Assembly: GCA_964016885.1 (NCBI GenBank)
Contig: OZ024741.1
Span: 279,310,001 to 279,374,000, forward strand
Reading direction: 5' to 3'
Length of the DNA: 64,000 nucleotides
Source: Eledone cirrhosa
Taxonomy: Eukaryota
A model generated the notes under the pieces. The model saw only the letters and a program-made list of their open reading frames with translations. It searched no databases and was not told the origin of the DNA. The translations under genes were made by a program, and so were the position numbers. Positions 1 through 64,000 of the stretch are shown here, one piece after another; the first letter of the stretch is position 1; every line of letters starts with the position of its first letter.

Positions 1-367
1 ATTTTCTCCCTTGCTGGAGCATATCTCTTGCATTGGAGATATCAAGATTTATAAAATCTTGTTTTTTGTTCACTGTTTCAGCGAAAGACATTTTCTTTTT
101 TTTGTGTGGTGTTGCTGTTGTTGTTGTTTTTATCGTTGTTAGCCTCGGTGGTGGAAATCTCAGTTCCTTGACGAGGTGAAACATTATGTGTAGATGTATC
201 TGTGGAGTTGTTGGTGTCTTTTTCATGTGTATGTATGTTAATAGGTTTAATTCCTGTGTTTTCCTGATATTGTTATTTTTCTCCGCTTCGACGGTAGAAA
301 TTTTAAAATCTTCAAGTGGTAACATTTTTTCCTCTTTGTTGACAGTCGTATCTATGACGACGTCCAT
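1..367 (-). other. Open reading frame running off the window start; possible LINE (L1/Tx1-type) ORF1 N-terminus or unknown gene exon
   Basis: ATG at 367, no stop down to position 1: MDVVIDTTVNKEEK...TTTTATPHKKKKMSFAETVNKKQDF. The low-complexity N-terminus and KMSFAETV resemble LINE ORF1 S(F/Y)AxxV motifs. Confidence 0.35.
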
Positions 368-719
368 AGTAGCAGAAGCAGAGATAACGTTAATATCTGC
401 TTCTTTCTCTCTCTTTCCTCTATTGACGTTCTCCAACGTTCTTGTGTTGTTCAAGTTATTTAGTTTGTAAAATTTGATATTTTAAAACAATTTTTAAAAT
501 AAAATGTTCGCCCCTACAGGGGCGAAAAATGGGATTACCACCCAGCTGACAATTTAGCTTGGGGGTTAATCTACAAAATAATATGTTTTTTCAAACAATT
601 TGTTCTGTTTTTCGTATATAAATTTAGAAAAAATCTTACCGGCGATGTTTCACGCGTCAGTCAGAAAGAGAGATAGATAGATAGTTATATAGGTAGATAT
701 ATTCTCATTTGCAATTATA

Positions 720-730
720 TTTATATATAC

Positions 731-786
<56 letters not shown>
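720..786. repeat. (TA)n(TG)n microsatellite
   Basis: Directly visible. Confidence 0.95.
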
Positions 787-788
<2 letters not shown>

Positions 789-1546
789 CGCTCTCTAGAC
801 CAAGGGAAGTAGCTGGAGTTACTTCCCGTTGAAATTCCAGAACCTTCTTTCTAACTTCCGTCCAGAGCTCAAAGCTATCTCTCTCTTCTTCACCTCTTGG
901 CCGCCTGACTTAAGGCCAGGCATGGTTACGCCAAAGGTATACTCTCTTTCTGGCGGTTTTCTTCTCAAGCTTAACAAGCATGTTAACTTTTCTCTAACCA
1001 CCTATCATGGATCTGGACTATACCTAATTATGTACGAGAATATTTGTTTACAACAATTATAACATGGAACTACAATAAAAATGAAACTTATATTTGATAC
1101 TCGTTCCGAGAGACTGCTTACGTTTTATCATTACCTTTGTAATGGGAATTAACTCTCATTCGACATGGTGTTATGTAAAATATCTTATCCTTTTCTTTAT
1201 AAAATTTAGTAGTCAGATTCCGGTGACATTTACTCGAGTAAATAACCCTAAAATGGTGACCCTGACGGAGTGAAACACCAACTACTAAATATATATAATA
1301 TAATATATATATATAGGATAACAAGGTATCGTTTAAGGTAATCCAGCTAGGGATTGTGAGTACTCTGTGTTGGGGATAGTTTTAACGTAAGGCGTTGTTT
1401 GACTCAACAAGAAGTTTCCTTAGTTAGGTGGCGAGTTCAAGAGAATTCTCATGCAGGTGGTTCTTGGAGTAATAATAGTGAAACAATAAAGAATAATATG
1501 GATTGAATTCATACAGCCAAACGCTGTCAATGACAGCCTCATATAC

Positions 1547-1588
1547 AGAAGAAGAAGAAGAAGAAGAAGAAGAAGAAGAAGAAGAAGA
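1547..1588. repeat. (AGA)n microsatellite
   Basis: About 14 perfect AGA units. Confidence 0.95.
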
Positions 1589-1734
1589 ATGCAGGTATTT
1601 TTAATATTTATTTCATAGAAATAAATATAGATATTTATACAAAAAAATAGTTTTATTTTCATTTTTTTTTTTATTAAAACAACTTTAATAAACTTCCAAA
1701 ATCAGATAACAGTAAATAAATATTCAGGAAATAA

Positions 1735-1778
<44 letters not shown>

Positions 1779-1780
<2 letters not shown>

Positions 1781-1995
1781 CATCATCATCATCGTTTGAC
1801 GTCTATCTTCCACGTTAGCATGAGTTTAGACGGAAATTGTCCCACGTGAGGCAAGATTGGTTGTCTTGCTCGTATAGGACTGTTTGGCGGGTTTTCTACG
1901 GCTGGATGCCCTTCCTAACACCAACCACGTTTACAGTGTGGACTGGGAGGTTTTTATCGTGTTACCTACACGGCCACATTACAGCGTGGACTGTG
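1779..1995 (-). mobile_element. RTE LINE 3' UTR fragment with (GAT)n tail
   Basis: Near-identical to the 3' UTRs at 30043-30260 and 59703-59920; begins with (CAT)n on the plus strand. Confidence 0.8.
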
Positions 1996-2211
1996 TGTGT
2001 ATATATATATATATATACTTTGTAGATGGTCATATACATATAATATACATATATACTGTGTAGATCACTTACATATATACATACATGCATATATATCTAT
2101 ATAATATATGTACTGTGTAGATCACTATATACATACATATATATAATTATATATATATATATAATGCCATGACTAAATTATAACCATCAACATAGTCAAG
2201 GTATGTCAAGC

Positions 2212-2292
2212 ATCAAATTATTTTATCTGATGAAGACGTACTGTTGAAATAGCTCAGTATCTCTGAAATATGTATAATAAAATATATTTGAT
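2212..2292 (+). ncRNA. Type I minimal hammerhead ribozyme motif (Penelope pLTR type)
   Basis: Helix I ATCAAAT-TATTTTAT/ATAAAATA-t-ATTTGAT; CTGATGA 2227-2233; helix II AGAcGTACTG/CAGTATcTCT; GAAA 2265-2268; near-palindromic TATGTA; UA, predicted cleavage after 2276. Confidence 0.7.
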
Positions 2293-2535
2293 CACATGAA
2301 TGTCTATATTTATTAATATTTTGAATATATATATATATTAAAATAACAAATTAAACTTTAATCTGTTATTTTAATAAATATTTGCTCTAGGGTTCTTATA
2401 TATTTAATATATATTTATCCTTATCGAGCCCTCTTTGGATTTTAGTCTTCATCTTTATTATTATTATACAAGCAAATTATAAACGTAAACATGTATGTTT
2501 TTGAAACGGTGCGTGAGTTTGAAATTAGAAATTAG

Positions 2536-2739
2536 AAATTATAAGCTTTCACCGTATTTTAAACTAAAGAAATTTCTAGCCTGATAGTGGGGTTTATAAC
2601 CCTCGGAGAAATGGAAAAAGATGAGTGTTGCCGTACATGTACGGCAACACTCATCTTTTTCCATTTCTCCGAGGGTTATAAACCCCACTATCAGGCTAGA
2701 AATTTTTTTAGTCTAAAATACGGTGAAAGCTTATAATTT
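2536..2739. repeat. Spacerless palindrome, 102-bp arms
   Basis: Centre ACA|TGT at 2637/2638; two mismatches between arms. Confidence 0.95.
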
Positions 2740-2820
2740 ATATATATATATTAATATACACATACATATGCATATTTACATATATATTGTGTAGATAATC
2801 ATATATATATATACTTATAT

Positions 2821-3147
2821 GGAGGCACATGGCTTAGTGGTTAGAGCATTGGTCTTGCAATCGAAAGGTTGTGAGTTCAATTCTCAGACCGGGTGATGTG
2901 TTGTTTCCTTGAGCAAGACACTTTATTTCATATTGCTCCAGTTTACTCAGCTGTAGAAATGAGATGATAGGAACTGGGGTCCATATCATTCCACTGCAAA
3001 GTGGTCGTGGAGGTGCTACGGCAAAAAAGCACCCAATGAGGTTGGTGTTAGGAAGGGCATCCAGCTGTAGAAATCAAGCCAGAATCAGTTCCTGTCCCAC
3101 CCTTGCAAGCAGGGAAAAGCGGACGTAAAATGATGATGATGATGATG
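2821..3147 (+). mobile_element. tRNA-derived SINE (family A) with RTE-type 3' tail
   Basis: A box TGGCTTAGTGG, B box GAGTTCAATTC, central CCTTGAGCAAGACACTT. The 3' part GGAAGGGCATCCAGCTGTAGAAATCAAGCC...(GAT)n is shared with the RTE at 16925-17081. Confidence 0.8.
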
Positions 3148-3293
3148 ATACATACACATATAAGAATATATATAGTGTGTAGATGATTACATACATATAC
3201 ACACATATATAATGCGTAGATCATATACATACAAACAAACACACACATATACACAGATATATACTGTGTAGATCACCATGTACGTATATCCAT

Positions 3294-3331
<38 letters not shown>

Positions 3332-4199
3332 ACACTGTGTAGATCACCATGTACATACATATACACTGTGTAGATCATCATGTTCATATATACATGTGCA
3401 CACACACATACATACTGTGTTGATCACCATGTAGATACATATATACACACTGTGTAGATCATGTACATATATACGTGTGTATACATACATGATACATACA
3501 TATTTACATATACACATATTTACATTTAACCTTCAATATGAGCAGTCACACTTATGGTATGGGAGATTATTCATTAAATTTAAGATGACTACTATCCCCA
3601 ACAGTAATGCCACAATTACCAGCCATTGTTAAATAACTGGTTATTTATTCTGGTGATATTCCTTGAAGTCACCTTTTATTCTAAATCATAGAGATATCCA
3701 TCTAATTATTGAATTCACTTTATAAGGATTTGTTCTAAACAACATGGCTGGACACAACATCAACAATACTAGTGAAGAATCCAAGAATATACATACATAT
3801 CGGTATATATACATATATATGTCGGACTCCCTCAAATGTATATCTATACTTGTGTATATATATAGCCGATACTGTAAAGTGGTCATGATGGCACAGAAAA
3901 AAGCACCCAGTCCACACTGTAGAGTGGTCATGTAGGTGACACAACAAAAAGCACCCAGTACTTATAACAATTTTACTCTACGCACGCTTCAATGTATAAC
4001 AGCAGGCCATACCTCAATATACATTGATAAACTCCAATATAACCAAACATATACTATATATCTATAGTATATGTTTTGACTTCCTGTTGTTGGTTTGGTT
4101 AGGTAGATGTAACTACACCTTCTTAAACTAAAGTGGGTGTGTTGCACTATTGTTGAAGGGGGCATGCTTCTGGCTTTCTGTAAGAGAATCCAGGAGGGG

Positions 4200-5195
4200 T
4201 TGAGCTCTTGGGGTTGGTGGTGATGTGGGCTTTCGTGTTTTTAGCACAAGAATAATCGAGTTACATCCTGTGTCTATTGAAGATAGATCGGTATTTATGC
4301 CCTGTAGGGAAGTGCTTATCTAGGAGTGGTAAGAATTTCTTACATTGGTTCTAACACTAATTGAGAAGGGTGGACAGAACCAAATTATTTTTTATTATTT
4401 CGACTTCTTTTCCTACTGGTGGTGGGGTTAAGAGGGGAGTAAGAAATTGTGTCAGAGAAGCTGTTGTTGGCTAACGGGGTGTTGTATAGGGTACTGTTCT
4501 ATCTAAGATGGCCTTGTTAGAAGAAAGGTTAGAGATTCTAGTGCCGATATTTTTTAAGAAGTTTTTGAAGATCATACATGAGTGGCATGAATCCTTGTGT
4601 ATGTAAGTTAATTTTTTTATTAAGTTTATAGAAAGGTCTGAATGTGTGTATGCGAAGGTCTAAATTAATGTCTAGATAATCTATGCTAGTCAGGTTTGTG
4701 GCTATCGTGATCCTAAGTCCTAACTCGTTAAAGGTAGTTATTAAGTCTTTTCTAAAGCGGTCCAGATCGTGACCACTTTTATGGCTCAAAAATGTCAGAC
4801 CATCGTAGCGGTATAAGCCCGTGTTGAAGTCTGGAAATCTGACTTGCAACATCTAAAATATATAAACCAACCAAATCGCATACATCAGCATTATTGAATG
4901 ATCCCATTGAGACGTTGAATAGTTCCAAGGTAGTTGACTTTTTTGTCCAGGCTACACCATTACTGAAGAGGGGGGTTTTCCTGCAGAGTGCAATGATCTG
5001 TCTACCCATGTCTTGGATGGCAGTATAAGTTGTGGCAAATTCTAACGCTTTATCCAACAGGGTCGGCAAGATCAACAGGTAGAAGTCCACTATATCAAAC
5101 TGGGTGAATTTTGTCTTTTTGGTGCTGAAAGAATTGAACCACTTAATAATAGAGCCACTGTTCTCCCATTGGGACAAGTTGGATTTCATCCTAAT
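4200..5195 (-). mobile_element. Degenerate Penelope-like element (Naiad-type) RT fragment
   Basis: QWENSGSIIKWF, FDIVDFY, MGSFNNADVCDLVGLYIL, GLYRYDG, YLDINLDL, IIWFCPPFS, HFPTGHKYRSIFN, split across frames by frameshifts and stops. Confidence 0.85.
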
Positions 5196-5284
5196 AGTCT
5201 TAATTATATACATATATATACATGTATATATCCATACATATATATATACACATATATACATATATATATATATATATATACATA

Positions 5285-7883
5285 CAATAAACCAACAACA
5301 ACCAGATATCGGGTAACCCCAAACACACAACTACATACAGACCCAATACTCAACACCAGAACCAGATACAACCACTGCCATAACACCAAGAACAATTACC
5401 GGAGACAAAATCAAAGACACATGAATACTAAACGAAACAACAGAAGAACCAGACCCCCATACAGCAACGACCACGCAAGAGTCTATCGCCCAACCAGTTA
5501 CCGGCATGAAGTTCCGGCGGACCAAAGGTTTCACCACAACAGAAACACCCCTATCCCAAATGCACCCATTTTTTAGGACTAGGGGCCTCACACCAAAGGA
5601 AAGAAAAAAAGAAAAAAGCACCACCTTTCAAGTGGCACCTGACGAGAAAGAACCAATCGAACCAAAAATAATCAATATATCAGCCAAGAAATTAACACAA
5701 CCAGAAATACAACTGTTAGAAAATGGACTGAAGTTCACTCCCACTCCGAAAGCAGATACAGCCGATGTTATAAAAGACACAGAAGAATACTGTCGAAAAT
5801 TACGCTTAGGAGAATTCTTCCAGGGTGTACAATACGAGGAAGAATCACTGGTGAAAAACAAAAAGAACTTCACACCCCCGCTAAATAGAGATAAATACCT
5901 GGAGAAGTACATAACCTGCCTTCGCCGATCAGCACGTACAAATACGGCCGAGACGAAACACAAACGCAACATCCCTACAGACCAACTACTAGCATTGAAC
6001 AAGCTACAAAGGGATTCCTCAATAATAATAAAAGAAGCGGACAAAGGTGGAGCAATTGTCATCATGGACATAAACCACTACAAAGATGAATGACGAAAAC
6101 TTCTACAGGAAAATCACTAAAAACGAAGAAAGGAAATCGAGGAACCAAATAGGCAAACTAACAACAAAGTACCAAAACAACCTAACACCAAAAGAAGTAG
6201 ATTACCTAACCAACTTCGAAATGAAAACCAGCAATTTCTATGGATTACCAAAAATTCACAAATCCATAGAAATCCAAAACAACATAAAAGGGAAAAATAC
6301 ATCATACATCGAAGCACCAAAACCGACAGACTTAAAATTACGCCCCATTATTGCTGGCCCAGCCTCAAGCACACAACGTCTAAGCAACCTATTAGACATC
6401 ATACTCAAACCCCTATGTAAAAAAGTTCCAAGCTACATCAGAGATGATATGGAATTCCTTAACTATATCCCCCAAAAAGTACACCAGGATACAATCCTAA
6501 TCAGTTTTGATGTAATAAGCCTGTACACTAACATCCCACACGACCTAGGGATTGAAGCTGTGGACTTCTGGATTACAAAACACTCAAGTCACATTTCAGA
6601 AAGATTCCCCCAAAGAATTCATCTTGGAAGGACTTAAATTAGTATTGGAAAACAACCACTTCCTCTTTGACAACAAACTTTATTTACAAATAAAAGGAAC
6701 AGCCATGGGTACCAAAGTGGCCCCTACATATGCAACGCTCGTTATGGGTCACTTAGAGGCAAAATTATATTCCCAACTACAGATAACATTCAGTCAGGAC
6801 TTCGCCTTCTACATTAATAAAAACTGGAAACGTTACCTAGATGACTGCTTCATCTTCTGGAACAGAAGCCAAACAGACCTACAAAAATTTTATTCAATCT
6901 TAAACAGGCTTCATGAAGCTATACAATTCACTATGGAATGTAACGAAAAGGAACTGCCCTTTCTAGATATCCTCATCATTAAAGAAGGGGAAAATGTCAT
7001 AACGGACCTATTTTGCAAACCCACTGACACACACCAATACTTAAATTTCCGGTCAGCACACCCCTCACATACGAAAAGGAACATTCCCTTCAACATGGCA
7101 AGGCGCATCTGCACTATAGCAACACACCCCGTACTACAAGAAAAAAGATTATGTGACCTGAAAAAATTCCTTAAAAAACAAGAATACCCGATGAAACTCA
7201 TCAACGCAGCATTCTCCAAGGCTAAGAACATCCCAATAACAACACTGAGAAAACCAAACCCACAACATAAAAAAGAAAACCCTGCTATCTCTTTTGTCAT
7301 CACTCACAACCCAGGGAACGTCAACATTGTGAAAACTGCTAAGCAGTATCTCCCGATTCTACAGCAATCTACCAAAATGAATGCACTCTTAAAAAAAACA
7401 CAGATAATTTATAGCTGACGCCAAGCACCCAACCTTAAAAAACTAATTACCAAGGCAAAATTTACGACCAACATGGAATCAATGCAAGTGACGAAATACG
7501 GGGACCCTAGATGTGGAACCTGTGAACTCATCGAAGAGGGCAAACAGTTGTCCTTCAAAAACCATGATAATTTCAAGGTCAATGCAAACATGAACTGCAA
7601 AACGAAAAACCTAATATATTGCGCATCATGTCCACAGTGTAAAGAGTATTACATTGGGGAAACCGGAACGGGACTACATGATAGAGTCCGGGTACATAAA
7701 CAACAAATTAAAGACCCCACAGTCAGAAATACCACATGTAGCGCACACTTTGCATCATGCGGGAAGGGAAAATTCACAATCTTCCCTTTCTTCAAGATAT
7801 GGTCGGATAACGAACATTTCCGCAGATATAAAGAAGAATTCTTCATTGAAAAATTTAAACCACTACTGAAAACGAAAAAATGA
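5285..7883 (+). mobile_element. Near full-length Penelope-like element (Neptune-type) RT + GIY-YIG endonuclease, disrupted
   Basis: GLKFTPTP, IIKEADKGGAIV, FYGLPKIHK, LRPIIAG, FDVISLYTNI, QIKGTAMGT, RYLDDCF, PFLD, PRCGTC linker, NLIYCASC..YYIGETG..R...H. Frameshifts near 6088 and 6610; in-frame TGA at 7416-7418. Confidence 0.92.
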
Positions 7884-8146
7884 ATTAACACTCGGAGGTA
7901 AAATTCCATTTCACTACCCCCACCCCTCTTCTTGTGTACACATGAATATCTGAGTGAACAGTGAGACACACACATATGTGTAGGTATGTATGGATGTATG
8001 TACGTGTGGGTATATATGAATGTGGGTGTGTGTATGTGTGTGTATATATATGTATGGATGTGTGTATGTATGTATGTGTGTGTGTATATATATATATGTG
8101 TGTATGTATGTATATGTATATGTATATGTATGTATGCGTATATTTG

Positions 8147-8182
<36 letters not shown>

Positions 8183-8266
8183 CGTTTATTCTGGGTTGAA
8201 TCGGAGGTAACCACAGTAAGTAAGGTACTCAATACATTGCAGAGTATAAAAGTTTTAATATAGATG

Positions 8267-8317
8267 AGATTCTACAGGACTAGAACTGTTTCATTCTTTA
8301 GAAATCATCAGGAATCT
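8267..8317 (-). ncRNA. Type I hammerhead ribozyme motif (sense to the Naiad-type ORF)
   Basis: Exact reverse complement of 12372-12422. Confidence 0.8.
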
Positions 8318-8779
8318 GGGTATCAAAAAATAAGTATGGTATTTATAGGTCTCTACAAGTGGTAGGAGAGGGTGGGGAGTGGGATGGGTGTAGGTCATTG
8401 GTTGATAGAAAAGGGAATTCATTAAAAGCTAATTCTACAAAGCTATAGTTTATTTTTATTTATTTTTGTTTTTAGAGTAACAAAGGCAGACAGAATTCTA
8501 TAAACAGGTTCAGGATGGCATGCCACTCCTTATTATTAAGTTTCTCTTAAGTTAACAGGTGTCTATAAGATCAGTGGGGGGTCAGTCATGGTAGATAGAT
8601 TTAAAGGAAAGGGAGATTCTTTAAAAGCTAAATTCATTAAGGTTCTACTAAGTGACAAAGGTTTAGAGAATTCTGCAGACAAATTCAAAATATTGAGTGC
8701 ATATCTTACAATTATCTTCAAATTTCTCTTAAACTATTCAACTATATGCCAAAAATCAACAGACACATTAACAAAACAC

Positions 8780-9172
8780 ACACTCACACACTCGCGCGCA
8801 CCCATAAACACACATACACATATACACACATATACACACACACACATATAAATATATTTATATATATATATATATATACATATATACATATACATACACA
8901 CACATACATACACACATATATATGTATATATATATATATATAAATAAATATATATATATACATACATATACATACGCACATATATATATATATACACACA
9001 CACACACAAACACATATACACATATATAAGGAAAAATTGAACGGGAACAAAACAGAGGGGCAGAACAAACAAATGTTTATTAATTTCACGCTCTTGAGTG
9101 TGGGGTCACACACACATATATATATATACACACACATACACCATACATACATATATTTATATATATATATAT

Positions 9173-9211
<39 letters not shown>

Positions 9212-9212
9212 T

Positions 9213-9249
<37 letters not shown>

Positions 9250-9254
9250 CATAT

Positions 9255-9287
<33 letters not shown>

Positions 9288-9346
9288 CACACACATACAC
9301 ACACATACATATATAAATACATACATACACATACATATACACATAT

Positions 9347-9383
<37 letters not shown>

Positions 9384-9508
9384 TATATATACACACACAC
9401 ATACACACACACACACATGCACACACACACATGCACACACATCTATATATATATACATACACACACATATATACATACACATACACACATATATATATAT
9501 ATATATAT

Positions 9509-9589
<81 letters not shown>

Positions 9590-9808
9590 TATACATATAT
9601 ATATACACACACACATATACATACACACATACACATATACATACATATATATATATATATATACACATATATACACATATATACATATAAACACATATAT
9701 ACATGTATATATATATATATACATATATATACACACATATATACATATATATACATATATACACATACACACATATATATACACACGCACACACACACAT
9801 ATATATAC

Positions 9809-9877
<69 letters not shown>

Positions 9878-10026
9878 CATACATATACACATATACACAC
9901 ACATATACATATATACATATATATACACATATATACACACATATACATATATATACACATAAATAAACACATATACACACATAAATAAACACATATACAC
10001 ACATATATACACATACATACACATGC

Positions 10027-10077
<51 letters not shown>

Positions 10078-10148
10078 TACATATATACACATACACACGA
10101 ATATACAGACACACACATACACACATACGTATACATAAATAAATAAAC

Positions 10149-10195
<47 letters not shown>

Positions 10196-10238
10196 TATAC
10201 ATACATATATATACATATATATACATATATATATATAC

Positions 10239-10277
<39 letters not shown>

Positions 10278-10386
10278 CATACACATATACATACATATAT
10301 ATATACACACACACACACACACGTACATACATACACCTACATATACACATATACATATATATATATATATATACATAAAAATATAT

Positions 10387-10423
<37 letters not shown>

Positions 10424-10430
10424 TATATAC

Positions 10431-10463
<33 letters not shown>

Positions 10464-10478
10464 CATACATACATACAC

Positions 10479-10509
<31 letters not shown>

Positions 10510-10875
10510 CACGACGGTTGGATGGCCACTGATGAGGACAAACTTTTTCATATATACATATATACATATATATATATATACATATATATATACACAAACA
10601 TACACACATACACACATACATATATACACATATACATACACACATACACATACATACACATATATAAATATATACATATACACACATATATATACACATA
10701 TACACACACACACACATATATACATAAACATATACACATATACATATATATATATATAAATATATACACATACATACATACGCATACATACACATATATA
10801 TATATATATACATATATATACACACATATATATATATATATACATATACACACATACATATATACACATACACAC

Positions 10876-10914
<39 letters not shown>

Positions 10915-11000
10915 TACCCATATACACATGTGCACACATACACATACATACACATACACATACATATACACAAAAATATACACATACAAATAAATAAGTA
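8780..11000. repeat. About 2.2-kb compound (TA)n/(CA)n/(TACA)n microsatellite
   Basis: Directly visible; source of many spurious Y/I/V/C/H/T ORFs. Confidence 0.97.
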
Positions 11001-12371
11001 CTCAATAAATATACGCATATACGCAGGCACATAAAAACACCTCTACAGGCAGAAAATGTAGATAGGTAAGAGGTACTCACATAACCATAGTGGCCGTATT
11101 TCAGGTTGAGGAGGGGTGGGGGTAGGGTAGGAAGGAGGTATAGGGGCCAATAGGAGGAGGTCGTTTTTAGCCATCGGGCTTTAACACTGGCTTAAAGTGT
11201 TTGAAAGTTGCAAAGTTCTTGTGCATGCAGTTCGGGCAGTGTTCAGAGAGTTTGTTCAGTAGCGGGCCCTTGGCGAATAAAATTTCGTAGCTCTCTGAAA
11301 TACAAAGGTCGCAGCCCTTGTGTCCTCTGTTGTAAGAGCACGCTTTCTGGAGTATTTTCCATTTAAGCGTGAAGGGGGTGGAGTTCCTTTTGAGGTCCCA
11401 AACATAGGAGGCGAGTGTTGTCTGGTTAGATTTGTCCGGTCTTCTGAAGGAGTGGGTATGGGCATACCAACGGGTCTTAAAGTTGTTGGAGGTCATGCCG
11501 ATGTAAGTTTTTTTGCAATCATCGGTGCCTGAGATGACATCACATTTGTATACGATATCATTTGTGAGGCATTTGTTTTCAAGTGGGCATGCTTCCTTAT
11601 TTAGGCAATTACAAAGAGCCCCAGTCCGGGGATTGGGTTCGGAGGTGGTTGGCTTATTTAATTTTTTAGAATTGTGGTTGGCTATATTCCTAGCTAGGTT
11701 AGGTGTGGTGGAGTAGGAGAGTCTTATTGTGTTCTTATTAAAGATGGTGTGGTACCTATGTTGTATGGGGAAGTGTAATTTCAGCAAAGTGAAGAAAATC
11801 CTAGCTATCGGAGTAGAGACCTCTCTATTGAAGGGAGGGTTGTACCAGCTAATCTGCCTATGTCTATTCCTCCTCTGCAATCTTGCGGTGGTTTCTAGGT
11901 ATGTTATCTTTTCTTTAAATCCGCTACGGGCGAGGGCGTCATTGTAGTAGGAGGCAGATGCGTTAAAAATATCTTTGTTGGCGGAGAGGCCAGATATTCT
12001 AATAGAGACGCTTTTTACTAGGTTATCAGTGATGTTTTGGGGGTGGTTTGAATTAACATTAATATATTTAAGGGACTCGTTAGGTTTGTGGTACGGGTAA
12101 TAGAGGGAAGTATCTAGGTCGAGAGTGACATCTAAGAAGTTGGCCCTAGTCAAATTAGATTCTATAGTTATACTAAATCCTAGATTAGAGAAGAATGAGC
12201 TTAAGTTTTTCCGAAACCCATCGGTGGTTCTGGGGTTAACCTTATGCAGAGCGAAGAGGCCGTCGTCTCGGTATAAACCTCCCGTTAGGCCGGTAAAGAG
12301 GTTCTTCAGCTCCCCACCCTCTCCTACCACTTGTAGAGACCTAGAAATACCATACTTATTTTTTGATACCC

Positions 12372-12422
12372 AGATTCCTGATGATTTCTAAAGAATGAAA
12401 CAGTTCTAGTCCTGTAGAATCT
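12372..12422 (+). ncRNA. Type I hammerhead ribozyme motif in the inverted pLTR
   Basis: AGATTC-CTGATGA-tTTCTaaAGAAt-GAAA-CAG-ttCTAGtc-CTG-TA-GAATCT; predicted cleavage after 12416. Confidence 0.8.
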
Positions 12423-12587
12423 CATCTATATTAAAACTATATGTATATATACATATAGATATATGTTTATATGTGTGTGTATGTATATGTATGTATCTAT
12501 ATGTGTGTGTGTGTATGTATGTGCATATATGTATATATGTGTGTACGTATATGTATGTTTCTGTATGTGTATATGTATGTATGTAGA

Positions 12588-12618
<31 letters not shown>

Positions 12619-12740
12619 GTCTTTATGTGTTTGTGTGTACACGTGTGTGTATACGTGTGTGTGTGTGTGTGTATGTGTATATATGTATATTTAGTTATGT
12701 ATCTTTATGTGTGTATGTATATGTATGTATATATATATAT

Positions 12741-12927
12741 AATTGTTTCTACTTTAGGCACAAGGCCAGCAATTACCCAGTGTATTACTGGTACTTTATT
12801 TTATCGACCCTGTAAGGATGAAAGGCAAAGTCAACCTCGGCGGGATTTGAACTCAGATCGTAAAGGGACGTAACTATGCTGGAAAGCATGGCGTCCGACT
12901 CTCTACCGATACTGCCAATCCACCGCC
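12741..12927 (-). mobile_element. tRNA-derived SINE (family B)
   Basis: Reverse complement of the about 190-bp unit at 42627-42815; A box TGGCAGTATCGG, B box GAGTTCAAATCC. Confidence 0.88.
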
Positions 12928-12982
12928 CTTGTATGTATATATATATATAGTTAAAAGAATAGAGGTGTAACACACAAATTAT

Positions 12983-13400
12983 TATATATTGGTAAACGGA
13001 ATAGAAAATGCTGACAAATTGTTCACAGTTGAAAAATGGTTTAATTAGGAATAAAAGAGTATTAGTGATTGTATGGGTTAGTATTCAGTTGTGGTTTTAA
13101 GTTTTTAAGTTTTTACCGGTTGCGCATTTCTAAATGCTTTTCAAAAATAATTTTGAGATAGAGTGTCCGTGCTGTTTGCTCTGATCAGAGCAAACAGATC
13201 AGAGCAAACAGCACGGACACTCTATCTCAAAATTATTTTTGAAAAGCATTTAGAAATGCGCAACCGGTAAAAACTTAAAAACTTAAAACCACAACTGAAT
13301 ACTAACCCATACAATCACTAATACTCTTTTATTCCTAATTAAACCATTTTTCAACTGTGAACAATTTGTCAGCATTTTCTATTCCGTTTACCAATATATA
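12983..13400. repeat. Palindrome with 204-bp arms and a 14-bp duplication at the centre
   Basis: Arms 12983-13186 and 13197-13400; GATCAGAGCAAACA occurs twice (13183-13210); flanked by (TA)n. Confidence 0.95.
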
Positions 13401-13599
13401 TATATATACCCATGTGGAGGTATGAGTACATATTCGTGTGTGTACGTATGTGTATATGTGTTTTTATATGTCTTTACATGTTTTTATGTATGTGGATGTA
13501 TATGTACATGGGTGTGTGATTGATGGTGTGTGCCTATATATTCCTACATATGCCCGTGTGTGTATGTACGTATATACGCACATATGTGTGTGTTGAACA

Positions 13600-13785
13600 A
13601 AGGACTAATTTTGTGATGGACGTAGAAAAATTCTTCAGAAAAAAATAATTGTTTACAAGCTTGGCAGGTGCGATTTGCCTATGACCATTTTCGATACAAA
13701 GGAATACTAAAAGCTTTTTCCCCTGAATAAAGGAATTTTTCGAGAATGACCGGGGCAGGCCGCGCTTGCTACATTTCTCCCCACC
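13600..13785 (+). mobile_element. Highly decayed Naiad-type GIY-YIG C-terminal fragment
   Basis: KILQKK..YKLGRCDL and PLNK resemble the end of ORF 11167-12330. Confidence 0.35.
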
Positions 13786-14526
13786 CAACCCTACTCACTG
13801 TCTCAACTCATCACTGCTATTAACATTTTTTCAACACACCTACACCCCTACACTTATTAAAGGGGGAGAAAAAAACCCCACCACACCACAAACATGTTAA
13901 ATCCCTATATATAGAACAATACACCACATACACATCAGTTTGACAAGCGCACCTCAGCGTGAAAGGTCTTTCTAAAACGAAACAATACCTCCTACGTTAA
14001 CCAAGAACTCCTAAGACCTAACCAACAACCAACAACTTAATTTATAAAAATTTTTTTTTTTTTTTTTCTAATCCGGAAAAAAATTCTTTTTGGATTTTGT
14101 GAAAATAAATTTGTTGAAAGCACAAGTGAAGCCATTTTTTTCTTCCCCCCTGTCTTAATATACCTAACTGTACCAAGGATTACACACATTTTCCAATATA
14201 CATATATATATATACATATATATATACACATATCATCATCATTTTACGTCCGCTTTTCCCTGCTTGCAAGGGTGGGACAATATATGTATATATATATATA
14301 TATACATATATATACATATACTGCTCCAGTATACTCAGCTGAAAATGAGTACCAGCAATAGCTGGAGGTTTAACCCTGCGATGGACTTGCATCCTGTCCA
14401 GGAAGGAGTCTTGTACTCTCAGTCGCTTCACGCCATAAAACGCAGATAAGCACCGGCCAAATGGGCCTTCTGGCTTAAGACAGACTTTAGACTTTTATAT
14501 ACACATATAAATACATATATATACAC

Positions 14527-17080
14527 AGAGGCCAACCTGGAGAAGAAAGGTCTGGAAGCTGAAAGACCCCTCAGCCAGTAACAGATTTAAAGATATTTTA
14601 CTCAATGCCTACGACAGTAAAGAAGAACAGATAGAGACATTCAATGTAGAAGAGCACTGGGAGTTCCTAAAAAATAACTTACTAGAGGCGACGGATGAGG
14701 TCTGTGGCTGGAGTAAGACCACAAGCAGGAGGAGAGTGACTTGGTGGTGGAACAATAAGGTAGATGAGGCAGTTAAGGCCAAGAGACAGGCATGGAAAGA
14801 ATGGAAGAATGGGGGGAGCAGGGTACATTACATAGAGACCAAGAGGGAAGCTAAGCGACTTAGCTAGGTGGGAAGCAGAGGATAGAAAATTCAAGCATGT
14901 TTTGCAACGTGAGGACCAGAAACAGGAGGTGTTCAAGATTGCGAGGCAGTGTGTCAGAGAGAATTGTGATGGCATTGGAGAGAAGTGTATCCGGAATGAT
15001 AAAGGTGAGCTTGCCCTCACAAGTGCTGAGAAGAAAGATGCATGGAAGAGCCATTATGATAGATTACTAAATGAGGAGAATGCATGGGAAGAAGAGACCC
15101 TACCCCAAGTAGACCCTATAGAGGAGTCAGCAGTACAATTCAGCAGCAGCATAGTAAGTAAGGCAATCAAAGATATGAAGATGGGGAAGGCAACCGGTCG
15201 ATCGGGTATAGCTGCCGAGATGCTGAAGACATCTGGGTCTGTAGGTCACACTATAACCACATGTATTGTTAACCAGGTAATACTAGAAGGTGTCATACCA
15301 AAAGATTGGTACAGTAGCATCATTGTCAACTGCTACAAAGGTAAAGGTGATGCACTAGATAGAGGAAACTATAGAGGTATAAAGCTGATGGACCAGGTCA
15401 TGAAATAACGGAAAGAGTTATAGCACAGTTGATTAGGGACCGGGTGAAACTAGATGAGATGCAATTTGGGTTTGTACTAGGAAGAGGCACCACTGATGCC
15501 CTCTTCCTTGTGAGGCAGTTACAGGAAAAGTACCTAGCTAAATGTAAGCCACTCTACCTGGCATTCGTTGATCTCGAGAAAGCCTTTGACAGAGTTCCAC
15601 GTGCTGTAATCTGGTGGGCTCTTAGAAAACTAGGAGTAGATGAATGGCTTGTGAAAGCGGTACAAGCCATGTATAGGGGAGCAGTCAGCAAAGTTAGGAT
15701 TAACAATGAGTATAGCGAGGAATTTAGCGTACAGGTTGGTGTCCACCAGGGCTCTGTTCTTAGCCCTCTCCTGTTCATCATAGTCCTGCAGGCAATAACG
15801 GAGGAGTTTAAGACCGGATGCCCATGGGAACTCCTGTATGCTGATGACCTCGCACTCATAGCTGAATCTATGGTAGAACTAGAGAATAAATTCCAAACCT
15901 GGAAGCAGGGACTAGAAAGAAAGGGTCTCAAAGTCAACATGACAAAGACTAAGGTCCTTGTAAGTAGATGAGAAAACAGAACCCAGATCCCTTCAGGGAA
16001 ATGGCCTTGCTCAGTATGTAGGAAAGATGTAGGTAGGAACTCCATTCTCTGCCCCAAATGCAAACAATGGGTACACAAGAGATGTAGCGGGATCTCAGGA
16101 AGCTTAATTAAGAATGTAGGCTTCACATGCAGCAGCTGTGCTGGGACAGCAAGCAGCAAACAGCCACAGGAAACAAGTACCACCAATCTCTGGGAGGGCT
16201 CTGTAGAAACAGTAGACAGCTTCTGCTACCTAGGTGACCGAATTAGCAGCAGAGGTGGGTGTTCAGAAAGTACAATAACTAGGGTAAGAACGGGATGAAA
16301 GAAGTTCAGGGAACTACTGCCACTGCTAGGTGCAAAAGGCTTCTCCCTCAAAATGAAAGGCAGACTGTATGATGCGTGTATCCGAACAGCAATGTTACAT
16401 GGTAGTGAGACCTGGGCGCTGAAGGTGGAAAACTTACGTAGATTAGAAAGAACCGAAGCCTGCATGCTCCGATGGATGTGTAATAGTAATATACGCGAAC
16501 GACAAAGCATAAATGAATTGAGAGAGAGACTGAGCATAAGAGGAATCAAATGCTGTGTGCAGGAGAGGCGGTTGCGTTGGTATGGACATGTGATGTGTAT
16601 GAAGGATGACAGCTGCATAAAAAGGTGCAGAGCACTAGAAGTCAATGGAAACCGCGGAGTGGGGAGACCCAAGAAGACCTGGGATGAGGTGATAAAAGCC
16701 GACCTTACCCAATTATACCTCTCAAAGGCGATGACACACGACCGTGACCTCTGGCGTCACGCAGTAATACAGAGTACCCGAGCTCCCATGGGTACAAGCT
16801 GAAGCATATAGACAATATGCCCCCACATCCTCCCACTGCAAAAAAGCACCCAGCCCACACTGTAAAGTGGACGTGTAGGCGCCACGGAACAAGCACCCAG
16901 CACTCACTGTAAATGAGGTTGGTGTTAGGAAGGGCATCCAGCTGTAGAAATCAAGCCAAAATCAGTTCCTGTATGAGCAAGGCATAGTCAGCCGGCCAGA
17001 CACTGCCCACAACAGGACAACCCGTCTAACCCATGCTAGCATGGAAGAACAGACGTAAAACGGTGATGATGATGATGATG

Positions 17081-17081
<1 letters not shown>
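14527..17081 (+). mobile_element. RTE-clade LINE, 5'-truncated ORF2 (RT + PHD finger), 3' UTR and (GAT)n tail
   Basis: KGKGDALDRGNYRGI, QFGF, FVDLEKAFDRVP, GVHQGSVLSPLLF, LLYADDL, C4HC3 finger, HGSETW, RLRWYGHV, GRPKKTW; a few stops and frameshifts. Confidence 0.95.
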
Positions 17082-17113
<32 letters not shown>

Positions 17114-17458
17114 TAAAGCCAAAATCTTCAAATATGGTGGTAAAATCTGGTGTGAAAGCTTTTTGATCTCATTGACGTCATATGGAGATGAGTGTTTGGT
17201 ATGTATGTGCGCATGTGGTTTGCATATATGACTAAGCTTTTTTTTAGTACTAATGATGATGATAATCTTATGAGTTTACATAAACACAAAGATATTTGTG
17301 TTTGCGTATGTCCACATATACACACTCACATTGGTCCACACACGCACACACACACACACAGGTATTTCTGAAGATAAATAACTAAAGATGGTAGTTGAAA
17401 ATATAAATAGCCATCTCAAAATCTGTAAAATTGGTTTAGTTCTGTTGCGTTCACCTGA

Positions 17459-18000
17459 TCAGGAGATGTAAATTTTCTTGGTGCGAGGAGGCTTTTCTAC
17501 AGCACTAACAGTTAATGGCCACATTCCACCAATTATACCTGCCTGGATAGAAACACCAATAGCCACAGCTAGTTCTGGTTCAACCGATGTATTTGGGTCT
17601 TTCTTGAAATACTCTTTGATCAGTTGTCGAACCCTCGGTATTCGAGTTGATCCACCAACCAAAACAATATCATGTACTTCACTGCAGTCCATCTCTACCA
17701 CATCTAATACAGAATCAATAGGTTCAAGTACTTTTTCAAACAAGTCAGTATTGAGTTCTTCAAAAACTTTTCTAGTGAGAGTAGTGTGGAATGTCGGTGT
17801 TCCTTGAAAAGAAGTGATTTTCATGCTGATATCTGTAGACAACTTATCAGTCAGAATCAATTTAGCCTCCTCCACTTGAAAGCGCAGTGTCTGTCTGTCT
17901 GTCTTGTCAACTAATTGTTTATTGAACTGTTTACTGATCAGAGTTAATAGATGGTCAGTAAGACGTTGATTAAAGTCTTGTCCACCTAAACGGTTATTAC
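17459..18000 (-). CDS. HSPA13: HSPA13 (STCH, atypical ER Hsp70) coding exon 7 (last)
   Basis: ttcctttcag|GT AAT AAC CGT; GNNRLGGQDFNQR...IVLVGGSTRIP...GGMWPLTVSAVE..., TGA at 17459-17461; 542 nt. Confidence 0.95.
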
Positions 18001-18119
18001 CTGAAAGGAAAAGAAAATAAAGAAAACATTGTTTTAATTAAATATTTGGCTTTGTTTTAAAAAAATGTAATCTCCTAAATGAGAAGTTACCCCCAAAATA
18101 TATAATTCTCCTACACCAA

Positions 18120-18490
18120 CAATATGAATGGATATTGAATGCTGTTCGCCACAAGAGAATCGATGGTACATACACCATAATGCAACACTCGGCATACAGC
18201 ATCCTGGAGACATTATCCAATAAACAAGTCTCTGTATGCCTCATCTCTGATGTTGTGAGGCATCGTTGTCTAGCCATTGCCGGCCATATCACTCGCCATG
18301 ATGAAGCCGCTGGGAGATTGCTCCTCTGGACTTTGGATGCAAAGAGATGAGTTGGCCAGCCATATATCCCCTTAAAATCAATCATTGAGATGGACACAGG
18401 CTTCAAAGGAATGGATCTGTGTGCTGCAATGGTCGACTGAGAACTCTAGAGCTCAAACTTTGTCAATGTCTCATTACTGCCTCAAGAAAA
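18120..18490 (+). mobile_element. Decayed RTE-like LINE 3' fragment
   Basis: ISDVVRHRCLAIAGHITRHDEAAGRLLLW resembles the RTE C-terminal R.R..GH..R motif. Confidence 0.5.
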
Positions 18491-18494
18491 AAAG

Positions 18495-18990
18495 ATACCA
18501 CCAGTTATCCCCCAAAATATATAGTCTTCTTGTACCAGCAGTTCCCCAAAAATATATAGTTCCCCTATACAAGCAGTTGTCCACAAAAATATATAGTGTC
18601 CTATACCAGTAGTAATCCCTAAACATATATAGTCCCCATATACCAGCAGTTACCTCCAAATATATATAGTTCCCTTATGCCAACAGTTACCCCCAAATAT
18701 ATATAGTCCCCTTTTGCCAGCAGTATAAGAAGCCAGAGACCTGGTCTCATTGCTAACAGAGTGAATGTGACTAAAGACACTTCAGGGCCAGTGGTGGGGA
18801 TGTTAAACTGACCAACAGATAGTGGTGGAGTTAAACTGACCAAGACATTAGTGGTGGAGTTAAACTAACCAATTGATTACTGGGTGAGGACAGGGCCAGT
18901 GGTGGTGGTGGTGTTAAACTGACCAATGGATTAGTGGGTGAGGCAGGGCCAGTGGTGGGGATGTTAAACTGACAAACAGATTAGTGGGTG
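18495..18990. repeat. Two adjacent degenerate minisatellites
   Basis: About 37-bp CAGTTACCCCCAAAATATATAGT units (18495-18725), then AGTGGTGGAGTTAAACTGACCAA units (18785-18990). Confidence 0.85.
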
Positions 18991-19204
18991 AGACCTGAGA
19001 ACATATACAATCTATCCAACAAACTTTCTCACAGTTTACTTCTGACCATTTTCACAGAAGACATGAATCAACTCAATGATACAGTAGGGAAAAAAGCACG
19101 TGCTCAAGGTGCTGTACAGTGGGATGAAGACCAGAACTACAGGATTGTAAAGCACCACATGGCCATGCCTGCTTGTGACCATGTATTGGAAGTTGAAATT
19201 AAGT

Positions 19205-19460
19205 AATGACACCTACCAATACTACAGACATGTGGTTAGAAAGTCGCAGGAAAGAATTGCTGAACATATTTTTATGGGCAAAACCAACTAGCAGGAGACC
19301 CAAGCAAGATGGATAACATCTATGAGCTCAGTTGGTCTCGCTTGGTGATCCAGTCGGATCAATTGGAGACAGTTATCTCTGACAGGACCTGCTGGAAGGA
19401 GTGTTTTTAAGGACTCTGCCCCACCCTAACCCTCCCAGAAATAAGTAGGCAAAGAAGATG
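19205..19460 (+). mobile_element. RTE-like LINE 3' end; second copy at 20565-20726
   Basis: GGAGACCCAAGCAAGATGG (GRP..RW-like) and CCCAG(A/G)AATAAGT(A/G)GGCAAAGAAG end shared by both copies. Confidence 0.6.
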
Positions 19461-19468
19461 ACACTTAC

Positions 19469-19639
19469 CAGCCATTGCAAGGGTCAGAAACATTCCACCT
19501 TGAACATTGAGCAATGAAACATCTAGTGTTCCACCACCTAAGTCCACCACAATTATATAACAAAGACTTGGTGCACTATGAAAGCCATAAGCCATAGCAG
19601 CAGCTGTAGGTTCATTAATTATTCTCATCACTTCAAGAC
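19469..19639 (-). CDS. HSPA13: HSPA13 coding exon 6
   Basis: ag|GT CTT GAA; [18 protein letters not shown]...[14 protein letters not shown]...AMAG|gtaagt; 171 nt, phase 1/1. Confidence 0.96.
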
Positions 19640-20830
19640 CTGAAAATACAATGGAATTTACTATGAAAAAGTTATATCAATAGAGAAGAAAATAGAACAA
19701 TAGCATTCTACCTGGTATATAAAACATATTTGAAAATAAGTCATTAAAATAACAAACCATAAATGTTAATTAAGATATAAAAATATTTTTTTAACCAAGA
19801 ACAAATTGGTAGAGTCGTTAGAACATAGGATAGAATGATTTGCAGTATTCGTTTTGGCTCTCTACTCTCTAAGTTCAAACCCTGCTGAGGTCAACTTTGC
19901 CATTCATCCATTCAAGGTCGATAAAAAAGTACCAGTCTAGTACTGTAGTCGAATGCCCTAGAAACACTATATGAATATGGCACCCCTTCAACTTCCTCAG
20001 AAGTTACGGGACAATGCATGCATACACAATATTTTAATTGAATTTCTGATCTACTTCCTTGTCTTATTTTAAAATTAAAATTTTTTAAAACTAATTTCAA
20101 GTACATATCTAAGGCATAATTAAGGTGGTGAAGTCAGAGTTGTTAGGACATTAGATTAAAAATGTCTCAGTATTTCAAATCCCAACAAGGTTAACTTTGA
20201 CTTTTATCCTTTTGGGGTTGATAAATAAAGTACCAGTCATGTACTGAGGTCGATTCTTTCTCTATATCTCTCTCTCTCACTCTCTATCCTTCTCTGGAAG
20301 AAATCGTCTGTGTTTAGACCTGGAGAGGAATGGGCTCCGCCAGATTTAAAATGCCAAAGGAACACCATGTGTCAAAACAGCATCCCTACAATTCCAAGGG
20401 GTGGTTATAAAAGCTCTTTACCTATTTAAAGAATAAACATATGAATTAAAATACCCAAGATTCTTCAGTAATACAACAATTGGAATGAAGGAATCCTATA
20501 CAGATATATCAGTATCAGACTCAGAAAAATAAGAAACAAAGGGACTATATAAAAAGACTAAATAAATAGCAAGATGGCTAGATAACATCCATAAACTCAG
20601 CTGGTCTCACTTAGGGATCCAGCTGGATCAACTGGAGACGTTGCTTCTGAGAAGACCCACTGGAAGGAGTGTTTGAGGACTCTCTGCCTCCACAACCCTC
20701 CCAGGAATAAGTGGGCAAAGAAGCAGAAAAATTTAATAATTCAACCCACCTCAAATTTCAAAGTAGTATGAAATAAGGATACATATTGTATGATACAGAT
20801 AGATTTTAAATGTTAAAAATTTCATTTAAA

Positions 20831-21046
20831 ATAATAATAATAACAATGAAATTATTGTGTAGTGCTCAGGTGCACTACAACTCGTCAAAGGTGCATGTAT
20901 AATACATAGAATAATGTACAAATGTCAGGAAATTGAACAGTGTATGAGTCATGATATACATGTGTGCGTGTGTATGGAGAGGGGATATCAGGTGTAGTGT
21001 TGGCAAATTTCAGGAAGCATGGAGGTTTTAAAGAATGCAGTGTCTT
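20831..21046 (-). mobile_element. CR1-type LINE 3' end fragment
   Basis: Matches 55845-56060 including the (ATT)n tail; shorter copy at 51674-51724. Confidence 0.85.
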
Positions 21047-21374
21047 GGTAAAGAAAAGACGGTCTTTTTACTACTACTACATCATCATCACCTATCTGTG
21101 TGTCTTCTCTGCCAGCAAGTCAGTACTTAAACGAAGCTACTGACCTTTCAGATGGGCTGGGAACCTACATTTCGCTTACATATGTTCCCATGCTCAACTC
21201 ATTGCATTTTATCATGATGCCAACACTAGGGAGGTTGTCATATCTTTGACACAGCTGAAAAGTCCTCCCATCCCTTTGTTTAATAGGTTTTCTATGACTG
21301 GATGCCTTTCCTATTACCAACCACTTACAGAGTGTACTGAGTGCATTTATCATGTAGATCACCAACATCAACAA

Positions 21375-22255
21375 TCTATATATATAAAACAGAAGATGTC
21401 TGTCTGTGTGTCTGTTTCCCTAAAACTCAAGAAGTACCCAACCGTTTTTTTTTCAAACTTTACACATGTAACCCGTATGACCCTGGAAGTGTTTGGAGCA
21501 AAAAAATTTCAAATTTCCAATGCCCTAGGGACTGCATTAGGCGATTTAGCGATCTCTTTCTCTTAGTCTTTCTCTTTTTAGATAGATGCATAGATATGAC
21601 GTCGCGCCTTCATAATATCTGTCTGTATGCCTGACTGTCTGCATTACGTCATTATGACGCGATCAGTGCATGTGTGTATATATATTCTTATGCCAGGGAA
21701 CGTCTTCACGAACCAAAGTATCGTCTTCCTGTTTTCCAGATTGATTTTTTTTAGTTTAAGAAGATCCCGTTAAGGTTGAAAGCAGCGATTCTTTGCTTAA
21801 ACATTAATATGATATTTTAATATAGATATTCGTGTACAGATATTTTTGCATACACAAAAACAAAATATAAACAAACAAGGCCAAAGATTACATCAGTTAG
21901 TCTTAGTGTGCTTCATACTGCTTTTAGGTAGAATATCCCGTTAAGGGTGAAAGCAGCAATTCATTTTCTGCGTTCACAGATTGATTTTTTTAGTTTCAGA
22001 AGATCCCGTTAAGTGTGAAAGAAGTGATTCTTTGCTTAAACTTTAATCTGTTATTTTAATATATATATATATATATATTTATATATTCATGTACAGATAT
22101 TCATGTACAGATATTTATATATTCATGTACAGATATACACAATAACAAAATATAAACAAACGTATTTATTTCACGAGGCTCGATAAGGATAAATATATAT
22201 CAAATATATAAGAACCCTAGAACAAATCCCGAGCAACGCCGGGCCATTCTGCTAG
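21375..22255 (+). mobile_element. Non-autonomous Helitron
   Basis: A|TCTATATATATAAAA 5' end, subterminal hairpin CCCGaGC-aac-GC-CGGG, CTAG|T 3' end, no TSD, internal about 240-bp repeats. Confidence 0.85.
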
Positions 22256-22459
22256 TACTTAATAAAATAAAATCATTGCTAAGCTCTGACCATTGTTAAA
22301 CCATGCTTTGAAGATATATTTCTATTAGTGTTTAGTTTGTATCTATTACATACTATTTCCTAAGTTTGAGTTTTAATTGACAGGATGTCAATATACCTAG
22401 AGAGTAGGAAAGATGGTGGATCGTCAAATTTATTAGAGAGTAGGACAAATTTAACAGTA

Positions 22460-22782
22460 CAGTGGAACCTTGGTTCACAAATGCCTCACATAATGAAGAA
22501 TTTTTCCAAACATAAAACATCTCAGATACAAACTGTGTCTTGAGGAATGAACTTACAAGCCGGCAACAACAGTTAATAACAAGCTTGGAGTATCAGCTGG
22601 AAAGTGTCACTTGCTGTGTAGTTAGTTACTATGGTGATATTTATTTGTTTTTAAAACACAGTCTCTCTCTCACTGTATTTCTCTCTTGACATTTTGTATG
22701 GGAAAAATAGTTTCAGTTTACAAACATTTCGAATGACAAAGCCTTCAGGAATAAATTAAGTTTGTGAACCGAAGTTCTACTG
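22460..22782. mobile_element. Tc1/pogo (Tigger-like) MITE
   Basis: TA|CAGTGGAACCTTGGTTCACAAA ... TTTGTGAACCGAAGTTCTACTG imperfect TIRs. Confidence 0.7.
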
Positions 22783-24070
22783 CATTTGTTATGGCTCTAA
22801 TCTCATCAAGGACAACTTTGCCTTTCATCATTCTGAGGTGAATAAAATAAAGCACCACTCATGTACTGAAGGGAAGGGAGGGGGGGGTAATATAATTGCT
22901 GGCCTTGTGCCTAAATTAAAACTCATCACTACATGAGTCTCAGCCATCCTGATTTTTTTGAGGAAGGGAAAACTGATTATATTTACTCTAGTACTTGACT
23001 GAGGTAAGTATAATCCCGTCAAGGTCAACTTAGCCTTTCATCATTCTGGGGTCAATAAAATAAAGTACCAGTCATGTACTGGGGATGGATTTAATCGACT
23101 TCCACTTTGCCCTTCCTCCAAATTGCTCGAAAGAATTATATCTTAGAAAATATAGCAACAGTCTGTCACCTGTTTAATTCTCATGGACAAATGATGATGA
23201 TGATAATGATGATGATGACAGCTATAAGATTGATTTTTATGAATAATTCTGACTCATAAAACCAAATACAGATATGTGTGTGTGTGTGTGTGTGTATGTA
23301 GTAAAGAGGTTTGCATAGCAACCGTGTGTTTCCATGTTTTATTCCACACCATAACACTAACACCATGGAGGCAACATGTTAGCAGTGATGTTAGAATGTC
23401 AGATAGAATGCCTTACAGTATTTCTTCCATCTCTCTGTTCTCTGAGTTCAAATCCCACCAAGGTCAACTTTGTCTTTCAACCTTTGGAGGTTGAGAAAAA
23501 AATTATCATTCTAGTACTGGGATTAATTCTTCCTCTATATCTCTTCCTCATTCCTTCTATGAAAGAAATTAACTGTGTTCAGATTTGGAGAACATCCCTA
23601 CAACTCCATTAAGAGTTATGTACCCTTACATACATAACACTTTGGGCAAATGTCTTCTATTATTGCCTCAGGCTTAGCAATGCCTTATGAAAGGAATTCA
23701 TTAACAGAAGTTGTGCAAAAGCCTATCACACACATATGCATAGCATATGTATATGTATATATGTGTGTGTGTGTGTATACCACTGTAAAAACTGCATTCC
23801 ACATTGTAAAGTGGTCGTGTTGGTGTCACAACAAAAAGCACATGGTCCACACTATCAGTTGGTTGTTTTGGTGCCATGATAGAAAGCACCCAGCACACAC
23901 TGTAAATGAAGTTGGCATTAGGAAGGGCATCCAGTCATAGAAACCAAACCAGAAACAGTTCTGTATGAGTAAGACACAGTCATCTGATCTGACTTGTCTC
24001 ACACCAGGACAACTCATCTAACCCATGCTAGTGTGGAAAAATGGATGTTAAATGGTGATAATGATGATGA

Positions 24071-24111
<41 letters not shown>

Positions 24112-24126
24112 AACAATAAAACATAC

Positions 24127-24346
24127 CAATGAGATTTGCAGTTTTTCTGGTGTAATTACGCTGTATTTCATCAAATTCAGCTGGCACCGAGATAACAACT
24201 TTTTTAACAGAAACTGATAAATTCCGATCTGCAGCTCCAACTAAAGTCCGAATGAGAATGCTGCCAATTTCTTCAGGTGTCATGTATGTAATATTATTAT
24301 TAACATTGATGTGGAACATAGGATATCCACTATTCTTTAAAGACAT
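24127..24346 (-). CDS. HSPA13: HSPA13 coding exon 5
   Basis: ttttacag|ATG TCT; TPEEIGS...VVISVPAEFDEIQRNYTRKTANLIG|gtatgt; 220 nt. Confidence 0.95.
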
Positions 24347-25875
24347 CTGTAAAACAAAATGAATACATAACTCAGAGACAGAAGAAATAATGAACATTTT
24401 AGTTAAATTTAGACAGCTATATATCAGGGAATTGTTTTCCCTTTATTGATGTGAAGACAAGCATGCAGAAACATAACAGAGGCAGAAGAAATAATCAAAG
24501 TTTTACTTTTATATGCATGCATGCATGGTCCTGTAACTCCTGGGGGAGTCATAGGGGTGCCATATTGACATATGGTGTTTCTAAAGCAAATTTTAAACTT
24601 GGTGGAACCCATCTACTCTCCAAGTTTGAATATAGCAGATTTCTTTCAGAGAAAGATAGAGAATGTGGGAATGGAAGTAAGGACGATATATAAAGAAAGA
24701 ATCAACCCCAGTACTTGACTGGTACTTTTTTTTATCAATTCTAAATGGATGAAAAGCAATGTTGACCCCAGTGGGATTTGTACTCAGAGAGCAGAGTCAA
24801 AATGAATACCATAAAGTATTTTATCCGATGTTTTAACAAATCTGCCAATTCACCACCTAATTTTATATAGACAGCTATATATCAAGAAATTATATAGACA
24901 GCTATATATCAAGAGAGAGAATGAGACACATGTAAGGGCAAATATATCTATTATAGGAAAACAGAGAACACATATATAGAACTAATCAGAGAAATAGATA
25001 TCTGTACAATCATTAATGAAGATAAGCAGATAAATTAATAGAGCCATGGAGATACAAGACTGCCATTCTTAGTAAGCACTATAGGCCGTATTTTTTTTAA
25101 GAACTCTAACTACAAGATAAAGTAAATTCTTGACACTGAAATGACTTCTGTCTAGCACTACCTAGGTGTCAATGGAACTATCCAGGTTATTGACTGAGCT
25201 TTTGGGCCAACACCCGACATTTGTATAAGAAATGAATATACAATAAAGTACAGCTTGCTTATATAGGTTAGTGATTTATATATACTGTAAAGTGGCCATG
25301 TTGGTGTCATGACAAAAAGTGTCCCAGTCCACACTTTAACTCAGTCATTTGAAAAGAAACAATTTAAATCTACAAAATGTCAGCCAAAGATTTTACCTGA
25401 GATACTATTACAAACAGCACTGATCTTAGAACTAATAATACCACCAAAATAACAGAACTTATTGACTACAACCAGTGAATCTAACTAGGCAGTCATAAGC
25501 TGGTCTCAAATATTAAGTCTATCAATATCTTGGGTTCCCAATCAGTTTAGCAACTAAACATTATTGGAATCCAATATGATGAAAGAAAAAAGCAATTTTA
25601 AATTACTAGCTGAGTAGTTTTAGAAGTTCACATGTAGTTCTGAGTTCAGTCCCACTGCATGACACCTTAGGCAAGTGTCTTCTGCTATAGCCTTTGGTAA
25701 ATGGGAACTCTGTGAAAGCCCATCATTTATGTGTATTTGTGTATATTTTCACTTCAAAAACATTGCTAAGTTGGTGAACCTCTTACCATACTGAAACGCA
25801 TGAGTTGGCATCAGCAAGAGCATCTGGCTGTAGAAATTTGCCATGGATAAAACAATAAGATTTTATTGAACAAAC

Positions 25876-26020
25876 CTGGAATGGATAGTGTTTCTGTATT
25901 TCAGTAAGTTCTTCTTGCGTAAAGTGCCTCCCTATAAAGCGTTTGCTATCATAGATGGTATTGTTGGGGTTATACTCAGCTTGGGCTACAGCATCATAGC
26001 CAACATATACACCACTTTCA
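25876..26020 (-). CDS. HSPA13: HSPA13 coding exon 4
   Basis: tttcag|T GAA AGT; VYVGYDAVAQAEYNPNNTIYDSKRFIG...YPFQ|gtttgt; 145 nt. Confidence 0.95.
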
Positions 26021-26524
26021 CTGAAACAAAAAGACACAGATACCAAACTGACAAAGCAAAGGGGCTCTTCTGTCAAGTCAATGACTGACAATCTCCATTA
26101 TGCTGGTACCATCATAAAACACACCCAGTACACTCTGTAAAGTGGATGGTGTTAGGAAGGGATTCCAACTGTAGAAACTATGCCAAAAGGTTGAGAGGGC
26201 CCTTCAGTCTTAACACAGCAACCTCTTTAATAGTGATTCCATAAAAAATGCAACTAATACACCCTGTAAAGTGGTTAATGATAGGAAGGGCATCCAGCTA
26301 TAGAAATCAAGCCCAGAAGGGAGTGAGAGGACTCTTCAGCTGTGTTAGTAGATAATAATATTATTACATAAGGTAAAGTACCCTTAATTCTTGATGGAAC
26401 CATATCAGCACTGTCGCAATACTCAGCATGTTTTGGGCATTTTATACTTGGCAGAGCCTATTCCTCTGCAGGTTGGAACACAGACGATTTCTACTAGAGA
26501 AAGAAGGAATCAACTCCAGTACTG

Positions 26525-26800
26525 TAACACCAACCATGTTACAGTGTGGGCTGGATGCTTTTTATCGTAGTACCAAAACAACCATCTTACAGGGTGGACA
26601 GGGTGCTGTTTGCCATGTCACTAGCATGACCACCTTACATAGTGGACTGGGCACTTTTGTCATGTCACCAGCATGACCACCTTACAGAGTGGACTAGGCA
26701 CGTTTGTTGTGTCACCAGCATGACCACCTTACAGGGTAGATTGAGGACTTTTGTTGTTGTGGTACCAGATCAGCATGCAGGGTGGGCTTTGGGCTTTTTG
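26525..26800 (-). repeat. Tandem array (about 45 bp) of the RTE/SINE 3'-UTR motif AAAAGCACCCAGTCCACACTGTAA
   Basis: Repeated CATGACCACCTTACAGGGTGGACTGGG units. Confidence 0.75.
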
Positions 26801-27081
26801 TTGTGGCAACAGTATTGTGGGAGATCATATGTTGAACATGTCCATTGAGATAAATAAATTGACTCCAGTCATTCTCAAGTGATTTTGCAGTATTTGCCAA
26901 ATGTTAAAGATAGAATTAAATATAATTAAATTTAATCTAATAAAGTAATTACTAAAAATTAAATGTCATTAGGAAGGGCATCCAGCCATAGAAACCAAGC
27001 CAAAAATGGAGCATATGGGCAAGATGTGATCACCTGACATGTCCTGTCTAGTCACAGACAATCATGGAAAATAGATGTCGG

Positions 27082-27434
27082 ATGGTGATGATGATGAGGA
27101 GGAGGAGAAGGAGGAGGATGGTGGTGATGATGAGGACAATGATAATGAAGCTGATAATAAAGAGGATGATGATAGTGATAAGGATGGTGCTGACGGTGAT
27201 GATAATGAGTTATGACGAGAATGATTATAACAATGATAATAATGATGAGGGTGATGATGATAGTGATAAGGATGATGATGATGATGGTGATGATGATGAG
27301 GATGATGGCAAGGATGAGGATTGTGATGATGATGATGATGAGGAGGAGGAGGAGGATGGTGATGATGATGAGGATGGTGATGATAGTGATAGTGATGATG
27401 ATGATGGTGATGATGATGATGATGATAGTGATGA
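27082..27434. repeat. Degenerate (GAT)n/(GAG)n trinucleotide tract in HSPA13 intron 3
   Basis: Directly visible; yields spurious poly-D/H/I/M ORFs. Confidence 0.95.
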
Positions 27435-27456
27435 AACAAAGAAAGAAAAGTCTTAC

Positions 27457-27562
27457 TTGAATGCTACAACACTTGGAATACATTGTTGTCCATCTTGGAC
27501 AGCAAGAATATCGACTCTTCCTGACACTGCGTGATACATTCCAATACAGGAATAGGTGGTAC
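27457..27562 (-). CDS. HSPA13: HSPA13 coding exon 3
   Basis: ttcaaaag|GT ACC ACC TAT TCC TGT; GTTYSCIG...CIPSVVAF|gtaaga; 106 nt; completes GIDLGTT. Confidence 0.95.
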
Positions 27563-27570
27563 CTTTTGAA

Positions 27571-27605
<35 letters not shown>

Positions 27606-27694
27606 TTTATAATTGTAATTATTAAGAACAGTAAGAACTAGAATTATTATATCAGATCACTTCATTATTATTATTATTATATATATGTGTATAA

Positions 27695-27880
27695 GGGTGG
27701 TGAATTGGCAGTATTGGTAGAGGGTCAGACATGCTTTCCAGCGTAGTTACGTCCCTTTACGATCTGAGTTCAAATCCCGTCGAGGTTAACTTTACCTTTC
27801 ATCCTTACGGGGTCGATAAAATATATTACCAGTAATGCACTGGGTAATTGCTGGCCTTGTGCCAAAAGTAGAAACAATTA
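27695..27880 (+). mobile_element. tRNA-derived SINE (family B)
   Basis: Same about 190-bp unit; many more diverged copies at 19.8-20.3k, 22.8-23.5k, 24.7k, 27.9k, 29.2-29.8k, 35.7k and 49.1-50.0k. Confidence 0.85.
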
Positions 27881-30042
27881 TATATATGTGTATCTATTTT
27901 AAGTTGGCAAATCAGCAGTCATTAGAATGTCAGATACAATGCTCCACAGTATAAGTTTTAGCTTTCTGTGCTCTCAGTTCAAATCCCATCAAGGTCAACT
28001 TCAACTTTACTTTTTATCCTCTCAAGGTTGCTAAGTAACATACCAGTTGATTACTGGGGTCTATTCTTCCTTTATCTCTCTCTCTCTTTCTCTGTGGAAG
28101 AAATAAGCTAAGTTCTTCTAACCTGGAGAGGGAAGGGCTCCACCAGGTTTAAATGCTCAAGACATCCCATATGTAACGATGGTGCTCCAACGAATCCATG
28201 AAGGGATTAAGGGCCCCCCCAAAAAAAGAGGAACTCTGTGTGTGTGTGTGTGTTGAACCACCATAGTTCCAAATGATCTGATCAATGAAACAAATAGTTT
28301 GCTCGTGTAATTATCATGATGCAAGTGGCTGAGCATTCCACAGGCACATGTACTATCTTCTACATAGTTATCAGGGAGATTTAGCATGATGCGGTGTGTG
28401 ACAAGGCTGACCTTTTGAATTACAGGTACAACTCATTTTTGCTAGCTGAGTGAACTGTTGGAGCAACCTAAAATAAATTAACTATCTCAAGAACACAACA
28501 CCTAGCCAGGGATTGAACTCACAACCTTACTACTAAGCCTTCACTCATTGTACATGAGTACATGTGGAAAGTCTGTCTTGAGCTTGGAGGCTCATCAGAC
28601 TGGTGCTTATCTCGGTTTCCATGGCATGAAGCCACTGAGAGTACAAGAGTCACCCCTGGACAGGACACCAGTCCATCACAAGGTTAAACCCCTACCTATT
28701 GCTGGCACTCACTTTCAGCTGAGTATACTGGAACCATGTGGAATAAAGTGTTTTATTCAAGAACACAACACACAACCCAGTTCAGGAATAGAACTCATGA
28801 CATTATGAGTCCAACCCCCTTACCACTTAGGTCTCCATTGTGGAAAGTAACATATTTTTTTTAAATCATTGAAGGTAATTTATTTAGAGACTCCACTAAC
28901 ATTGTCCAAGAAAAAGACAAAGGCAGATACAGAGTACTACTAGGGTCATCACAACTCATTTTCTTCCAGCCAAGTGGACTGGAAAAATGTGAAATAAAGT
29001 GTCTTGATCAAGAATATAACACTTAACACAGTCTTGGAATTGAACTTATGAACTTACAATTATAAGCACAACACCCTAACTACTGCGCCACATATCTTCA
29101 ATCTACTACAGTATGTTAAAAGTTAATACAATTATGCAAAGAGGAAAAAAAACAATATTATCTCTATGATTAGGTAATGTAAAGATTGGACATTTTAAAC
29201 ATGGTAGAGCCCAGCCGATTTCTGAGAGGGGGGGGGGGGTCGACCCCTGTAGTGGACTGGTACTTTATTTATAATGTTTAAAAGAATAAAAGGCAAAGCT
29301 AATTTCAGCAAAATTTGAACTGAAAATGCAGTAAGCCAGATCAAATAGTGAGGTATTTCTTAATCAATGCCTTAACAACTGGGCCGATTCGTCACCTTAG
29401 CTCTACAGTTAATATAATTTTAGTTTGGAAAGTATGGGAGACAACTCTGAAAATGATTACAGACAAAATCTCAAACGTATGGGATGAAGTACAGTTGATT
29501 ACACCTATCCCAGTTCTTGATCAGTACTTTATTGTATCAAAGGTGAAAGGCAAAGTTGCCTTTTGGTGGAATTTGAACTCAGAATATGAAGGGTTGTAAC
29601 TAAATACCACAAGGTATTTTGTCTAATGTTCTGAGCTAATGCTGTCTTTTACTCATCACTACATAATTGTTTTCAATTGGTTTGCATTAAATATCTGTTT
29701 CTACTTTTGGCACAAGGCCAGCAATTTGAATGGAAGAGGAAAGTCAACTAAATCTACCCCAGTGAGATACTGGTACTTTATTTTATCGACTCTGTAAGGA
29801 TGAAAGACAAAATTGCAATATATTTGTTGAAATATCTCCTTAAATGTTGTTTAGTGAATCCAGAAATAGTTGAGTGTCAGAGATAACAGCTAATTGTGTA
29901 GAATTTGATAAATAGAGTTAATTGTAAATATTCTCCAAATAAGTATTATTGCCTCAACATTATATTTATACTAGACCACTTGAAAATTTTTTTTAAAATC
30001 ATGTTCACTTAAAAATAATTTTTAAATAATTAAAATATACAC

Positions 30043-31282
30043 ATCATCATCATCATTTAACGTCCATCTTCCACGCTAGCATGGGTCTAGACGGGAATTG
30101 TCCCATTTGAGGCAAGAGTGGTTGTCTTGCTCAGGACTGTCTGGCGGGTTTTCTACGGCTGGATGCCCTTCCTAACACCAACCACGTTTACAGTGTGGAC
30201 TGGGAGGTTTTTACCGTGTTACCTACACGGCCACATTACAGCGTGGACTGTGTGTTTTTTTGTCATGACACCTACACGACCTCATTTATTTAGGACTGGA
30301 TGTTGTGGTACCAACATAGCTTTACATCGAAAGGGGTGGTGTAGATGGCGTGGGGGTAGGGGTAGTGGGACGGGGATGTATTTTGGTTAAGAGGTGCCTA
30401 CTGACTATTAGGTTTTGCTTTGAACTTAGGCAAGGCGGGTCTTCTGTATTACTGCGTAGCGCCAAAGATCTTGGTCCAGTGACATTGTCTTGGAGAGGTG
30501 TAAGTGTGTGAGGTCGGAATTTATCAAGTCGTCCCAGGTTTTTCTGGGTCTGCCTACTCCGTAGCTACCGTCTATTTTGATCGCCCTGCACTTTTTTATA
30601 CAGCTGTCGTCTTTCATGCGCATCACGTGACCATACCAACGAAGTCTTCTCTCAAGTAAACAGCATCTGATCCCTCTTATTCCTAATTTCTCACTTAGTT
30701 CATTTATGCTTTGCCGTTCACGTATATTACTATTACACATCCAACGGAGCATGCAAGCTTTGTTCCTCTCCAGTTTGTGTAGATCCTCTGCACACAAGGC
30801 CCATGTCTCACTGCCATGTAACATCGCTGTTCGTATGCAGGCATCATACAGCCTGCCTTTTATTTTTAGAGAGAAACCTTTAGCGGCCTATAGTGGTATA
30901 AGCTCTCTGAACTTTTTCCATCCCGTTCTGACTCTAGCTACAGTCCTTTCGGAGCACCCTCCACCCCTGTTGATTTTGTCACCCAGGTGACGGAAGGTGT
31001 CCACTATTTCTATAGAACCATCTGTGCAATGGAATGAGCTAGTATTCTGTGGGCATTTGCTGCTACTTATTGCACCTGAGCACCAGCCACATATAAAATC
31101 TATATTCTTAGTTAGCTTACCTGTGATCCCACCACATCTTTTATGTACCCATACTTTGCATTTGGGACATAAAATGGAGTTTCTGCCTACTCCTTTCCTA
31201 CACACTGAGCATTGCCATTTCCCAGATGGGACCAGTGCCCTATTCTCCTTCCTACATTTTAGAACTTTAGTCTTAGACAAGT
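30043..31282 (-). mobile_element. RTE-clade LINE 3' portion (second subfamily) with PHD finger
   Basis: ORFs 30888-31280 (CSVC..CPKC..H..C..CGWC) and 30426-30824 (HGSETW, RLRWYGHV, GRPRKTW), 3' UTR, (GAT)n tail. Confidence 0.93.
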
Positions 31283-32683
31283 TATAATGTAAAATGAAAT
31301 TGGGAGGACCATATATATATGTGTGTGTGTGTATATATACATATTAAACCCATGCTAGCGTGGAAGATAGACGTTAAACGATGATGTGTGTGTGTGTGTG
31401 TGTGTGGTGTGTGGTGCGTGGTGTGTGTGTGTGTTTCATTCAACAACACCACCAGCTCTCTTCCTCTTCCATTTTCCTTTTCTCTCTCTCTATGTCTCTC
31501 TTTCAATCTACTCTCTTACAAACACTATCTCTTTCTCTCTATTTATGAAGGTATCCGGAAAAACCATATATCTTGGGAACCCATATTCCGATTTACGCTA
31601 AACTTATTTTATTCCATTTGTATTCCCATTTCAAAGACAACTTCCTTTCAAAGTATTTTCCTATTATGCACCATTTTGGCTGTATTAAATAACAGACAAA
31701 CACACAATCACAGAGTTTTAATAGTATATAGATATGTGTGTGTGTGTGCACGCACATGTATGTTGTCATCTGTCGATTCTGACAAGTGACCCAGTTGTTT
31801 GACAAACAGAAGAGCCTGCTCGTAAAATTAATGCGCAAGTGACTGAGCATTCCCCAGACATGTACATACTTGATGTAGTTCACACAGAAATCTAGCATGA
31901 AACAGTGTGGAACAAGGCTAGCTGGCCTTTGGAATTACTGGTAGAACTAATTCTTTCCAGTTGAGTTGTCTGAGGCAACATGAAATAAAGAACCCTGTTC
32001 AAGACACAATGCCATGCCAGGATTCAAAATCATGAGCTTACATTCAGGAGTCAAACACCCTAACCCCAAAGCCATGTGCCTTCATATATGTGTATGTCCA
32101 TATAACATTACTTACAGTACTTTCTGTCATCTATATTCCCATGTGATTTTATGGTCATATATTCTTTGATTCATATTCTTTTTAGTCTTGGATTAGCCAA
32201 ACCAAACCAATCCAAAGCCTTCTCTTTCCTGTTGGAAGAACCCTCCCTGGGTAACCTCCACCACTTTTGGTTTTGATCATGTCAAGGGTGCAGGTGTACT
32301 CACCACACTTGGCCAATTGCAGGGTGGTGAGGCTATTTAACCCATAATTGGGGTGGATGGTCATTGACTCTGAGGAGTTCATCCGTCCTTTAACAGCTCT
32401 TGTTTTTTGTGCTACTGAAGTTCCACCTATCCTTCTCACAAGACCAGAGTCTGGTGGTGGAACCAGTTTAGTAGCTGGCCACTCGACAATAAAGCAGGGT
32501 TACATGGTACCAGTAGCAGGCAGAATCCTGACCTGACATAAGCCAAACATTATGTTGAAATACTTCAGATCTCTGTTAAAATTATCAGACTGAAATATCT
32601 TTGGTTGTCACCAAGTGAGGAACACTACTAACCAAGTAATTGTCCACTTTCTGTGGTCATTTGTTAACCCAACACAATTGGTC

Positions 32684-33010
32684 ATCTGTTGACAATCATG
32701 TATTGAGTGACAAGCAACTTGGTCATTTGTTGACAATCATGTATTGAGTGACCAGCACCTTTGACAACTATGCATTTGTGTGACCAGCACCTTTGACAAC
32801 CATGTATTGTATGACCAGCACCTTTGACAACCATGTATTGTATGACCAACACCTTTGACAACCATGTATTGTATGACCATCACCTTTGGCAACCATTTAT
32901 TGAGTGACCAGCACCTTTGACAACCATGCATTTGTGTGACCAGCACCTTTGACAACCATGTATTGAGTGACCAGCACAATTGGTCATCTGTTAACAATCA
33001 TGTATTGAGT
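32684..33010. repeat. 31-bp minisatellite, about 10 copies
   Basis: GTATTGAGTGACCAGCACCTTTGACAACCAT units. Confidence 0.92.
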
Positions 33011-33254
33011 GAGAAAACCAGCATAGCCTTCACCATCATCATTTAGCATCAATTCTTCTACACTTGCATAGATTGGTGTTATTTAAATTTCTTTAATAAA
33101 TACCTAAATTCAATAGACATAATTATGTATATTCTTTAAAAATATATACATATTCTTGCATCTTTTTAAAACTTTCTAGCTGATAAACCATACTTGGTCA
33201 GTTTATAAACGTTTATATTTCCTCCTAGTGAAATTGAAAATTTATAATAAAACA

Positions 33255-34530
33255 TGAAATGATAAACATGATTGGCCCTACAATAGACAGGTAGATACCA
33301 GATTAAATGATAAACATTATTGGCCCTACAATAGACAGGTAGATACCAGATTAAATGATAAACATTATTGGCCCTACAATAGACAGGTAGATACCAGATT
33401 AAATGATAAACATTATTGGCCCTACAATAGACAGGTAGATACCAGATTAAATGATAAACATTATTGGCCCTACAATAGACAGGTAGATACCAGATTAAAT
33501 GATAAACATTATTGGCCCTACAATAGACAGGTAGATACCAGATTAAATGATAAACATTATTGGCCCTACAATAGACAGGTAGATACCAGATTAAATGATA
33601 AACATTATTGGCCCTACAATAGACAGGTAGATACCAGATTAAATGATAAACATTATTGGCCCAACCACAGAGGTGGATACCAGATTAAATGATAAACATT
33701 ATTGGCCCTACAATAGACAGGTAGATACCAGATTAAATGATAAACATTATTGGCCCTACAATAGACAGGTAGATACCAGATTAAATGATAAACATTATTG
33801 GCCCTACAATAGACAGGTAGATACCAGATTAAATGATAAACATTGGCCCAACCACAGAGGTGGATACCAGATTAAATATAAACATTGGCCCAACCACAGA
33901 CAGGTGGATACCAGATTAAATGATAAACATTATTGGCCCAACCACAGACAGGTGGATACCAGATTAAATGATAAACATTGGCCCAACCACAGACAGGTGG
34001 ATACCAGATTAAATGATAAACATTATTGGCCCAACCACAGACAGGTGGATACCAGATTAAATGATAAACATTGGCCCAACCACAGACAGGTGGATACCAG
34101 ATTAAATGATAAACATTGGCCCAACCACAGACAGGTAGATACCAGAAGTATCAGAAGAAGTATCATTTTACGTCCACTTTTCCCTGCTTGCAAGGGTGGG
34201 ACAGGAACTGATTCTGGCTTGATTTCTACAGCTGGAAGCCCTTCCTAACACCAACCTCTGGGACAGGAACTGATTCTGGCTTGATTTCTACAGCTGGAAG
34301 CCCTTCCTAACACCAACCTCATTTACAGAGAGTGCTGGGTGCTTTTTGCCGTGGCACCTACACGACCACTACAGCTGAGTAAACTGAAGCAATGTGAAAT
34401 AAAGTGTCTTGCTCAAGGAAACAACACATCACCCGGTCTGAGAATTGAACTCACAACCTTTCGATGTGCCTCCACCAGATTAAATGATAAACATTATTGG
34501 CCCAATCATAAGCAGGTGGATACCAGATAA
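33255..34530. repeat. 48/45-bp minisatellite, about 19 copies, interrupted by a SINE
   Basis: AAACATTATTGGCCCTACAATAGACAGGTAGATACCAGATTAAATGAT units to 34146; one more unit at 34473-34530. Confidence 0.97.
34163..34472 (-). mobile_element. SINE family A copy with an internal about 62-bp tandem duplication
   Basis: Reverse complement of 2821-3147; GGGACAGGAACTGATTCTGG...ACCAACCTC is duplicated. Confidence 0.8.
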
Positions 34531-34759
34531 AACATTAAATGTAAATATTAAAATCATTTCCCCAATTAGGATTTATGAAAGCTGAAATATAAAATACATG
34601 TATTTGTTTTCAAACTAATTACTATGTTCGATTGATTTTAAATTAATTCCATCAGCTGTCACTAAACTATTTTTTTTTTTTTGTTTTTTTACTGGTGGTT
34701 TCTACCAACAATTCATGAAATATCTCTTTTTCACATAAATTTGCAAGCTTAAACCAATA

Positions 34760-34943
34760 ATTGTTTCTACTTTAGGCACAAGGCCAGCAAATTACTCAGT
34801 ATATTACTGGTACTTTATTTTATCGACCCCATAAGGATGAAAGGCAAAGTCAACCTCAGCGGGATTTGAACTCAGAATGGCAAGGGCCATAACTCTATGC
34901 GTCAAAGCATAGTGTCCGACCCACTACGGATACTGCCAATCCA
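34760..34943 (-). mobile_element. tRNA-derived SINE (family B)
   Basis: Same unit as 12741-12927. Confidence 0.85.
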
Positions 34944-34999
34944 ACCAATAATAAACGAGAAAAGTAGACAAAATTTAGAAAAATAATAATTTCTTTTAC

Positions 35000-35089
35000 C
35001 TAAGTCTATTCCAAGGATCTTTGGAACAGGAGGTGGCAGCAGATACTGAGCCAAATAACCAGCCAACAACAACGCCAAGATTGAGGAAC
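35000..35089 (-). CDS. HSPA13: HSPA13 coding exon 2
   Basis: atttttag|GT TCC; GSSILALLLAGYLAQYLLPPPVPKILGIDLG|gtaaaa, the HSPA13-typical hydrophobic leader; 90 nt. Confidence 0.96.
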
Positions 35090-37920
35090 CTAAAAATAAT
35101 AATTTAAAAAAATGTATCCTGTATTGACATGGATAAGACAACTTAGGTAAACATGGGGAAGAGGAGAGAGATATGTTAACTGATGAGGTGGGTGGTTATT
35201 CACATCATCAGAGACAGCTCCATCACATCCTGATTAGGAGAAACAAGAAACAGCCTCAACAACAGATTATTGTGTTCTGTTACTAGAGCTTTTGATATTG
35301 TTAATAAAATAGAAAGGGATAATTCCTCAGACCACTGGAGTGACTTAATGCAGCTTGCTCAAAAACATAATGTGATGTCTGATGTGGGGAGAAATCAAAT
35401 TCACGACCTTATAATTGTGAACAAATAACCTAACCCCTCTGTAGTGGTGATAATAAATAGAAATAGTTGAAATAGAACCGTAATATGAGCACTTCTATCA
35501 TAATAGGACTTGGACTCAATACTGCAAGCTAACAAAGCAGCAATTACACATGGTCATCATTGCTTATAGTAGCTATTTTTAGTATTTAGAAATATATAGG
35601 ACAAGACAGCAAGAGTTAAGTACCTTTGTATGAGCATGTGACCTATTTTGGGACACAAATAAGGATTTGTAATTTAGGCACAAGGCCAACTATTTAAGGG
35701 GGGTCGATTAAATGGACCACAGTGGGTTATTAGTACTTTATTTTATCAACCCTTTAAGGATTAAAGGCAAAGGGCCGTAACTCTATGCTGAGAAGCATGT
35801 CTGACGTTCTACCGATTCTGCCAAACCACCACCCTAGAGGACACAAATAATGAAAAACTAAATTGAAGGTCCAAATTGGTCTGCTACAATAATGTTCTAA
35901 GTATATTAAAAGTCAGAAATGCTGTTACTTTCTAACACTGGTTTGAATGGACCTGTAACTCCTGATGAAATCATAGAGGTATCATAGTACATACAGCATG
36001 TCTTGAGTACTTTAAACCTGGCAGAATCTATCTCTCTCCATCTTATTACAGAGAATGAGAGAGACAGGACTGTACTGGTACTTTTTAGACCCTGGATTCG
36101 ATCCGACTGCACGTTATTTTGGGCAATGTGAATGAAATTTGATAGTCAGAATCTGTTTGGAAATTGACTCTATCTGTAATTCAAAAGCCCAGTCATACAC
36201 TATGTCACACTATATTTCCATGAAAATTACGTTGAAGTTTACGTGGCTGAGGAATGCCCAGCCACGTACACGTTAATTTCATAAGCTGCTCTGTTGATTA
36301 AACAACTGGAACAATCATCGTCGATACCGACGAAAATCCATCCTTCGTCTCAAGAGTTAGCTCCTCTTGTATTTGTTAACCATTTGAAATCAGTGTAATA
36401 TTAACATGTTACATGAGACACACTCCTATATGTCTTCAACAGGTGTCAGCGAGCAGACATATCAAAATATTTCGTCTGCTAAACAACCCCAGATAGTTCG
36501 ATAGGTACATTTTAAGCAGCCGTCAGTCAGAAAACACTTCAATATATTGCTTTATTCCATGGACGGCATCTCGTTCCTGATAATTCTTCTACGCCATTCG
36601 ACTTTTTAAGATATTTAAACAAACAACTTTCCAAAAATATATATTCCAATGTAGTGAACTTAACGTTTGATAGTAATCTTTTTCCTTTTTTTACAGTAAA
36701 TGTTGTAATCCTTATTCGCATGACGTGGTGAACTGGCAGATAGAAAGCTTGGCTGTATTCCTTCCAGCTCTCTGAGCCCGGATCTCAAAACCCGCTGAGG
36801 TCAATGAAAAAAGTACTAGTCCATCCATGGGATTGATTCTTCTTCTCTCTCTCCCTCTCTCGCTCAGGAAAAAAAATCAATTGTGTTCAGACCTAGAGAG
36901 GCAGTTTTCCTCTTAGTAATAAATATTACTAAGTTTAAACTTCTCAAAACACACTGTATATCATGACAGCACCTTTACGACCCCACCGGGAATTACTGGC
37001 CCATACATACAATGTAACAGCTGTAAGAGGAATTACAATAAATGCTGTTGTTTCACATGTTCGACTGGTTTGAACAGCTATATGATGAAAGACATTGAAA
37101 CCGTGGATATATTATTATTGAGAACTACATTATCCTGGATACGTATGTCGCCTTCGCATTTAATTGCTGTTGTTTAGCCCCGAGTCAGACCATTTCGTAA
37201 TAGGTAATAAAAAGAAAACCTATTTTGTTTTTACTGTTTGGGGTGTGTGAAACAAAATATAAAATGAATTAAATAGGCATTTGCGCAGAAAATATCGAAA
37301 TAGATAAATCTGTGTATATATATATATATAAATGAGAATAAAGAATACTGCGTGGTTGCACATGGGTTACATATGATAAAAATATGATATATATATATAT
37401 ATATATTGACTATGGATTCTTGTATTTCTTTGGGACTGGCATTCCCCAAATCCCGAATTATTGTCCAAACGATACTTTAGTATTACTTGGTAATATCAAA
37501 ATTGAAACACATGAGTGGGTGTGTATGTATACGTATATATCAACAGTATTGTATATTAGCAAGGAAATGTTTGCTGCTTATCAATATAACCATATGGGAA
37601 GCCTCTTCAATTATAGTTAATGACTCAAAAGAAAAAAACATTATTTTAACCCCGGCTACTAAAGCTATATAAATGACATATTTGTGGAGGAAATTAAACC
37701 ATTGTAGAAATATCTATTCGTTGTTGTAGTTGTGGTTAACAAAATAGGCAAACGGAATCATAAATTTATTTAATGGATTCTGAACAGAGACCGATAATTC
37801 CGGGAATTATATTCAATACTATATACTGTTTGGGGGAAAAGATTAAATTAAATGAATCACCACAAGAAGTAAAATATATTCTAAAGTACAATTGATAAAG
37901 CTTATAAATATATTACTTAC

Positions 37921-37945
37921 CTAAAACTATAAATCCAACTCCCAT
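37921..37945 (-). CDS. HSPA13: HSPA13 coding exon 1
   Basis: ATG GGA GTT GGA TTT ATA GTT TTA G|gtaagt (MGVGFIVL-G); phase 1 matches exon 2; total CDS 1299 nt. Confidence 0.85.
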
Positions 37946-38127
37946 CTTAATTAGAAGTTACAGGTAGTTGAAGAAAAAATAAAATTTTGGAAACCGGTTG
38001 TTGACAGATTCAACAGAGAAATACACGTGTGAATTACAGCAATCCTAGCGGGGAAACTTACTAAGGGGAAGTCACTCCTGGCTCTTTACTCGGCTGAACA
38101 AGCAATAACACAAAACAAGCTAAGTAA
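37946..38127. promoter_or_regulatory. Putative compact bidirectional promoter and 5' UTRs of HSPA13/PLPBP
   Basis: 182 bp between divergent ATGs, repeat-free; palindromic E-box ACACGTGT 38023-38030; two GGGGAA motifs 38050-38070. Confidence 0.7.
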
Positions 38128-38226
38128 ATGAAGTCTGCAGTGTCAAGAATGGCTGATGTAGAAGTTGGACAAGCGCTGAAGACGATATATCAACGGATGG
38201 AACAAGGGGTTTTACGACGTCCTCCG
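38128..38226 (+). CDS. PLPBP: PLPBP (PROSC/YggS family PLP homeostasis protein) exon 1
   Basis: MKSAVSRMADVEVGQALKTIYQRMEQGVLRRPP|gtaaga; 99 nt. Confidence 0.88.
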
Positions 38227-38269
38227 GTAAGATATTTTCAAGTTTAGCTTCGCCTGCTAAACCTGATCT

Positions 38270-38700
38270 TTAAATAGCCCCTCTGTTCTGGAGCCGGCTG
38301 GATTATCCAGAAGTGATGAAAAAAGATCAGATGGTCTTACCCTTTGTCCCTGGGTAAGAAGTAGATGTCTTATCTTGGACACCATAATCAGTGCCTCTTT
38401 TGCTCCCTACCGCATCATGATGCCGCAGTAAATGTAAGAGTCACTGCTTCCGTAGCCGAACTGAATAAAATCCTAAAATACCAGGAATTATCATCTAGCT
38501 ATTTTTTCTAGCCTGTGGTGTTCGAGACGTTAGGGGGAGCTGGGCCGCTGACAGCGAAGTTCTTGTCGTTAGCGGCTCGCCTTAGTGAGATATCATGTGA
38601 TACCTGTGAGAGTGCTTGGTTGTTTCATCACCTTAGCCTCGCCATCACCCGCTGTAATGCTGCGAGCGTATTAGCTTGTCTCAAAAATTTCCGATGACCC
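38270..38700 (+). mobile_element. CRE-clade non-LTR retrotransposon 3' fragment (restriction-like endonuclease)
   Basis: LEPAGLSRSDEKRSDGLTLCPW and VFETLG..G..T..FL...LSLAITRCNAASVL match the recalled CRE RLE C-terminus; short related piece at 40097-40148. Confidence 0.7.
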
Positions 38701-40167
38701 TTGTGCGATAGTGCACTACATGTTGATTTTTTTTCTCTCGCTTTAATTATATATTTTTGTTTATAAGTAGTAATTAATTGTACAGATGGATTTATATATT
38801 AAACTATGAGAAGAAGAAAAAACGCGTTTTATTCGATATTCAATAAAAACTACAAAAACATAGTCAGTTTAGCTTACATAAAAACAAGACAAACATTGTC
38901 TTGGATGAAATACTTTGGAATAATACACAGTTTGTAACTGATAAAGCAAAGACTAATAAATAAAGAAAACAATTTGTATTTCATCGTTTTTTAAAGATTC
39001 AAACATACACAGGTATTTTATTAGTTGACATTGAATTTGACTTCTTTGTCGTTCGTGATGTGTGAGAACTAGTTTAGATATTTTCCCATTAATCTAAACG
39101 AAGATTTGATAAAAACCATGCTTATGTAACTGATATACATATATAGAGAGTGGGGAAGGTAAAAATGAGGCCACGACACCTAGCAATTTAGGCTTGTATT
39201 AGGGGCTCGGCACTGCAGACTTTATATATATATATGTGTGTGTGTAGTAACAGTAGTATTGATTACATAAATTGTGTTGACAATGTGATATTAATAAAGA
39301 TTATTTTCAATTTTTGTGAGATCTTCTGGTGTAACTCATTTAACGAGGGGCATCCGAACTTTATGTGTAGCTTAGGGCTCTAAGATACATAAGGTGTGGG
39401 GGTCCTTCGTTTAAAGAATTACATGAGAAGGCCTATCAACATTTGTAAAAAATCTATATAAAACTAACATATATAATTCGTTTAACGTGTCCTGCGGAAC
39501 GATTATCATTTATAAAATATGTTTACAGTAAATTTTCAGTATTTAACCTACATTAAATTCTCAAATGGATCTGTTACGGTGTTATTCAGTTGTTATTGTT
39601 ATGCTTTATGCTAACATTGCACGCTTACATGTGGTTTATGTGGCTACTTGTTCAATGAAAGTCTCGATCAAGTATGTCACAGGGGCACCTTCATAACACA
39701 TACACTTTAAGCCTGGCGGAGACCTTCCCCTCTTCATGTCTGTACACAGCCGATATCTTCTAAAGAAAAAGAGGGGGCTGGGGAAGTAAGAAAGAATCGA
39801 CTTCAGTAAAACGCAGGTATTTTTTTTTTTTTTTCTTGAAAAGCAAGGTTGACGTTCACGGGATTTACACTCCGAATGAGTTGGAACGAGTACCGCAAAG
39901 TATTCTATCTGACGTTCTAATAACCATACCAATTCGCCGCCTCTGAATAAAGAATCTACGAGAAAAAAAGGGATTGCGTGAGCACTGACAGCGACTACAT
40001 AAAATGTGTACGTCAGGACAACGATGACAAAGACTTAGCGTTGATGTTTTGCTACCACAACACCAATTCCCTATCATGTCAATAAAATATCAGACACGAC
40101 AGTGCTTGGTTATTGCATCATCTTAGCCTCGCTATCACCTTCGGTAATAACTGTATATATATATATA

Positions 40168-41780
40168 CTAGCAAATGACCCCCGTCCATTGGACGGTGTC
40201 AGTTCTTGGTAGGGCTGCAATGTTAATGGTCAATTTCCGTGTTGTATGTTTAACTTGGAGGATAATTTTACCTGATCAACTCTTTCAATAAAAAAAAATG
40301 AGACGGTATTCAAAAAGAGCAAGTTTTATTTACAGATGTGTGTCATTAAAATGTGAACATAGAGAAATGTATCGTTTGCCGTGTCGGTTGAACAATGTGT
40401 ATTTTAAAACATCCATCATGTACACACACACACAAACATACGCACACAATCCCAAGACGTGACTTTGTGGAAGGGGGAGAGTTAAGAAGTGTAATAAATA
40501 AGTTAAAATTATAAACGCTGTATTTATCATATTCGCGTGACACACACTCCTCTCTTTCTTTATTTTACTCTCTCTCTCTCTCTCTCCTCTCTTTCTATCT
40601 CTCTCTCTGGCCGTTATGGAAATTACACACACATGCACGCACACATACACACACAAACACATACATATACACACGCACATACACATACAATCCCATAACG
40701 TCGTGTTGTGGAAGGGGGAGAGTTAAGAAGTGTGTAAAAGGAACGCTCTCTCTCTTTATGGCCGTCATGGAATTTGTTAGTGCAAAAGTCTATATGATTA
40801 TAAAATCGAAGTTTGTGACTTCGAAATTAATCATTATGAAATAATTTTTTCTTGATGTTACAAACGGTAGCCTATTTTGGCTATGTGTTTAATTTGACAG
40901 AGATCGATGGAATATTTTCCAAGTGAAACTCTTTTACACACACACACAGAACGGGAATTATATATAAGACTAACAAATAACCCCCGTCCATTGGACGGTG
41001 TCAGTTCTTGGTAGGGCTGCAATGTTAATGGTCAATTTCCGTGTTGTATGTTTAACTTGGAGGATAAATTTACCTGATCAACTCTTTCAATAAAAAAAAA
41101 ATGAGACGGTATTCAAAAAGAGCAAGTTTTATTTACAGGTATGTGTCATTAAAATGTGAACATAGAGAAATGTATCGTTAGCCATGTCGGTTGAACAATG
41201 TGTATTTTAAAACATCCATCATGTACACACACACACAAACACATACACACACAAACATACATACACACACATACACACAAACACACACATACGCACACAA
41301 TCCCAAGACGTGACGTTGTGGAAGGGGGAGAGTTAAAAAGTAATAAATAAGTTAAAATTATAAACGCTGTATTTATATTCGCGTCACACACACTCCTCTC
41401 TTTCTTTATTTTACTCTCACTCCTCTCTTTCTATCTCCCTCTCACACATCCTTCTCTCTCTGGCCGTTATGGAAATTACACACACACACACACATGCACG
41501 CACAACATACACATACAATCCCATAACGTCGTGTTGTGGAAGGGGGAGAGTTAAGAAGTGTGTAAAAGGAACGCTCTCTCTCTTTATGGCCGTCATGGAA
41601 TTTGTTAATGCAAAAGTCTATAAGATTATAAAATCGAAGTTTGTGACTTCGAAATTAATCATTATGAAATAATTTTTTCTTGATGTTACAAACCGTAGCC
41701 TATTTTGGCTATGTGTTTAATTTGACAGAGATTGATGGAATATTTTCCAAGTGAAACTCTTTTACACACACACACAGAAC
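40168..41780 (-). mobile_element. Tandem pair of non-autonomous Helitrons (40168-40969 and 40970-41780)
   Basis: About 800-bp direct repeat; minus-strand 5' TCTTATATAT at 40969; hairpin CCGTCCA-a-TGGACGG; CTAG|T end at 40168. Confidence 0.82.
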
Positions 41781-42622
41781 AGCAAGTGGGCAATGCGGTC
41801 AGTGAAACTTCCACTCTTGAGATTTATAGAGGATTAATGGTGGGCAAGTCTGACGATGCACAGAGAGGCTATGGGCAATGACAAAGTCGAACTGATCAGT
41901 CTGTTTCGGAGGACTTTCAAGTCAGGGACTATTGATAACTTCCAGAAACCCCTTGCTTGGCAGTGTTACCAGGGAGCACTGCCAGTTCGAGATAAACTCT
42001 ACAGGCACAGAAGTGTTGTCAGACAGACCTGCCCAAGATGCATGCAGAATGACAAACTCGTTCTGCATGCACTTATCCAGTGTCCATGCATTGCTGACTT
42101 GTGGAGTTGACTGAGAAGAGCAGGCAGTTTTTCTCTATCTGGTGTCTGTAGCAAAAGAGGTTGTATGGTGGATCAGGTTGAAAAGACTGAAGACAGATAC
42201 TTTTCTCTTCGGCCAATACCTCATCAACTTTTTTAAGTTTCACTTGGAAAGGAAGGTGAAGGTGGGGAGAGAAGTGCTGTACCTCAGTACATTTGTTAAA
42301 AGGTGGATGAATGTGGTGAGAATGCCCATTGAGAATGGGCCTACTCTGAGCATGCACCTGTTGGCTGGTTAATTTGAGGGGAGAGGGGTGCCCTCGAAGC
42401 GTCTGATGGTAAGAATTGGTGGAGTGCTTGTGTCACCCCTGGGTGGTTCACCCCCACTCCTCTATTAGGGAATTTATTTTGTTATATTTTTTCGTTAATT
42501 TGTTTTTTACTCAATTTTATTGTAAAAAAACCCACTGTCCCTGTCTTTGTTTTGGCCCCTATATGTTGGCCCTTGTGGCCAATAAATGAAACAATTATTA
42601 TTATTATTATTATTATTATTAT
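41781..42622 (+). mobile_element. Tx1/L1-clade LINE 3' fragment with (ATT)n tail
   Basis: LAWQCYQGALPVRDKL...CPRC-x8-H-x4-C (zf-RVT type); T-rich 3' UTR, AATAAA, (ATT)n. Confidence 0.8.
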
Positions 42623-42626
42623 AATA

Positions 42627-42831
42627 GGCGATGGATTGGCAGTATCGGTAGAGGGTCGGACGCCATGCTTTCCAGCATAGTTACGTCCCTTTACGATCTG
42701 AGTTCAAATCCCGCCGAGGTTGACTTTGCTTTTCATCCTTACGGGGTCGATAAAATAAAGTACTAGTAATGCACTGGGTAATTGCTGGCCTTGTGCCTAA
42801 AGTAGAAACAATTATTATTATTATTATTATT
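42627..42831 (+). mobile_element. tRNA-derived SINE (family B), near-consensus copy
   Basis: A and B boxes; ends GGCCTTGTGCCTAAAGTAGAAACA(ATT)n. Confidence 0.9.
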
Positions 42832-43035
42832 GTTCTTTGTGTCTCAGTCATTGATGTTATTTAACTGGAAAGTTTGTTGAAATGAATATCAAGCCACTAC
42901 CTGCAGCCTCAGATATTCAGGACGTATCGGAGGGTTCTTGCTGTTCCCAGCAAGCATACCTTTTGAAGTGTTCCAAAAAGCGGGGCTGGGCTAACTTTCT
43001 TTAACCATCCTTGGAAACTCTTTGAGATAGTACCT
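42832..43035 (-). mobile_element. R4/Dong-type retrotransposon 3' end (short copy)
   Basis: Near-identical to 43450-43651. Confidence 0.8.
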
Positions 43036-43056
43036 AATTATTATTATTATTATTAT

Positions 43057-43449
43057 TACTTTTTCAAATTTCATTTGAAAAGGAAAATCAGGGTAGAGAG
43101 GGAAGTGCTCTCTTCCCAGCATTTTGTTGAAAGATGGGTGAGAGAGGCTAGAATGGCCCAAGTGAATGGACCTACTCTGAGTATGTGTCTGTAAATTAAA
43201 GGTGGAAAACTGGGAGAGGGCACTTGCCCTGGTGGTCAGGGTCACTGGTTTTTTTATGGGCTTTCTCCACGAATGTCCCTCGGAAGTCTCCCCCGTATTG
43301 GGGAATTTTTCATTGTTATTTTTTTGTTACATCCTCTGTTTTTGTTTTTTACACACAGAAATGCCCATTTGTACCGTCCTGTATTGTCCTGTACTGTCCT
43401 TAATGTCTATTTTATGTAAACCCTTGTGGTTAATAAAGAAAGTATTATT
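43057..43449 (+). mobile_element. Tx1/L1-clade LINE 3' end (second copy)
   Basis: FFKFHLKRKIRVEREVL..FVERW, homologous to 42228-42600. Confidence 0.75.
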
Positions 43450-44431
43450 GTTCTTTGAGTCTCAGTCATTGATGTTGGTTAACTGGAAAGTTTGTTGAAA
43501 TGAATATCAAGCCATTACCTGCAGCCTCAGATATTCAGGACGTATCGGAGGGTTCTTGCTGTTCCCAGCAAGCATGCCTTTTGAAGTGTTCCAAAAAGCG
43601 GGGCGGGGCCAATTTTCTTTAACCATCCTTGGAAACTCTTTGAGATAGTACTTAGTGCGCCTATGACAATCGGGACCACTTTGACTTCATAGCAGTTCCA
43701 AATCCTTTTTACCTCCCACTTTAAGTCCTGATATCGGTTAATTTTCTCCCTCTCCATCTTAGATTCGGTCTTTCATTACCAGAACTGTGGTACCTTTTGT
43801 CAACCACTCTGGTACCTCACCTGACATCAAGCAGTCATTGAACATGGTTGTCAGTTTCGGGTGGAGGGATGTTATATTTTTAATCCAATACACCATCTGG
43901 GCCTGGTGATTTCCAGTTGGTTAGTTTTTTGGCCTGCCCCTTAAGAGTTTCAACTGTGATACTCAAATCAGTTTGTTGGTGTGCCTGTTCACTAATCTCC
44001 TTTTGTACTGTCTCAATCCACACTGCCTGGTCATTATGTTTAACATCCTGCTCCCATATTCCTCTCCAGAATGTCTTAGTTTGTTCCGCCTCAGGGATCA
44101 AGTTGTTGCCTCTTTCTTTCCCTTCAAGCTGTCCAAACAACATCTGGTTGTTGTCAAACATGCGGTTCTGTCTATACTGACTGACTCTGCTCTCATATCG
44201 CCTAATTTTTGCACTCTTTGCTACAATGCGTTGCTTCAGTTCCTCTATGATAATATTTAGCTTTTTCCTCCTAGTTTTGTACTTTATTTCCAGTCTATTT
44301 TTAGTGTCCCATTCAGTAGGGACTCAAGCTTTCCAATGTCATTTCTTATTTCCCTGATTTGACCATTCAGTCGTTTCTTCCACCAAGGTTCTGATCTTTC
44401 TTGTTTGTTGTTTCCTCTCGCTTTTATGCCA
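43450..44431 (-). mobile_element. R4/Dong-clade non-LTR retrotransposon, internally deleted
   Basis: FWRGIW..H...W, NWKSPGPDG, EKINRYQDLKWEV..IW..VKVVPIVIGAL, LQKACLLGTA; flanked by (TAA)n. Confidence 0.82.
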
Positions 44432-44438
44432 GTATTAA

Positions 44439-44475
<37 letters not shown>

Positions 44476-44519
44476 GATCTCTGTATTTGAAAATATTTCA
44501 TTTTTTTTTTATTTTATAG

Positions 44520-44627
44520 AATCTATCTAAAATACCTCCACGCCTTGTAGCAGTTAGTAAAACTAAACCCGTTGAAATGATCATCAGTGCTTATGACCAT
44601 GGACAGCTGCACTTTGGTGAAAATTAT
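44520..44627 (+). CDS. PLPBP: PLPBP exon 2 (PLP-binding Lys motif)
   Basis: ttttatag|AAT; [11 protein letters not shown]...[10 protein letters not shown]|gtatgt; 108 nt. Confidence 0.97.
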
Positions 44628-46331
44628 GTATGTTATTGTTGATTTATTTCAGTTTATTGAGAGTCTGGGACTTCAGGTTTATTTAACAGGAAAGAAGCCT
44701 TTTCTTCAATATACTGAGAATATAGTTCATTCTATCCATTAAGTCATACTTATTACACCTCACTCTGTAAGGTGGTTGGTAATAGGAATGGCATCCAACC
44801 TTAGAAAACTCTTTAGCTATACTAAAGACATGACAACTTCCCTAGCCTTAGTGCCAAGATAAGATGCACTTAGTAGAGAATTGAAGTCAGAGGCTCTGCT
44901 TGATCACTGACTGGTCTATGTTGACATGTCCAACCCTTGCTGCCAGGAAAAACGGACATTAATCTTTTGGACGCTATAGGTGCATTATGTCTCCAATAGA
45001 GTAATCTCCCCTTAATACATAATGAAGAGTCAAGGGAAGCAATTCATAAAAATTGTTAGTATGCTAAAGGTTAAATGATGACATTGACTTATCATAAGAT
45101 ATTGTCTATTTAGGAGCTAAGGGTTATGGTTAAAGCCAGCAAGTGACAGAAGTCATAGAGTATCTGACTATATGTCTTACAATGTTTAAATATTGTCCAT
45201 TTTATAGTCTGCCTTTCATTTTCCCCAGAGTAAGTAAAATATATTTTAATATAATCAAATCTTGGTTACTTTAACATCAGTTATCTGAATTTCAGATTCC
45301 ATGATCAAGATCTCTGGGTCTCTTTAATATTTACTTATATACAAGTTGAGAAATATGGGACAAAAAATTGATAGAGAAAAAGTGGGAGGCTTATATTTGA
45401 GGTAAATATTATACCGAATTTCACCAACTTCAAAATTCTACGTAAATGAGGTACTAAAATATTTTCTCTTTGGAGGTGAATATTACACTGGTTTCACTTT
45501 TGACATGAAATTCGTATTTCCTATTGTTTTTGATGTTTTGAATGAATTTAGCCTTCAAAACAATCAGAAATTTGTAAAAAAAATTATTACGTAATGGTGT
45601 TGTGAAGCAAACTATACTCTAAATGACACTTAAAACTTTTAGATATATATGTATTAAAACTTCATAAATATATTCTCCACTCATGAGAATTTCAAAACCT
45701 CACCATCTAAACATAATGTGTTGATTACCTGCATGGCTTATACACAGGGTTTAGATTTTTGCCTATTTCTCAAGCATAAAATAGGAAGTTGGCTTATACT
45801 CGTATCAGCTTATATTCGAGTATATGCAGTAATTATCCATACTATTTAAAAGACACAAAAACTGAGAATAATACTGGTGCTATCATTTCACTTTTTGTTT
45901 ATGATGATTAAAAGTAAATTTGGATTACTGAAAAATACATTAAAATGTTTCACCTGAGAGGTGTTACTGATACTGGTGTGATGGTCATATCTTTTGTTTA
46001 TAGTTATCAAAAGTGTCACATGTGGATCAATCTGCTCCATTGGTCAGTTACTTTAAACAGTGTCAAGATAAACAAAGCAACTGACTTAAAAAGCTTAGGG
46101 AAAATTTGAATTATAAAATCTGTGCATCCCAACACAAATGACTATAATAATAGTCAATCACAATAAATTAAAGTTAAGAAAATGAGGAAAAACTTAACAG
46201 AAGTTCCTGTGAGAAATCTGAATTTTTTTATGAAGTTTTCAAGTATTAATGCATCTTTATTCTACAAATGATGTATACACCAAATAATTCTTCTATACTT
46301 CTATCATAATAATTTATATTCTTACACACAG

Positions 46332-46367
46332 ATTCAAGAAATTGAAGCAAAAGGAAATCATCCAGAT
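46332..46367 (+). CDS. PLPBP: PLPBP exon 3 (36-nt small exon)
   Basis: acag|ATT CAA GAA (IQEIEAKGNHPD)|gtgagt; completes FGENY-xQE. Confidence 0.92.
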
Positions 46368-46389
46368 GTGAGTAAACAGTTAAATTTTA

Positions 46390-47030
46390 AAACTGTGAAT
46401 TGTTGACATTTAAACTGTAAATTGTTAACACAGTTAACTTTAACTTGTTGACACAGTTAACTGTAAATTGTTGACACAGTGAACTGTAAATTGTTCACAC
46501 AGTTAACTGTAAATTGTTGACACAGTTAGCTGTTTTAGTTGTAAATTGTTGAGAAAACTGTTTAACCCTTTAGCATTTACATTAGTCTATATTTACTATT
46601 GTATTTTCACAGTAAAAGCTTTCCCTCACATAATTATCTCACATAATATCGAATCTATGAGATTTTGATATTTATTTTGAGAACATTGCCTTAACATAAG
46701 TATGAGCAGCCAGTTTGAACAGAAAGATGTGAGAGAATTCTGGCCAGATATGACCAGTTTAAATGCTAAAGGGTTAAACTGTAAATTGCTGACACAAAAC
46801 TGTTTAAACTGTAAATTGCTGACACAGATAAATGTTTTAACTGTAAATTATTGACAAAACTGTTTAAACTGTAAATTGCTGACACAGATAAATGTTTTAA
46901 CTGTAAATTATTGACAAAACTGTTTAAACTGCAAATTGCTGACAAAACTGTTTAAACTGTAAATTGCTGACATAGATAACTATTTTAACTGTAAATTGCT
47001 GACAAAACTGTTTAAACTGTAAATTGTTGA
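46390..47030. repeat. About 23-27-bp minisatellite TTAACTGTAAATTG(T/C)TGACA, interrupted by a MITE
   Basis: Directly visible on both sides of 46566-46773. Confidence 0.9.
46566..46773 (+). mobile_element. piggyBac-like MITE
   Basis: TTAA|CCCTTTAGCATTTA...TAAATGCTAAAGGG|TTAA. Confidence 0.85.
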
Positions 47031-47621
47031 AATGGTAAACCAGGTGATAGTAGCTATGGCATCTTGTGGTCAAAAGAATTCCAGCTGTGTCTATACAATT
47101 TTATCCATGTTATTTTTTAAGAAGATTGGCTGCGATGCAAGTGAGATTTCCCTAAGGATGCCATTTTGTGGCAGTAAGCTGAGATAGGTGCTTTGTGTAG
47201 TTGTCAGAATTATTAACCAGATCTCTCGGGAAATTTAACTTTTGATAAACTGACATCCTAACCAAGTGGGAAGATGGGAGATTTCTCTTAAGAGCTCTCT
47301 CCAACCTTCACATATATTTCCTAAGGAGGGGAAGACAGGAAGGAACACTTTAGGTGCCATCTTTCTGATTAAACCAATTTTGAGAAATTAAGCTACATTT
47401 GGGTGACAGTTGCTTCCACTAGGACCCTGTGAAAGATGTGTCTGTGGATTCATCCCCCACAAATTCCTCCTCATCCTACCCTTCCAGGAGGAGGGTGAGA
47501 AGAAGAATTTATTCACATTTTCATACAAACAATTTTTTTAGAAAAGTCTTTATTGTGGTAGATAAATTAATTAAAAATTATCTTATAATTTTTATTTTTA
47601 TTTTTTGTCTTTCATTTTCAG

Positions 47622-47697
47622 ATTCTAGCCCAATGTAAAAATATCAAGTGGCATTTTATTGGCAACCTGCAACGTAACAAAGTCAACAAATTACTTA
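47622..47697 (+). CDS. PLPBP: PLPBP exon 4
   Basis: ttttcag|ATT; IKWHFIGNLQRNKVNKLL|gtaagt; 76 nt. Confidence 0.97.
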
Positions 47698-47711
47698 GTA
47701 AGTTTGTAAGT

Positions 47712-48425
47712 CATGATGGATGTTGTGAAGAGATGGAATGAGATGGTTTGGTCATGTGTTGAGGAAGGATGAATGTGACTGAGTGACATAATAGAGCCTG
47801 TGGTGGATGTTGTGAATAGATGGAATGAGATGGTTCAGTTGTGTTGAAGAAGGATGAATATGATAGGGTGGAAGGAATAGAGACAGTGATGATTGTTGTA
47901 AATAGAGATGGAATGAGATGGTTGGGTCATGTGTTGAGGAAGGTTTAAAGTGTCTCAATGAGATGAATAGAACCAGTGATGAATGTTGTGAAGAGAAATG
48001 GAATGAGATAGCTGGGTCATGTGATGAGGAAGGAGGGATGAATAGAGCCAGTGATGGATGTTGTGAAAAGAAAGGGAATGAGATGCTTTAGTTGTGTGCT
48101 GGGGATGGGTGAATGTGACTGAGTGAGAGGAATAGAGTGAGTGATGAATGTTGTAAATAGAAATGGAATGAGATGGTTTGGTCATGTGTTGAGGAAAGAT
48201 GAAAATAACTGGTAAGAAGAGTGATGTAAATGAATATGGAGGGAAGTAAATGAAGAGGAAAACCAATAATAACATAGCTAGAGATGATAGAGGAAGAAAT
48301 GGAAGCTATGGGGTTGTTGAGGAGAAATACTAACACTAGAGAAAAACAGAGAAGCTTGTCAGAGAGCCCACAAGGCTAACCCCTGCTTTAACAGAAGATA
48401 AACTTAAAACACTTCTTGTTGTTGT
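47712..48425 (+). mobile_element. RTE 3' fragment with tandemly amplified RWFGHV-coding unit
   Basis: About six degenerate 75-90-bp units containing GGAATGAGATGGTTTGGTCATGTGTTGAGGAAG, then RGKP-like sequence and a short (GTT)n tail. Confidence 0.65.
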
Positions 48426-48615
48426 ATGTAAGCAGTTTATGACTGCACATGTGCATCACCATCTGTAAGCATTTATTACTGCACAAGAGCATCACAATAT
48501 ATGTAACCTGTTTATTACTGCACAAGAGCATCACACTGTAAGCATTTTTTTACTGCACAAGTGCATCACACTGTATGTAAGCAGTTTATTACTGCACAAG
48601 TGCATCACACTGTGT
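48425..48615. repeat. About 36-40-bp minisatellite
   Basis: TGTAAGCAGTTTATTACTGCACAAGTGCATCACAC x5. Confidence 0.88.
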
Positions 48616-48736
48616 TCTTATAATTTGACAATTAAAACTGTTCAATCAGAGCTGACTTGGCATTAAAACAACAACCAAATATATGAAGTGTGTGTGTCCC
48701 AACACAAATGACCATAATAATAGTTGATCACTTTAA

Positions 48737-48933
48737 CCCTTTAGCATTTAAACTAGCTTTATCTGGCCAGAATTCTCTCACCTCTTTCTGTTCAAACCGG
48801 CCACAACTAGCCACTGATACTGATGTTAAGGTATTGCTCTCACAATAAATAATATCAAAATCTCATAGATTCAATATTATGCCTTTACTGTGAAAATACA
48901 ATAGTATATATATATAATGTAAATGCTAAAGGG
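48737..48933 (-). mobile_element. piggyBac-like MITE, inverted copy of 46566-46773
   Basis: Same TIRs and TTAA flanks; interior is the reverse complement. Confidence 0.85.
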
Positions 48934-50068
48934 TTAAAAAACATTAGTGATCAACTATTATTATGATTATTTGCGTTGGGATGCATACATTTCAAATTCC
49001 AAATTTTCCTAATAGTTAAGTCAATCATCATCATCATCATTTAACATCTATCTTCCACGCTAGCATGGGTTAGACAATCAGTTGTTTAAACCAAATATTG
49101 GTTTCTGATTTAGGTACAAGGCTAACAATTTTGGGGGAGGGCAATGTCGATTAAATCCTCCCCCAGTGCATCACAGGTACTTTATTTTATCAACCTCGTA
49201 AGGAGGAAAGACAAAGCTAACCTCAACAGGATTTGAACTCAGATTGTAAAGTGGCATAACCTAATGCCATAAAGCATATCCAATGCTCTGCTGATACTGC
49301 CAATTGATTTCTAATTTATACACAATGCCAGTAAATTTGGGAGGATGGGCAAAGTTGAATCAATCAACACCAGTACATGACAGGTACTTTGTTTTATCAG
49401 CTCTGAAAGGATAAAAGGTAAAGACTTTGGTGGGATCTAAACTCAGATCATAAAGAGTTAAAGGTGGCAAATTGACAGAGTCATTAGAATGCTTTGTGAT
49501 ATTCATTTCTGCTCTGAGTTCAAATCCTGCCGAGGTCAACTTTGCCTTTCACCCATTCAAACTCGATAAAAAAAAGTAACAATCTAGTACTGGGGTTGAT
49601 TCTTCCTCTATATCTCTTCTCACTTCCTCTCTATCACCTTTACCCTTCTCTGAAAAAATATCTGTTGTATTCAGACTTGGAGAGGAATGGGCTCTGACAC
49701 GCTTAAAAATGCCCAAGAAACGCTGTATACAGCACCCCTATGACTCCATCAGGAGTTATGAGACCATACCATACTAAAAAGAGCCAGAACAAATACCTCA
49801 GTGTTATTTTATTTGACAATCCAGCAATATAATATTTAAAATCACTGATTTCCTGTTCATTTTTTTTTTTTAAATACAGATAAAATATACGAGATATATG
49901 AATATAAAGGATGCAAAGGAAAGTTGACCTTGGTAGGATTTAAACGCAGAATCTAAAGAGCCAGAACAAATACTGCAATAGCATTTTATCCAACAGTCTA
50001 CCATTCGTGCCAATCAACCATTTATTAAAACCAAATATTACTTGTTCTTTTTTGTTTTGTTTTTTCAG

Positions 50069-50203
50069 ACACTCCAAATTTGTTTATGGTTGAATCAGTC
50101 AATTCTATAAAGTTAGCAAATTCTTTGAATCAATCCTGCAGCAAATACCAATTTCTTGTGCCCCTCCGTGTAATGGTTCAAGTTAATACAAGTGCAGAGG
50201 AAA
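50069..50203 (+). CDS. PLPBP: PLPBP exon 5
   Basis: tttcag|AC ACT; TPNLFMVESVNSIKLA...LRVMVQVNTSAEE|gtgagt; 135 nt. Confidence 0.97.
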
Positions 50204-50519
50204 GTGAGTTGGTTTCTTTGAACCCTTTTTTCAAATCCTACACTGATTCCAGTTGAACTCAGAATTTAGAAAGGAAAAGGTCAAGTAGCTAGCATTGCAG
50301 ACCATCAGTTCTCTGCTTGTGAGTTTGCAGTCACAACAGTGTTGGTGATCAGATACAATATGAAGTTTGAGAAGACCTTTCAGTCAGGATGAGCATTTGA
50401 TAACCTCTCTAGTACTGGTGCCACTATAAAAATCTACCAAGTACACCGTTAAGTGTTAGTGTCAGTGCCACAAAAAAAAAACATACCTATTACTGTTCTA
50501 GTTAAGGAAAATGACAGTC

Positions 50520-50547
<28 letters not shown>

Positions 50548-50550
<3 letters not shown>

Positions 50551-50856
50551 ATCATCTCATCAACGTTTTACGTCCGTTCTTCCATGCTAGCCTGGGTTAG
50601 ACGGGTTGTCCTGTTGTGGGCAGTAGCCGGTCGGCTGACTATGCCTTGCTCATACGGGAACTGATTATGGCTTGATTTCTACAGCTGGATGCCCTTCCTA
50701 ACACCAACTTCATTTACAGTGAGTACTGGGTGCTTTTTTTCCGTTGCGCCTACACATCCACTTTACAGTGTGGGCTGGGTGCTTTTTTGCTGTGGCACCT
50801 CCATGACCACTTTGCAGTGGGAGGGTGTGGGGGCATATTATCTATATGCTTCAGCT
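50548..50856 (-). mobile_element. RTE 3' UTR fragment
   Basis: Reverse complement of 16797-17081. Confidence 0.85.
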
Positions 50857-51484
50857 TCGGCCAGTCTGTATTGTACTCAACAAATCTTTTCATAAGGCAC
50901 CTATTGTCATCTGTCATAATGTCCATTTTCCTTAGAATAAAAGGTGTTAAAATATATTTAAATATAGCATAATATATTTTTTTTATTTATTTAGCATATT
51001 TTAATACAGAAAATAATTTTTTAAATGTATTCTACGAAAATTATAAAACATTTACAGAATTTCAATATATACAATGTTTTTAGCGTCGATAGATTTATAG
51101 GTCTGGCTACCTCAAGAGATCATTTGTGAGAGATTTTGTTGATAGCACTCACTGTGATATTGTGGGGGTCGAGGATTTCTCTTTCACACAGCCATTCCTC
51201 ATTGGAATGGTGGATATGGAAATTGGGGAACACATAATTAATCAAGCTTCCATTGCTTTCCACAACAGTACAAAATGACAAAGATCAAAGTATCAAAAGA
51301 TTGATTTTCTATGAATTTAAACGGCTGAGAGGTGCTTATCTGTAACTCCGAGTGTTCCTCCCTCTTCCTGCCTCTGTTATTTGAACTGAAGAAATCTCTG
51401 AGGCTGGGAAAATCCAATGCCCTCTCCCATTCCGTTTTCAGAAAAGAAGGCGATAGCAAGCATGTTGAAGATCAGATTAGTTGA

Positions 51485-51655
51485 AAACACTTTAAAAAAA
51501 CCTAGGCAAAAAAACTTCAAAACACTCAAAAAAAACCTAGGCAAAAAAACCTCAAAACACTCAAAAAAACCTAGGCAAAAAAACCTCAAAACCCTCAAAA
51601 TAAACCTAGACAAAAAAACCTCAAAACACTAAAAAAAACCCAAGGCAAAAAAATT
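51485..51655. repeat. About 33-bp A-rich minisatellite
   Basis: AAAAAACCTAGGCAAAAAAACCTCAAAACACTC x5. Confidence 0.9.
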
Positions 51656-51775
51656 TCTTCATGATCCCCATATATAATAATAATAATGAAATTATTGTGT
51701 ACAGTGCTAAGGTGCACTACAACTTTCTCTCTCTCTCACTTCCTTTTTCTCTCTGTCTGTCTATATATATATATA

Positions 51776-51966
51776 CATCGGGGTGCTGAAAAGTTCCTGG
51801 CTTTGGATAAAAGAAAATACAGGGGAATCAGTTAATTATGATTTTATTCAAGATGTTCCCCTCTAGATGTACACACTTATTGCAGCTGTCTTACCTCCTC
51901 TGTAAAGGTAACACCAGCTCAACCCTTTCACAATACTCTTAAGCCAGGAACTTTTCAGCACCCCAG
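51776..51966. mobile_element. mariner-like MITE
   Basis: 24-bp perfect IR GGGGTGCTGAAAAGTTCCTGGCTT (51780-51803 / 51941-51964) within (TA)n. Confidence 0.8.
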
Positions 51967-53157
51967 TATATATATATATACATACAAGAAGAGTGAGACA
52001 CACATACAGATAGATAGAAAAGAGGTAGTGAGAAAGAGAGTGAGATATCAGACCAGCCAACAACAAATGAAAAATGTTTAAGTTAGTTAGTTAGAGAGAG
52101 GGGTAGGTGGATTGAGTGAGAGCTGAAGAAGTATTTCACTTTCTTTTTATAGATAGCATATGTGACGACCAGACAGTACCACTGAGCTAGAAATAACAGT
52201 AAATTCTCCCCCATACCATTTTCGAAAAATAAGTTGACAGTGAGCTTATGGAGGTCAGATTAGTTGAAGACATACAAAAAACCTTAATTATTATCAATTT
52301 TATTTAGTGTTATTAGTGGTACAAACAAACTTCTTTTTATAAGGATATAGATAGATATATATATAAATATTATATATATATAAGTGGGACTACCCCTGTC
52401 CAAACCCATGCAAGCGTGGAACACGGACGTTAAACGTTGATGATGATGATGATGATGATGATAGGAAATAGTTGTTTAACAATAATATGGTTCCTTCACC
52501 CTTCTACTCCTCTGATACACCTGTCCTGTCCAACCTCTGCTTGAAAAGTTGGACAGGCTCTACACCTGCTCTCCCACAGAGCTGGTGCCATGACAAAAAG
52601 CTCCCTGTCCACCCTGCACAGTGGTCATACTGGTGCCACGACAAAAGGCACCCACTCAACCCTGTAAAGTGATCATACAGATACCATGACAAAAAGCACC
52701 ATCTCCGCCTTGTAAGGTGGTTGTGCTGGTATCATGGTGTCACAACAACAAAAAGCACCCAGTTCACCTTGTAAAGTGATAGGGGTGGTGCCACGAAAAA
52801 CATCTCCCAGTAATATGGTTGGTATTAGGAAGGGCATCCAGCTGTAGAAAACTAAGCCCAAAACAAATACATATGAACAAAACATGGTCTTATGACATTG
52901 CTAGCCTCATAATGTGATGACCCCTCTAACCCATGCAAGCATAGAAAATAGACATTAAACAACAATGATATATACGTATGTATGTGTATCTATGTATGCA
53001 TATATCTGTATATGTAGAGATGTATGTATGCACGCACATATGTGTATATGTATATATGTGTCATCATCATCATCATCATCGTTTAATGTCTATCTTCCAC
53101 GCTAGCATGAGTTTAGACGACATATATATACACACACATATATATATATATATATCT

Positions 53158-54624
53158 TCACAAATACCAAATAGAAATACTATCAAACTATCTTACTCTA
53201 CTGCAACCAACATAGAATCACACATACATAAAATTAACTATAAAAGAATCTCTCATGAAAATAACCTACAAACAAACACCAAATACAAAACACAAACACA
53301 TAACATCACAACCACACACACGTCAGAACGCATCACAACAAAACATCAACAAACCCAAATCTCAGTCCATACATAACAACATTCAAAACCACATCGATGA
53401 ACCGGCACATAGGAAGGCCTCAAAATGTAACTGTCACTTACTGGATAAGTGCCCACTACAAAATAGATGCCTGGCGTCAAATATAGTGTACCTGTGTACT
53501 ATAAATTCAGGCAACTTAGCATGGCACTACATAGGTTCTACGGCAGGGGAGTTAAAAAAAAGATGGTACGTCCACAGACACTTTATAAAGAACCGTAGAC
53601 TAATGAACACAACAACGCTCTCCAATAAAATCTGGCAGCTTAAAGATACAAACCAAGAATACTGGATTAGCTGGTCGAAACTGTCAGCGGCAAAGGCCTA
53701 CAGAAATGGAATGTTCCACTGCGGACTTTGCAATATGGAGTTGCTCTATATTTTAAAATATGACAAAATGCTGCTTAACAGCAAAATAGAACGGTCAATT
53801 TTCTGTAGGCATAAAGCAGCTACTAAATTCGCTAATTTCAAACCAACTTGATTCGACCCAGCAATTCCATAATTCAAACTGTACCACCTGAGTCTACTAT
53901 AATAGCCCATTATTATTATTAACTGTCAATAAATCAACTAATCAATGAATCAACATCATAACCTCCTAACTTTTCTTTCTTTCACTCTCTTTCCCTAAAT
54001 CTATTTCACCTCTTACATTATATCCTATCGTATATCTTCACTTCTAACATAACTTCCAATTTATTAATTTATTAATTTAACCAATACATATATGTATATA
54101 TTTAGTATTTTCATGTTTATACCATCACATCTTTATATTTTAACCACCAACACCACAACTATTTTCAACAATCATATTGTTCACTTTTCTTCGCACATAT
54201 ATAAAAAAAAATTATTTATTTTTATCTTCATTCTAACTTATTTACTATTATTTATTTATTACTTTTTCTTTTTCTTTTTCTTTTTCTTTTTCTTTTTCTT
54301 TTTCTTTTTCTTTTTTTCTTTTTTTCTTTTTTTCTTTTTCTCTTCTTTTTTCTCTTCTTTTTTCTTTCTTTTTCTCTCTCTTTCTTTCTGTCTTTTTCTT
54401 TCTTTATTACTGATGTTATAATTTGAACTTTCCTAGTATATTACAAACGCTGTGTATAATTTTAATCAGTTTCTGATGATTTGGTTAAGCATACATTGTA
54501 TTTAAAATTGAGTGACACAACTTCAAGTGATTAGTAATTTTTAGACAACTTAATCAATGAAACAATTGTTAATACTATAATTAAAACCCTTTTTGTACTG
54601 TTGACCATGTTATTCTTCATTCTT

Positions 54625-54630
<6 letters not shown>
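53158..54630 (+). mobile_element. Naiad-type Penelope-like element, 3' part (GIY-YIG domain and pLTR)
   Basis: NRNTIKLSYS, CNC-x5-CP-x4-C, IVY..YIG..KKRW..H, CGLC, CRH; stop at 53851; hammerhead about 620 nt downstream. Confidence 0.88.
54460..54586 (+). ncRNA. Type I hammerhead motif with extended helix II
   Basis: TTTTAATcAGTTT-CTGATGA(54473-54479)-tTTGGTTAAG...CTTAATCAAt-GAAA(54559-54562)-CAATTG-TT-AAtACT..ATTAAAA. Confidence 0.68.
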
Positions 54631-54691
<61 letters not shown>

Positions 54692-54720
54692 TCAGTATGA
54701 TTCTACTTTAATGCTTTCAG

Positions 54721-54863
54721 GTAAGAGTGGTTGTCGTCCAGAAGAGGTTAAAGACATTGTGGAATTTGTCATTAACCAGTGTCCCCAACTAAAGTTCTGT
54801 GGTTTAATGACAATTGGATCATTCAACCATGACCTCAGTAAAGGACCAAATCCTGATTTCCAG
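54721..54863 (+). CDS. PLPBP: PLPBP exon 6
   Basis: tttcag|GT AAG; SKSGC...[28 protein letters not shown]|gtatgt; 143 nt. Confidence 0.97.
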
Positions 54864-54924
54864 GTATGTATAGATGTGTGTTTATATATATATATATATA
54901 CACATCATCATCATCATCATCAAT

Positions 54925-55200
54925 TTATAAACTGACAAAAATCAGTCTGTTGACACAGAAGTAAATATTTTAAAATTAGATCCAGACACATTATATGGTA
55001 TAACCCACCATATAATATGGAATTGGCCACATTAATAGCTAAAGCTTTTCTTACTTTAATTAGGAAGTATTTCTCCTTAGCACATAAATATAAGATTTTT
55101 AATAGAAACACAGTTAACATATCCTATTCTACAACTCCCAGCCTCGCACACAACATTGCTGCATCTAACTTAGCAAAATTACTGAGCCGTAGTAATATAA
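54925..55200 (+). mobile_element. Naiad-type PLE internal fragment
   Basis: RSRHIIWYNPPYN...YFSLAHKYKIFNRNTVNISYSTTP. Confidence 0.8.
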
Positions 55201-55544
55201 ACAATTCTGAATATAATATAATTTTATACTATAAGATAAGATATGCAAATATAGCAATTTGTATTATATATGTCCTTGTGTAGTATGTATAATACAAGAG
55301 AACTATATTGAATGTTAGGCAGTGAGATAATTTCAAAATGAAATAAGATAAAAAATATAAATGATATGTAATGTAGGTTTCAATATAAATACCTGAAAAA
55401 CACTAAATTATAAAGGTAAAAAGGTAAGAGTTTAGTCAGTACAAGACATAGAAGTTCAAGAAGAAACAAATGTAGTTTGAACGTAATGTATTTTTCATAA
55501 TTCATTTTTGTTCATTTATTTAACACCCAACTTTCATTATATTT

Positions 55545-55719
55545 GGAGGATTGGCAGTATCGATAGAGGGTCTGACGCCATGCTCTCCAGCATAGTTACG
55601 TCCCTTTACGATCTGAATTCAAATCCCGCCGAGGTTGACTTTGCCTTTCATCCTTACGGGGACGATAAAATAAAGTACCAGTAATGCACTGGGTAATTGC
55701 TGGCCTAGTGCCTAAAGTA
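55545..55719 (+). mobile_element. tRNA-derived SINE (family B)
   Basis: Same unit as 42627-42815. Confidence 0.88.
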
Positions 55720-55844
55720 AGGGGTTCCATTTGTTATGCTGTGTATGTGTGAATGTATGTCTGAGTACGTATTTTTGTAAGTGTGTCTGTGTTTGCATGT
55801 TTATATTTATATACATATAAATGTATGCATATGCACATACATAT

Positions 55845-58800
55845 AATAATAATAATAATGAAATTATTGTGTAAAGTGCTCAGGTGCACTACAATTCGTA
55901 AAAGGTGCATGTATAGTACATAGAATAATATACAAATGTCAGGGAAGTGAACAGTGTATAAGTCATGATATACATGTGTGCATGTGTATGGAGGGGGAAC
56001 ATTAGGTGTAGTGTTGGTGAATGTCGGGAAGCATGGAGGTTTTAAAGGATGCAGTGTCTCGACAGCTAACAACTGATGCAGGTAGTTTGTTCCATGCTTC
56101 AGCAACTCTGAGCGTGAAAAAAATGTTTCCAAAAGTCATGGGAGCTGTGCTGTTTTCTGACTTTGTAGGCATGCCCACATGTGTTAGACACATGGAAATC
56201 AAAAAGGTACTCAGGGTTGTTGTTGGCAAGATGGTTAACAAGTTTGTGGGTGTTTACCAAATCAGTTGCCAGGCGTCGGAGCTTCAATGTATCCATGCCC
56301 AGGGAAGCAAGGCGTTCAGAGTATGGTAGATGCCTGATGGAGGGTATTCGCTTGGTTGCACGTTTCTGAACAGTTTCCAGGCGGTCAATGTTCTGAGCAA
56401 GATAGAGGTTCCAGACTGGTGATGCAAATTCTAAGTGTGACCGCACTATAGCCATGTACAGCGTTAAATAGATAGCTGGAGAGCGGCTGACAAAGGTCTT
56501 GCTGAGTGATGCTAAGACACCCTCGGCCCTCTTGACAATTTTAGAGACGGGCTACGTCCAACACAAATCGCTGCTAACCGTAATGCCCAGGTCACGTTCA
56601 CAAGAAGACTTCTTGATATTAGTGCTGTGGAGGAAGTATGTGAACGCTGGGATTTTACTCCCAAAATGCATGGTGGTGCACTTGTCCACAGCTAGCTTGA
56701 GTTGCCAGTCTGAGATCCATTGTTGCATTGTGTCCAGGTCAGACTGCAAGCAAGATCTATAGTGTTCAGGATCTGTCCTTTTTATCTCAAGGTACAGCTT
56801 GATGTCATCTGCATACTTTAGTGCTGTGGCATTCTTTAAGTTGGCATCTATGTCATTAATATATGCCACAAACAAAAAGGGGCCAAGAACAGATCCCTGT
56901 GGTACACCAGATGACATCTCATATGGTGAGGAATGCTGTCCCAGAACCGTGACTACCTCTCTTCGACTGAGAATGAAGGACTTCAACCAGTTAAAAAGAT
57001 CATCCTTCACACCCATTGCAGAGAGTTTTGCCATAAGCCTTTTGTGTGGCACAGAATTGAAAGCTTTCGCAAAGTCAAGGTAACAACATCCACCCATGAG
57101 CCACCATCAGTGATCCAGGTGATGTCTTCAAGAAACTCAATAAGTTGAACACAGCAGCTGGAGTTGGGGATAAATCCAAATTGCGAGTGCCGGATAAGAC
57201 TGTGAGAGTTTCAGAAGTTCCAAAGTGTTTCTCTGACACAGATTCCATCAGTTTGGCAGTGCAACTAGTAAGACTGACTAGACGATAGTTCACAGGTGAT
57301 GTGCGGTCACCCTTTTTGAACAGAGGAATGACACTGGCAGTTTTCCACTATTCTGGAGTAGCACCGTTGTTCAGACAGAATTGGAAGAAGCGTGATAGCT
57401 GGTGCAGAAGGAAGTACCCACCACGTTTAAGAAGCAGGTACGTAACACCATCAAGACCAGGAGAGGCATGGTTGCGTTTATTTTTTAGGTGACGTCGCAG
57501 CATTGCAGGTGTAAATTCCATGGTTGTAATAGAATCCGGTGTCATAGGTGGTGGAGACGGTACACTCTGGTCTTCAATAGTGAAAATGCCTGCATAGCAT
57601 TCAACAATGAGCTCTGCGCATTCCTTGGGGTCGTCAGTAACCTGGCTTGTGTGGGGATTGTGAAGAGGACCAACTGGAGAGTGAGGCCTCTGCTTTGAGT
57701 GAACATACTTCCAGAACACCTTACTGTCAGGGCTGGTTGCTATGCGCTGCTCAAATTGAAGCACTGCCTTTTTTGTCACCTGTTTGAGGTGGTTGGACGA
57801 TCTATTTCGCCTCTTCCTATTGATGTCTGATTTGTGCAGTTTGTATTCACGTTCAGCATTGTGACGTTCTTTTCTGGCAAGACGGACTGCTGCAGTCTCC
57901 CAAATTGCACTTTTGGGATGTTTTTTCCGCTTACGTGGCACCGATGCTGCACATGCTGTCCATATTGAGCTCAGGATGTTCTGGAGTACAGTGTTGACAT
58001 CTCCAGAGTCGTAGAACTCAAGCCAGTTTGGATGTTGCAACTCGGTGTAGTAACAGTTCCAGTCTGCTTTATTCCAGTCAAAATGAGCAGTTTGGAGATG
58101 GTGGAGGTTCTTGTTACTGCCCATGTTGGATAGATTGGCAATGATCATAGCATGATCAGAGTCAGCTAAAGGTTCCTCAACAGTAACACTAATGGCCGTT
58201 TCAGGAGTAGTGGTGAAGAGTAGGTCCAAAGTGTTGTCACCTCTTGTTGGGGAGGTGACTACTTGGGACCAATTCGAGTCCAACACTAGCTCAAGGAAGT
58301 CATTTGCACTTGGCGGCCAACGAAAGGTTTCCCAGTCAATCTCAGGGTGTTTGAAGTCTCCTGCAATAAAAACATAAGTGGCTGTTTTCCTGGCAGCAGC
58401 TCTGAGGATATCACAAAGTTGAGTGTCATGATGGTAATTTGGGGGGACGATAAACGACTCCAAGTAGCAGTGTTGCATGGTCATATGTATATTGCAGAAA
58501 AAACTTCCTGCTGTGATTGGTTCAAATCAACACAAGGATTGCCGACAAATTTGACCAAACGTAGACCATTACACCACCATCACCACGATTAATGCGGTCT
58601 TTACGAAACAGGTCGTAGCCAGTTATGCTGAAAACCCCATCACAGAGTAAGGGATGTGCCCAAGTTTCCGTGACTGTAATGAAGTCAGGGTTGATAGGAG
58701 TCAAAAAGATGAATCTTATTGCATAGACTATGTGTATTCAAGGACAACAATTTCAATTTGTACCTTGAATCCAGTATATGATTATGTGCAGGGGATGGCA

Positions 58801-59330
58801 GGTTGTTCTGATTTAGTTTCCCAGAGTTTTTTCAGTTTTTTTATTGTCAGTTGTTGTGGGTACAGTGTTTTCAGACCAGCTGGTATCTCTTTTCCATGTT
58901 TCACCAGCCTTAACAAACTTCCATATTTGCCCATCATCACGTAGGCTGAAGCTTTCATGTTCTGCCGAGCTGCGGTTTAAGGAAGCTGCAGCACGCAACT
59001 TTGGGCGGACATGAGGTGGAAGACCAGGGCGTGTTCGGAAAGCAATCCAACTTTCACACCTAGCTTTATCAGAGACTACAAGGTATGAATGTGCCTCAGT
59101 TGAGTTCGAAAAAGACAGTCTAATTAGCCTGGGTTTCGGGCCTGGTTGGCCAAGGTGTAGAGCACCCTTCGTGGGAGCACAGCCCAAGTCTTTGGATGAA
59201 CTGGCAGCAAATGCCTGAAGATCAACTATGTCTTCTGGTACACCAATGGCAATCACGTCGTGGTTTGCAGATTCAGTGGCATTCTCAATGCGTCTAGGTT
59301 CAACATGAGGTACGCGGAGATATGTGTCAG
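55845..59330 (-). mobile_element. CR1/L2-group LINE: partial ORF1, APE endonuclease, RT, (ATT)n tail; disrupted
   Basis: ORF1 IGVPED..PRLIRLSF; VTETW, RKDR..GGV, GDF.HP, RGDNTLDL, SDH; NYRLVSLTS, YLDFAKAF, SGVPQGSVLGP, YADD, RSHLEFASPVW, FFTLRVAEAWNKLP. Confidence 0.95.
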
Positions 59331-59569
59331 CATGTTGAAAACAATCTTAGTATCTATAACAATAGGATATATGTCACCACCATACTAGCCCCACACCTAC
59401 CTTGGTTGAGCCTACCAAACCCATAATGCTTTGCATTGGCTAGCTAGCTATTCAGCAGTGGTCTGCGACAACAATAATACCTAGGTCACAAGCGATCTCT
59501 GAATCAAATATTTTTTCTATATTTTCTCTGTTTGTGTAAGCCAACATTCCTTTATTGATTAACTAATTA

Positions 59570-59642
59570 TGCAATCCACACCTGATGATGTTGCCAGGAT
59601 CTTACGTAACCAGGCCATTGAAATATATATAGTGTTTTTGCA
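59570..59642 (+). ncRNA. Type I minimal hammerhead motif
   Basis: TGCAAtccACAC-CTGATGA(59582-59588)-helix II GCCaGG/CCaGGC-GAAA(59620-59623)-TATATA-TA-GTGTttTTGCA. Confidence 0.7.
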
Positions 59643-59702
59643 ACAATAAAACTTTAAAGGAACATTACCAGTCCTGCCTCCTGTTACTTTAATCATACTT
59701 AT

Positions 59703-60495
59703 ATCATCATCATCGTTTAACGTCCATCTTCCATGCTTGCATGGGTTTGGATGGGAATTTTCCCACTTGAGGCAAGATTCGTTGTCTTGCTCGTATAGGA
59801 CTGTCTGGCAGGTTTTCTATGGCTGGATGCCCTTCCTAACACCAACCACGTTTACAGTGTGGACTGGAAGGTTTTTATCATGTTACCTACACGGCCACAT
59901 TACAGCGTGGACTGTGTGTTTTTTTTTTGTGGTGACACCTACACGACCTCATTTGTTTCGGACTGGATGTTGTGGTACCAACATAACTTTACATTGGAAG
60001 GGGTGGTGTGGATGGAGTGGGGGTAGTGGGACGGGGGTGTATTTTTGTTAAGAGGTGCCTACTGACTGTAGGTTTCGCTTTGTACTTAGGCAAGGCGGGT
60101 CTTCTGTATTACTGTGTAGCGCCAAAGATCTCGGTCCAGTGACATTGTCTTGGAGAGGTGTAAGTGTGTGAGGTCGAAATTTATCAAGTCGTCCCAGGTT
60201 TTTCTGGGTCTGCCTACTCCGTGGCTACCGTCTATTTTTATCGCCCTGCACTTTTTTATACAGCTGTTGTCTTTCGTGCGCATCACGTGACCATACCAAC
60301 GTAGTCTTCTCTCGAGTAAACAACATCTGATCCCTCTTATTCCTAATTTCTCCCTTAGTTCATTTATGCTTTGCCATTCATGTATATTACTATTACACAT
60401 CCAACGGAGCATGCAAGCTTTGTTCCTCTCCAGTCTGCGTAGATCCTCTGCACATAATGCCCAAGTCTCACTGCCATGTAACATTGCTGTTCGTA
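59703..60495 (-). mobile_element. RTE LINE 3' portion, close relative of 30043-30835
   Basis: HGSETW, RLRWYGHV, GRPRKTW, 3' UTR, (GAT)n. Confidence 0.92.
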
Positions 60496-60848
60496 TATAT
60501 AATATATATATATAAAATATAATCATTTCATTCTAAAACTATTTTTAACATCCTATAAAGAACCTTTACCCTTAGATGGACAGCTTATACCCTTATATAG
60601 ACAAGCCATGCCCTAATAAAATGGCCAGCTGACTGTTAACAGTCTGAAACATGCTGTTGAAATGGCAAGAACTCAGCCATTGGACCCCAACTCTTTCTAA
60701 TATAATCACATGCTACTATCCCAAGTATTGAGTACTCTGTTGAATAATGGTCTAACTAGTTTTAAACTGGTTTAATCCATATATGTGTGTTTGTGTGTAT
60801 AGGCTATATATGATAACTGTACAAAATGTGACGTCTTTGTTTTTCCAG

Positions 60849-60947
60849 AAATTAATTGAATGCAAAAGTGACTTATGTGAGCAACTTCAAGTATCTCCTG
60901 ATGAAGTAGAATTAAGTATGGGAATGTCAAACGATTTTGAACATGCA
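60849..60947 (+). CDS. PLPBP: PLPBP exon 7
   Basis: ttccag|AAA; ...VELSMGMSNDFEHA|gtaagt; 99 nt. Confidence 0.97.
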
Positions 60948-61024
60948 GTAAGTTCTTAAATTCAGATCTTTTTCGCTTTTATTTTTATACAATACAATTT
61001 TCTTTCATTTTATATATAAGTCAG

Positions 61025-61535
61025 TCCCTTCTGTAAAGTGGTAGTGCTAGTGCTATGACAAAAAGCACCCAGTCGACCCTGCAAGATGGTGGTGCTGGTG
61101 ATATGACAAAAAGCACCCAGTCCACCCTGTAAGGTGGTAATGCTGGTGTTATGACAAAAAGCACCCAGTCCACCCTGTAACGTGGTAATGCTGGTGTTAT
61201 GACAAAAAACTGCCTAGTCCACCCTGCTGGTGCTATGATGAAAAATATCCAGCCAACCCTATAAGGTGGTAGTACAGGTGCCATGGGAAAAGGAACCCAA
61301 TCCACTCTGCAAGGTGGTAGTGCTGGTGCCACGAAAAAAAGCACCTTGTCCACCCTATAAAGTGGGAGTGTTGGTGTCATGACAAAAAACACCCAGTACA
61401 TACTGTAAGGTGGTTAGGATTACGAAGGGCATCCAACCACAAAAACCAAACCAAAAATGGTTTGGTCATCTAACCTAACAGCCCAACTAACCGATGCAAG
61501 AATGAAAAATAAACATTAAATTATGATGATGATAT
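61025..61535 (+). repeat. 48-bp tandem array of the RTE/SINE 3'-UTR motif, ending in an RTE-type tail
   Basis: GACAAAAAGCACCCAGTCCACCCTGTAAGGTGG... about 8 copies, then GAAGGGCATCC and (GAT)n. Confidence 0.8.
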
Positions 61536-61731
61536 GTTAGCCCAAATAGTTGGGAGCTAACTTCCAGAATTTTTCTGTTAACTTTCAAGGACATTTGAAA
61601 AACACACACAATCACACTTGTGTGAACACATGCACTCATACACTCAGAAAAAGACAAACCCACATAAACTGTGATTCGTAGTCCATAGTCACACATGTAC
61701 ACACATTCAGATACAATTATACTTACATATA

Positions 61732-62080
61732 CAGTTGTTCTCCGGTATTCACGGAGGTTACATTCCTAGAGCAACTGCAAAGAGTGAAAAACCGCAAATA
61801 TTGGTTGCAGTCCATAAAAATGCCTATAAACGTCAAAATATAACGTAAAATATAATTTTAAAAAAAGAGATCATCTTATGCCAATAGGCTGGCAAATACA
61901 TTATATTGTTATTAATATTTTAGCATTAAAAAAATATATATATTGCCATGAAAAAAGCTATAAAAAATCCTAAGATGTTTACGATTCCGCAAATATGCGG
62001 TGGTTTCCATGAACAATTATTAGTTAGTTTCTAAGGAAAATACTGCGAATGTCGGGACCACAAATGCCGAGGGTACACTA
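61732..62080. mobile_element. Tigger/pogo-like MITE, decayed
   Basis: TA|CAGTTGTTCTCCGGTATT ... AATGCCGAGGGTACACTA|TA imperfect TIRs. Confidence 0.5.
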
Positions 62081-62288
62081 TATACTTATACACTCATACA
62101 TTTATACATATATACACATATACACTCTCACACAGCCATTTCTCTCTTTCTCTGTCTCTCTCATACACAGTCATCGCTCTCCCTCTCTATCCTCACTCAC
62201 TCTCCCCCTCTCTCTCCTCACTCACTCCCACCTCTCTCTCTCTCAATAAATTAGAAATGTAACAATCTATTTTTCTTAATTTTAACAG

Positions 62289-62405
62289 ATTGAATCAGGC
62301 AGCAGTAATGTCCGTGTGGGAAGCCTCATATTTGGGGCCCGTTCATATCCCGCTAAAGCTCAAGGAGACAACTTGCTCTCACACAAAGAGGAACAATCAA
62401 AATGA
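62289..62405 (+). CDS. PLPBP: PLPBP exon 8 (last)
   Basis: aacag|ATT; IESGSSNVRVGSLIFGARSY...K-TGA; 117 nt; total CDS 813 nt. Confidence 0.96.
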   Translation: MESGSSNVRVGSLIFGARSYPAKAQGDNLLSHKEEQSK

Positions 62406-62855
62406 TAAAGCTTAATGAAACAAGTAATTCTCTATTAAGTAAGCTATATTATTTAGAACACTCTTCCCATTTGACTGAAGTATGAAGACAAGAGCCATTT
62501 TAGAATACAACAATTAGATTTACGATCTGTTTACTACAACAAACAACAAAAACAAAAGGATGAAATTTAGTTGTATTGGGGGGGGAGTAAATCCTTTTTT
62601 TTTTAACCAGATATTGAAAGTTCTGTGTTTTGATTTTTATACATAACTGTAAATTCTATGATAAATGTGTTAACCCCTTCAAGACCATGTTTTTAATGAA
62701 ATACAATTTCTAGGGAGTTGTAACCAGCAGATAGTATCAACAATTGGAAAGACCAATGGAAACATTGTTTCCTTGGTCTGATCTGATGAATTCCACCCCC
62801 ACTCGGTAAGCGAATAATGTCTGGGATCTTGTTGGTTCAAATATTAAGTTAATAA

Positions 62856-62986
62856 TAATTGTTTCTACTTTAGGCACAAGGCCAGCAATTACCCAGTTCA
62901 TTACTGGTACTTTATTTCATCGACCCCGTGAGGATGAAAGGCAAAGTCAACCTCAGCGGGATTTGAACTCAGATCGTAAAGGGACG
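62856..62986 (-). mobile_element. SINE family B, 5'-truncated
   Basis: Matches the 3' 130 bp of the unit. Confidence 0.85.
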
Positions 62987-63380
62987 TGTAATGAAACATT
63001 TGGAAGGATTTAGTAAAAATAACTAATTTCTGTATTATGAAGTTACTGTTGAAACATAAGATACCAGAAAGTGCATAAAATAAAATTTAAAGAGCTGTTT
63101 TTTAAATTGAAATTGAAATATCTTAAAGACAGTTTTATATCATATTATAGAATTAGGGGCAGTTTAGTATTAAAAGAGTTAAGGTCATCTAGTACACTCT
63201 TAGTTGAAGTATTTGAGTAAATTCCAAATAACTAATTTAGATGGAAATTATGTTTATCAATAATTTACAAATCACTGGTAGTACTTAACTCTTTAATTAC
63301 CTTAATTCTAATTATAAGACATTGTATATAATTTTCAAATAATTTTTATATAATGAAAAATTAACTTTCATTATTAAACT

Positions 63381-63570
63381 GGTGGATTGGCAGTATCGTT
63401 AGAGGGTTGGACGCCATGCTTTGCAGCATGGAGTTACGGGCCTTTACGATCTGAGTTCAAATCCCGCTGAGGTTAACTTTGCCTTTCATCCTTTCGGGGT
63501 CGATAAAATAAAGTACCAGAAATGCACTGGGATAATTGCTGGCCTTGTGCCAAAAGTAGAAACAATTATT
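63381..63570 (+). mobile_element. tRNA-derived SINE (family B)
   Basis: Full unit; ATTATTAAACTGGTG occurs on both sides (possible TSD). Confidence 0.88.
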
Positions 63571-64000
63571 AAACTGGTGTTTGGAGCATAATATACCAAA
63601 GATTCTTACATACAATTATGAAGGAATATTTTTAGATAATATAAACATTTTAACCCTTTCATTACTAGATTTCTAATGAAAGACAATGCCTATGATTTGA
63701 AAATAATCAAGAATTTGGAGATATTTATGTTCTTTTTTGTTATTTAGTTGGTGTTTGAAGCATAACCTAACAAAGGTTCTTAGATACAATTATGGTGAAA
63801 GGATTTTAGATAAATCTTTAAAACAAACAGTTTTGTAACATAGAACTAGGAGCAGGTTCAGGTGGTTTAGTATAAAAAGGGTTTTAAAAAAGATACTATG
63901 ACACCACTAATTTTAACCCTAAAATCATGTGAAACTAGGCTATAAAGAATAAAGAAAACTCATGGTCAAATTCACTTATTTGCTGACTGTATAGCAACAG

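What the first reader, a model, noticed from the sequence alone, without database searches (positions are those of the whole stretch)
8251..12438. Young Naiad-type element bracketed by inverted, hammerhead-bearing pLTR segments
Seen: a 129-bp inverted repeat with one mismatch, each arm holding an identical 51-nt hammerhead (helix III CAG/CTG, palindromic CTAG in the loop). The right arm is fused directly to the truncated RT just before GLYRDDG, and about 380 codons remain uninterrupted. Removing the 2.2-kb microsatellite leaves roughly 0.6 kb between stop and ribozyme, similar to the 53851-54473 spacing in the other Naiad-type copy. Established: PLEs often have an inverted 5' pLTR and carry hammerheads. 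Inference: a recent insertion, with a self-cleaving site on transcripts of either strand.
Basis: partly seen in the sequence, partly recalled or inferred. Interest (0 to 1): 0.72.

Follow-up and report, generated by a model that had tools for sequence, protein, structure and literature searches.

The report
Young Hydra-clade Penelope with mirrored ribozymes
This is a likely recent, shortened copy of a very abundant Penelope-type jumping gene with Hydra-clade (not Naiad) features, whose mirrored ends each carry a predicted hammerhead ribozyme as is common in its family, and nearly half of the sampled family ends stop at the ribozyme's first bases, 30 bases below a TATA box, which likely marks where its RNA starts rather than where the ribozyme would cut.

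Summary
In detail: a 129-bp inverted repeat with one mismatch, identical 51-nt type I hammerheads, and a 380-codon open RT-endonuclease fragment. The label is wrong. The GIY-YIG is C-terminal and full-length sisters carry RWR, DKT, CxCX5C and CxxC/CxH: Hydra clade, already reported from octopus. Naiads have an N-terminal endonuclease and no canonical hammerhead. The element also extends to about 8181 (one-sided tail), and the microsatellite is part of the family's 3'UTR. The copy is one of thousands (12,934 exact hits of a 21-mer) and its layout is known. The family statistics add more. Of 100 sampled arms, 46 end at positions 442-456, the hammerhead's 5' edge, 30 nt below TATAAATA and on an Inr-like site, often with an extra G; 2 end at the predicted cut. 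In 76 of 79 two-armed insertions one arm is short and one tailed, and 51 of 51 scorable arm pairs share a loop variant. Best reading: both cut DNA ends prime reverse transcription at two fixed sites on mostly uncleaved, capped RNA from one donor. The scan noted this run-off pattern before on other DNA (unreviewed). Cleavage and transcription start are untested.

The parts
8169..8183 (+). Left copy of a candidate 15-nt target-site duplication (overlaps the element end by 3 nt) in a TA/TG microsatellite
   Evidence: identical to 12438-12452; occurs once in each flanking tract in this orientation
8181..8250 (-). One-sided tail (family positions 511-579), the start of the next unit's 5'UTR; outer RT start site (inferred)
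   Evidence: DNA reads end at the same two sites
8267..8317 (-). Sense type I hammerhead motif in the 3' pLTR; predicted cut after 8273; first base 8317 is the inferred transcription start (family A444)
8340..8347 (-). TATA box TATAAATA, first T 30 nt upstream of 8317
   Evidence: kept at -29/-30 in two sister subfamilies with diverged spacers
8251..8772 (-). Unique distal 3'UTR / pLTR region
   Evidence: 2861 candidates, 40 scored at 97-100% identity
8773..10990 (-). Family-intrinsic, length-variable TA/TG microsatellite in the 3'UTR (2218 nt here)
10991..11166 (-). Unique proximal 3'UTR
11167..12309 (-). 5'-truncated ORF, 380 codons: RT from just before YRDD, thumb, CxCX5C linker, C-terminal GIY-YIG, CxxC and CxH; C-terminal part of a 713-aa protein
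   Evidence: (GIY-YIG E 0.001, below Pfam cut-off)
12310..12438 (+). Inverted 5'-truncated pLTR arm (family 382-510, no tail), joined blunt to the ORF; its one mismatch changes TATAAATA to TAGAAATA
12372..12422 (+). Outward-facing type I hammerhead motif; predicted cut after 12416
12438..12452 (+). Right copy of the candidate target-site duplication

Best explanation
It is a 5'-truncated, likely recent insertion of a high-copy Penelope-like retrotransposon with Hydra-clade motifs, likely made when the element's endonuclease cut both strands of a (TA)n target and each DNA end primed its own reverse transcription on RNA from one donor, one at the tail site and one about 70 nt further upstream. 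Here the tail-primed cDNA ran about 4.1 kb and stopped in the RT gene, the other ran 129 nt, and the two were joined blunt, head to head (layout shown, steps inferred). The family's RNA is inferred to start at the first base of the hammerhead, 30 nt below a TATA box in the pLTR. When priming happens in the 5' leader, both cDNAs would run off the capped end and give the family's commonest product, a 115-250-bp double-hammerhead palindrome. Longer arms, as here, need the pLTR copy at the RNA's 3' end, a read-through RNA or a template switch. The hammerhead is conserved with covariation and is likely catalytic under some conditions, but most templates were likely uncut. The two ribozymes at this locus are a by-product of insertion, not a device for cutting both strands' transcripts.
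For: Family link and layout. Hydra motifs: against PMC8557442 section 11; same CUGAUGA-U...U-GAAA layout as most Hydra-genus rows of its File S2. Wall of 5' ends: 46 of 100 arms at 442-456 and 26 at 442-446, against 5.8 and 1.5 expected; only 4 at 430-441; 2 at 487-489. 34 of 78 exact-hammerhead arms end at 442-445. 11 of 75 start-codon-containing copies end at 428-456, against 2.5 expected, scan p<1/300. TATA at -30, kept in sister subfamilies. G precedes A444 in 9 of 15 cases after setting aside 2 templated G. 76 of 79 two-armed insertions pair a short with a tailed arm. Among 12 long ones the inverted arm is tailed in 7 and short in 5, so either end can make the long cDNA. 51 of 51 scorable pairs of 79 share the loop-II variant. 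54 distinct sequences among 55 short elements, so independent events. In vitro precedent: two internal RT start sites, both strands extended, uncut RNA the main template (PMC11167929). Covariation A446-U492 to C-G.
Against: No RNA 5' end was observed; the start site is inferred from DNA. The two arms of one insertion are not independent, so the p-values are overstated. The 100 arms are the first 100 of 12,934 hits, all from one 47-Mb stretch of C1. Ends spread over 442-456 and some are ambiguous through microhomology. The extra-G set is small (15, with two junctions repeated), and G also precedes 12 of 34 starts at 445. 43 of 100 arms, including both arms here, extend upstream of the inferred start, and the model does not fix how. 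D. virilis Penelope has a TATA-less internal promoter (PMC2377424 passages). The second family in the window gave an unclear result. The full 713-aa protein had no Pfam hit at E<=0.01, and clade placement was not tested on a tree.
Confidence: 0.72

Rival explanations
1. The inverted arm is made by fold-back or self-priming: one cDNA turns and copies itself, so only one RNA-primed event is needed.
For: Explains identical variants in both arms (51 of 51) and near-perfect palindromes. Self-priming was proposed for rotifer PLEs (PMC3846280 passages). At least one junction (L243) has the form expected from fold-back through helix I.
Against: In 7 of 12 long insertions the inverted arm carries the tail and the main body does not, so it cannot be copied from the main cDNA. 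In the window copy the junction has no homology and lies about 3.9 kb from the copied sequence.
Confidence: 0.12
2. Hammerhead cleavage defines the template: the RNA is cut at both pLTRs, circularised and copied round the circle, which gives the long and tandem copies.
For: Proposed in PMC4209133. 47 of 75 start-codon-containing copies run on upstream of position 428. The motif is conserved with covariation. A seamless circle would leave no mark at the cut.
Against: It does not explain the wall at 444, which also appears in ORF-containing copies. Linear cut RNA is rarely a template (2 of 100 and 2 of 75). Ribozyme mutants did not alter insertion in vitro for an anole PLE. It may still hold for the long copies alongside the best explanation.
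Confidence: 0.2
3. The wall at 444-446 comes from RNA structure (RT stalling at the hammerhead) or from a 3' splice site (CAG at 443-445), not from the transcription start.
For: The wall coincides with the edge of helix I. A T-run and CAG precede position 446. The D. virilis Penelope intron ends at helix I (PMC4209133).
Against: A stall should fall at the 3' side of the helix (about 494), where ends are scarce: 11 of 100 over 457-488. Many arms keep the AG that splicing would remove and share no upstream exon. A conserved TATA at -30 and the extra G fit a capped start.
Confidence: 0.1
4. One reading: a Naiad element whose two hammerheads act as self-cleaving sites on transcripts of either strand at this locus.
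For: Both motifs are intact. An HSP70-family gene on the minus strand ends about 5 kb away, so read-through is conceivable.
Against: Domain order and motifs exclude Naiad. The layout is shared by many copies. The monomer's active fold is not the lowest-energy fold. The TATA box of the outward arm is mutated.
Confidence: 0.04

Closest known systems
Hydra clade of PLEs (Craig et al. 2021, PMC8557442), e.g. Hydra-1_Obim from Octopus bimaculoides and Penelope-13_HM
   Same: C-terminal GIY-YIG, DKT, CxCX5C linker, CxxC/CxH around the catalytic E and N, canonical 3' hammerhead, (TA)n targets; Penelope-13_HM is listed with an inverted 5'-truncated copy and a hammerhead on each strand.
   Different: A different family from Hydra-1_Obim: different hammerhead, and a visibly different protein by eye against printed lines (no alignment run). 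RWR in place of RWK. 8-nt loop III. A 0.4-5 kb microsatellite in the 3'UTR makes it longer than the <3 kb typical of the clade. Thousands of copies.
Poseidon from Anolis carolinensis (PAc; Frangieh et al. 2024, PMC11167929)
   Same: Two RT start sites that bound the tail, both strands extended, AT-rich targets, uncut RNA as main template.
   Different: Poseidon clade; its start sites lie inside the ORF and its hammerhead overlaps the start codon, whereas here all lie in the 5'UTR (Met 137 nt after the cut). The paper saw no strand difference in start site; here each insertion pairs one site with the other.
Adineta vaga EN+ Penelopes (PMC3846280) and D. virilis Penelope (PMC2377424)
   Same: Inverted 5' pLTR, one-sided tail, palindromic junctions, transcription start inside the pLTR; a TATA plus Inr was noted in Pen2a_Av.
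   Different: D. virilis has a TATA-less internal promoter and an intron. In the passages read, neither paper reports insertion ends piling up at the start site.
Naiad clade (PMC8557442)
   Same: PLE RT, (TA)n targets, inverted and tandem layouts, tail.
   Different: Naiads have an N-terminal endonuclease, CxC linker, DKA and CCHH, and lack canonical hammerheads.
Non-LTR retrozymes (bioRxiv 10.64898/2026.07.22.740005)
   Same: Type I hammerhead related to PLE pLTRs; other public DNA runs show 76-78-nt tandem units of this hammerhead region.
   Different: Retrozymes are head-to-tail non-coding repeats; this locus is an ORF-bearing insertion, and the short family products are head-to-head.

Membership tests
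Naiad | N-terminal GIY-YIG endonuclease upstream of RT | tested here: not met
   GIY-YIG follows RT at the C-terminus
Naiad | DKA motif | tested here: not met
   Full-length sisters have SDKT
Naiad | No canonical hammerhead | tested here: not met
   Full type I motif present
Hydra clade PLE | Single ORF, RT then C-terminal GIY-YIG | tested here: met
   Open full-length frames in L034, L036, L040, L045, L052; 713 aa from Met
Hydra clade PLE | DKT in place of DKG | tested here: met
Hydra clade PLE | N-terminal RWK motif | tested here: inconclusive
   RWR at the matching place (RIRWRAFF; Hydra-1_Obim RMRWKAFF): conservative change, not exact
Hydra clade PLE | CxCX5C linker; CxxC and CxH around the conserved E and N | tested here: met
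   CNCLNKEAC, CDLC, CMH
Hydra clade PLE | CCHH motif absent | tested here: met
   No CxxC in the GIY-YIG core and no distal H; two Cys eight residues apart are present, the second absent from the 53216 copy. Judged by eye.
Hydra clade PLE | Canonical hammerhead near the 3' end; (TA)n targets | tested here: met
Hydra clade PLE | Generally short (<3 kb) | tested here: inconclusive
   About 3 kb of unique sequence plus a 0.4-5 kb microsatellite; a tendency in the paper, not a strict criterion
Hydra clade PLE | Placement in the Hydra clade on an RT tree | not tested
   Reference proteins were seen only as printed supplement text, so no tree was built
Type I hammerhead ribozyme | Conserved core and three helices, supported by covariation | tested here: met
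   Core intact; compensatory helix I pair in L138, L038, L175; variation in loop II. No Rfam hit.
Type I hammerhead ribozyme | Self-cleavage after the NUH triplet | not testable with these tools
   Active fold -4.2 against minimum -7.6 kcal/mol; two copies can pair through helix III at -14.8
Non-LTR retrozyme | Head-to-tail non-coding repeats, each with a hammerhead | tested here: not met
   ORF-bearing single insertion with head-to-head arms

The most novel reading that the evidence does not exclude
Penelope-like elements of this kind make a strong-stop-like DNA. A dimeric RT-endonuclease primes both target ends at two repeated sites in the 5' leader of its own capped mRNA, whose first 51 nt are the hammerhead. 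Most events run off the cap and leave thousands of double-ribozyme palindromes. Long copies and the upstream promoter are regenerated only by a strand transfer or by a ribozyme-made circle, and cleavage would act as a self-decapping switch 45 nt from the cap.
Probability: 0.3. Interest if true: 0.72.

Novelty: new member of a known kind. Interest (0 to 1): 0.42.

Why it matters
The locus itself is ordinary. Its family bears on two questions the read papers call open: how pLTRs and inverted structures are made, and what the hammerhead does. The copies give exact, testable coordinates: a start site at the ribozyme's first base, two RT start sites used one per DNA end, and almost no use of cut RNA as a linear template. 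Intact full-length ORFs exist in the genome, so the cycle can be tested in vitro. Four literature searches listed no paper whose title or abstract start reports this pile-up of ends; the library lacks most subscription journals.

Tried and rejected
Rfam scan of the window: no hammerhead family hit, only microsatellite-driven miRNA matches. The repeat finder was swamped by microsatellites. My first idea, that copies begin at the ribozyme cut, was rejected: 2 of 75 and 2 of 100, the latter one duplicated element. One search was mis-aimed (wrong orientation of L040, outside the element) and discarded. The count of the TATA-region 30-mer (444 hits) is not comparable with the others because that region differs between subfamilies, so it was not used. 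Expression: no RNA holder listed. Insertion polymorphism: no listed piece in four laid runs bridged the 12309/12310 junction, but the runs differ from this copy at many sites, so this cannot be told. Loose ends at family position 447 probably reflect the sister subfamily's mismatch at 446 and are not counted as support for the wall. Second family (54400-54600; 1811 exact hits, first 30 mapped): 0 of 30 end at its cut and 10 of 30 align only from 54467-54482, but subfamily divergence confounds this: inconclusive. The twin-hairpin idea from note e1-9515904 was not clearly reproduced: the predicted hairpins start at 508 and 587, though both ends sit at a shared AC-TTTT motif. Pfam gave no hit for the full protein at E<=0.01. 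The search for a paper on cap-derived extra G gave none that I read; that signature and the TATA/Inr consensus are recalled. A separate hairpin (MITE-like) family was rejected because the short elements differ from each other. Not run: protein homologue searches, structure prediction, tree. Supplementary figures of PMC11167929 and the supplements of the bioRxiv preprint were not seen and may bear on the novelty claim.
Full report
Family positions below count along the unique distal 3'UTR of L069; position p is about window 8761-p on the left arm.

Observation. An ungapped comparison gives arms 8251-8379 and 12310-12438, 129 bp, one mismatch at 8345/12344. A descriptor scan finds the same type I hammerhead motif in both arms, on opposite strands, with predicted cuts after 8273 (-) and 12416 (+). 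Rfam lists no hammerhead in the window at E<=1. The minus-strand frame from 12309 is open for 380 codons and holds YRDD, CNCLNKEAC, a GIY-YIG-like core (Pfam E 0.001, below cut-off), CDLC and CMH. Against full-length sisters the arm-ORF junction is blunt.

Family. The distal 3'UTR has 2861 first-look candidates and the ORF part 2095; the 40 scored in each search are mostly 96-99% identical. Exact patterns give 75 hits across the start codon, 5487 for 49 nt of the hammerhead and 12,934 for the 21 nt after the cut; reversed controls give 0. Among 40 ten-kb loci, five (L034, L036, L040, L045, L052) have an open full-length frame, 713 aa from Met in L034. The window copy continues to about 8181 with a tail that, in tandem copies, leads into the 5'UTR. 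A TA/TG-rich spacer of 435-5257 nt lies in the 3'UTR of all 25 loci, of 40, where both anchors were found, so the microsatellite travels with the element.

Clade. Craig et al. (PMC8557442; I read the abstract, passages, sections 10, 11 and 15, part 2 of 59 of the supplement and search hits in it) define Naiads by an N-terminal endonuclease and no canonical hammerhead. They define Hydra by a C-terminal endonuclease, RWK, DKT, CxCX5C, no CCHH, CxxC/CxH, a canonical hammerhead and (TA)n targets. The sisters show RWR, DKT, CxCX5C, CxxC and CxH. Hydra-1_Obim is already listed from Octopus bimaculoides with a different hammerhead. No tree was built, and Pfam finds nothing in the full protein at E<=0.01. 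The host was not identified.

Age. The ORF fragment differs from the majority of 40 sisters at 16 of 1143 sites, 12 of them synonymous; only 2 bases are seen in no sister; the nearest sister is 1.14% away. A 15-nt direct repeat flanks the element exactly (8169-8183, 12438-12452) and occurs once in each flanking tract in that orientation. In microsatellite it is a candidate, not a proven, target-site duplication. A recent single insertion is likely.

3' ends. Of 100 arms, 36 end at 510-521, 59 at 574-582, 2 at 529 and 3 run on into the ORF; DNA reads of other runs show loose ends at the same two sites. Of 79 two-armed insertions, 76 pair a short arm with a tailed arm, 1 has two short arms and 2 have an intermediate end; about half would be mixed by chance. 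The window copy follows the rule. In 12 long insertions the inverted arm is tailed in 7 and short in 5, which argues against simple fold-back. Both arms carry the same loop-II variant in 51 of 51 scorable pairs (38 AA, 13 AT), so both come from one donor. This fits the in vitro results for an anole PLE: two internal start sites, both strands extended, uncut RNA the main substrate (PMC11167929, parts 1-2 of 4 read). The one-sided tail itself is known.

5' ends. I first tested for a pile-up at the cut and found none: 2 of 75 start-codon copies (all 75 hits mapped) and 2 of the first 100 of 12,934 arms. Instead 46 of the 100 end at 442-456 and 26 at 442-446 (5.8 and 1.5 expected under constant hazard), with only 4 at 430-441. 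34 of 78 exact-hammerhead arms end at 442-445, and 11 of the 75 ORF copies end at 428-456 (2.5 expected; 0 of 300 simulations as extreme). Paired arms are not independent, and the 100 and the 78 come from the start of C1 and overlap. A444 is the first base of helix I, lies 30 nt below TATAAATA and sits in CCAGATT, which fits the initiator consensus (recalled). Two sister subfamilies keep TATAAATA at -29 and -30 with diverged spacers. Of 17 copies with a non-reference base before A444, 2 had a G explained by the inverted arm and were set aside; 9 of the other 15 have G (p 0.004 against 25%), and 3 of the 6 others are intact pLTRs with a point change. An extra G is the recalled mark of copying over a cap; the set is small and G also precedes 12 of 34 starts at 445. 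At least 52 of the 100 arms lie in two-armed elements of 250 bp or less, and 54 of 55 such elements are distinct in sequence.

Ribozyme. Helix I shows a compensatory change in sister subfamilies, and read variation concentrates in loop II, so the structure is likely under selection. The active fold of the 51-mer is -4.2 kcal/mol against -7.6 for the minimum; two copies can pair through helix III at -14.8. Metazoan PLE hammerheads cleave weakly or need help (PMC4209133, parts 1-2 of 4), and opposite-strand pairs 100-700 bp apart were already noted in Schistosoma. Activity here is untested. The lone arm mismatch destroys the TATA box of the outward arm: one event, with no claim of selection.

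Mechanism. Shown: layout, family link, end distributions, arm pairing. Inferred: double-strand cut in (TA)n, separate priming of each end at the two sites, a capped RNA starting at A444, blunt head-to-head joining. Open: how 43 of 100 arms, including both here, get sequence upstream of the start; the 3' pLTR of the RNA, read-through RNA, a template switch or a ribozyme-made circle all fit. Transcription start inside the pLTR is known for D. virilis Penelope, TATA-less (PMC2377424 passages), and a TATA plus Inr was noted in a rotifer pLTR (PMC3846280 passages). Of the retrozyme preprint I read part 1 of 5 and passages.

Earlier notes. After I had recorded this reading, the scan's index returned eight unreviewed notes, two from this genome, with the same or a related reading. 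They are not independent evidence. Look-ups by sequence and by place returned nothing.

Verdict. It is a new family of a known clade in a known layout. The locus is ordinary; the family-level end map gives specific, testable predictions about the PLE cycle. Interest 0.42.

Noticed in passing
window 5425-7883 (+): A second, broken PLE with C-terminal GIY-YIG, CGTC linker and CxxC in the core (Neptune/Nematis-like by motif); the described element sits in the microsatellite just after its stop.
   Followed up: partly
window 53216-54620 (+): Second Hydra-type family (CxCX5C); hammerhead-like motif at 54473-54570 with a long helix II region and palindromic helix III; 1811 exact hits of a downstream 22-mer; TCAGTT at the start of helix I.
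   Followed up: partly
window 4538-5330 (-) and 54954-55283 (+): Further decayed fragments similar by eye to the Hydra-type ORF.
   Followed up: no
window 2219-2284 (+): Another hammerhead-like motif with an 8-bp helix I; related motifs occur in several fetched loci, beside many other hammerhead types.
   Followed up: partly
window 12983-13400: A 418-bp near-perfect palindrome (98%) about 0.5 kb from the element; origin not examined.
   Followed up: no
window 9028-9110 and 10511-10550: Two short non-repetitive islands inside the microsatellite, shared by a few close sisters such as L039, L069, L070; the second holds a CTGATGA.
   Followed up: partly
runs X1, X22, X23 on family positions about 430-508: Head-to-tail joints of 76-78 nt spanning the hammerhead, retrozyme-like tandem units; not looked for in G000.
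   Followed up: no
window 17462-18037 and 24017-24442 (-); 54704-54850 (+): HSP70-family exons (HSPA13-like, recalled) and a PLP-binding-protein-like exon (weak Ala_racemase_N hit).
   Followed up: partly
L069, L074 (G000:C2, 16.67-16.70 Mb): Near-identical full-length units about 8.5 kb apart, 99% identical to the window copy; a candidate donor array.
   Followed up: no
window 12739-12927: A SINE-like repeat with several copies in the window.
   Followed up: no
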